Shown here: piece by piece, positions 1 through 64,000 of the stretch
Layout of the letters: each line of letters starts with the position of its first letter
Numbering within the stretch: the first letter of the stretch is position 1
From: Chlorokybus atmophyticus
Taxonomy: Eukaryota > Plantae > Mesostigma and Chlorokybus algae
NCBI GenBank assembly: GCA_009103225.1
Contig: RHPI01003642.1
Location: 735,099-799,098, forward strand
Length of the DNA stretch: 64,000 nucleotides
Direction of reading: 5' to 3'
Notes under the pieces: model-generated
Told to the model about the DNA's origin: nothing
The model's database searches: none
What the model saw: only the letters and a program-made list of their open reading frames with translations
Translations under genes and position numbers: made by a program

Positions 1-60
<60 letters not shown>
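1..60. repeat. (CA)30 microsatellite
   Basis: Perfect AC dinucleotide run at the window start. Confidence 0.99.
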
Positions 61-64
<4 letters not shown>

Positions 65-470
65 GTAGCCCTTTATGGTCTGGTACATGTTTCGGGCTGT
101 GTGTCAAGACATGTTGCCGTTGCAAGCGTGGCAGGCAGTTCTCCCCTGGGGTGTTCTCAACGGTTTTGGGACCAGCATGTTGCCTACTGACCCTCTCGTG
201 TTCACGCTTATGATATGCATGCAATGAGTGTGCAGCATGGCGAACACCGCTCATCTTGTTATTTACCAATTCGTGAGTTGACCCAAAAGCCAAGTCCATC
301 AACTTGATTGAACACATTGCGCATTACAGAGAGTTTGGCGTTCTCTGAGACGAATTGAGCAGTCATGAACTGCTTTACCTCGTGACAAACACGACTCATG
401 CCATGCATGTATACAGACTCACACTGACCTGTCCATCATGTACAAACCCATGAACTCCCATGTTTCGCAG

Positions 471-16164
<15,694 letters not shown>

Positions 16165-16961
16165 CGACTCCTCCACGTTAACTCCAATTAAGCCATGTGA
16201 ATTAGACTCTGCCTAGGATACACGAGGAAATTTTTTTCTGCCATTTATTACATTTGTACAGTGCAAACATTGTGCCTTCCACTCTGCATGGTCTTCAACC
16301 TTTGAGTGGTTTTCATGCGCGCTAGTGCGACCAGCCTCCAACACGCGCAAGGGCGGCGCACAGTTTATGCGGTCCAGCCCCTTCTGCCTGTGTCAGTCAT
16401 GTCATATGCTGTGTAGCACACAACCCCACAGTCACAACCGCCTGCACTTGGCAGGTGCTGACTGTCGCGCTGCATGCCTGGTCAATGCTTGTTCTGCTTC
16501 TGTTGTGGGTAGCAATAATATGCAAAGCCATGTTTGTCATTGTTTGTTGTTGACGTCGTGTTGTGCGTGTCCCTTTACACAACCCTTTCATCTCTGTTCC
16601 TCCAACCTGCTTGTTCTCAACATTGTTGTGCAATTCCATGTTGTCCCACGAGGGTGTTCAACTGGGGAGTACAATATATCACATCTGCAGTTCAACGGCG
16701 GTTCAGTTGCAGCTAGTGACGCTACACCAAATGTTCCAGTTAGCTGAAGCACAGCTCGGTACCGTAGCGAGGCATGGCTAACCACACAGATGCAGACAAC
16801 TTGTGCGCTGAAGCCGTGTGCAGCCGCACAACCTCGCTGTTAAGCACTGCTACGTGCACAGTTCTACACCGTAGTCTATGCTACACCTGCACTCCAACAC
16901 AAGGTCCTGTACCTTAGCCCATTAGAGAATCAACCAGTGTACAAAATAAGCTATCAGACTA

Positions 16962-18075
16962 CTACTTATCCGCAACCCGCCTGTAGATGGCGCATAACCT
17001 TGAAGGCTTGAAAACCTGCCATGAAACAGCATCACAGTGGCACAGCCTAATTCTGCATCATGTCAAAACACACAACACATGACTACCTTCAGGTCCCCTA
17101 CCTTGGCCTTGAACATGAAGTTGGGGGGAACATTGATGACCACGTAGTTGTCCTTGTCGAAAAAATAGCTTTCATACTCCTGCACAGAAAGCTTCAAAGA
17201 TAAGACAAGCTGTCTTCACTTGTATTGAAAAGCGTTAAACAACAAGTGTCGTACGAAAAGCCAACATATTCACCTGTGGCATGCCATGCTTGGTCTGTGG
17301 GCTCCATGGGACTGGCTGGAACAAGTTGCCAGAAAACTCCAGCTTCGCGTCTTGCGGAGCGCCGGGTTGCAACGCAACCTGGTGTATCATATGTTGGGCG
17401 TTAGGCTTATTTGTATCCAAAGCACACACGTGAAGCTGACAGCGCAGTGCAGTACCTGATCACAGAAGGTTGACGAGGAGAGCAGCCCGACAAGGATCTG
17501 CTTGTTCTGCGCAACGGGCCAGCTGACTTTAAGTGGTTTGAATAACAGTGCAACCGAATGGTGAACAACACTACGCCATGCTGGTCACGTAACAGCGCGG
17601 AAGATGCGTAGTATGCAAAGAGAGCAACTTGCGAAGCATAAGTCAAGATGCATGACTGGCAATGCATTAGCAGCGCGTGCATGCGAGCATTGTGTATCCG
17701 AGCATGCATAAAGGCGCGAATGTTCGTCGGGGTACATATGCGCACACGCATGCACACATGCATATTTATGCCTGCGTGTGTGCATGTGTGCGTGTGTGCA
17801 TGTGTCTGTGCGTGTGTGTGCGTGCGCCAGCGCATGCAACTTGGCCTCTAGCTGGCACAGGCGATCACAAAATAAGGGGGAAGTCAATGAAGTGAAGTCA
17901 CATGAACCTGGCTGGAGGATACAACCCTGATGCAAGCCATCCCACGCTGCAGTTTCACCAACAGCCTTGACCAGCGCAAGGTGCATGCAATGCATTGCCA
18001 ACGTTGGGTCAAGCTGCTCACCTCTTCCTGCAGCTCAAACGTGCTATCAAAGTTTTCCACAGCCCTTATTCCCAT
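16962..18075 (-). CDS. Conserved green-lineage hypothetical protein (6 exons, ~145 aa)
   Basis: Spliced reading MGIRAVENFDSTFELQEE|RGMACIRVVSSSQ|..VVHHSVALLFKPLKVSWPVAQNKQILVGLLSSSTFCDQ|VALQPGAPQDAKLEFSGNLFQPVPWSPQTKHGMPQ|EYESYFFDKDNYVVINVPPNFMFKAK|VFKPSRLCAIYRRVADK* with canonical GT-AG sites. From memory it resembles a small uncharacterised plant protein (not verified). The exon 3 acceptor is uncertain. Confidence 0.7.
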
Positions 18076-18729
18076 GCGCGTGACCGTTCGGCTAGCGCGA
18101 GATGACGAGTGCCGCTCCCGCCTCGCTGCGTGCGGCCTGGCTGGCCTGCTCCGTGCGGCGGCAACGGCGGCTGTGGCAGCGGTGGCAGGTCTATGCGCCG
18201 CAGGTCTCAGTGCTACACTGAAAGCCGCGCGAGGGCTGGAGCTGTTCGCAGGTACTGCAACAGATGACACGCACAACGCTCCGTACGACGCCATTGTCAC
18301 CGACTACAACACCGTCGCCGCCGCCGCCGCCGGGATCAGAGCGCGACCACTGAACCAGATCATCGCAAGTGAAACACTGGGTTGGGTTCACAATTTTGAT
18401 GAACGCTGTGGATCAGTGTTCAGTTAGGGTTCTGTTGCAAGAGTGCGTCAGCAGTGTGGCAGTGAGCACACCAACGGTCGGCGCGGCAGCAGCAGCAGCA
18501 GCGGCGGCGGCGAGGTGGTTGCTCGTGGCGGCGGCGACGGTGTTGTACTTGTGGATCCTGTTGCGTTTAACCGGCATTGGACATACACTGTCTGAGCCGG
18601 CTGTGCTTGCCTGTCGGGCTGTTGTGCTGGCAGCCGGGTCTTTGCGGCAATGCGGCGGAAGCTGATGCTGTGGTGGGTTTGAAGCGACGTGTAGGGTAGA
18701 GTTGGGGCTCTGGTTTGGTATCTGTGTTG

Positions 18730-20444
18730 ATGGCCACGGTGGCTCCCGGCATGGAGGATCCTGCTGCGGCAGCAGCCATGGCCGCCGCCGCTGCGGCAGC
18801 GGCTGCTGCAGGAGCCGCCGCCGGCCCCGCCGGCGTGGCGCCCATCTTGGCCGCGGCAGGTGCGCCCCGCAACGGCAAGCACCAGTTCTTGCTCTGGAGA
18901 ACCATGTTTGAGATTGACGTACGGTACACGCCCATCAAGCCCATTGGCAAGGGAGCCTACGGCGTGGTGTGCTCGGCCAAAGACACGCTAACAGGTACAT
19001 GCTGTCAATCAATCCACTTCTTGCGCCAGTGGACAAGCGTTGGGGAGTGTTCAATTGCTAATGAGCTTAGAAGTTTTCATGCTGCTACCCTCCAAGATCT
19101 CATTGCTGCATAGTGTCATTTCCCCATTCTGGTACGAGCTTGACAAGACAGTTGCCGGATGTTGCCCAACTGCTGCACAAGCTCTGAGACTGCTTGAGCT
19201 TGCGCATTCTGCACAGCTTGCACACGTTCTAAACTGTTAGGTCTGCATGTCAAACTTGCCATTGGCTGCTGTGTGGGTTGATTGATACGGCATTGCCTCA
19301 ACCGTATTAACTGTTTCACATCGTATCCGCTTGCAGGCGAGAAATGCGCCATCAAGAAAATCAGCAACGCGTTTGAGAATGTGACAGACGCTCGCCGCAC
19401 GCTAAGAGAGATCAAGCTGCTGAGGCATTTGTACCATGAGAATATTATAGGTATAAAAGACATAATGAAGCCGACCATGCGCGCGGACTTCAACGACGTG
19501 TACATAGTTTACGAGTTGATGGACACAGACCTGCACCAGATCATCCGTTCTTCACAGCCTCTCTCAGACGACCACTGCCAGTACTTTATTTACCAGGTCA
19601 GCAGAAATAACCCCGTGCATGCAGCATGGTTAGTGCAGCAAGTGCGGTGCTGCCCTACACCCCAGATTGGAAATGTGCATGGGTTGTGTCATATTGTGGT
19701 TCGTTCGTTATGGGAACATGGATGTTGACTGTTAATTTGCTGCAGCTGCTTCGCGGATTGAAATACATTCATTCAGCTAACGTTCTTCACCGAGATCTGA
19801 AGCCGAGCAATCTGCTTCTGAACGCAAGCTGCGACTTGAAGATTTGCGATTTTGGGCTGGCACGCACAGGGTCCGATAAAGGGTTCATGACCGAGTATGT
19901 GGTCACAAGGTGGTACAGAGCTCCCGAGTTGCTGCTGTCATGCGAAGAGTACACTGCCGCCATCGACGTGTGGTCGGTGGGTTGCATATTCGCTGAGCTC
20001 CTCGCACGCAAGCCTCTGTTCCCCGGCAAGGACTACATCCACCAGTTGAAGCTAATCATCAACCTGATTGGCACGCCTTCGGAAGCGGAGATGGAGTTCA
20101 TTCAGAGCAACAAGGCCAAGACCTACATCAGGTCGCTGCCAGTCTGCCAGCGTGTGGATCTCCGCAAGTTGTTCCCGCGGGCGAATGAGTTGGCAGTGGA
20201 CCTCATCGACAAAATGCTGGTGTTTGATCCTAGCAAGCGCATCACCGTGCAGGAGGCTCTAGAACACCCTTATCTGGCTTCATTGCACGATGTCACGGTG
20301 GAGCCCTCTGCTGATGGCGCGTTCGAGTTTGACTTTGAAGAGGAGGATCTCAAGGAAGAACATCTCAGGCAAAAGGTCTATGAAGAAATTCTGTACTTCC
20401 ATCCTGAACTGTTAGATGATCAAGGCAAGGATAAGACTACATAG
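18730..20444 (+). CDS. Mitogen-activated protein kinase, TEY type (plant group B/C-like), 3 exons
   Basis: [54 protein letters not shown]; introns at ~18995-19337 and ~19597-19745; poly-Ala N-terminus. The start may be 18730 or 18751. Confidence 0.97.
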
Positions 20445-20889
20445 CCCTAGCTGTTTGGCCCCCCTTCATTATGCGCTACATGTCGCCCAAGATACATTCT
20501 GTTTGACATGTAACATGTACAACACTGCAGAGTTGAGTAGTGCTTGGTGACAGTTGGCACAGTTTTTCCAAGTTGGTAGATATCGTGCAGCCTGCCACAG
20601 ATTCTGCGTGCCTTAGAAGCACTCGGACACATGGTGCGAGCATGGCACCCACGACTTACAATGCATTTGGCACATGCAGTATACAAGATATGCAATGTAG
20701 TGCATATGACCGCGCTGACACATGCAGTCAAGTGTGACACTTGTTGATGATTTATGCCTGACACAATCAACTGCATGGATCACTGACGAGGACCACCATT
20801 CCATTATGTTATGGCACTGTTGGGGGGCAACCCTCCATGCGCATCATTACTAATTATTGAATAGCAATATACAGTTGCACTACTTTCGT

Positions 20890-22515
20890 TTAGCTTTTGC
20901 CCAGCGCCATAAGCATATCAGCGTCGCAGACGAGTTCGCCATCCACGAATGCTTCCCCTCGCATCTTGGCAATGCCAAACCGCTTGTTGACCTTGCCGAG
21001 AGTGACCTTCATGCGCAGCTGGTCGCCAGGCACTACGGGCTTGCGAAACCTGCAGGAGTCAATGCCTGGCAGCAAACAAGTGTTGGTGTTCAGATTCCCA
21101 ATAACAGCAGCTCGAGTGCGACAGTGCCACTCACTGGGCGCATGCATAAAACTTGCCTGCAAAAAAGAAGCTTTCCCTTGAGCCGCCGACCTCCGGGTTC
21201 AACATGAGTATGCCTCCTGTCTGTGCCATTGCCTGACACAATGCATGCATCCGTCAGCATTCATCCCTTAGCAGTATGCTGTATTGCGTGTAGTCTTTGC
21301 TGGTACACGCCATATTGCATGCTTCTACTCAGCCCCACCTCAACAATGAGGACTCCAGGCATTATGGGGCGCTCGGGGAAGTGTCCCGGGAAGAAGTTGT
21401 CGTTTATTGTGACATTCTTGATGCCGACGACAGACACGCCGGGTATGTACTCAACAACGCGATCCACCAACAAGAAAGGGAACCTATCACGGACTTCCAT
21501 CAGTACACCTACACATGATATTGCGCGTCAACTCCGGGGGGGGGGGGAGTCTTCCGTTCTTACCTGTGCGGGAGGATGTCCTTGATGGCGTTGATGTCGA
21601 CAACCGCGGGGGAGTGTGCAGGAGTCCTTTCGATGGGTACAGCTGCAGGGGCTGCCTTCTCCTCTGCAGGGGCAGCAGGTGAAGCAGACTCGGCCTCCTT
21701 TACCTGTATGCAGCGGACACGCAATGAGTAATTCGTTAATGCTAGGTAGGGCACCAACCACGTGCAAGACATGCTGAGAAAACCAGTCGCCATTGTGTAT
21801 GCATGCCTGGATGTGTTCTTTGGGGAGAGCGGGGTGCAAAGCGTGAGGGGTTTGGGGTTGCTGGCAAACTGTGCGTATGCTGTATCTCTATAGTGCCTCT
21901 ACAAGTTTGTAGAGCCACTGCTTGCTGTCTCTTAGCGATTAACGGTTTTGCACTCCCTGCAGCGCTTGACATCTGATGCCAGCAGTATGTGACACTCTAC
22001 TGTACACTATGTAAGCGGGCATTATCCTACAAGCTGCCGGGCAGCACTTTTATCAGCAGGTTGCGGGTGCGTGCATGTAACTGCAGTGTGCCAATGAACA
22101 GAGTGCACTTGGTCGATCCTGATCAGACCCTCAAGCGTTGACAACGGTATGTCCATGCAAGTGTCATGCATGCTTTGAAAATTCTAGACAAGACGCTTCT
22201 GTTACGCGTGTTCAATTTTGCTGTGAGCTGGAGATGTTGACAAAGCGCTTCCGATGTGCATTGCGCACACACTATGTGAGCATCAAGCCGCATGTGTCAC
22301 ACCCACCCACAATGCACCTGTGGCTCAGCGACCGCGCGGACAGTCCCGAGCTGAGCTCTTCTTGAGGAAGAGCGCACTGGACATAACCTCAGCTTGGCTA
22401 CAGGTAATCCACTCCTCCTCTTCAACGACAACGTCGCCGCCGACGACACAGGCGGCGTCACCCCCGACGCCTGCACCGGCAACACCACCGCCACCCCACC
22501 CACGGTCAACGACAT
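20890..22515 (-). CDS. fabZ: 3-hydroxyacyl-ACP dehydratase FabZ, plastid-targeted
   Basis: [11 protein letters not shown]|[12 protein letters not shown]...[27 protein letters not shown]...[12 protein letters not shown]...[13 protein letters not shown]. First exon is an Arg/Ser/Ala-rich transit peptide (MSLTVGG...[19 protein letters not shown]). Confidence 0.97.
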
Positions 22516-23426
22516 TGCGAGATGTAACTCAATTAGTTAGCGATGAGTGACAAGACAACCGCAATGACTCCGCCGCCTCCAACAACCACAGCCAGGCGAG
22601 CACTGATACCCACAAGCACACCGCCGCTAGCAACACCCTTCCATAACGTTAGCCTTTGTCTTATGTCATCGCTAACGCCGTTCCTGCGCCTGAAACAGCG
22701 GCCACAACAACATTGTTAGTGGTAGCTGCAACGTTACGTCCCACGTCAGCTATAGCTGGCGAGTTTATGGCCAGCCGCTAAGATCTCTCGAGCGCTTTCG
22801 GCCTCTAGATGAGGCTCAATGCACCGATCGGACGGCTGGATGCGCGACCGCCACCCTGTAGGCAACGAGCAATGCGACACGCCAAGTTATGGCGTGACGG
22901 CGTCACGACCAGGTCACGTGACCTTGAGCTGGGGCAGGGTTCAGCGTTGCATCTGAGAGGCGGCGGCGGCGAAGGAGGAGGAGGAGGAGGAAGAGGACAG
23001 AGAGGAGGAGAGAAGAGAGAGAGACAGAAGCAGCTTTGGATCTGCGTCCTAGAGGGGTGATCTCTAGGTGCGAGTGGAGACAAGCTGGAGAAGCACACAC
23101 AGATACAACACGCAAGAACACACATGAGGTGCTTACACAGTTGCTTACAAAGTGGAACAGTCAGCTCTAAACAGCACCTCAGTTTTCATGACTTTTGCTG
23201 AGCCAGCTTTGCACCAAAGATAGGACACAACCCAGAGCATGGAGGTCTACATCGTGCCAAGATAAGATGCAAGTGTTCAAATATTATGTAAACGGCAGAA
23301 GCGCTATGAAGTATAGGAGTCTGTAAACATGCCTGCTGGGTTCATACCACTTATTCATGGCGTCGGAATCTCCAACCAAAAAATCACATCCACTGAGGTA
23401 TGTTGCACCCTACCAAGTGTATGTAA

Positions 23427-26400
23427 ATGCAGCTCACACACCGACATTGCTGCTACTTCACCACACTAACACATAGCACAAACAGGGAGTTGGCAACTAT
23501 CAGCAGTCGTCTGCAAGCACAGCATGCATCGGCAGAGTTGCTGTCACCTCGCGGGTTGTCATCCTCGGCGACATCTTCGCCGCGCACGCAGCTGGCAATG
23601 TCCCCTCGATTGCCGTTGCGTGCAGAAAGAAGCGTCAAGTTCATCAACGACGGCGCCAATGACACGCAGCCAAAGGTCATCAAGTTCTTACCTCCACGGG
23701 AACCCACACCGATTGCGCGCAACGCCTCCGCTGATTATGGTGATGATGATGGTGACGACAACGAGGAGGAGGAGGAGGCGGAGGAGGAGGAGGAAGAGTA
23801 TGATGACGATTACACTCACTTCAAGGAGCGTGTCGATGATGCATCCAGAGCGGATGCGCCATCTACACCGATATCAGCCAGAAGTGCAAGTGTATCACCA
23901 AGCCCGCGCACACGTTGGTTGGATAACAAAAGGCCAAAGTTAGCCAACATATCTCTCAGGGCAGACACTGATGTGCGATTGCGCCCATTAAAGACCGCGC
24001 GGGGCCGGCTTCAAGAAACACACATAATGTCAAGTCCATCTTGGGAGAACGACAACCATGCGTCCATTGACATCTGCGGACAGCCGTATGACATGCAATT
24101 CCCCGTATGGCAGCGCGTGACAGAAGAGTCACGCCTCTTTTGGATTCATCGCCTCACGCGATTGGCCGCACAGTTCCCCATATCCATGACAGCCCAGCTA
24201 TGCTACGCCACACCCCAACCAGATGGTACAAAGCAACAACAACTTGTGCATGTTGACCAACAGTCTGCACGGCCACTGATGTGTGGCTGACCAGTACTTG
24301 CTGCCTTGTGAGCAGAATGCGAGCTACTTGGTTTGCAGAAGAATGCCAGGGCGCGTGTAAGGGAGCTTGAGGACTGGTTGAAAGGAGTGCTAGACGGGTT
24401 AAACTCCTCCTCCTCCTCCTCCTCCTCCTCCTCTTCCAGCCGCCTCCCGTCCGAGGTGGACAGCGTGTTGGCTAGCGTTCGCGCGCGTGGCATCCCTCTT
24501 GCCCGCTCCGCCATCGACGCGTACCGCGCGGCGTTTGTGGCCATCCGGGAGCAGGTGTCGCGAGAGTGCCGGGACCGAGGAGACTTACTCGCAGCAGTGT
24601 GGGAACACCACGCACGCCTACTTGAGATGGATGCGGCCCTGCGTGCGCATAGAGCTGCAGACAAGTGGGCTGCACACGCACTCTCACTCCGCCGCCAACT
24701 GCAGGTCTGTCATACGTTGGGTTGGGTTGGGTTGGGTGTTTACACCACTCGTCTTAGCGTCAACTTTGCCGTGCAGGAAGTGTGGGCTTCAAGGCAGCAG
24801 ACTGCTGTTGAGTCCAACCAGAGGCAAGCGGTGTTGGAAGCCCGTGTAGTGAAGGTGAGGGACAGCCGAAGTCTAACCTTCACATTGACTGCAAGAAGCA
24901 AACCTGAGGCCAACAGTGTTCTTCTGTAGGCAGAAAGGGAGCGGCATCGTCTTCACAAGTACTGCGTGCGATTGGAGGGTGCGTGTTCCGAATTAACACA
25001 GAGGTTGGAAGACGCTCACGACCACGCGCGCATCATGGAGGCCGGAATGGAGGCAAGCGCCGAACGGCGTGCTCACGTGGAGGCGCAGCTGGCAGAGCGC
25101 GTGGAGCAACTCGAGGCTCGTGCAGCCGAGGCTGCGCGTCTACACGCCCGTGCGGAAATGGCTGAGGCGCAGGCTGAGGAAGACAGAGCTGCCCTGGAAG
25201 AGTGCAAGGGGAGCCTGGCGCAAGTTGATAAAGCGCATCGGCAGCAGCTCATGGCGAAAGCAGTTGTGGAAGTAAGACACTTGAGTGGCTGATGATCAGC
25301 GATGTGTGCATGTGTGCGTGACCGTATTCACTGTACAGATGGAGATGAGGGTGCTAACGGAGAAGTTGGAGATTGAGGCGCAAATGAGAAAGGATACCGA
25401 GGCGGAGGTGGTGGCGGGGAAGGCTGAGCGTGCGGTGTGCGAGGTGAGGATAGAGGAGGAGCGTGAGGCAACACGGCTTGAGCGAGATCTCCGCGAGCAA
25501 ACCGAACACGCTCTGGCGAACGCCAATCAGGAGGTTCAGAAGGCTGTTGAGGTGCGTGTAATGGGCAGAGGGGATGAGAACAGCCCTCTGTGTGCATCGC
25601 TCTTACCTGTATGTCCCATTTCACAGAGGAGGCAAGCAGTGGAGGTGCTCTACGAGGCGCTGCAGGTGGAGGGGATGAATGTGGATGCGAGGCGGGGAGT
25701 GGCGGAGCTGCACCTCAATGAGCAGATTGACAAAAACACTTCACTTCAGCAGGTTCAGCAAGTTGTTGCTCTTCTGGCTACTGTTACACAGCTACTTTTG
25801 AGCATGCAGTCACGCACTGTAGCGCAGACTATTGAAGATTTGAAGGTGGAGTTGGAGAAGGCCAGGCAAGACACCAAGCGCGCATGGGAGGTAAGCCAAG
25901 TTGGTAGTGTCGGGATCGCACACACAATCCACGCACATCAACGCAACCGTGTGCGTGTAGGCCTGCGAAGAAGAGCGCAGCAAGAAGCGTTTATTCCATG
26001 GAGAGCTTGCTGCACGTACAGCTGTTATCAAGGACATCTACGGTGTGCTGGACTACGGCATGCGCGCCGCCATTGACAACCACACCGACAGCGGCAACGC
26101 GGGTGCAGAGAAGCGCCCGTTGGCATGGGAAGATATGGGCGAGAGTGGCGCGGCACTCCGCACGCTGCGTGCCCTATTACGTGGCCTTGACGACAGTCGC
26201 AAGCGCGCGGAGGCTCGCGACCAGGAGATGCTCGTGCTGCAGAAGCGACTGCAGTTGGAGTCTCAAAATGCAGAACACCTCGAACATCGCACACATGAGC
26301 ATCGCAAGCGAGTGTCGGCACTCACGCACGACCTCGATGAGGCCCGCTCTGGCCTCAGGTAAGCAGGTCTTGACAATAACTTCATGCGGACACGCTCTTT

Positions 26401-29207
26401 ACGCCATCTCACCCTTTGCTTTTGGAATGCAGAGTTGCTGAAGCCACTGCCCAAGAGTGTACCAAACGCGCCAACATGTTGGAAGCTGAACTCACAGAGA
26501 CCCGTTCTGAGCTTCAGGTAAAGTTCAGGTGCTATGAACTCCAGTGCTCGCCGTGCATTGATGTGTTGATGAACCAAAGTTGAGTCAAAACCCACACTGC
26601 AGGTTCTGAGGGTTGTAAAGGTGGAGTTGGAGGCCAAGGCGGGAGAGTATAGTATTGTGGTGAGGGTGGCGGAGGAGATGAGGGCACGAGCCAAGTTGCT
26701 GGGAGAGGAGCTCGCAAAGGTGTCCGCGGAGCTGGAGGCTGCAGCGACCGAAAGGGATTGCCTCGATGATGTCGTGATGGTCACTGCAAAGGAGACGCAA
26801 GTCTTGTTGTTCTGCCATGGCGCCGAAGTCAGACAGGTTTGCACACTGTGTGATGCAGCCTGCATGCATGCTTGAAGCGGATCTTCCATACACACATGCC
26901 TGATGCACAATCATCCTCTGCAGTTGCTGGCGGACCTGGCGTACACCCGCAACGCTCTCTGGACGACGCAGACAGCACTGAGCTCCGCGCAAGAAGAGCG
27001 CGACACGCTGCGTGTATCGCTGCGCAACACCGAGGGCGAGTTGGCGGCAGCGCGTGGACAGAGTCAGCGGCTAGGACGGCTGGTCAACGCAGCCAAGTTC
27101 TTCCTGGCAGAGATAGCTGCGCTCAGCGAAGGCGCCGGGTTGCGCGCCAGCGGCAACGCAGCACTCACTGCCATCAACACCAAGGATGCAGTCAACGTCT
27201 ATGCAGCCTTCTGTCCTCGCTGCGGCCGCGCAGGCCTGCTACCAAGGTGGACATTGGCAGCAATGTGTACATACGCATGTGTGTGCACACACTCGATTAT
27301 TTCACATTGAGTAAGACTGACAGTTCTCCATGCACTCCTCAGGCCTGGGCCGCTTCAATGTGGCAACTGCGGTGGTACGCTTTCGATCTCACAGCCCACA
27401 CCGCCCAACCCCAATCCAGGAAAGGAGGCGACCATCGCCGTGCATGAGGATGCACCGGGCCACCTGTTACACATCAAAGCAGGCCTGCTAGCGCGCGCAA
27501 ACAGACAGCTTCGCTTGCAGGTGCATCTGCTGTCATCTAGAGTTTTAAGGAGTTACTTCAGCTAGCAAAGGTCACTGACTGATTTGCAAATCTCTAGCTG
27601 CGTACTGAACGGGAAGAGTGGCTGAGGGCGGAGGAACACTTGTTGGCAGAGTGCATTGCTTCGCATAAGCAGTGCGAGACGCACCTCTACACGCTTGCCG
27701 CTGAGTATGAAACAGCCTTCCGTTCCCTCGACAAGCTGGTAAGCAGCGGGTGTCAACTCCTATGTGCGAAACAACATGAACAGAAACCCACGCATGTAAT
27801 TCCCTTTCACAGGTGAGAGAGATGAGGACGGGTGGTGAGGTCATGCTGGCTGAGGTGCATGTGAAGCTGCGGGAGCTGCGTGAGTACCACGGCCGCGTTG
27901 CAACTCGCTCCAACCGCGCCACGCAGCACGTCGCCGACGCCGCCGTGCGCGAGGACTGGCTGGCGTATCTCTCCCGCCTCCCTCAGGGCTTTCTCAACTC
28001 CGCCAAAGGCGTACCCGAACGCCGCAAAGCCAACAAGTTTGTCGTCCAGGTGTACCTCTACTGGCTCGACACGTATGAGCGCCAACTGGCAATGGATCGC
28101 GCAGCAGGTTTAAGGGGAGGAGCAAGCGGGGGAGGAGGACAAATGCTTGTGTTGGAAAGAGCTTCATTGCCTGAAACCATTGCCACAGTGTTTCAACAAC
28201 TGTATGGACAGTATGCCAACTCAGGTGCCGACAAGCAGATGGAGGACTTCTTTGTTCTCTGCCAGGTACCAGTACAGTCGCATTGCTGCCAATTGACAGA
28301 CTGTACGCTACAACGAGTCACACAAATTTACACGTAGGCGCACCAAGATGACCCCAAAATTGCCCACTTCTCCGACATGTGCGGGCTGCTGCGCGACTCT
28401 CCACTGCCCCCAACGGCCTTCTTGTGCCACCAGGTGTGCAGATGGTTGAGTACACGGATAACGCAGCAACCACACTGTTTGCATGCTGGTTGGTATGCTA
28501 TGCTGTTGTGACGTCATGCATGTCGCCAATTGTCTCGCGCATATCCTGTACATACACAGTCTCAAAGTGTATCATGCTAAGACAGTGTATCATACGCAGG
28601 ATTTGCTCTTCTGCCTGAAGCAGCTGTCAGGTGCAGCCTGGCGCCCACTTGTCCGCGAGTGGGAGCAGGTAAGTAGCAACACTGGCACTCCTAAGCATTG
28701 CATAACGTGTATAACCTGTTACCGTACCTGTCCTCTAACAATTAAGCATGCTGGCGTGCAGGGTCTAGCCCTAATACCTGCTAGGCTGGCGAGTCAGGTG
28801 ATTTGCAACGCTTACAACAGTGATGACGCGGAGCAGGTGCCCGTATGGCGCAACTCCCTGCCGGTACGATCGTGTGCGGCTTCCTGTTCCTCACAGCCTG
28901 TTATGCTTCAACACTCATGACACAACACTTTGTACAACAGAGGCTGATACGTGACGCCAAGCACGGTCAAGCGATCGACCTGGATGCCTTCCTTGCTGCC
29001 GTGGTGCAGGACCACATGGCAGGCAACTGCCCTGTGAACCCGCTGCACAATCCGCGCCACGTGATGGGCCGGTCCCGCACGTCCTCAACAACGCCGGGGG
29101 CCATGAACACGCCGAGGACCACGCCGCCGCTGCCGCCAGGCTCATCGCCAGAGCCAATGCCCATGCCACGAGCCCGCAGAGACGCTATGGTTATGCAATC
29201 CCAATGA
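23427..29207 (+). CDS. Large coiled-coil protein with an axonemal dynein light chain (p28-like) domain and a TSNAXIP1-like C-terminus; probable flagellar protein
   Basis: RARVRELEDWL...AIDAYRAAFVAIREQVSRECRDRGDLLAAVWE resembles the Ax_dynein_light motif. Long E/A/R/L heptad exons span 24.9-27.2 kb. The C-terminal part has FQQLYGQY...FFVLCQAHQDDPKIAHFSDMCGL and AIDLDAFLAAVV. The 5' end is unresolved (acceptor near 23484). Confidence 0.7.
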
Positions 29208-29288
29208 CACGAGCACAGATAGTGGTTGATGTATCATAGTTGAGCAAGAGGGTGGCAACAACACATATACGGCGCTGCATCGATGAGA

Positions 29289-31610
29289 CTACACTATGCT
29301 GCTGCTGTTGTACTCTGCATATGGCACGTCGTCCAGATGCAACCGGCCGTCTCCCTCACCCGCCATGTCCGCCCTGCGTGGTCGAGGTTATTAAGTACAA
29401 AACACACCAATCGCCGCAGAACTAGAAATGAACCGAGTTGTTGCACAGCACACAAGGCATAGCACCATAGTAGAAGGTTTTGCTTAGCTTTGTTACACAC
29501 AGGAAGAACTGATTGCACAGCAATCTGCACCTCATCAGCCCAATGAGCGTTTGTGCCACCGGTCCAACTTTGCCATCTCCAACGTCATGCCCGTCCAAAC
29601 GCACGACCGGCACGACACCCGACCCACCGAGCAACATCACCTCTGTGGCAGTGCGCAGCTCGGCCGCTGCCACGGGCCGCACTGTCACACCCTGACGTGT
29701 TACCGGTAAGAGCACAGGAGAGCGTGAGAGCTGTACGCTTGGGGACAGATGAAGTGGTGCTTTGGTACACACCTTGAGATCCGAGTGGGATTGGCTTGAT
29801 AGCAGCTGCGTGGCAAGCTCAAGAACACGCACTGCTGTGCAACCCCTGTGCAATTGAGCAATGAAGTTAACATCTGCCGGCATCAGCAGTGTCCTACCAG
29901 TGACAACAGGCAAAAGAGACAACTACATGTAAAACGCACTTCTGGTGTGTCTACATACCTCAGTATGTTGTCAAACTGGGGCGTACAGAGCTCCCCTTCT
30001 CGAGTCACTATGGCAACATTCATCACCGATGACTGCGACCACAAAGTCGCTATTGCAATGGCAACGCCTCGGAAACAAGTAAGCTTCTTGAGTGACAAAG
30101 AGCTTACCTCCAGTACATAGCCATCCTTTATGTGAATGCCGTAGTGGCCGCCGCGGGACTCCGCCTCCATTGCCAGCAGCGCATTGGACTGCAATCAGCA
30201 CGGCCACAACCAATTGCCAAGCTTGCACATGCACAGCATAGCCGCACACAGAAACGGAAATGCCAGTTGTAGTTACCACGTAGTTGGTGGTCTTGGCAGT
30301 GGCCAGCAGTATTGGCTTGACAGGCACAACTTCGTCACGGACAGTGATCTCAGAAATCCCTCTGATAACACGCGGGAGTTACTAATTGGGAAAGGTGACT
30401 CTGTCACGAATGCGCACAGCAGCTGAACCTTCAAAACAGCACGAGCAGATGAACCAAGTGTGTTCTACTCACTCACTCGGTGACATCATTTACACTGCCG
30501 AAGCTCTTATGCACCATCACTGCATAAGCGACACAACTGACAGTGAGTACACCGAAGACACAACCAAAGTGCAAAATGTTCATGAGCACTTGTATACAAA
30601 ATCAACCACAACGCACCATAGAAGTTGCTTCGCACGCACTCTTGCGAGCTGATGCCAAACCCGCCTACTCCCGCAGACACCCAATACTGCATGTCACCCA
30701 ATTCACCAACAACAAAACAAAACACTTTAAGCACCCACCCCACACTGGTCCCAACTTATTCTCCCCACCTTGACAAAGGCGTCAGTCTGACCCGAGGCAG
30801 CGATGGTGTGAAGAATGGTGTGGTGAAGGGCTTGGCGTGGCGCGGGAAGTGGCAACCTTACCGCCGCGCACGAGCGCTCGAGTCTGTCCAGGTGTACACG
30901 CAGCCCGTAAGCCCGCCCGGGAGGCACCACATTGCACGTGTCGAACACTGCGTGACCTCTATGCACCCTGCATGCGAGCTGTGAGCACACAACTTGCATC
31001 GTAGCTTGCTTAGGTTGTTGTCTCTGCAGTTACCAGCTTACATGTGATCGTCGAATGGCACAACCATCAGCGCAGGGTCGGTGACTATCCCGCCAAGCGA
31101 TGACGAGTAGAATGCGTACATGTTGCGCCATGCTGGGTGGGATGCTCCGCGCAGCCTCGCTAAAACCTGCTGTTGGTTTACGTTCACGCAGCTTGCACTG
31201 TAGCTGACCATGAACACCCTATGTTGACAAAAAAACTGGTGCATCACCCATAACTCAACACATAGGAGGTGCATGACCAACACCAACGACGTATGACACT
31301 GCAATCAGCAGCAACTGAATGAGTAACAAACGAGCAAGCAGCATGCATTTTGTCAGATGTTATGCAACGACAGCATCTTATCATCCACAATGCAACAAGC
31401 AGCTTGCTCGACCACATGCTCTTTGCTTGTATGCTGCCAACCATGTGTTGCAGTGGAGTGCTCGTCCAAGTGCCACTATCCATGCGGTTGGCCAAAGAGT
31501 GCAGCAACTAGCAGGCAATTGCTTCCAAGAATGAGGATGCTGCTTGCCTGGTCATTGCTAAGTAAGGGTAAGGTGGCCGCCACCTCCGTCGCCGCCGCCG
31601 ACATCGACAT
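29289..31610 (-). CDS. DAAT: D-amino-acid transaminase / aminodeoxychorismate lyase (aminotransferase class IV), intact copy
   Basis: MSMSAAATEVAATLPLLSNDQ|VLARLR...YAFYSSSLGGIVTDPALMVVPFDDHM|VHRGHAVFDTC...HLDRLERS|YWVSAGVGGF|...ATAKTTNY (PLP Lys)|SNALLAMEAE|SSVMNVAIVT...ILRGCT|...VGDGKVGPV|...LDDVPY. All exons join in frame. Confidence 0.93.
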
Positions 31611-31686
31611 GGCGGCAAGCTCCTATTTGTTTGTGAAGCTCTGGTTGGTGAAGTGGTCGAGAGGGCGGCTGGGGCGGCGGTGGAGG

Positions 31687-31790
31687 GTGACGGAGTCGTT
31701 GTTGGGGGCGGGCGGGGCGTAGCAGAAGTACAAGCCCATCAACGTGTTCGTTACCAACGTCGTTACGGTCGCCACGCAGGTGGGTGTTCA
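31687..31790 (+). pseudogene. SPCS2: Degenerate first exon of SPCS2 (duplicate)
   Basis: Aligns to 35110-35230. ATG is changed to GTG (31687), CAG to TAG (31720) and there is a ~15-bp deletion; the donor cgcag|gtgggt is retained. Confidence 0.85.
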
Positions 31791-32203
31791 AGGCGCCATG
31801 ATAGTGTGCCCGAATAACATAAAAAAACAGCTGGCACAAGCATTCACTTCAGTGTCTTTGCCCTTTGGATTGTATGCTTGCTGTTAGTAGGCAGGCGTTA
31901 GTAGGCAGGCGTTTTCACGTAACGTGTATTGTTACACGCTTCAAGTGATAATTCAGTACAACGTGCAATGTGGACATGGCAAACAGCTTGCAATCGTTTA
32001 CATCAAGCAACAAGATGCTGGCCGCAAGGGCGCTGCCGCATTGACAGCTCCTGTTATCGTGCATGTTTTCTGTTTCTTTGTTAAGCCTGTTCAGAGACCC
32101 ACATCCATACCCACACCGACACCCACACCCACATTCACACATACACATGACAGGCGTGTTGGCACACAGAAGTACTAATGAAATGGGGACTGGCCTGCTT
32201 CAG

Positions 32204-33361
32204 GGCCTGCTGACAGCTTCACATCCGTAAAGAGGTGGAGAGGTTGGAGTGAGCAGCAGGTGGAGTGTAGCGCGCGCCAAGTCAAATGCTCTGTTCCGCG
32301 CTTCGTCGCTGACTTGCTCTGGTATTCACAGACTCTGATTGGCAGTGCACGCCGTGGCATCTCCACCAAGCGTGTCTATGTGAGTGCTAGACATGCTTTG
32401 GCGAGTGCTACTGACATGCATGTGGGGCCTGCAGTGTCGTTGATAGACTGCTTTCTCCATGCAGTGTAACACATGCACTTCTCTGGATGAAGCAAACAAA
32501 CGGGCTCGATGCTCACTTGCGCTGTTTAAAGCTATAGGCTTGGCGTTTGTAGCTGGCTTTGGCATTGACACAGCTTTTGCCCGATTACACGAGCGACTCT
32601 GCGGCGGCCAGAATGAGCTGTTGGAGGAGTTACAGTTCCTTTCCAATGCAGCAGAACGGGCAGAGGAAGCTGAATGTACTGCATTGGCGTCCCACTACAA
32701 ACGGTATGCGTTGTCGTCAACACGGTTGTATCCAACTGTTTGAACTTATCGGTGTCCCTTGTGTGTAAGGATGTTGAACCTTGTACAAACTGAAGCATAC
32801 CGCAGCCTCCCAAGGCAAGAGCGACACCGTTTGCTCAAAGCGCTCTTCTGGAGGACTTGAGCGGGTGGTTTGGCAAAGACAGCTGTTGAATAAGGTAAGC
32901 CCGTGTTGATGTTCACCGGCCCCATGTCGGGACCAGTCTATGGGCGTCGCCCTGTCAAGCCTCGGTAGCCCCATGCTCACACTGGCCGGTGTGCTGCTCC
33001 TCATGCTCACGCTTTCTGAGCCTCTCACCCACATGCGCATTGCCATCGTGGGCATGATATCAATCTCTAAGACAACTACTGCTGCATTGCACTGGTTGTC
33101 AGACCCCATTTCTTCTGCTGCTGACTTTTATGTTGGTATGCACAAAGTACATGATGAACTTACTGGCATATCAACGCCATGCTTCTCTCTGCTCATAAGC
33201 ATGTCACTCTCTCCTGCAGCACGCATGTCCACAAAATGGAGGACTTGCTGCAACAATGGCGTGTAGATGAAACTAAACGCCTCTGCCACGAGATATCAAC
33301 AAACTCATTAGCTGAAAGATATTTAGAACTTGCAAACCCTCTGCTTGCTGGTCTCTTTTGA
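32204..33361 (+). CDS. Uncharacterised spliced gene or gene relic, probably frameshifted
   Basis: Exons 32204-32379, 32466-32703 and 32770 onward join in frame (GPADSFTSVKRWRGW...ISTKRVY|CNTC...HYKR|MLNLVQ). A stop occurs at 32858-32860, upstream of a further donor (32894) and a coding-like exon at ~33220-33361. Confidence 0.4.
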
Positions 33362-33639
33362 AGGAAAGGGCTAACAGTCCAGTGTTACAAGGAGGTCGTT
33401 GCTGAAAGCTGCGACAGCTGACGAAGTGCACAAGCAGCAGAACATGTTGGCTCCCGCAGAACAACTTGCACTGCTTAGTTGCAACGATTGCATACTGTGG
33501 CTCACAAACGACTGCCGCACATCAATGTTCCCCCACGCACAACAGCACCAATTACTAATGCACAAGCAACACCTTTGTGGGAGCCACATCAGCAACAATC
33601 CCACAAATTCAAGCAAATACACCAGTGATGAACACGCAT

Positions 33640-35030
33640 TGTGTGCTAGGCAGGTTCGCATGTTTGTCGCGGACAGTGATCTCATGACTTCATCTCACTT
33701 GTCTGCGTATCACAGCGGAGTACAACTGAGAGAGGCGACTCTTTTACACGTGCACCCAGCAGCTGAAACCAAAAGACACCACATAACCCAAAGTTTAACC
33801 ACTCTCTCCGTAACGACATCTGCGATACCAACAAGCTTATGCACCATCAGTTCATTACAATTATGTATGACACAGATCGCTCTGTGTGCCAACGCACAAT
33901 ACTCAGTTTCAAACACAGTCAACGTGAGAAGCCTACAAAAGTTGCTGAGCACGCACCCTTCAGAGCTGATGCCAAGCCCACCTGCTTCTGCAGACACCCA
34001 ATATTGCATAAGCTAACAGTAACAGACCCGCTTCCAGTGTCGCACTGGAAGCGACCCTCCACCCTGATGATGTCATTCACCCCACCTTGACAACCGCGTC
34101 GATCTGGCCGAAGTCGGCAATGCTGCAGAATTGGTGTGGTGGAGGGCCTGGCGCGTGGCCGGGAGGGGTAACCTTACAGTGCATGAGCGCTCATATCTGT
34201 CAAACACGGAGTACACAGAGCCGTACGCCCGCTGAGGGCCCGCTGAGGACCACATCGCACAACTTGCAACTGTGTGGCCCCTATGCACCCTGCATGCCAG
34301 AAGTAAGCACACAACCAGCATCACGCTTGCTTGGGCTGTCTTGTTGTTCTCTCTTGCATGTGGTCGTCGAATGGCACAACCATCAGCACAGGGTCCATGA
34401 CTGCCCCGACAAAGTGGTGACGAAGAAACCGCGTACATGTTGCACCATGCGCTGGGTGCGATGCTCTGCGCAGCCTTGCCGCACCACGCTTTTCGTGTTT
34501 ACAATACACTAATACAAGCATGTGCAGCTGACCATGAGCACTTGTGTCCACCAGCACAAAGCCCGAAGCCCACATCGACATGCTCGCTGCATGACACAAC
34601 AGCGACCACCAGTGCCATGCAGCACGCAATCAGCAGCGACTGTAACCAGAGCAAAAGTGCCAGACACATGCGCACGCTTGTTCAGATGATGTGCAACTTG
34701 TTTTCAACAATGCAACAAGCAGAACGCTGGACCACATAATGTTGTTCCACTTTGGCGTGCATGCTGTCAACCAGTCGTTGCAACCAAGTGCTTGTTATAG
34801 TGCAACCATCCAGAATGGCCAAAGGGCACAGCAAACAAGAACCACTACTGTACGTATGCATGTACCTAGTCTGTGCCGTTGATCCCACACTAACACGCTA
34901 GTCCGCCCCGCTGACGCCAGCTGAACATCAGTGAGGGATTTGCACTGAGGAAGCTGCTCACTTGACCAGCTAGGACAAGATTTCCGCCGCCCTCGCCGCC
35001 GACAACGACGACATGGCGCCAATCTCCTAC
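33640..35030 (-). pseudogene. DAAT: Degenerate DAAT duplicate
   Basis: Exon and intron homology to 30330-31610 (VVPFDDHM, VHRGH, YWVSA exons). Stop in exon 1 (34970-34972), indels in the VHRGH exon, and no recognisable 3' exons. Confidence 0.85.
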
Positions 35031-35079
35031 TCACTGGCTGCGGGCTACCTCCTAGCATGGAAAGCCCAGTTGTTGGCTG

Positions 35080-36353
35080 ATGGCTGCGGCGGCTGGGGCG
35101 GCGGTGAGGATGACGGAGTCGTCGTCGGGGCCGGGCGGGGCGCAGCAGCACAAGTACGACCCCATCAACGTCTACGACACTAACGCTGTCAAGCGTCTGC
35201 TGGATGAGGTCGCCACGCAGGTGGGTGGTCAAGGCCCCATGATAGTGGGCCCCAGCAACAGCAACATCAACACCAACAGCTGGCACATGCAGATACTTTA
35301 TTGCATGAGTGCTTGATAACGGCAGGTAGAAACTATAATTAGTACAGTAACATGCATTGTGGCGCATTTCAGGTGATAGCTTTGTTGTATACCTGCATTG
35401 TAAGCATTGCACTCAGCCTGCAGTTGCCTACAATGCAGCGTATGCTTGCTGCAAGGTCGCTACCACATCAACTGCTCCTGTACTGACGTCTTCGTGATTT
35501 TTATGGTTTGCGGGTGCTTTTGAGCTTGGACAGCTAGGACAAGCATGTTTACATGGAAACAGTCACCATCCATTTGCATGTTCTATTCAGTGGCCATAGT
35601 TACGCGGGGTTGTTCTCATGACTGTTCTGCCTCAGGTCATTATTGACAAAGGCTATGACGAGAACCATTTCGTAAGCAATGTTAAGATTACGCTGGGCCT
35701 CATCACGTGCTCCTTCGCGCTGCTCGCGCAGTTCTACCCCAAAAAGTTCCCAAGCAACTTCAACCTCCTTGTCATTTGCATTGTCGGGTAGGCAACAGTT
35801 GCAAATGCACCGCTTGCTAAGAGATGTGGAAAAAAAAACTGACGCCTGAACGCAGGTACATTCTGTGTAATTGTGCCCTTCAACTCTTCTGCTACATTCG
35901 CGAAAAGGACCACATACTCATCACACACCCAAACAAAGTAAGCTGCGTTGGGTCACAACCTCCTTTGTGTATAGGCGACGCACACTTGTACGCACCCACC
36001 TGTCATGATGCACACAGGAGCGCAGCTTCACCAGCTTTGGCCTGGCGGTGTCATCCATGCTGCCACGCTTCTCTGACACATACACGCTGACAATTGCCGA
36101 CACGAGGCCAGCCAGCGTTGCCACTGCGCGTGAACCCGTTTCGCTCTGCAAAAGCTACACAACCTGGTGAGTGTGATGATTAACCATGAGCAATGCCTAC
36201 TCTGTTGCCGGGCGCCTGCTTGAATTGTGAATTAATTTTCGCACACTGCATAGGTTTGACTCGACAGGCCTGTTGGCGGAGAAGGTGTTTGTAGCGGAGG
36301 TTCAGAAGCTGCTAGCAGACTATGAAAACAGTGACCGAAAGAAGTCTAGATAA
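35080..36353 (+). CDS. SPCS2: Signal peptidase complex subunit 2 (SPC25), intact copy
   Basis: YDPINVYDTNAVKRLLDEVATQ|VIIDKGYDENHFVSNVKITLG...QFYPKKFP...|...SSMLPRFSDTYTL...KSYTTW|FDSTGLLAEKVFVAEVQKLL; two TM segments. The start may be 35080 or 35110. Confidence 0.93.
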
Positions 36354-36727
36354 AACAAATGTTTTGTTGTATGGTGATTTCGTGCACAGCGTGTCAGTGT
36401 CAGTGCTTGTGCCTGTGCCCAGCAGCTTCCTATGTACCCACTAGCGCAGTCCCATCCAATGTTTATGCGGCTAGTATAAGCTTCTTGCAATACAAGTCGC
36501 ACCACCTTGTGATGTAGAAGTCATCTGCACCCACAAGAACACACACACACACACACACACACACGGAGCACGTATGTTTATGTCATTACGTTCTGTACAG
36601 GCACAATGATTTGCAAGTATGTATGTGGCAACCTTGACACCTTGACACGGCTCAACACTTAGCAGTTAAGTAACTTCGGCGACAACACAGCTACCACACA
36701 TGACATCTGGCTTAACCAACTCCATCA

Positions 36728-37879
36728 TCAAAGTTTGCTCACAGTCGCTGCAGGTATACCAAGTCGTTGCCGGACAGCTCGGAGTATCGCAGCGGCCTCT
36801 CCATTATGTCCGCCGCCGCCATCGTGTCCATCTGGTTGTGCTATTGGCGCATGCTGCTCGTACCAACGCCGCCACTCCGGTAGAACGCTTGTGAGCAGCG
36901 CTACATAATTCAGCTTCGCCTCCTCCGTGCTCATCGACTCGAGGGCCTTCCACTCCCGGGTCTTGCGCACCCACAGCTGGTCTGGTGAACACACGTACAA
37001 AAGTGAGTGTGGATGGTTGTAGTGTATCGATGATGCTAGATAGTGACCATGCCTGAGGAGGCGGACGTGCTCGCTAAGTTGTCGTCGTAGGGTCCAAGGG
37101 TGGCTTGCGCGTGCAATGCGAACAGCCAGCAGCGGGGCTCTTCCTGTGATCAGTGAACATGTGGAACTATGGGTCTCGTATGTAAGCAATGGCTGGTGAG
37201 TGCAATCAAGAGTTACGTGTGCGCATGTCCATGTGTGCGCATGTGTCCTGAAAGCTTACGTCCTGTGCAAGTGCGCATGCGCATGCGTGTGCGTGTATCT
37301 GTATAACTGTGTGGTGGCCAGCATTCAGTCAAAAACGCATGCTTCATAGCAGACAAGCCTGCATGCCTGAGACAACAATCACATGATTGAAGAATCATGC
37401 ACAGCAAATGAGTTCGCACCTTAAGAAACTGGAGCTGAGCTGATGGACCTGCAAGAGCCGAATCAGCACATCTGCTGCAGAACTCACACAGGGGTATGTA
37501 CTGGGTACTATTGTCATGCACAAACTAGCCGAGCAGGTTACGTGTTAACGGATACGCTATAACGTTGATTTATCGGTGATTAGCAAAATTGAAACAAATC
37601 GTTGATTAATCGTTCACGGCGATAACGGTATCAACCCAAGTCTGTCTGGCACCCTGTAGTTGATGCAACAATCACCGACTTCGACGTGCATGACCCACCG
37701 CATGCTTTTAACGAACACCTTGCGCGCAAGCTCCCAAACCAACGATACAGTCCTTGAAACAAGTGACCATGTAGATAAGTAGCAAAACAGCCAGCCTTTC
37801 CCTGCTTTACGCAAGGCGCACCTTTCTCAACGAAGTAGCGAGCGGCGCGCCAGTCCCTCGCAGCAGAAGACGCCTCCAT
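36728..37879 (-). CDS. Acyl-CoA-binding (ACBP) domain protein
   Basis: MEASSAARDWRAARYFVEK...WLFALHAQATLGPY...KTREWKALESMSTEEAKLNYVALL fits the ACB fold with some divergent residues. Internal exon structure is only partly resolved. Confidence 0.7.
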
Positions 37880-38084
37880 GATGAAGCAAACCAATCAAAC
37901 AACTACTCAAGCGCCTCGCAACCAACACCACAACACAACACAACACCATTGCAGGAGGCTTTGTTTCGCCAAGTCCCATTGCAGAGTCTGCAATGCGAAG
38001 GGCTCTGCGCGATACCCTCGTCCAGGCTTGAAATACCAAACGTGTCGGGAGTGACGGGCAATCGAGATACGCGCGTTGCCGTAA

Positions 38085-38096
38085 TTAGGGTTTGAG
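38085..38096 (+). promoter_or_regulatory. Telo-box-like element (TTAGGGTTTGAG) in the ACBP/UTP10 divergent promoter
   Basis: TAGGGTTT is the reverse complement of AAACCCTA. An identical 12-mer lies at 62815-62826. Confidence 0.5.
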
Positions 38097-38212
38097 TCCG
38101 CCGTTTGACGGCAATTAGGCCGGCTGCATGGCGGCGGCGGCGGCGGCGGCGGCGGCAGGCCAGGTGGGATAGGCGGGGCCAGTTTGGCTAGGTGTGTGTC
38201 AAGGAGCTGACG

Positions 38213-41200
38213 ATGGCGGTGGTGGCGAGGACGGCGTTGTCGACGCAGCTTGCCCAGCTCGCGCTCGCGGCGGGAGATGTGGCACACAGGCTGCCGAAGG
38301 GCAAGCCTTCGCTGCTGTACGACCCCAAGGAGGCGGCGGACATAGACATCACAACCATCTATCACATTGGTTGCAGTGGTAATTACTTAATCTTCACACT
38401 GACATCAATAGCCCGTCGGGAGTATACCTATATTATATCATTACACATGATCAGGATGGTTTTGCCTTGCATGCATCTGCTATCATCTTGTACGTACTTA
38501 CAGCTGTTGTTGTCAGCGTATAGAGCTTCATGCATGTTGCACGTTTCGGAAATCCAGTGTTGGAGAAGAGTACAGCCTGGTGCCGGGCATGTACACAGCA
38601 TGCATGTAAAACAGACATAGCGTGGCATGACCGAGCTCTGCTTGTGATGAGCTACCTTTCTTCCAGGCCTTGATGAATTGTGCGAAATGGACCCGCGTTT
38701 TGAAGTCTTCCGCAGCACGCTGTTTAGTGCGGCCGGCAAAGAGGTGATCATGGATTGTGTTTGGTTGCTTTATGCAATGCGGTACGCTGCGTGTGTTGAA
38801 AGCCAGTCAGCTTTTAGATGACGAGGTGTAGTTTTTCATCCGTTACACACCGTTACACACCTGACAGCTGGATCGCCAAATGGAAGTGAAAGAAGTGAAC
38901 GAGCAGCTTGACAAGTCGCTGCACGCATTTCTTCGCCTGCTCTCTAACTACTTCTTGCTGTCACCTGCGCACAAGACGTTAGAGTTTCTGATTCGGCGCT
39001 ACAGGTTGGTGCAAGCGTATTACTTTCAAGCTGCTTATGACAAATCATGATGAATCATCATCCTTAGCTTGCATTTAGTGCATGAGAATGGGGTGGAGCA
39101 CATGTGCATGACACTGTGGTGCTGTAACACAGTGGTGACAGCTTTGCTAGTTAGTTACGGTCGGGACCACGTTGCCTGTGATGATGTTTACTCTATGGAT
39201 CAACCACCTGAAATAGTTATGTGGATGACTTGAGGTCTGAGGCAAAGCAGCCCTGGTTGCGTGTTTGGGTGGGGGGGTGGGGGGGGAGCTACTGGACACA
39301 GCCCCGTGTAGTGTGTGCTGCCCGTGATGATGTGTACTCTTTGGATCAACCACCTGAAACTCCATGTGGATAGCATGAGACCTGAGGCAAGCATTAGAGA
39401 GGTGTTTTTCACTTGCGAAAAGTCAAAGAGAGGGGGACTAGTTTGCCTTTGATGAGGTTTACTCATTGGATCAACCACCTGAAACTCCATGTGGTCAACT
39501 TGAGGACTGAGGCAAACCGCTGTGTGCTAGTTGTGCAGGGTACTCGGCTCTCCTGTGACTTGCATACAGCTGATGCGTGTTGTGTGTCTCTTGCAGCATC
39601 TACCAGTACAACGTAGATTCAATTGTCTCCAGCTTTCTACCCTACCACCAGACTGCCATTTTTGTGCGGCTAATGCAGCTGATGCGGTTGGAGTAAGTGC
39701 ACTGCAGAGTGTTCACTGTCACCGCGTTTTGCCCAACGTATCAATTGGTTTTGCCCTGCTTCACCAACATTTGCAACTGGCGCGCAGGGGATCAATCTGG
39801 AGCTTTCTAGCTGGTATTCGAGAAGCGGGAGCTGCAATGCCGAGAACCCAACTGGTGCAGCAATGTGCAAAAGACACTGCTCTTTTGTTAGCAATCTGCG
39901 ATGCGGTATGCTTTAACAATCTGTCGCTGATGACTTCTTTCAAGCAGCTCAGCCGCAACCGCCAGCTTGTGCCTTTGCACATTAATAATGCTGACTGTCT
40001 TGTAGGCAGTTGAGGTGTCCAGTGCCGAGTATGCTTCCAGCCGCATGCTGTGCTTCTATGCTGTGGTTGTCATGGAGACGCTGGCAGTTATGCCGGCTGT
40101 CACAAACGAGTTCCTCCCCCGCATCATTCCCTATATAAGCAAGGGGCTGCAGAAAGGAGTGGCCCCCGATTTCGTGGTACGTCTGGGCTGAGGGTTGACA
40201 GTGTGATTCTTAACTAAGAACATGTCACCGTTGTTGTGCACTCCAGCCATTCTGTCAGGTTCTACACCATACCGTACCCTTGTTTGTTCCTACTCATAAG
40301 GCGTTGTGCAGGCAGGCACGTACATGGTGCTTATGCAGCTGGCCCATAGAGTCGTGCTCGCTCCCGAACTGGCGCAGGCGTTGGTGGAGGCTGTTGCTCG
40401 CGCTCCGGCCAATACCGGAGGCTCTGAATCCGACGCCTTGCTGGCGCTGTTGATGCTAGCTCAGGTTTGTTGTTGTTTGCACAGTTGCATTGCTGCAAGC
40501 AGCAGCAGGACCTGTACTGTTGTGCTCATAATTGCTTCCTCGCGTCATTTGTAGACCCAAGGTTTGCAGCAGCTTCCAGACAGGGCTTTCACAGCCCTCT
40601 TGAAGTTCAGGTGAGTGGAGCGCTGTTAAAGGTGATGGTTGAATGGTATATGCACGGTTGGCTTTATCACTGTTGTTTGTTGGCAGAGATCTGCCTGCGG
40701 AGCTCAACCACGTGAGTTTGAAGTATGATGTGGCACCGCTTCTCAGATTGATTATCAGCAGCCATATTCAGCATTGGTGAGCACAACTATCGCATGCTAT
40801 TGCCCTTCAGATTCGACGCTACCATGCGTTTGTTGCTAACGACTTTTGTTGGTCTCCTGCAGTGTGGGGAGTGAAGACTGTGAGCAAGGAATGCAGGCTT
40901 TGATCACCAAGGTTCCCCTCGGAAGCCTTGCAAATGACACAGCAGCAGCGTTGCTTCGATTATTGTCTACAGAGTCAAAGAGTGAAATATTCACAGCTGC
41001 TGTGCCCACCATGCAGCGCTTGCTGCGCGCGTTGGACCTGCGGTACCCACAGCAAGTTGATAAGCAGATCAATGCCGTCTTGAAGGTATGACAACACCAT
41101 TTGCTCAACTTGCAAGGCATGACTTACCAACCCATGGTTGCATACCGCAGCAAAGGAGAAAATCTTCAGGAGGTCTCAATGGGGAGCAGCAGGGTGCTGA

Positions 41201-44200
41201 TGCTTTGTCGGCGTTCTTGAATGAGACTTTCAGCTTTAGCTACCACAAGCCGCTAGAGGAATCGCAATCCAGTCTGCTCCTTTCGTTGAGTCATGCGAAG
41301 GTATGCACCTATTATGAGTACTGGTTTGTCATCTAGATACTGACATGGCTTTCAGGCGCATATTCGAGCCTTGGCCATCAATGGTCTGGCAGACATGGTG
41401 GAGCCAGACACTGATCAGCAAGAAGAGCTGCGGCGGTTCGTGCAGGATGCCATGCTGCGCATCATGCGGGAGGACGAGTCTGAGGTCGTGTTGTCCGTCT
41501 TGAACCACTCCAGACTCGTTGACATCGTCCCAGCAGAGCCTCTTTTCGAGGCGCTGTCTGCCACTCTGCAATCTGCACACGACACTGTTGTCGGGGGCAG
41601 TGCTGACAAAGCAGCCAAGCAAGCGGCGCAGAGCGTTATGAAGCAGGCTCTGCAGCTGGTTGGCACAGAGTTGGCCGCGCGCGATGACGCACCTACTGAG
41701 CGCATCGTCCTGCTTCTGCTGCAGTACTCGCTGGTGATGCCCAAGGTATACATGATGCAGAAAGGTTTTCCTGAGTGTTTCGTTTTGAGCTTGCATGCTT
41801 ACATACCTCTGGTCGGCTATCTCACCCTCTTTACGTGTCCATCCAGACAAGAAAGCGCAATTTGCAAGCGCGGAGTCTTGCCAGCTCTCTTGATCATCCA
41901 TTGATGCAAGGCGTCTCAGTTCAAGAGCAAGACAACAGTGGCAAGGTATCCTCCAAACTTTGCGCCACAAACACATCATAGCGACAAGTGCAGAGGTTGT
42001 AGTGACACAAACCGACGTTGTTCTTTTACAGGATGCTGACAAACAACTCAACGCCTCTGCTGTGGAAGCTATGGCTGGCAACATGCTTGGGGATGTCATG
42101 AACCTGCTGCCTCTCGTTGCGCAAGTTGTTTCTACAGCGCCAGAGCGCAACGCTATGTTGTTGTTGGCTCTCCAACAGTTCTTGACGCTCGTAGATCTTC
42201 AAAAGACTAAAAAGCGATCAGCAGTGCTATCATTGCTACCAACTGTGTTGGCAGCATACATGCAAGGATGGCGGTTGTTGGAAGACAAGCCGGATGCCCA
42301 ACAGCACATCCAGCCGCTGGAAGCCTTAAACCTCACAACATCAGCTAGCGACGCTGCACAGCACATTAACATAATTGATACCAAAACAGTTGCTGCGATG
42401 GTTGTGCGTGGACTGTATGGTTACATCCAGTGCATCTCATCAGGAACGACAACGGTGCGTGAAACACAAACCTGTTTTATTATATGCAGCTGGCATGTGC
42501 GTTGTTATGCTCAGATTGCTTTTTCGTCGTTGGTATGCATCCACAGGATGTCCATGTGGATGCCTTCAAGGCGCTCTCCACACCGAGGTCTGCATCGGTT
42601 TTCAAGCGTCATCTGCATTTGCTCGTCTCTGCCACAGAGTCGCCAGTGCAGTATTTGATCGACATGGTTACCTCAGAAGCGGAGAAGCGCGTCCATGTAA
42701 GACAAACAGCACAATCTGGCGTGCTCTTGATTGTTAGCAATTTTGGCTTGTCTCATTTGCATTGGCATGCGCAGGTCATGGCACTGGAGTTGTTGTCCAG
42801 TGTGTGGGACACGGCAGCTCTTGAAAACAAAGGCAGCAATGCCACATCCCCTGATGCCCTGCAGCTCGGCCTGCCAGCCTTGTTGGTGGCTTTGCGCAGC
42901 GCGGGCAGTGCTGTGCGAGAAAGTGCCGTTGTTGCATTACAAGCTCTGTCTCGCCTGGTGTCCACTGATCTAATGGTACGTTACGCTGACAACAATCACT
43001 ACGAAGCTCTCTTGTCTAATGCGCTGACTATGTTGGCGTGCAGCTGTTTGACAACCGAGAAAGCACGGATGTCTTGCTGGCAGCAGATTATCTCGTGCTG
43101 GTTGAAAGCCTTGTAGACGCGCGTGAGGGCCTGAAGAGCGATGCAGGGCATCTACCAGCTGTTCTGTCGCAGCTGCTGTTGCCCATCGATGATGATGCCA
43201 TGGATACAACGATATTTACTGGGGATGCGCAAGAACGAATTGTGGCTTGGTTAGCCACGCGCGCTGTGCAGCTACCGACAGAGTATGCACAGGTAGGCAG
43301 TTGATGCCTCTCATGTTGCACACAATATGGCGGGATTGCCGAGCCTTTCACCTCACAACTTGTCCACAGCATGCACTGTTGGCATCATTGGTGGACGCTG
43401 GCCACGACCTGCAGCAGGCCAAGGCCACGCAGTCGTTGCTGCAATCGCTTCTAGCTAAACCGGCCAGCCTCACACCAGCGCAAGCGCAGATTGTCACTGT
43501 CGTCCTACCTCACTACGCGGCTGCTGTGTCTTCAGATGCGGCCAATGTTGACTTGGCCACATTGTTCATGCGTGCGTGTGCTGCTGGAGCGCAGCAGGAT
43601 GATGGCACTTTGAGACCTGTACTCGCACAGATACAGGAGGTAGCTGTGTGCCATGTTGGTGCCTCCTTGTTTGAAGCCTTGTCTGACGACCGCAAGGTGA
43701 TGATAAAGTCCTTCACTGGCTGATGCTTGCATGTCTGACAGCAATTTCATGTTTGCACAGCAATAATACAAGTGTGTGTGGACAGGTGGAGTTGTTGTCG
43801 CATCTGCTACGTGCAGTTAACCGAGGCACAGATGTCAAGTTAAGGGCGTCCGCACGTGTTGCGCTGGAAAAGCTGCCGTTACCTGCTGATGTATATGTGC
43901 AATTCATTGTTGCGGCCAGCGGAAGTGGTGGCGATGATGCAAGCAAAACGGCTTCCAAGCGGCGCAAAACACCCGCCAAGACCACTGCGCGCAGTAACCA
44001 GCTTCCAGAGGCCTTGTCTATCTTGGCTGAACCTGATCGATTGGCACTTGCTGTTTTCGCTTTAGAAACTTTGCAGTGGAAAGGAGTATCCGGTGATCAG
44101 GTAAAGAAGTTGTGTCTGCGTCTGTCTGTCAGTCTTTGCTGCTCGCAACAGGTGTGCGGTTGTGTCTTACTGTTTTACCTTTGCCTGGCGTAGTTGGTGT

Positions 44201-47200
44201 TGGCGGCTCCGCTCTACACGCTGCTCACCCGCTTGCTGGAGGGCAACCTCGCGGTGCAGCCTGCTCCTGTTGATGGCGAGGATGCCGATGCCGGGCAAGC
44301 TGGCTCAGTCGACTTCAACTTGGAGTACATCATTCAGCTTGTGCTGCAAAATATTGAACAGATTGTGCGCGCAGCAGACGCACCCTCTACCACTACACCT
44401 GCTGGCAAGAGAGGTGCTGCTTGCCATAAGTTTTTATTGAAAGCAACCACGTCCTTAATCTGCATTCTGAGCTGTCAGTCTCACTTTTAAACTTGCTCAT
44501 GACAGGCTCGCGAGCTCAGGGAAGAAATAGCCTGGTGGATCTGTTCCAAGTAGTGCCGATAGTTCAATGCATCGAGCGGCAAAACCCTACCACGCGCAAT
44601 CACGCTGTTGCTGTGCTGGCTGCGCTGGCGAGACTCTTGCCTGATCAGGTAAACGCTTGTTGTTGACAAGTCAGTTTGAGGGCATTATTTTGCTTCTGTC
44701 TCGGCTGTTGTCAGTAACTCATGACTCCTGCCCTCCTCAGGTGCTGGAGCGCGTGCTTGATGTCTTCACTGTCATGAGCACTACCACCCTCACTCAGGGA
44801 GACGCGACATCCTTCCGCGTCACCCTTCAGATGCTGGAAGCCGTGGTTCCATCCTGGTTGGCAACCTCCCGCAACGTCACGCAGCTTCTGCAGGTCTTCG
44901 TCAACGCGCTCCCCCACATGTCACTCGATCGACGAGTACCATTGTTTGATGCACTCCTCAGGTCAGTGTCAATGTGTCGTTCTTACTGGTATGCCTGAAC
45001 GTGTATGCCTTCACGCGTGTTGACAATGCAAGCACTGCAGGGCACTGTCGGCGGATTATCTGCACACGGTGTTGTTATTACTACTGCGCGTGGTCGTACG
45101 GAGACGGGCTGAAGGAGAGGAAGGGTCTGTTGCTTGGGCGCTGGACTTTGCAGAGCAAGTGTCGCAGCTGTTTGCAGGCAGCACGCGCGTCACTGCTTAT
45201 GTTCAGCTGCTCGCAGCTGCTGAGGGAGACGACATTTCTGTGCGTGTGCTTGCGTGCACAACGATTGCATCGCACATTGCCACGAGCCAGTTCCTGCCTG
45301 CGCGCGCAGCAGTAAGTGCTGCAAACGATCAAGAGGCCCTTCATCAAGGGTATGCCAAGCTGATGGAGCGTGCACTGTTGATGGTGAGTGCGCAAAGCGA
45401 CGAGTCTTCGGAGGTGAACACTGCCGCATACAACCTCCTGGAGGGTCTTGCCACCAGGCTGGAGGATGAGACCTACATCACTGGCGTGACCTCGCTGATT
45501 GGGCACGCCAACAAGCATGTCCGTCGCAAAGCGCTGCGCTTGCTTTCTAACAAGCTGTCGCAGCTGGAGGGCGGCCGGGCGGCTGCTCCCGCTGAAGCCG
45601 CGACGTACCTGAGCAAGCTCCAGCCCGTTGCAGACCGGTTGCAAGCCCCGAAAGAGAGCAGCAAAGCAAAGCAGGCTGCGCTGTTCGCCCTACACACAGC
45701 AGCACGCGCACTCGGTAGGCAAGCCCCCGAGGCGCTGGCCTCCCTTCTGCCGCCTGTGCTGGCAAGTGTGTCTAGCGCCAACAGCAGCGTGGCCACAAGT
45801 GCCGTGACCGCTTCTGCAGGCGTGGTGGCTGCTCTGGGCACGCAGGCCCTTCCGCACCTGCCAGCCATGGTGGACAAGGTCCTGTCTATTGGCAATGCTG
45901 CTGCTGAGCAGTCTGCTGCTACGGACGATACCAATCTGCAAGAGGAACAATCGCTGCTTCTGGCAGCCTGTCTCACCGCTCTGCAGCTTCTTCTGACTGA
46001 CTTAGGACCTTTCCTTAGCCCTTATGTGCAGCGGATTGTGACATTCCTGTTACAGGTAATGCATGAGGGAGGCTTTGGTCACTTGTTGTGTGTCTGCTGC
46101 CAGAGTCCTGTTATGCTTACACTGATTTGTTGGTAACCGTGCAGCCGCATGTTATCACGTGTGAAGCCGCTGGCGTCTCTGCCACTTCCGCTGCAGTCCG
46201 CGTGCTCATCCCGGAGAAAGTGCCCACGCGCTTACTCGTGGACCCTCTCCTCGCTACCTACTCTGCAGCCGTCTCTGGCGGCGATGCTTCGCTGGTTTGC
46301 CTCTTCCAGCTGGTGGGCTCTTTAGCCTCCAGCTTAAACAGGGCTGCAGCCACCACGCATCACAAGGCGATGTTCAACTTCTTTGTGAAGGCGTTCAACT
46401 TACGTCAGCAGCAGCCTGATAGTGTCCGAGACATTGAGGAGGTTGAGACAGCCATGGTTGCGTCTTTTATGTCGCTGGTCATGAAGCTAAGCGAGAGTAC
46501 CTTCAAGCCGCTGTTCCTGACGATCCTGTCGTGGGCAACAGCCAGTGATGAAGCTCAGCCGGCCTTGACCAACAAACGTGGCCTAGTTCTGTTTCGAGTT
46601 ACCAACGCACTGGCTCACCGGCTGCGGTCGGTTTTCGTCCCTTACTTTAAGTACTTGCTGGACCTCGCAGTGAGGTTGCTCACTGCGCAACAGGTTGTGG
46701 TACCTGAAAGGAAGGCACGCTCCTCCAAGAAAGCGAAACTCGCCGCCGACGCGGTCAAAGCCATCCCTGTGGATGTGTGGCGGCTTAGAACGCTGGTCGT
46801 CCTCGCCCTGCACAAGTGCTTCTTATATGACAATGTGGGCTTCTTGGATGCGCTCAAGTACGAGCGCCTGCAGCCCTCTGTGGTTGGCCTTCTGGATGCG
46901 TATCCATCGCCCGAGGCACTCGCTCTGAGGGTCAGAGATGCGGATGGCCAAGAAGTGGGCTTCTGTGAGGCCGTCGTGCAGTGCATAGCGCAGATGGCTG
47001 TTGCCACAGGCACGGATGCGCTGTGGCAACCATTGAACCGAAGCGTCTTGATGAAGCTTCGCACTCGGAATGTCAGCACAATTGAGTGGGTGTTGAGAGT
47101 TGTATCAGAAACGGTATGTTTATCTGCATGTGCTCATTGCAGGTTCAGCTTAGCCCATCACCTATATCGCTTGTGCATCTCTATCTGGATGGTCATGATG

Positions 47201-47389
47201 ACAATTGCACCTCTCTTGCAGGTCGAGAGGCTGCAGAACAACTTCACGCCTCTCATACCAGAGACGTTGACATTCCTTGCGGAGGCCATGGAACTTGGGG
47301 GTGATCCCATTGTCAACATCGTGCGAGGGATGATCTTGCGCATGCAGGAGGTGTCCGGCGAGGACTTGCAGGAATACATGAAGTTTTAG
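38213..47389 (+). CDS. UTP10: U3 snoRNA-associated protein 10 / HEATR1 (BAP28), multi-exon
   Basis: N-terminal TALSTQLAQL...KGKPSLLYDPKEAADIDITTIYHIG, FLRLLSNYFLLSPAHKTLEFLIRRY, HEAT repeats, and a C-terminal BP28CT region (MKLSESTFKPLFLTILSWA...IPETLTFLAEAME...DLQEYMKF*). Confidence 0.97.
39172..39245 (+). ncRNA. Box C/D snoRNA, copy 1 (intronic in UTP10)
   Basis: Terminal stem TTGCC/GGCAA; box C GTGATGA 39178; guide GGATCAACCAC then D' CTGA 39208; box D CTGA 39237. Confidence 0.85.
39319..39390 (+). ncRNA. Box C/D snoRNA, copy 2 (intronic in UTP10)
   Basis: Stem TGCC/GGCA; box C GTGATGA 39324; GGATCAACCAC then D' CTGA 39354; box D CTGA 39382. Confidence 0.85.
39441..39517 (+). ncRNA. Box C/D snoRNA, copy 3 (intronic in UTP10)
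   Basis: Stem GTTTGCC/GGCAAAC; box C TGATGA 39450; GGATCAACCAC then D' CTGA 39479; box D CTGA 39507. Confidence 0.85.
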
Positions 47390-48498
47390 CTTTTTAGGTG
47401 GTATGGTGATGCCGTTGATGGTATAGGTGTTGCGATGTAGGAGTTGGCTGTCGTTGTGTAGATCTTGGAGATTAGCCCAACCACTCGTTGGGTCATCTGA
47501 ATATGCGTGTTCGTCTGCATGAGCCCGGCTGGCTTGTTGTGTGATTGTGTGCTACAGTGCCCTAGTGCCAGCTCAAGAAGCCACTGCTTGATAGAAGCAA
47601 CAAACTCTCATGATTCTTGATGCACATCAAAGGGAGCGATGACGTTAGCTTATTGTACAGCATGTAGTCGGGCATAGTTGCTAAGTGACCAACTACATCC
47701 TTTGGTAGTCATTATCATGTTGGCAACAGGCCGGGCGGCTGGTGTGTGATTTTGCAAGATATGCCTACCGCATCCATCTGACACACTTGCTCTTACACGC
47801 ATGCGCTTGGACACAAATGCGCGCGCGCCTAAGCATAGCTGGACGAAGTAAGTGCGCAACAATACAAATGCAAAAGCAGTACGGGTCTCATATTGAAAAA
47901 TTGCAGCTGTGTGCGTCGAAGTTTATAACTCGTGGTTTATACAAGCTGCGCCTCCGAAATGTTTATGCATGCAGCATGCACAGCTGCAGGCATGAAACCC
48001 CACCTAGACGATAATATCACCACTTGGAGTCCAAAAAGCTACTACACTTGCGAAAGAGCATATGCAAAAAGCCAGTGGCAAACGAGAGTCAGTTAGGGCA
48101 CTCCGCAGCATGGCATACTCATCACCTTGTTTGTCGTGTTCCCTGTTGTAGCAAGAATATCAGTACCTAGCAGGTAAGTGGGTTTCTTCTCGCATCAGTA
48201 AGGCCACGCTGAAGCTAAGGCGTTTCGCATGCAACAGAAACACAATATCACTTACATGCAAGCACTTCGCATCAAATTGTTCACAGTCGGCGCTCCACCA
48301 CGTGGAATCGGATGTCACGATGGTTATTATCATACGTTTCCTCGACCGTCAACCAACTCAACACGACAACGACACCACCGAGTCTCATGTTGGAACGGTA
48401 GACGCTTTCCAACACAAACTTCACGGCATGCAAAGCAAGTGCTAGTTGCTGCTTTGCCTCTCCGATTTCTGCACAACATAGCATCAGCATCCAATTAT

Positions 48499-48499
<1 letters not shown>

Positions 48500-48557
<58 letters not shown>
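48500..48557. repeat. (CA)n microsatellite
   Basis: About 29 AC units. Confidence 0.98.
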
Positions 48558-48559
<2 letters not shown>

Positions 48560-49134
48560 AATACTAATGTTGACTTCGCCTATAACCAGCATCGGACGAC
48601 CATAGCCATCTTCTAGCAGGCCGTCTTTGCAGTAGATCTCTAAGCGGCCATACACATCAGCTGCCAAGTGGCACCTTGTGGCCATCAGCCATATGACAAC
48701 ACCAAGTGCTGGGCCATTTGCATTTGCCAGTGCTGCAAGTAGCGAGAATGTTACTGGCCACACATTGTAAGATCAGAATTCACATGTAGCTCACCTACAT
48801 GGAGAGCCTTGTGCAGTGTACAATTGAAAGCGCTCATATATCTTGCGCATATGTTGGTTTATAAATGGCGTCACAAAACTAACAATTGACGTATAAACGC
48901 AACAGCTTTGGTGAGCTCTTTGAGGTGCATCAAACTCTAAACTCTAAATGCGATCCACTCGTGCAAAAACCATCTTGCGCATTTCTGCTCCACCTTCGCC
49001 TCACGTTCAATGACCCGACGCCAATACGCCTTCGCATGATAAGGCGCATCCTGCACAAAACATGTAGCTTTCTGCAATGAATGGACAAGCCTTGATTGTC
49101 ATATCATGGCAGCAACACACACATATGCCTTACC

Positions 49135-50056
49135 TGTAACGGGAAGGTACATTGAGTTATCACAAATCGACCATAAAAGCACCAAGTCTTTTGTGGTCGA
49201 GTGGGCTATGACATTGGTCATCGGAGCTTGAGACCCGGGTTCGATTCCTGCCTTGCACACGAATTCCGCGGTCGTTGTTTCTCGATCCAATAACATCGTA
49301 AATGGTCACTTTATGAGTGCTATCATCGATGGGTCGCGACTTGCCTAATGGCAGTCGCGCCGAACTGACCAGTTCAGTCGGCGCGGCAGGGCGCGACCTG
49401 CCTATCGCGGCGACGCGACCTGTGGGGCCGGCAGCGGCGCGATGTGCGCGCGTTGACCGGTTTGGGCCCAAATTGGCCGGTCCTTGGATGGTGGGGCCGG
49501 TGACCGACCCTAAATCAGACCCCTGGGAAGATTCCCCAGCTGATGGCCGCCAGCTGCCGAGGACGTCAGCGTTCTTAAGTGGGGGGGGAATGTAACGGGA
49601 AGGTACATTAAATTACCACAAATCGACCATAACAGCACCAAGTCTTTTGTGGTCGAGTGGGCTGTGACATTGGTCATCGGAGCTTGAGACCCGGGTTCGA
49701 TTCCTGCCTTGCACACGAATTCCGCGGTCGTTGTTTCTCGATCCAATAACCGTAAATGGTCACTTTATAAGTGCCATCATCGATGGGTCGCGACTTGCCT
49801 AATGGCAGTCGCGCCGAACTGACCAGTTCAGTCGGCGCGGCAGGGCGCGACCTGCCTATCGCGGCGACGCGACCTGTGGGGCCGGCAGCGACGCGCTATG
49901 CGAAAGCTGACCGGTATGGGCCTAAATTAGCCGGTCCTTGGCTGTGGGGCCGGTGACCGACCCTAACAAACCCCTTGGGTAACGGGAAGGTACATTAAAT
50001 TACCACAAATCGACCATAAAAGCACCAAGTCTTTTGTGGTCGAGTGGGCTGTGACA
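49135..50056 (+). mobile_element. Tandem-array TRIM (non-autonomous miniature LTR retrotransposon): LTR-int-LTR-int-LTR
   Basis: 79-bp LTRs TGTAAC...TGACA at 49135-49213 and 49591-49669, and a third at 49979-50056 lacking the first T. PBS-like TGGTCATCGGAGC after LTR1 and LTR2, polypurine tract GGGGGGGGAA at 49581-49590, and 5-bp TSD TTACC at 49130-49134 and 50057-50061. Confidence 0.88.
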
Positions 50057-50941
50057 TTACCTCAGCTTCCAACTCGCGAATCATTTGCTCAAAGTCTTCG
50101 CAGGGCGCTGCAGTGCAGCACCGTAAGCATTCAAAATGTCGTGGTCAGTTAAAAGCTTAATGCCCTTTATCTCCAAATGAGTGGCATCACCTGTGGATTG
50201 CGCCACTGCCAGCGCTTTTATCCTGAAATGTGATTTGGCTAAAATGCCCTTGGTCATTGCGCCCTGGTTGTTTAACAACTTTCCTAGTCGCTTGCTCATT
50301 TGATCAATACGATTGAGTAACTCATCACATTTGCATGCAGGATTAACCTACGTGGTGCACACCACTAGTCGGCTTGAGATTGCAGTGGTCATGCTAGCAC
50401 ACCTGACAGTAGACCGACTTACGCACACCTAATCTTCATGCTCGCCGCTGCCACAGCAAAGCACAACTGCAAGACGATTTTGGTTGGGACGGCAGAGTTG
50501 ACGAAAGCTAATAGGTGTGGATGAAGACGAGCACAACGACTTTAATGATTGAAATGAAGCGAAATTTTGTGCAGGCTAATGATAACTTGCACGGTGGAGC
50601 TTCACAACCTGTGACACCACGCGCTGATGACTCACTAACCCAGCCTAGTTGCAACCAAATCGTGGGCAAGGGACACTTCTAGCAAGCATTTAACAAACGC
50701 AGCGTACCAGAGACGCTTGCACAATGCTGCAAGCTCGAGCATCCATTTGGTGAACTTCCTTGCGTTGCAGCTAAAAACTGTCCGGTAGAAGACAATGCAC
50801 ATCGGCGACACATGCACCATCATGATGATTGTGTGCATGTACGTTAGATTGTGCATATTTCAGCCCTCAGAGCGCAATCATACCTGCCATGTGTGGTGTG
50901 TAGGTATGCACAACCTAATGCACAGCACATAGTGCAGAGAG

Positions 50942-50945
<4 letters not shown>

Positions 50946-50999
<54 letters not shown>
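50946..50999. repeat. (GA)n microsatellite ending in N
   Basis: AG run followed by N at 51000. Confidence 0.97.
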
Positions 51000-51817
51000 N
51001 AACATGCACTAGAGAAACAAGAGAGCGGAGGGAGCATGAAAGAGTTAGCAGGCGACAAGCAAAGACAAAGCAAGAGGGGCGATAAGGGCTAAGGTTGACG
51101 CCAACATAGCAACAAAGCATCAAACGACATACAAAGACAGAGCGAGAGGGAGAGGGAGTCGGAGCAGTTGCAAAACAAACAGAAACAAGTGTCACATCAA
51201 GAAGTGCAAGCACGACACCAAGGCACCTGCTGACCTAAAGCGAGGGCTTGAGCCCGTGCTAGTGCCTGCTAATCCGTCGCCGCCGGCGCCCCCCAGCGCC
51301 CATGCAGCCCCCGGCGCCGCCGCAGCTGCCGCCGTTGCCTTCGGTTGCTTGCAGGCCAAGCCTTCGCACACACTGTTATACAAGCGACTCTCGCCCTTGT
51401 ATTCTTCCGTACTGGCGTTGTCGACGACCATGGCACCGCCCGCCGGTCTGCGACTGGCGATGGTTGTCAGCATAGCGTTGAGATGCATAACGGCCAAAAT
51501 GAAGCGCACCGTGGCGGTCGGCGTGCTTGGCGTCATCATCACGGGTTGGCCAAGTCATAATGTTGGTTAATGGACTGCTATTGAGGTCACATAACACACA
51601 TTTGTGGCGTGTCGAGGACGATACTGGAATGAAGTACTTTTACATGCATAAGAGCTCCATACCATTGGCATGCATAAACTACATACAATCTTTATTTATA
51701 TAGTTCTTTATGCATTGTCTGGTGTTGCTGTGTGACTACCGTATTTAGTCGAATAAACCCCCCTGTAAAATCCATAGGGGGTGTTGTATTAGGGTACCAT
51801 TTTGCCGTAAAAGAGGG

Positions 51818-51820
<3 letters not shown>

Positions 51821-51855
<35 letters not shown>
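51821..51855. repeat. Poly-C run ending in N (probable gap)
   Basis: 35 C followed by N at 51856. Confidence 0.95.
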
Positions 51856-52427
51856 NGGGGTTTGTGTTCACAAAATACGGTTGCTAGTGACCTCATACGT
51901 ATACCCCATGTGCGAAGCTTGTTGAAGTAAGCATTATTGTTGGTATGGTGACCACGGCAGTTACACTACTGTAACCGCCGTGGTTTCTGAGAGACATTAG
52001 CACCTTCACGCGCGTAGCAACACACGGGTTGAAACATTTTCATATGCATGAGCATGGCGTGTTGCTATCGCACGCACGCCATGCTCACACACACAAACGT
52101 GACACCTAACAAAGCACCATCATCGTATATATGTATATACATGCTATATAGCATGAACGGAGATGAACGGAGATGAACAGAGAAGGTGCGCACCACAATT
52201 GTGTGCGCACTGCACAGGGGAGAAAGAAGTGCAGGCCGATGAGGGTAACGCCGAGAGGCAAGGCACATGGGCGGGGCCGGACGAAAAACAGTTAGGGTTA
52301 TGCGTGCGCTTGCGACAGCAGGCATGAGGAGAGAGGGGAGGCGTGAGGAGATAGAGCGAGAGGGGTAGGAGGAGGAGGGGCGCATTCACATGCTGCTTGT
52401 GCACAAACACCGCTGTGTGCCGTTGCT

Positions 52428-53737
52428 ACATTTCTTGACGCTGCTCGTGCTTGGTGAAGAACATGTCTGACTGTTCGCAGAAGCGCGGGAAACACACGAC
52501 GCTCGATGCCATTCGGGTCGATGAGCTGCAGACCTTCCCAACTCGCCCGCTTCACATCCCCTAACACTACATTCAAAGCGTCATGAAAAATCTCACGTTT
52601 CCGAATGGAGAACGATTCCTTGCCCTGCGCCCAGGTGGGATGCCCGGCCACTGCGTGAACCACCGGCAGAAGCGCTATCATAACAACCCCCATGTTGCTA
52701 GCATACATGTCCCAACTGTAGTTGGCAAGCGATGCCATTAGAGGGTAGCCAGAGCGCTTGCCCGCGCTGTCCAGCGTGGTCTTGTCACTGTACAGAATGG
52801 CAGGCGCCAAGTAGGACGCTTCCCCCACCTCTCTCCTCAAATCCACCTCCACATCCTTCCACCAATCGCCCGTGGAAGGATGGCCAAAGCTGTGCTCGTC
52901 ACTAGTGTACTGGAGATTGAAGCCATTGGCGGCATGTGGATTGCCATACAACCGCGCGAGCCATACCTGCTCCGACCAAGAGCATTACTTACTATGCTGG
53001 CCTCAGAATAGATACTGCATCGATACTGCATTAGGTACTGCATTTCACAGACCTTGGCCGGCATATATGTGACGCAGATGTCCTGATCCTCAGGGTCTCC
53101 AGGCTTGCGCAGGTCAGCCGTCACGTAGTTCTGATACGGCAGCACACTCGCATGTGCATATGTGACATGGCTCTGATGGTTGAAGCACATGCACCGCACA
53201 CCGTGAACACACCTCAGACTGAGAGAAAGCAATCGTGGTCCGGAGGTAGCTGGCCGCATGCACACCGGTCTCCCACTGGAGCTCTTCCGTCAGGAAGTGT
53301 GCATTTCGGATGCACTTGATGATCCGCCCCATGTCGGAGGCCGACAGGCCTTGGCCGTTGTTGCACTGCACGAATGCCACTGCAAGAGCATGCTCCGAGC
53401 CATACCACCTGGATTCCGACGCGTGCGAAGGGACGCCTCCACTTCCATGTTGGCGTGCCACAGGTTTCTCAGGCACACGCACACATCGAAAGCCCTCGTT
53501 CACTTCCTCCTCCTCCTGTTGCTGCTGTGCGTGTGTCTCCTGGAGGAATCCTTCAGCATCAAGCATGTGAGCATCCTGGATCGAACTCCCCGGTTCAACA
53601 TGACCCGCATCGTACTGTAATGGACGCTGGCCGACATACAGCTTGATCTGCTTGCACACCCTGCTGCTAATAATGTGCATGTAGACCGAGCTGCGTGTGG
53701 CGAAGCGCATGTGGCAATACGGACAAAGGACTCCCAT
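52428..53737 (-). pseudogene. Plavaka transposase with N-terminal C2H2-like zinc finger; 3 exons, disrupted C-terminus
   Basis: MGVLCPYCHMRFATRSSVYMHIISSRVC; VWLARLYGNP; PAILYSDKTTLDSAGKRSGYPLMASLAN; IALLP; IFHDALNVVL; DPNGIERRVFPAL match Plavaka motifs. The frame breaks after FPALL, and EQSDMFFTKH continues in another frame to a stop. Confidence 0.85.
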
Positions 53738-54246
53738 ATCTCACTACTAACGTCGACACAGGTGTCGCCAATGTAACCTGCATCATATCCAGCAACACGC
53801 ACAGCCGCCGCCGCCGCCGCCGCCGCCACCGCCACCGCTACCGCTACCCTTGCATGCCAGAGGCGGGAAACTTGGCCGCCAGTCACTGGCTCCGTCGTAC
53901 CATTATAATGGTACGATCGAGCCATTGAACGTCCAGGGTGAGTCTGGATATATATATATATACATATATATTCTGATTGAACCGTTTCAATGGTACGAAG
54001 ATGCCTTTGCCACAAGGTATAGGCATTGTACAAAGGTACCATTGAAATGGTACCTTTGTACAATGGCAATGGCAGTTCGTACCATTGACAACTCTGGCAA
54101 TGTCAGTCCCCCTGCGCATGAAAACACCATTGATAGCTCCGCCAAGCTATGCCCTTACAGGGGCGTGATGCCGAGGGTATGTGGCGTTTGGAAGATCGTT
54201 GGCGGCGCTGCCAGGGGCGTAGTGGGCATTGTGGTCGAGGTCCGGG

Positions 54247-55102
54247 ATGAATTCCATGTTCGCACAGGGCGGGCAGGGTGCCGGAGGGGTGTCCTCGGTG
54301 TCAAACCCCACCAAGACTACCAAGGGCACATCCAATGACAACAGTGACTCGGGCGATATCTTACAGGGCTCCCCATCCGAGTGGGCAAAGGCACACCACA
54401 ATACTGCCTCTAAGAAAATCCGACCCACCAGCAGCTGCGACCACGGCGACATGATTGAAGGGACCAAACAAGACTGGCATAACCAAGGTGGGTTACGATG
54501 CACTGTCAATGCCACATGCTAGGGTTCTTTTATCTTGCACATGCACAGCCTCAAGTATCTTGCACTTGACATACATTGTCAATACGACATGCACACCCTC
54601 ATGCACAACCTCCAGTGTCATGCACATGAACAGCATGACCAATCTCGCAAATGCACAGCCTATTTCTACTTGCGGGAGCTCACAAGTCGCAAAAGAGAAG
54701 CTGCGGAGTCAAACGAACGGGTAATCTATGACCTAGTTTAATGTTTCCAGCGGTAATTAAGCAGTATGCTTGCAGATTGCCATGTTGGTCAGAGTGAACC
54801 AAGAGCAGCGCGGCAGGCTGACTGTCTGCCTGGCGGAGTGCAACAAAGCGGAAGACGAGGTAAGCGTGTGTATGCTGATGGGCTAGTCCTCTGGCAGCAC
54901 GCCACTCTTACAGCATTACCAAATGCAGGTGGTCACTCTCAAAGCGACCATCAAGCGCATGCGCGTGCACGGCGAGGCGCTGACATTCAAGCTGAAGGAC
55001 GAAGTAGCCGCTGTACTGTCAGCGAGCGAGGCAGCGGATGAAGATGACTCCGGCGTTGAAGCAGAAGACTCGTCGGAGGAGGAACAGGAGGAGGGGGTTT
55101 GA
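54247..55102 (+). CDS. Uncharacterised ~186-aa coiled-coil protein with acidic tail (4 exons), inside the Plavaka element
   Basis: Exons 54247-54487, 54659-54720, 54776-54859 and 54929-55102 join in frame with GT-AG sites and matching phases (..HNQ|AYFYLRELTSRKREAAESNER|IAMLVRVNQ...AEDE|VVTLKATIKRM...EDSSEEEQEEGV*). Confidence 0.65.
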
Positions 55103-57671
55103 GGAGGAGTTCTTAGGCAGGCACCACGGGTTGACAAGCTGCGCATGAGTCCGACAGCTAGACTCAATGTTATAGGATAGTTTCATGCGCAAGTCGGCTG
55201 CTCAGTTGTGAGTGGACATACTCTCACCACTGCCCGTACATTGTATATATTGTGGGCTTTTAGGTGCAAGACCAAACAATCAGTCCAAGGTTTGTACAAG
55301 CTGCATGGCATGTTAGTGTTGGCTTACGGCAAGAATTGCCAACTTTTGTCAAATGGCAAGGGTCACATATTAACAGCAGTGTAACGGCAAAAAAACTGCC
55401 GGCTATGGCTGTCAGCTGTCCGTAACTACCGGTTAACGGCCGTCTGTGCACATCGACCAAAGGGTAACTGGTTGACAACTCTCGGCCGGTTAGTGCCACT
55501 GACAACCACTTTCGGCCCGCGGCCGTCTGCGTCAGTCCACTTAAGCCAACGGCAAATCCAACAGTCCAAAAGTAATATTTCAGGCAGCAACAGGCAGGCT
55601 CAGGCAGGCTCAGGCACCAGTCAGTCCCTCAGTCCTTAGTCAGTCACCGTGTAAAATTTGCCAGGCTGGCATATACTTTTGCTTTGCCGATTGGCCCATG
55701 TGTTGTGTCTTAAAGATACATGCATGAATAAAAGGATGTATGAGTTGTTGAGTAGGTGGTAGTTTTTGTGGTATATTTCAAGCGGCACATATCCAGCGGG
55801 TAGACATGTGCATGCTAGTGAGCTAGTATGCGCATAACTGCTTGCATGTGCGCGCTTGTTTACTTGCATGTACGCATGTTGCAATTGCTTCTATACACAC
55901 AACAGCAACTGTGTGCAGGTAACACAGTTTTCATGTGCATGCATGACCAATATGGTGGGGTAGTTGAGTTGTCGTAGAAGTATGTAGTATGCCCGGTGGT
56001 GACGATTGTTTGCTCAAGGTATGTGTGTTATAAGTGTGGTGATGAATGCCATGTTGCACGTGTGCAAAACATGTATTACATGTGTGGAAAAGTCTTGAAG
56101 ATTTATGTGACATACATACGCACGCAAAAATGTACGGCAACCACTGTTGCAATTGTCAACACTTGTGTTACAGCTAGCGCAATTGATAGTATTCATCACA
56201 TATGAACCGACAATCGCCGGTTCATATGTATCATCATACACCATCTGCATTTGACAGTTGGCTCCGTGATTCGCATCAATCATGGAGATTTCAGCTGTCT
56301 TTTTCACCTTGCGCACGCAATTGAACGTGTGAATGCAGCGCAAGTAAACCCGCCCACTCCCGCAACAGCAACAACCCCCATCTCAACTCACAGCCTGCGT
56401 TTGGGCCCACCCCTGGTGCCGCGAAAGATCAATGCACGACTGTAAACTAACTTACAAATGGCAACCACGGTAGGGTAGACGACGAAGAGTGAAGCCTTGC
56501 CGGCGCCTCGAGGCGGCGGCGTGGCTCCACAGGGTGTGCGGGAAGGAGGGAAGAAGGGGGTGATGTCGCTGGTGCTGCATATATCAATACCCACTGAGCA
56601 CGATGTGTTCGCAAGGGCCCGAGGCTACAATAGTGGATGCATGACTTACCGGGGTGCGATAGGACGTAAAGTTAGTGTTCGAGAATAGGCAGCGGGCAAG
56701 TGCATGGTGTAGCCCAATGGTCATGTACATGATCATTATGAGACTGTTACCAGCATGCATTTCAACGCCATGCATCACATGCAATGTTGCGTACACACCA
56801 CGCGCACCTCAATACCGCATGCACGACCACCGGGCTAACAATGTCGTCTACTCTACCCCTACTCCTACCGCCCCCTTGTTGGTCATGCATGCATGTCAAT
56901 GGCAGTGGTGGTAGTCACCTGCCGGCGGCTGTATAGGCTGACCATGTATAGCTGATGCAATTGCACACCACAAGCATGCACAGACAAACGGCAGCACAAG
57001 GACAAGCAGCACAGCACAGGCAAGCACAATGAATAAATAACGGTAGGGGCAGCTAAACTAGACTGTACATAGAGCATTGAGGTGAATGATTTGTGCTTGC
57101 TGTAATGTTTGCATGTGGGGTACAGGATATATGAGCAATTGCATAGCAACATGCAGTTGCACATCATCAGACGCATGCAGCCAACCACACGCACCATATT
57201 GCATACACGACCACAGGGCCAACTCTACTCTCTACCCTAACCCTACTCATACTGACGGTGTATGGTGTGCATGTACGGTTGCCATTCGCATTACTGTACA
57301 CATAATGGTAGTGAGAGGACATGTGCAGTATGACTGCTGCAGCAATACACAACACGAGACACATATAGAAACAGCCCGGTGGTGACTGTTATGTGATGAG
57401 CTGTGAAAGCTTGTTGTGATGCATGTCGTTCACATTGCCCGTACACTATGCATGTTGGCACGGTACCGTACCTCTTATATACACAACTTGCAACAAGGAT
57501 TCTACGGGATGCTGTTGTGGTAAGCTTTTGCAGGACGCAGTAAGCAACACTAAGCAAGCAAACCACTGTTGTGGCACACAAGCGACTATTCACACACCCC
57601 AACTGCTCCCCCACACACGTGCAACTGGACACCAATGCTTGTTCGCTGGGCAGCACTCGCGATTTCACACA

Positions 57672-58772
57672 CTAGGCCTGGTCCGGTCCTTGACTGCGGG
57701 TGACAACAGCAACTTCCGCTGGACGTACCAAGTAGTCGCGGTATCTGTAGCCGGGCTGCCAAACAATCTTGCACTTCAATGTTGCAAGAGCCAAACAGTA
57801 CGAGGCAGGTGGAGATCATGTTGACTGCATACCAGAATGACCCTGGAGATGGCATAATCCGGCAGAAGGCTATCTCTTGCCACTGCGTCTGCTTCATGCC
57901 ACTTGGGGTCAAAGGGGTCACCCACGTTGGGCTTGAACTTCTCAATGCCATGCAGCTCAAACACCTGCGGATGGTTGCAGTAAGCAAGCAAGCAAGCGGG
58001 CATACATTGCCACTGAGACGGCGCGTGCAATGCAAACGTCTACGACCAACCCATATATACCTGCTGCAGGCGGCGGTGAGTCATCTGCAAGCCCTCCACG
58101 AGTGACCTCACAATCTGCGCCAACTGGCGTTCCTTGTCTGTAATCAGCTTGCCAAAGTTACCTTGCTTGACGTCCTCAGGGATGTCATCAAGCGTAAACT
58201 CCAGTCTATCAGCAACATCGACGATGTCTCTTGCAAAGTTCTGCACCAGATGACATGTTACAAGTTGGCATACACCGCTTTCTTCAAGCCAGTGCCTGCG
58301 TCTTACACAACATAAGCGCACTCACCACCACAGCCAACTCCCGTTCCATATCCATTTCCTTCTCGGCAACAGTGCGCTGGTTCTCCATTTCAGCCAATCG
58401 GCGCAGCAGCTTGTCCTGCAGGTCAGCAATCTGCACATCTTTGGCGATGAGAGCTGCTTCGAGAGCGGCTATCACCGCTTCCAGGTCAACTTCGGTAGTG
58501 TCTTCGGTAGTGTCCTCTTGCCCCTCAACCGCTGTGCCCGCACTCGGCTGGGGGGTTGCAGCCTCAGCACGTCCACGCTCGGCATCCTGCTGTATGGTCC
58601 ATTCACCGCCACGCTGGGCTTCTTTGGTGCCAGACTTGCGCTGCTCATCCTCCGAAGACGACGGGTGAGCACCACCTCTGTCTGCTGCTGCTGCTCTGGC
58701 AGCAACGAAGTGAAGGCTGCGACTTGTGTCACCCGAATGCGCGGAAAAACCTCTTGCAAATGCCTGTGCCAC
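57672..58772 (-). CDS. Divergent GrpE paralog (5' end unresolved)
   Basis: DLQDKLLRRLAEMENQR...ELAVV|NFARDIVDVADRL...SLVEGLQMTHRRLQQ|VFELHGIEKFKPNVGDPFDPKWHEA...VIL|PGYRYRDYLVRPAEVAVV. All three intron positions are shared with the GrpE at 61-62.7 kb. Confidence 0.85.
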
Positions 58773-58968
58773 ATGTGATCAGCCTTGCATACATGCTTTT
58801 CCGACCAATTGTCCTCACATGCAATTGACAGTATGGCAAGCCCAAGATGCATGACCATGAGGATGCATGCATGCAGAGGGGGGGCTNTACGTCAGAATGG
58901 CACACATATCCCCAGTCGCAGGTGACAATGTAGGTGCAGCCTGCTTGTTGACTTCAAACCACTTGCAG

Positions 58969-59295
58969 GTTGCGAGAATAAAGCAAAAGCGAGGGTACAA
59001 GGACCAATGGCCTTGGAATGTCAAGATCTACAAGGATGATGCTGGAAATCCAAAGGGAGACGCAGTGTTGTCGTACGAGGACCCGCAAGCTGCGCACAGT
59101 GCCGGTGGCTTCTTCAATGGTATTTGCAACCAGTGTCTTGCGCTATCTCTGCGCCTAGTCATGCAGCATCCAACCTCTTGTGCTTGTACTGGTAACAGGG
59201 CATGTTTTCAAGGGTTCTCCGATCACTGTGACAATGGCAGCAAAAAGCGCTCCAAAACCATACAGTGGCGGCGGCGGCGGATTCGGGGGCCGAGG
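58969..59295 (+). pseudogene. TAF15: TAF15/FET-family RRM fragment (2 exons)
   Basis: VARIKQKRGYKDQWPWNVKIYKDDAGNPKGDAVLSYEDPQAAHSAGGFFN|GHVFKGSPITVTMA...GGGGGFGGRG is a plant TAF15b-type RRM. No upstream RGG/ZnF exons are visible (N at ~58887) and no downstream ZnF was found. Confidence 0.8.
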
Positions 59296-61033
59296 GTAAG
59301 GCTTTGTCGGCCAGCTGCTTGTTTGCTCACATTACGTGCTGTAGTCGCTGCACTTCGCGTAGCATGGATGTGTGAAAATTGGCTGCACTACCGCATCACA
59401 TGCCTGCTGGTTGTATGCATCTGCGACTCATCAACACTACACAATACTAGATGTTAAACAGCAATTACAGGCCTTGCCTTGTCTTGCACGCATCCCACCT
59501 CTACGCTAAGAGAATAAACACTAAGACCACTGCCAGCCACTGAACAAAGCACTGCGCGCAACCAACAAGAGATTGTGAAAACATGCACGCATCGACCAGA
59601 TCTCTTATCGCCCAGCGCGTTGACGAGTGCTGAGTTTGCATGCTAACGTCACAACACCAGGTAACCTTGTCTCCTCTGCCTTCACGCATGCAGTTGCATG
59701 CACCTGTCGAGTCTACCCAAAGGCACTAGGACACTCGCATGTAGCACGGACCCCACACAGACTACAGCTACCATTGAACAACTCAAGAGCAACACTTTAT
59801 GCCTAGTTCAAGGACAACGCTCCAGACTGCATGCAGCTGGCATGCAGGCTACACAGGTCGGAGTTTCTGGCTCTACACATGCACGAGCCTCACCTCATGG
59901 TCAGCTCCGGAGAGCCAGGAATCCGTTGGCACTGAGAGACGCTGGTTGAGCCCGGCGCGAGCCAACAGTGCTGTTGGTGTTGTCCTCAAGGAGATGAGCC
60001 TCTGCAGGGCTCTGGCCCCCAGTGTCGAAGTCCTCTCCCTCGCCATGCTGGTAGCCCCCGACGCCGGCGCCCAAGCGCCTGTGCTTGCAGCCATGGCCTA
60101 GCGGAGGTCGCCTGCTGTAAGCTCGCAAGTCAGCAGAATGGCGCCCTGCGCTGCTGGGTTGTCTCTTGCGCATGCCGATATTGCCTCACACTCTTCGTCA
60201 GACCTGCTTGTGACAGCTCTCAGTGCACAGCAGCATTGTGATGACAGCACGTTGAAGGCGCCTGCTGGCATGTCATGTCGGCAGAGGCCTGAAAGAAACG
60301 AGATGATGTTGTTGCGCTAATGACGCCTATGACGCATAAAGGCAGTCTGGATAGGCCTATCATGAGACGTCCACCGCGTCCAATCTCTGCACCTCCGCCG
60401 TACCTGGCATCACGTACCGCAGCCGTCTCTGCCCCTGCTGGAGTGGTGGTGCGTGCACTGGAAGACGGACTGCTAACAACTCATGAATGTGCCGCTCTCC
60501 AGACGGTGCGCTGATTACACGACGTCAGACATCCTTGAGCGCGAGGAGATCGGTCCTGTCCCCAGCACTTGCATCCAAGATCATGCGCTGAAGCAACCAG
60601 CTACCAAGGCATGCTGCCACTCCAGATACAACCAGATGGATAAATCCACAGGCAGTGAAACATGCGATGCATGTGTATACAAGCAATGCTACGCTAGGAT
60701 GGTCACATGCACGGTGTAGACAATGCAGAACACAATTACACATGCATAGAACGTGCCATGAATGGTAGCCATGTGTGGCACGCATGGGTACCATACAGAC
60801 GGGGTCGAGATGGTGGGGCTGGCTGGCAAGGGTTGTTACTGCACATCAGGCAGTGGACATCCAACAGATATGACCATACATACAAGTAGACAACAAAACG
60901 GCGTTTTATTGCAGCCCATGCACCAACACGGGTCAAAAGAATAGCAGCAGCACTCGGAGTCCTCACAAACTAACACTAAGGCAAACCCTAATCATCCCTC
61001 ACCAAGCAACACAAAGTTGACTCGCACGTGCAA

Positions 61034-62692
61034 TCACTCGTCCGCATTCCTAACAACGCCAACCTGCGCAGGGCGCACCACACGGTCGTGCAACTTGTAG
61101 CCAGTCTGCCAGCCAGGCACGGGTAAGTTGCTGCAAGCGCATGCGGAGCAAGGCGACTGTGGGCTACAGACTCTTACCTTCATGACAACGCCAACAGTCC
61201 CGTTGGGTTTGGAGGGGTCCGGAACCTCAAATGCAGCCTCGTGAAGATTGGGGTCAAATGGTTCGCCCAATGGAGTGTACCTTTCAATGCCATGCTTTTC
61301 AAACACCTGCACAGTACTCTGTAAGCGCACACCAGCGCAACACAAGACTTTCCCATTAATCTGCATCTGGTCTCCATGCTTGTGCAAGAACCCATGAAAC
61401 TTGCCTGAAGCAACTGGCGCTCTGTCATATGCACACCCTCAAACAGCGAACGCAGGTACTTGGCCAACTGCTGCTCTCTCTGTGTTGAGCCTCCATTGCC
61501 TTTCCTGTACTCCTGAGGCACAGCATCCATCGCTCTACCCAAGTTGTCTGCTACATCCAGCAAGCCCTTTGCAAACTCCTGCCAACATAAGCATAGATGT
61601 CAGCATGACACACACATCACAACCACAGTGCTGATCACCTCTCAAGGGGTGCGTCTAAAGGGTGCACATGTGTCATTCACAGTTGTTGCAGCCAGATCGC
61701 ATGGTGAACTATATGTTGAGGGTAAACAATATATGTGCGTTGATTACCTGGACAGCGTACTTGCGAGACGTTTCAGCCTGTCTAGATAACCGATCCCGAG
61801 AGTTCTCCATTTCGGCGTAAGAGCGTAAGACCTTATCTTGCAAGTCTTTTATGCGTGCATCCTTCTCTAAGATACTTGTTTCAAGCGCTGTAAATCGTGC
61901 AGCAGCGTCATCAGCTTCCTGCTCATTGCCGTTTGGAGCAGCTGCCGGCGTTTCTTTGGCACCTTCTTGACTGTCGTCTTTTTCCGCATGGCCTTCAGGC
62001 TTCTCCTGTGCTGATGAAGCAAAAGTCCGAGAGTCCGGCAGCCGCCAACCTCGACGTGAAGCTATCCTTATACAGTCCTGATGACTCTCCTGCATTCAAA
62101 CAGTTCAGCAAAACGTTGATGTTGTTGCATGCGTATAGCAACGACCTAGTCAGCCATACGTGATAGGCACAGGCATGTCATAACGAGCTGACAGCGAGCT
62201 CGTCACGATGCCTCCAAGCACGGGCGACCACTGGCACCGGTGCTGACAGTACAAGTACCACTTCCAGCATGCAGACGCAGGCATGCATGTTGCTAACCAT
62301 GCGCTTTGCACTTCAAGCTTGTCCTGTGTTACAAAGATTACTATTGACACATGCAATTCAGATCAACGCATGAGAGAACTGGCGCATACCTGTAACAACT
62401 TGTACACAGCGCACACATGTGGTACAGCCAACGCCGACAAAGTAGGACAGGACATGCGTGCTGACAAGCAGAAACACCAGCAACGCGTGACTCTTGCTTC
62501 GTTCATCAAAGTTTAACACTAAGACGCATAATGGTCAAACCATGTAAAGCATGTGAACGGCTTGATCAACCTCAAGCTTACAACTGCATGCAACGCTGAA
62601 GTCGACGCCCTTATTTCCGTCTGCTGCCGCGCCGCCTGCTGCGCCACGGCGCGACAAGCAGGCCGGACCAGCGCATCCACTGCTCTCCGCAT
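61034..62692 (-). CDS. grpE: GrpE nucleotide exchange factor, mitochondrial type
   Basis: Arg/Ala presequence MRRAVDALVRPACRAVAQQ; DLQDKVLRSYAEMEN, FAKGLLDVADNLGRA, GEPFDPNLHEA, GYKLHDRVVRPAQVGV. Confidence 0.96.
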
Positions 62693-62814
62693 GGCACACC
62701 AGCTCCAAGAACCAGTCCAGACCCCTCCAATCCCCACCACACCACACCACACCAAACGCTACCGCCGCCACCGCCGCCGCCGACAACCTGCGCGTAGAGT
62801 CTGCTTTGCCGGCG

Positions 62815-62826
62815 TTAGGGTTTGAG
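62815..62826 (+). promoter_or_regulatory. Telo-box-like element in the GrpE/TAF15 divergent promoter
   Basis: TTAGGGTTTGAG, identical to 38085-38096. Confidence 0.5.
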
Positions 62827-63038
62827 CTTCTGAACGTTAGTCTGCGCCGTGAGCACTACGCTAGCGGCTGTGCACCCACGGCGGTTTCACCGCCGGCGGC
62901 AGCGGCGGCGGCGGTGGCGTGAGGCGTGGCCTGCCAGGTATGGATGGCGTCGTCATCGTTGTCGTCGTCATGCAAAGCTGCTGCCAGGGTTGAGAGGTCT
63001 TTACTTCTTGGTTGACCTCCAGTGTGTGGGCTTGCAGG

Positions 63039-64000
63039 ATGGGCGACTACGGAGGGTATGGCGGTGACGGCGGAGGCGGGTACGGTGGAGGAGGCGGTGG
63101 TGGGTACGGAGGGAGTGGCGGAGGAGGAGGCTACAGTGGAGGAGGCTATGGAGGCGGTGGTTACGAGGGTATCGTTGCTGTTTGTCGTTATTGTTCATTT
63201 CATAGCAGCGTCTTTTTCTACGTGCGTGTGTGTAAGCTCTGTGTGTACAAGCTGTGTATGTACTCAAGCAGGTGGCGGTGGTGGTGGCTATGGTGGAAGA
63301 GGCGGTGGTCGGGACTTTGGGGGCGGTGGCCGCGGCGGTGGTGGTGGCCGTGGCGGTGGCGGTGGCGGTGGACCGCAGCGCGAAGGCGACTGGCCGTGTC
63401 CGAACCCAGGGTGTGCATGTTGTATTGCGCATGCCGCAGATTTTTACCTTACCATACTTCTGCGAATTTACGTCTTGATGGCATGCTGCTCGTCTGATTG
63501 ATGCTTTCCAATAGATCTGCATGCACTGTTGGCATTGGTCCTCGTGTTGAGTACGGTGGCGCACGCTGCCTGCTTTATGTCCTTGCGGAACACGCTCAGC
63601 GTGCTTGTAGTTGGAAGTGGGTAGCTCTGTCGCACTGCGTGTCTGAAGCAGCCTTCACTAGTGCGTTTCTGCAACGTGCATCAGCTATCTGCTGTAGTTG
63701 GGCAAACTCTCTTAAATCAATTGTCGTCATTCAAGCTGCTCACCTCCGCACATTGTTTGCTCGCACCGGCAGTGGGTGTACCTTTTTGATCTTCACCATC
63801 ATGCATGTCTGAAGCCTCACTTGCAGGTGTGGAAATGTAAACTTTGCGCGTCGCACTGAATGCAACCGCTGCGGCACAGCTAAGCCTGACGGCGCAGGCG
63901 GTGGGGGAGGTGGGGGAGGTGGGTATGGCGGGCGTGGCGGTGGGTATGGTGGGGGTCGGGGGGGCAGAGACTCGTACAGCACACGTGGCGGCTTTGATGA
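63039..64000 (+). CDS. TAF15: FET-family (TAF15/EWS/FUS-like) RNA-binding protein, 5' part; runs off the window
   Basis: GY/RGG-rich N-terminus and a RanBP2 zinc finger REGDWPCPNPG|CGNVNFARRTECNRCGTAKP. A probable 5'UTR intron lies at ~62938-63037. Confidence 0.88.

Follow-up and report, generated by a model that had tools for sequence, protein, structure and literature searches.

Three box C/D snoRNA units in a UTP10 intron of the alga Chlorokybus atmophyticus and their predicted target at the 5′ end of 18S rRNA

Three snoRNA units in intron 3 of UTP10

The window (the whole 64-kb stretch of Chlorokybus atmophyticus DNA that was analysed) carries a UTP10/HEATR1 gene whose third intron contains, at 39172-39516 on the plus strand, three box C/D snoRNA units of 73-76 nucleotides each. 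The host was searched exon by exon and, at full length, through P0001, a database protein of 2108 amino acids from a C. atmophyticus model. This protein aligns by tblastn across the entire span given for the gene in Table 1, with exon identity of up to 100%, and carries domains PF12397, PF23243 and PF08146. Moreover, the exon at 40306-40470 matches the Pfam family U3snoRNP10 with 36 bits, above the cut-off of 34.4. These matches uphold the identification, made in a first-pass annotation, of the host as the gene for the SSU-processome subunit UTP10.

That the intron is real is proven by spliced contigs. Contigs from run X1 (same species, 100% identical) and run X3 (a sister taxon, 90-95% identical) show a 592-nt gap with GT..AG ends compatible with the tabulated boundaries, and an X4 contig shows a gap of the same length with ambiguous ends. 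The intron is flanked by P0001 exon matches, and the protein reads ...LIRRY up to the junction and SIYQYN beyond it.

Table 1. Positions of the host gene, its third intron and the elements of the snoRNA units in the window
Feature	Position	Strand	C box	D′ guide	D′ box	C′ box	D box	Remarks
UTP10/HEATR1 (host gene)	38213-47386	+						about 20 exons; At3g06530 orthologue; tblastn of P0001
UTP10 intron 3	39005-39596	+						carries the snoRNA cluster; 592 nt, GT..AG, phase 2; spliced contigs
snoRNA copy 1	39172-39247	+	39178-39184	39197-39206	39208-39211	39219-39225	39237-39240	stem TTGCC/GGCAA
snoRNA copy 2	39319-39391	+	39324-39330	39343-39352	39354-39357	39364-39370	39382-39385	
snoRNA copy 3	39444-39516	+	39449-39455 (TTGATGA)	39468-39477	39479-39482	39489-39495 (ATGTGGT)	39507-39510	

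The units are direct repeats with 78-86% identity within their bounds and unalignable flanks, and the last of them ends 80 nt from the 3′ splice site of the intron. Each copy has a terminal stem of 4-6 bp, (T)TGCC...GGCA(A), which closes the ends in the predicted fold of copy 1. The C box is GTGATGA in the first two copies and TTGATGA in the third, where the class consensus is RUGAUGA. The D′ and D boxes are perfect CTGA in all three; a degenerate C′ box reads ATGTGGA in the first two copies and is weakest in the third. A single base upstream of the perfect D′ box, every copy carries GGAUCAACCA; the guide adjoining box D, approximately 8-11 nt long, is specific to each copy. The units thus combine the features by which box C/D snoRNAs are recognized, namely boxes C and D with a terminal stem, internal D′ and C′ boxes, and at least 10 nt antisense to rRNA with a target at the fifth position. 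Unit lengths, spliced contigs and unit alignment agree with the first-pass annotation, which had described three C/D units of about 75 nt in a UTP10 intron with an invariant D′ guide and a variable D guide.

The pattern TGATGA..GGATCAACCAMCYGA..CTGA occurs three times in the window and never in 100 shuffles. Likewise, the 10-mer GGATCAACCA is confined to the three snoRNA sites in the 64 kb, with 0.15 occurrences expected. Our family model R1 scores the copies at 45.7 (E 5e-13), 44.6 and 43.4 bits, in order.

Conservation is concentrated in the same elements. Invariance among the paralogues is limited to the boxes, the stem and GT.TACTC..TGGATCAACCACCTGAAA, and the spacers are unalignable. In the sister taxon, copy 1 has no change listed in 39178-39213, which holds the C box, guide and D′ box; six changes fall in the 24 nt upstream of that stretch and three in the loop between D′ and C′. 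Copy 3, spanned by one X3 contig (39411-39534), shows three changes, all outside the boxes and guide core. The 3′ end of copy 2 appears as the loose end of an X3 contig, CTGAGGCAAGC....

Complementarity to the 5′ end of 18S rRNA

The D′ guide is the exact complement, with ten Watson-Crick base pairs, of nucleotides 5-14 of 18S rRNA, expected to read UGGUUGAUCC. The 5′ end of the Chlorokybus 18S rRNA is taken to be UACCUGGUUGAUCC from the near-universal conservation of this end. When targets were ranked in 22 complete eukaryotic rDNA units, this site was the best for all three D′ guides in every one of the 22 loci. Runner-up sites reach at most 9 bp; an all-Watson-Crick match of that length occurs only near position 2387, outside 18S, in two of the 22 loci, and the others contain wobble pairs or are shorter. 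A chance match of a 10-mer in approximately 5.5 kb of rRNA has a probability of about 0.005. Under the fifth-nucleotide rule, the guide is predicted to specify 18S U8. The complementarity and the choice of U8 had both been proposed in the first-pass annotation and hold here; the better target elsewhere that it had allowed for was not found in the 22 loci.

Nucleotides 5-14 of 18S rRNA make up the 5′ strands of both helix 1 and the central pseudoknot. Like the Chlorokybus guide, U3 Box A pairs with the 18S 5′ end through a GGAUCA core; its duplex covers nucleotides 9-15 and prevents early formation of the central pseudoknot (Barandun et al. 2017). The guide duplex and the Box A duplex overlap by six nucleotides, as anticipated in the first-pass annotation. 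U3 itself is a long, essential, non-methylating RNA that has boxes A′, A, B, C and D and base-pairs with the 5′ ETS through its hinges. The Chlorokybus units contain no box A or A′, box B or hinges and are 73-76 nt long rather than more than 200, and the Rfam scans returned no U3 match.

To our knowledge, neither the yeast nor the human map includes a ribose methylation at 18S U8. The Arabidopsis 18S map also lacks U8, its first sites being A28 and C38. RiboMeth-seq has poor coverage of approximately the first 10-15 nt of an RNA.

The D guide is probably without a separate target. Between 3 and 10 sites per rDNA accommodate all three D guides at 6 bp or more. Pairing with C38, where snoR66 directs 18S Cm38 in Arabidopsis (Arabidopsis map), reaches 6-7 bp, which is not significant, and ties with a site near 18S position 1022; this target is unsupported. 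A 9-bp pairing of the copy 1 D guide near 18S position 1597 was rejected, as it uses C′-box bases and is absent from copies 2 and 3. Also set aside was an extra UACU/AGUA pairing at 18S nucleotides 19-22, formed upstream of the guide, which has only 4 bp and whose UAC is not conserved in the family.

Relatives in ciliates, prasinophytes and metagenomes

No Rfam family matches anywhere in the window at gathering thresholds. The top matches below threshold, snoR77Y and SNORD78/79, reflect the generic C/D layout and were rejected; snoR77Y (RF01178) scores 27.3 bits against a threshold of 52 and has a different guide, UGGAAUUACCG. The score of snoR66 (RF00202) is 17.7 bits against a threshold of 43, and its D′ guide also differs (UCUUUGAGAC).

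The guide is nevertheless already represented in Rfam. TtnuCD24 (RF02300), an experimentally detected box C/D snoRNA of Tetrahymena thermophila (Andersen & Nielsen 2012, PMC3273799), shares with the Chlorokybus copies 18 consecutive nucleotides, UUUGGAUCAACCACCUGA, that comprise the guide, the spacer base and the D′ box, as well as a UAC soon after the C box. The RF02300 model scores copies 2 and 3 at 13.5 and 18.9 bits, well short of its gathering threshold of 75. In the scan of 22 loci the TtnuCD24 guide, like those of Chlorokybus, ranks 18S nucleotides 5-14, and hence U8, first. However, TtnuCD24 is 58 nt long and has a canonical C′ box (UGAUGU), and its D guide, unlike those of Chlorokybus, pairs with 18S nucleotides 15-23 (9 bp). 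Because this second site adjoins nucleotides 5-14, an independent guide marks the same region of 18S. The Tetrahymena snoRNAs do not lie in UTP10 introns.

A second detected homologue is Ot-CDsno34 of Ostreococcus tauri, an intronic RNA of 76 nt found at 120-415 TPM and hosted by ostta04g00910, a gene with the annotation 'unknown' (Bouchouche et al. 2020, PMC7671301). It shares with the Chlorokybus units GGAUCAACCA placed one base 5′ of D′, the C′ box UGUGGAU and the style of the terminal stem, ...CUGAGGCG, but has the C box GUGACGA and the D′ box CCGA and is present as a single copy. The RNA was published as specific to Mamiellophyceae, with 25S U2561 as its target (PMC7671301, Table S4).

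A metagenome scan with a pattern that fixed the spacer and D′ box added at least 37 further distinct sequences, on contigs of 15-58% GC. These relatives share the guide, the one-base spacer and D′, and often have the unusual C′ variant AUGUNGA; their guide duplexes are 10-11 bp and never longer. One 10-nt guide is thus shared by a streptophyte alga, by a prasinophyte and by a ciliate, besides dozens of uncultured eukaryotes, which suggests that the snoRNA family acting on this site is old. The Chlorokybus units add new members to a known family that is old and under-described. The novelty assumed in the first-pass annotation is accordingly diminished by TtnuCD24, by the expressed Ot-CDsno34 and by the metagenomic relatives: the units match no Rfam family at gathering level, but their guide and D′ box were already present in RF02300. 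A search of the full-text literature returned nothing relevant on the guide sequence, on Um8 or on TtnuCD24.

In one metagenomic lineage the snoRNA also lies within UTP10, in a different intron from that of Chlorokybus. No homologue was found with the pattern and model R1 in UTP10 of Selaginella, Riccia, Pedinophyceae sp., Gonium or Closterium, or in one Logan UTP10 contig, and because these five genes and one contig lack the snoRNA, its link with UTP10 is not general. A word-based protein search for UTP10 gave no Mamiellophyceae among its matches. Where the association does exist, in two lineages and in different introns, the guide is housed in a gene of its own pathway.

Possible roles at the 18S 5′ end

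We favor the reading, to which we assign a probability of about 0.6, that these are three paralogous, functional intronic C/D snoRNA genes whose D′ guide directs 2′-O-methylation of 18S U8. As far as sequence can tell, the architecture, with its perfect D′ box, C′-like box, single spacer base and duplex of 10-11 bp, matches an ordinary methylation guide. The units would be transcribed within the UTP10 pre-mRNA and released from intron 3 by the cutting and trimming usual for plant and algal snoRNA clusters, and each RNA would assemble with Snu13, Nop56, Nop58 and fibrillarin into a standard C/D snoRNP. Pairing of GGAUCAACCA with 18S nucleotides 5-14 would place U8 opposite the fifth guide nucleotide, where fibrillarin would methylate it. 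Because U3 Box A occupies nucleotides 9-15 in the SSU processome, the snoRNA and U3 would never be bound together, and this mutual exclusion implies that the snoRNA would act on nascent pre-rRNA either before U3 docks or after U3 has been removed.

As U3 Box A holds this site in the processome, the site makes an awkward substrate for methylation. The same RNAs might instead form a non-methylating C/D snoRNP on nucleotides 5-14 that assists folding or processing as a chaperone, in the manner of U3, domain A of U14 and snR30, either by keeping the helix 1/pseudoknot strand single until U3 Box A arrives or by competing with U3. Such a role agrees with the six nucleotides shared with the Box A site, with a processome subunit gene as host in two lineages, and with TtnuCD24, whose two guides cover 19 contiguous nucleotides (18S 5-23) like a clamp. 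The absence of Um8 from the Arabidopsis map points in the same direction, although Arabidopsis, yeast and human may be without this snoRNA and hence without a mapped Um8. Yet the geometry of a methylation guide is exact, from the one spacer base and the perfect CUGA D′ box to the length of the duplex. Chaperone snoRNAs known so far serve a single purpose and are both abundant and essential, whereas the abundance of Ot-CDsno34 is only middling and the land-plant UTP10 genes that lack the snoRNA indicate that it is dispensable in some lineages. On balance we consider a chaperone role unlikely.

Other explanations appear weaker still. Decay of some or all of the copies into pseudogenes that yield no stable RNA might be suspected from the weakening of boxes C (UUGAUGA) and C′ (AUGUGGU) in copy 3, and from run X1, which at this intron yields spliced mRNA alone; X3 contigs from the intron cover copies 1 and 3 at low depth and overrun the unit ends. 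However, stem, boxes and guide are kept in all three copies even though the spacers are too divergent to align, and the sister taxon retains the cluster with changes at non-essential positions only, which makes decay improbable. It is very improbable that the D′ element guides 25S methylation at U2561, in the conserved UUUUUGAUCCUUCGAUG region, with the 18S match being incidental. The published assignment of Ot-CDsno34 and the 9-bp match of its guide to 25S, TTGATCCTT, in 20 of the 22 rDNA loci speak for this target, but that guide itself forms a longer duplex with 18S (11 bp, nucleotides 5-15), and those of Chlorokybus and Tetrahymena form 7 bp in 25S versus 10 bp in 18S. Moreover, the fifth guide position falls at the end of the 25S helix, the third and fourth positions counted from D′ do not pair, and the GGAUCAACCA that is invariant in the family fits 18S and not 25S. 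These comparisons suggest that the published target of Ot-CDsno34 merits re-examination.

U3 Box A docks and the central pseudoknot forms at the extreme 5′ end of 18S rRNA, for which the Arabidopsis map has neither guide nor methylation. What TtnuCD24 and Ot-CDsno34 target has so far drawn little notice. We advance tentatively, as possible rather than probable, the wider reading that this is an ancient and widespread eukaryotic snoRNA missed by the maps of model organisms, whose sole conserved task would be to bind 18S nucleotides 5-14, for Um8 or for the hand-over to U3. Neither the Arabidopsis map nor any of the plant UTP10 genes examined contains the snoRNA. We know of no member in the yeast and human snoRNA sets, and of no guide RNA or ribose methylation assigned to the extreme 18S 5′ end in either organism. 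If the wider reading is true, hosting by UTP10 in at least two green lineages would couple the supply of the snoRNA to production of the processome.

Three box C/D units in intron 3 of UTP10

Three direct repeats of 73-76 nucleotides apiece occupy positions 39172-39516 of the forward strand. The first-pass annotation had described them as C/D units carrying a terminal stem and boxes C, D′ and D, with a D′ guide that is constant and a D guide that varies among copies, and the repeat alignment bears out each of these features. In every unit the stem reads (T)TGCC...GGCA(A), the D′ and D boxes are perfect CTGA, and the C′ box is degenerate. Identity between units is 78-86%, whereas the spacers separating them cannot be aligned; the invariant columns comprise the stem, the boxes and the block GT.TACTC..TGGATCAACCACCTGAAA. 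For a composite pattern of C box, guide, D′ and D the window gave three matches and 100 shuffles gave none, and the 10-mer GGATCAACCA forming the D′ guide is confined to the three units across all 64 kb. Single-strand folding closes the unit ends with the stem and otherwise predicts nothing significant, the usual picture for C/D RNAs.

Coordinates of the snoRNA units and their host gene
Feature	Position	Strand	Details
snoRNA copy 1	39172-39247	+	C box GTGATGA; C′ ATGTGGA
snoRNA copy 2	39319-39391	+	C box GTGATGA; C′ ATGTGGA
snoRNA copy 3	39444-39516	+	C box TTGATGA; C′ ATGTGGT
UTP10	38213-47386		mapping of protein P0001, exon identity up to 100%
UTP10 intron 3	39005-39596		592 nt, GT..AG, phase 2, after about residue 126

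The exons flanking the cluster encode UTP10/HEATR1. One of them (40306-40470) matches Pfam U3snoRNP10 above cut-off, and when the C-terminal exon region served as query in an exhaustive HMMER search, P0001, a 2108-residue protein recorded as Chlorokybus atmophyticus (EukProt/JGI), was retrieved at 99% identity; its domains are PF12397, PF23243 and PF08146. The next-closest relatives are land-plant orthologues of At3g06530, at ~40% identity. Chlorokybus belongs to the early-branching streptophyte algae. In sequencing runs X1 (same species, identical sequence) and X3 (a sister taxon, 90-95% identical), spliced contigs skip 592 nucleotides whose GT..AG ends fit 39005-39596, and a contig from a further run, X4, also skips 592 nucleotides with ambiguous ends. 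Spliced contigs and the exon mapping of P0001 agree in placing the snoRNAs within a UTP10 intron, as originally proposed. Elsewhere in the gene, Rfam gives a weak mir-194 match at 43721-43814, scoring 25 bits where the gathering score is 52 (E 0.03), which is most likely due to chance.

Other features of the intron include a G-rich run, GTGTTTGGGTGGGGGGGTGGGGGGGGAG (39261-39290), between copies 1 and 2, which may fold into a G-quadruplex in the transcribed intron. The 5′ part (39040-39135) holds a C-box-like CATGATGA and an inverted repeat, CACTGTGGTG...CACAGTGGTG, and within this stretch neither a D box nor an Rfam match was found. The X3 contig spanning copy 1 starts inside it, at 39100.

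In X3, copy 1 is covered by contig 39100-39261 and copy 3 by contig 39411-39534, both of low depth, while a loose end carries the 3′ end of copy 2. All three copies are therefore represented, and the triplication is older than the split of these taxa. Positions 39178-39213 of copy 1 (C box, guide and D′) have no listed changes, against six in the 24 nucleotides upstream and three in the D′-C′ loop; copy 3 has three changes, none in the boxes or guide core, in a list that omits positions near contig ends and a comparison that stops short of the D-guide region. These intronic contigs are shallow, extend past the unit ends and are not proof of mature snoRNA.

Predicted pairing with the 5′ end of 18S rRNA

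Eukaryotic rDNA was taken from contaminant contigs in prokaryote assemblies, giving 22 loci, each extending from 18S to 25S; more than 100 bacterial and archaeal genome and MAG assemblies of a GTDB-based collection (L001-L103) bear contaminant eukaryotic 18S contigs. A pairing search anchored on the fifth nucleotide placed all three D′ guides best at 18S nucleotides 5-14 (UGGUUGAUCC) in 22/22 loci, with ten Watson-Crick pairs and U8 at the predicted methylation position, in keeping with the first-pass prediction. Runner-up sites reach at most nine pairs: nine Watson-Crick pairs occur at ~2387, outside 18S, in two loci, and the remaining sites either involve wobbles or are limited to 7-8 pairs. 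The D guides (~8-11 nt) differ from one another, and their best shared sites, 18S C38 and ~1022, tie at 6-7 bp amid 3-10 comparable sites per rDNA, so that no target was assigned.

Within the SSU processome of yeast, Box A of U3 is base-paired to 18S nucleotides 9-15 (Barandun et al. 2017, bioRxiv 10.1101/175547). The expected overlap with this site amounts to six nucleotides, making the two duplexes mutually exclusive. The first 18S site in the Arabidopsis RiboMeth-seq map is A28 (PMC8053127).

Relatives in other lineages

Scanning copy 2 on its own against Rfam at permissive settings surfaced TtnuCD24 (RF02300), a C/D snoRNA of Tetrahymena thermophila whose consensus contains UUUGGAUCAACCACCUGA, 18 consecutive positions identical to the Chlorokybus units, spacer base and D′ included. 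Scores of 13.5-18.9 bits fall far under the 75-bit gathering score, and the units are therefore not members by Rfam's criterion. The D guide of TtnuCD24 (UUCUACUGGCGA) forms 9 bp with 18S nucleotides 15-23, with C18 at position 5. Since this site directly adjoins the D′ target, the two guides span nucleotides 5-23 gap-free, which offers independent support for the 18S 5′ end as the family target.

Ot-CDsno34, described in the supplementary sequences of an Ostreococcus tauri snoRNA survey, is intronic, 76 nt long and expressed at 120-415 TPM (PMC7671301). It carries AAGGATCAACCAACCGA and the same unusual C′ box, TGTGGAT. It was classed as Mamiellophyceae-specific, with 25S.U2561 as its target (Table S4; PMC7671301), and its host gene, ostta04g00910, is annotated 'unknown'.

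JGI metagenome contigs were scanned with TGATGA-N(6-16)-GGATCAACCA-M-CYGA-N(15-45)-CTGA, yielding 56 loci (37 distinct sequences) on contigs of 15-58% GC; two GC-rich matches, L144 and L159, were set aside as probable chance. Features left unconstrained by the pattern are typical of C/D snoRNAs: a purine mostly precedes the C box, the flanks are complementary, and the C′ box is UGAUGA or an AUGUNGA variant. The guide is the sole invariant block besides the boxes in the family alignment, and D guides are group-specific, mostly lacking a clear target. A sequence model, R1, built from 32 family members scores the Chlorokybus copies at 43-46 bits and has no further match in the window. The Chlorokybus units join, as new and triplicated members, a snoRNA family that is already known though poorly characterised; the first-pass observation and interpretation stand, and their novelty is reduced by these relatives.

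The proposed search of UTP10 introns in other algae gave a divided answer. When Chlorokybus UTP10 exons were compared by tblastn with the metagenomic loci, only the JAABU* contigs matched (~52% GC; L107, L109, L111, L113, L114, L131). These carry a single sense-strand copy between UTP10 exons, in an intron more 3′ than that of Chlorokybus, and their UTP10 is nearest to chlorophyte sequences; the source is probably an uncultured chlorophyte. Neither the pattern nor R1 found a copy in UTP10 of Selaginella, Riccia, a pedinophyte, Gonium, Closterium or one Logan contig. The association is real in two lineages and not general. In Gonium pectorale a sense-strand 11-mer, GGATCAACCAC (L163:105-150), precedes the UTP10 start codon by ~390 nt and has no recognisable C or D′ box nearby; it may be coincidental (a likelihood of about 2% in 12 kb) or the remnant of a decayed copy of the snoRNA.

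Candidate mechanism and alternatives

The elements are arranged as in any ordinary methylation guide: the duplex measures 10-11 bp, a single spacer base precedes a perfect D′, and a C′-like box is present, although spacer and D′ of the metagenomic relatives were set by the search pattern. We favour, with a probability of roughly 0.6, a model in which the D′ element would direct fibrillarin to 2′-O-methylate 18S U8, acting ahead of U3 Box A docking or once U3 has left. The main rival, to which we give considerably less weight, is a chaperone that does not methylate; the overlap of the guide duplex with the Box A site and the 19 nucleotides covered by the Tetrahymena guides both speak for it.

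Action of the D′ guide on the published 25S target is very unlikely. The D′ guide of Ot-CDsno34 forms 11 contiguous Watson-Crick pairs with 18S nucleotides 5-15 versus nine at the 25S site, and by this comparison the published target may be wrong and was probably mis-assigned. Decay of some Chlorokybus copies is a slim possibility. Methylation of U8 remains the preferred reading, and the added interest of the finding lies in the breadth of the family, its unusual target and the probable mis-assignment in Ostreococcus.
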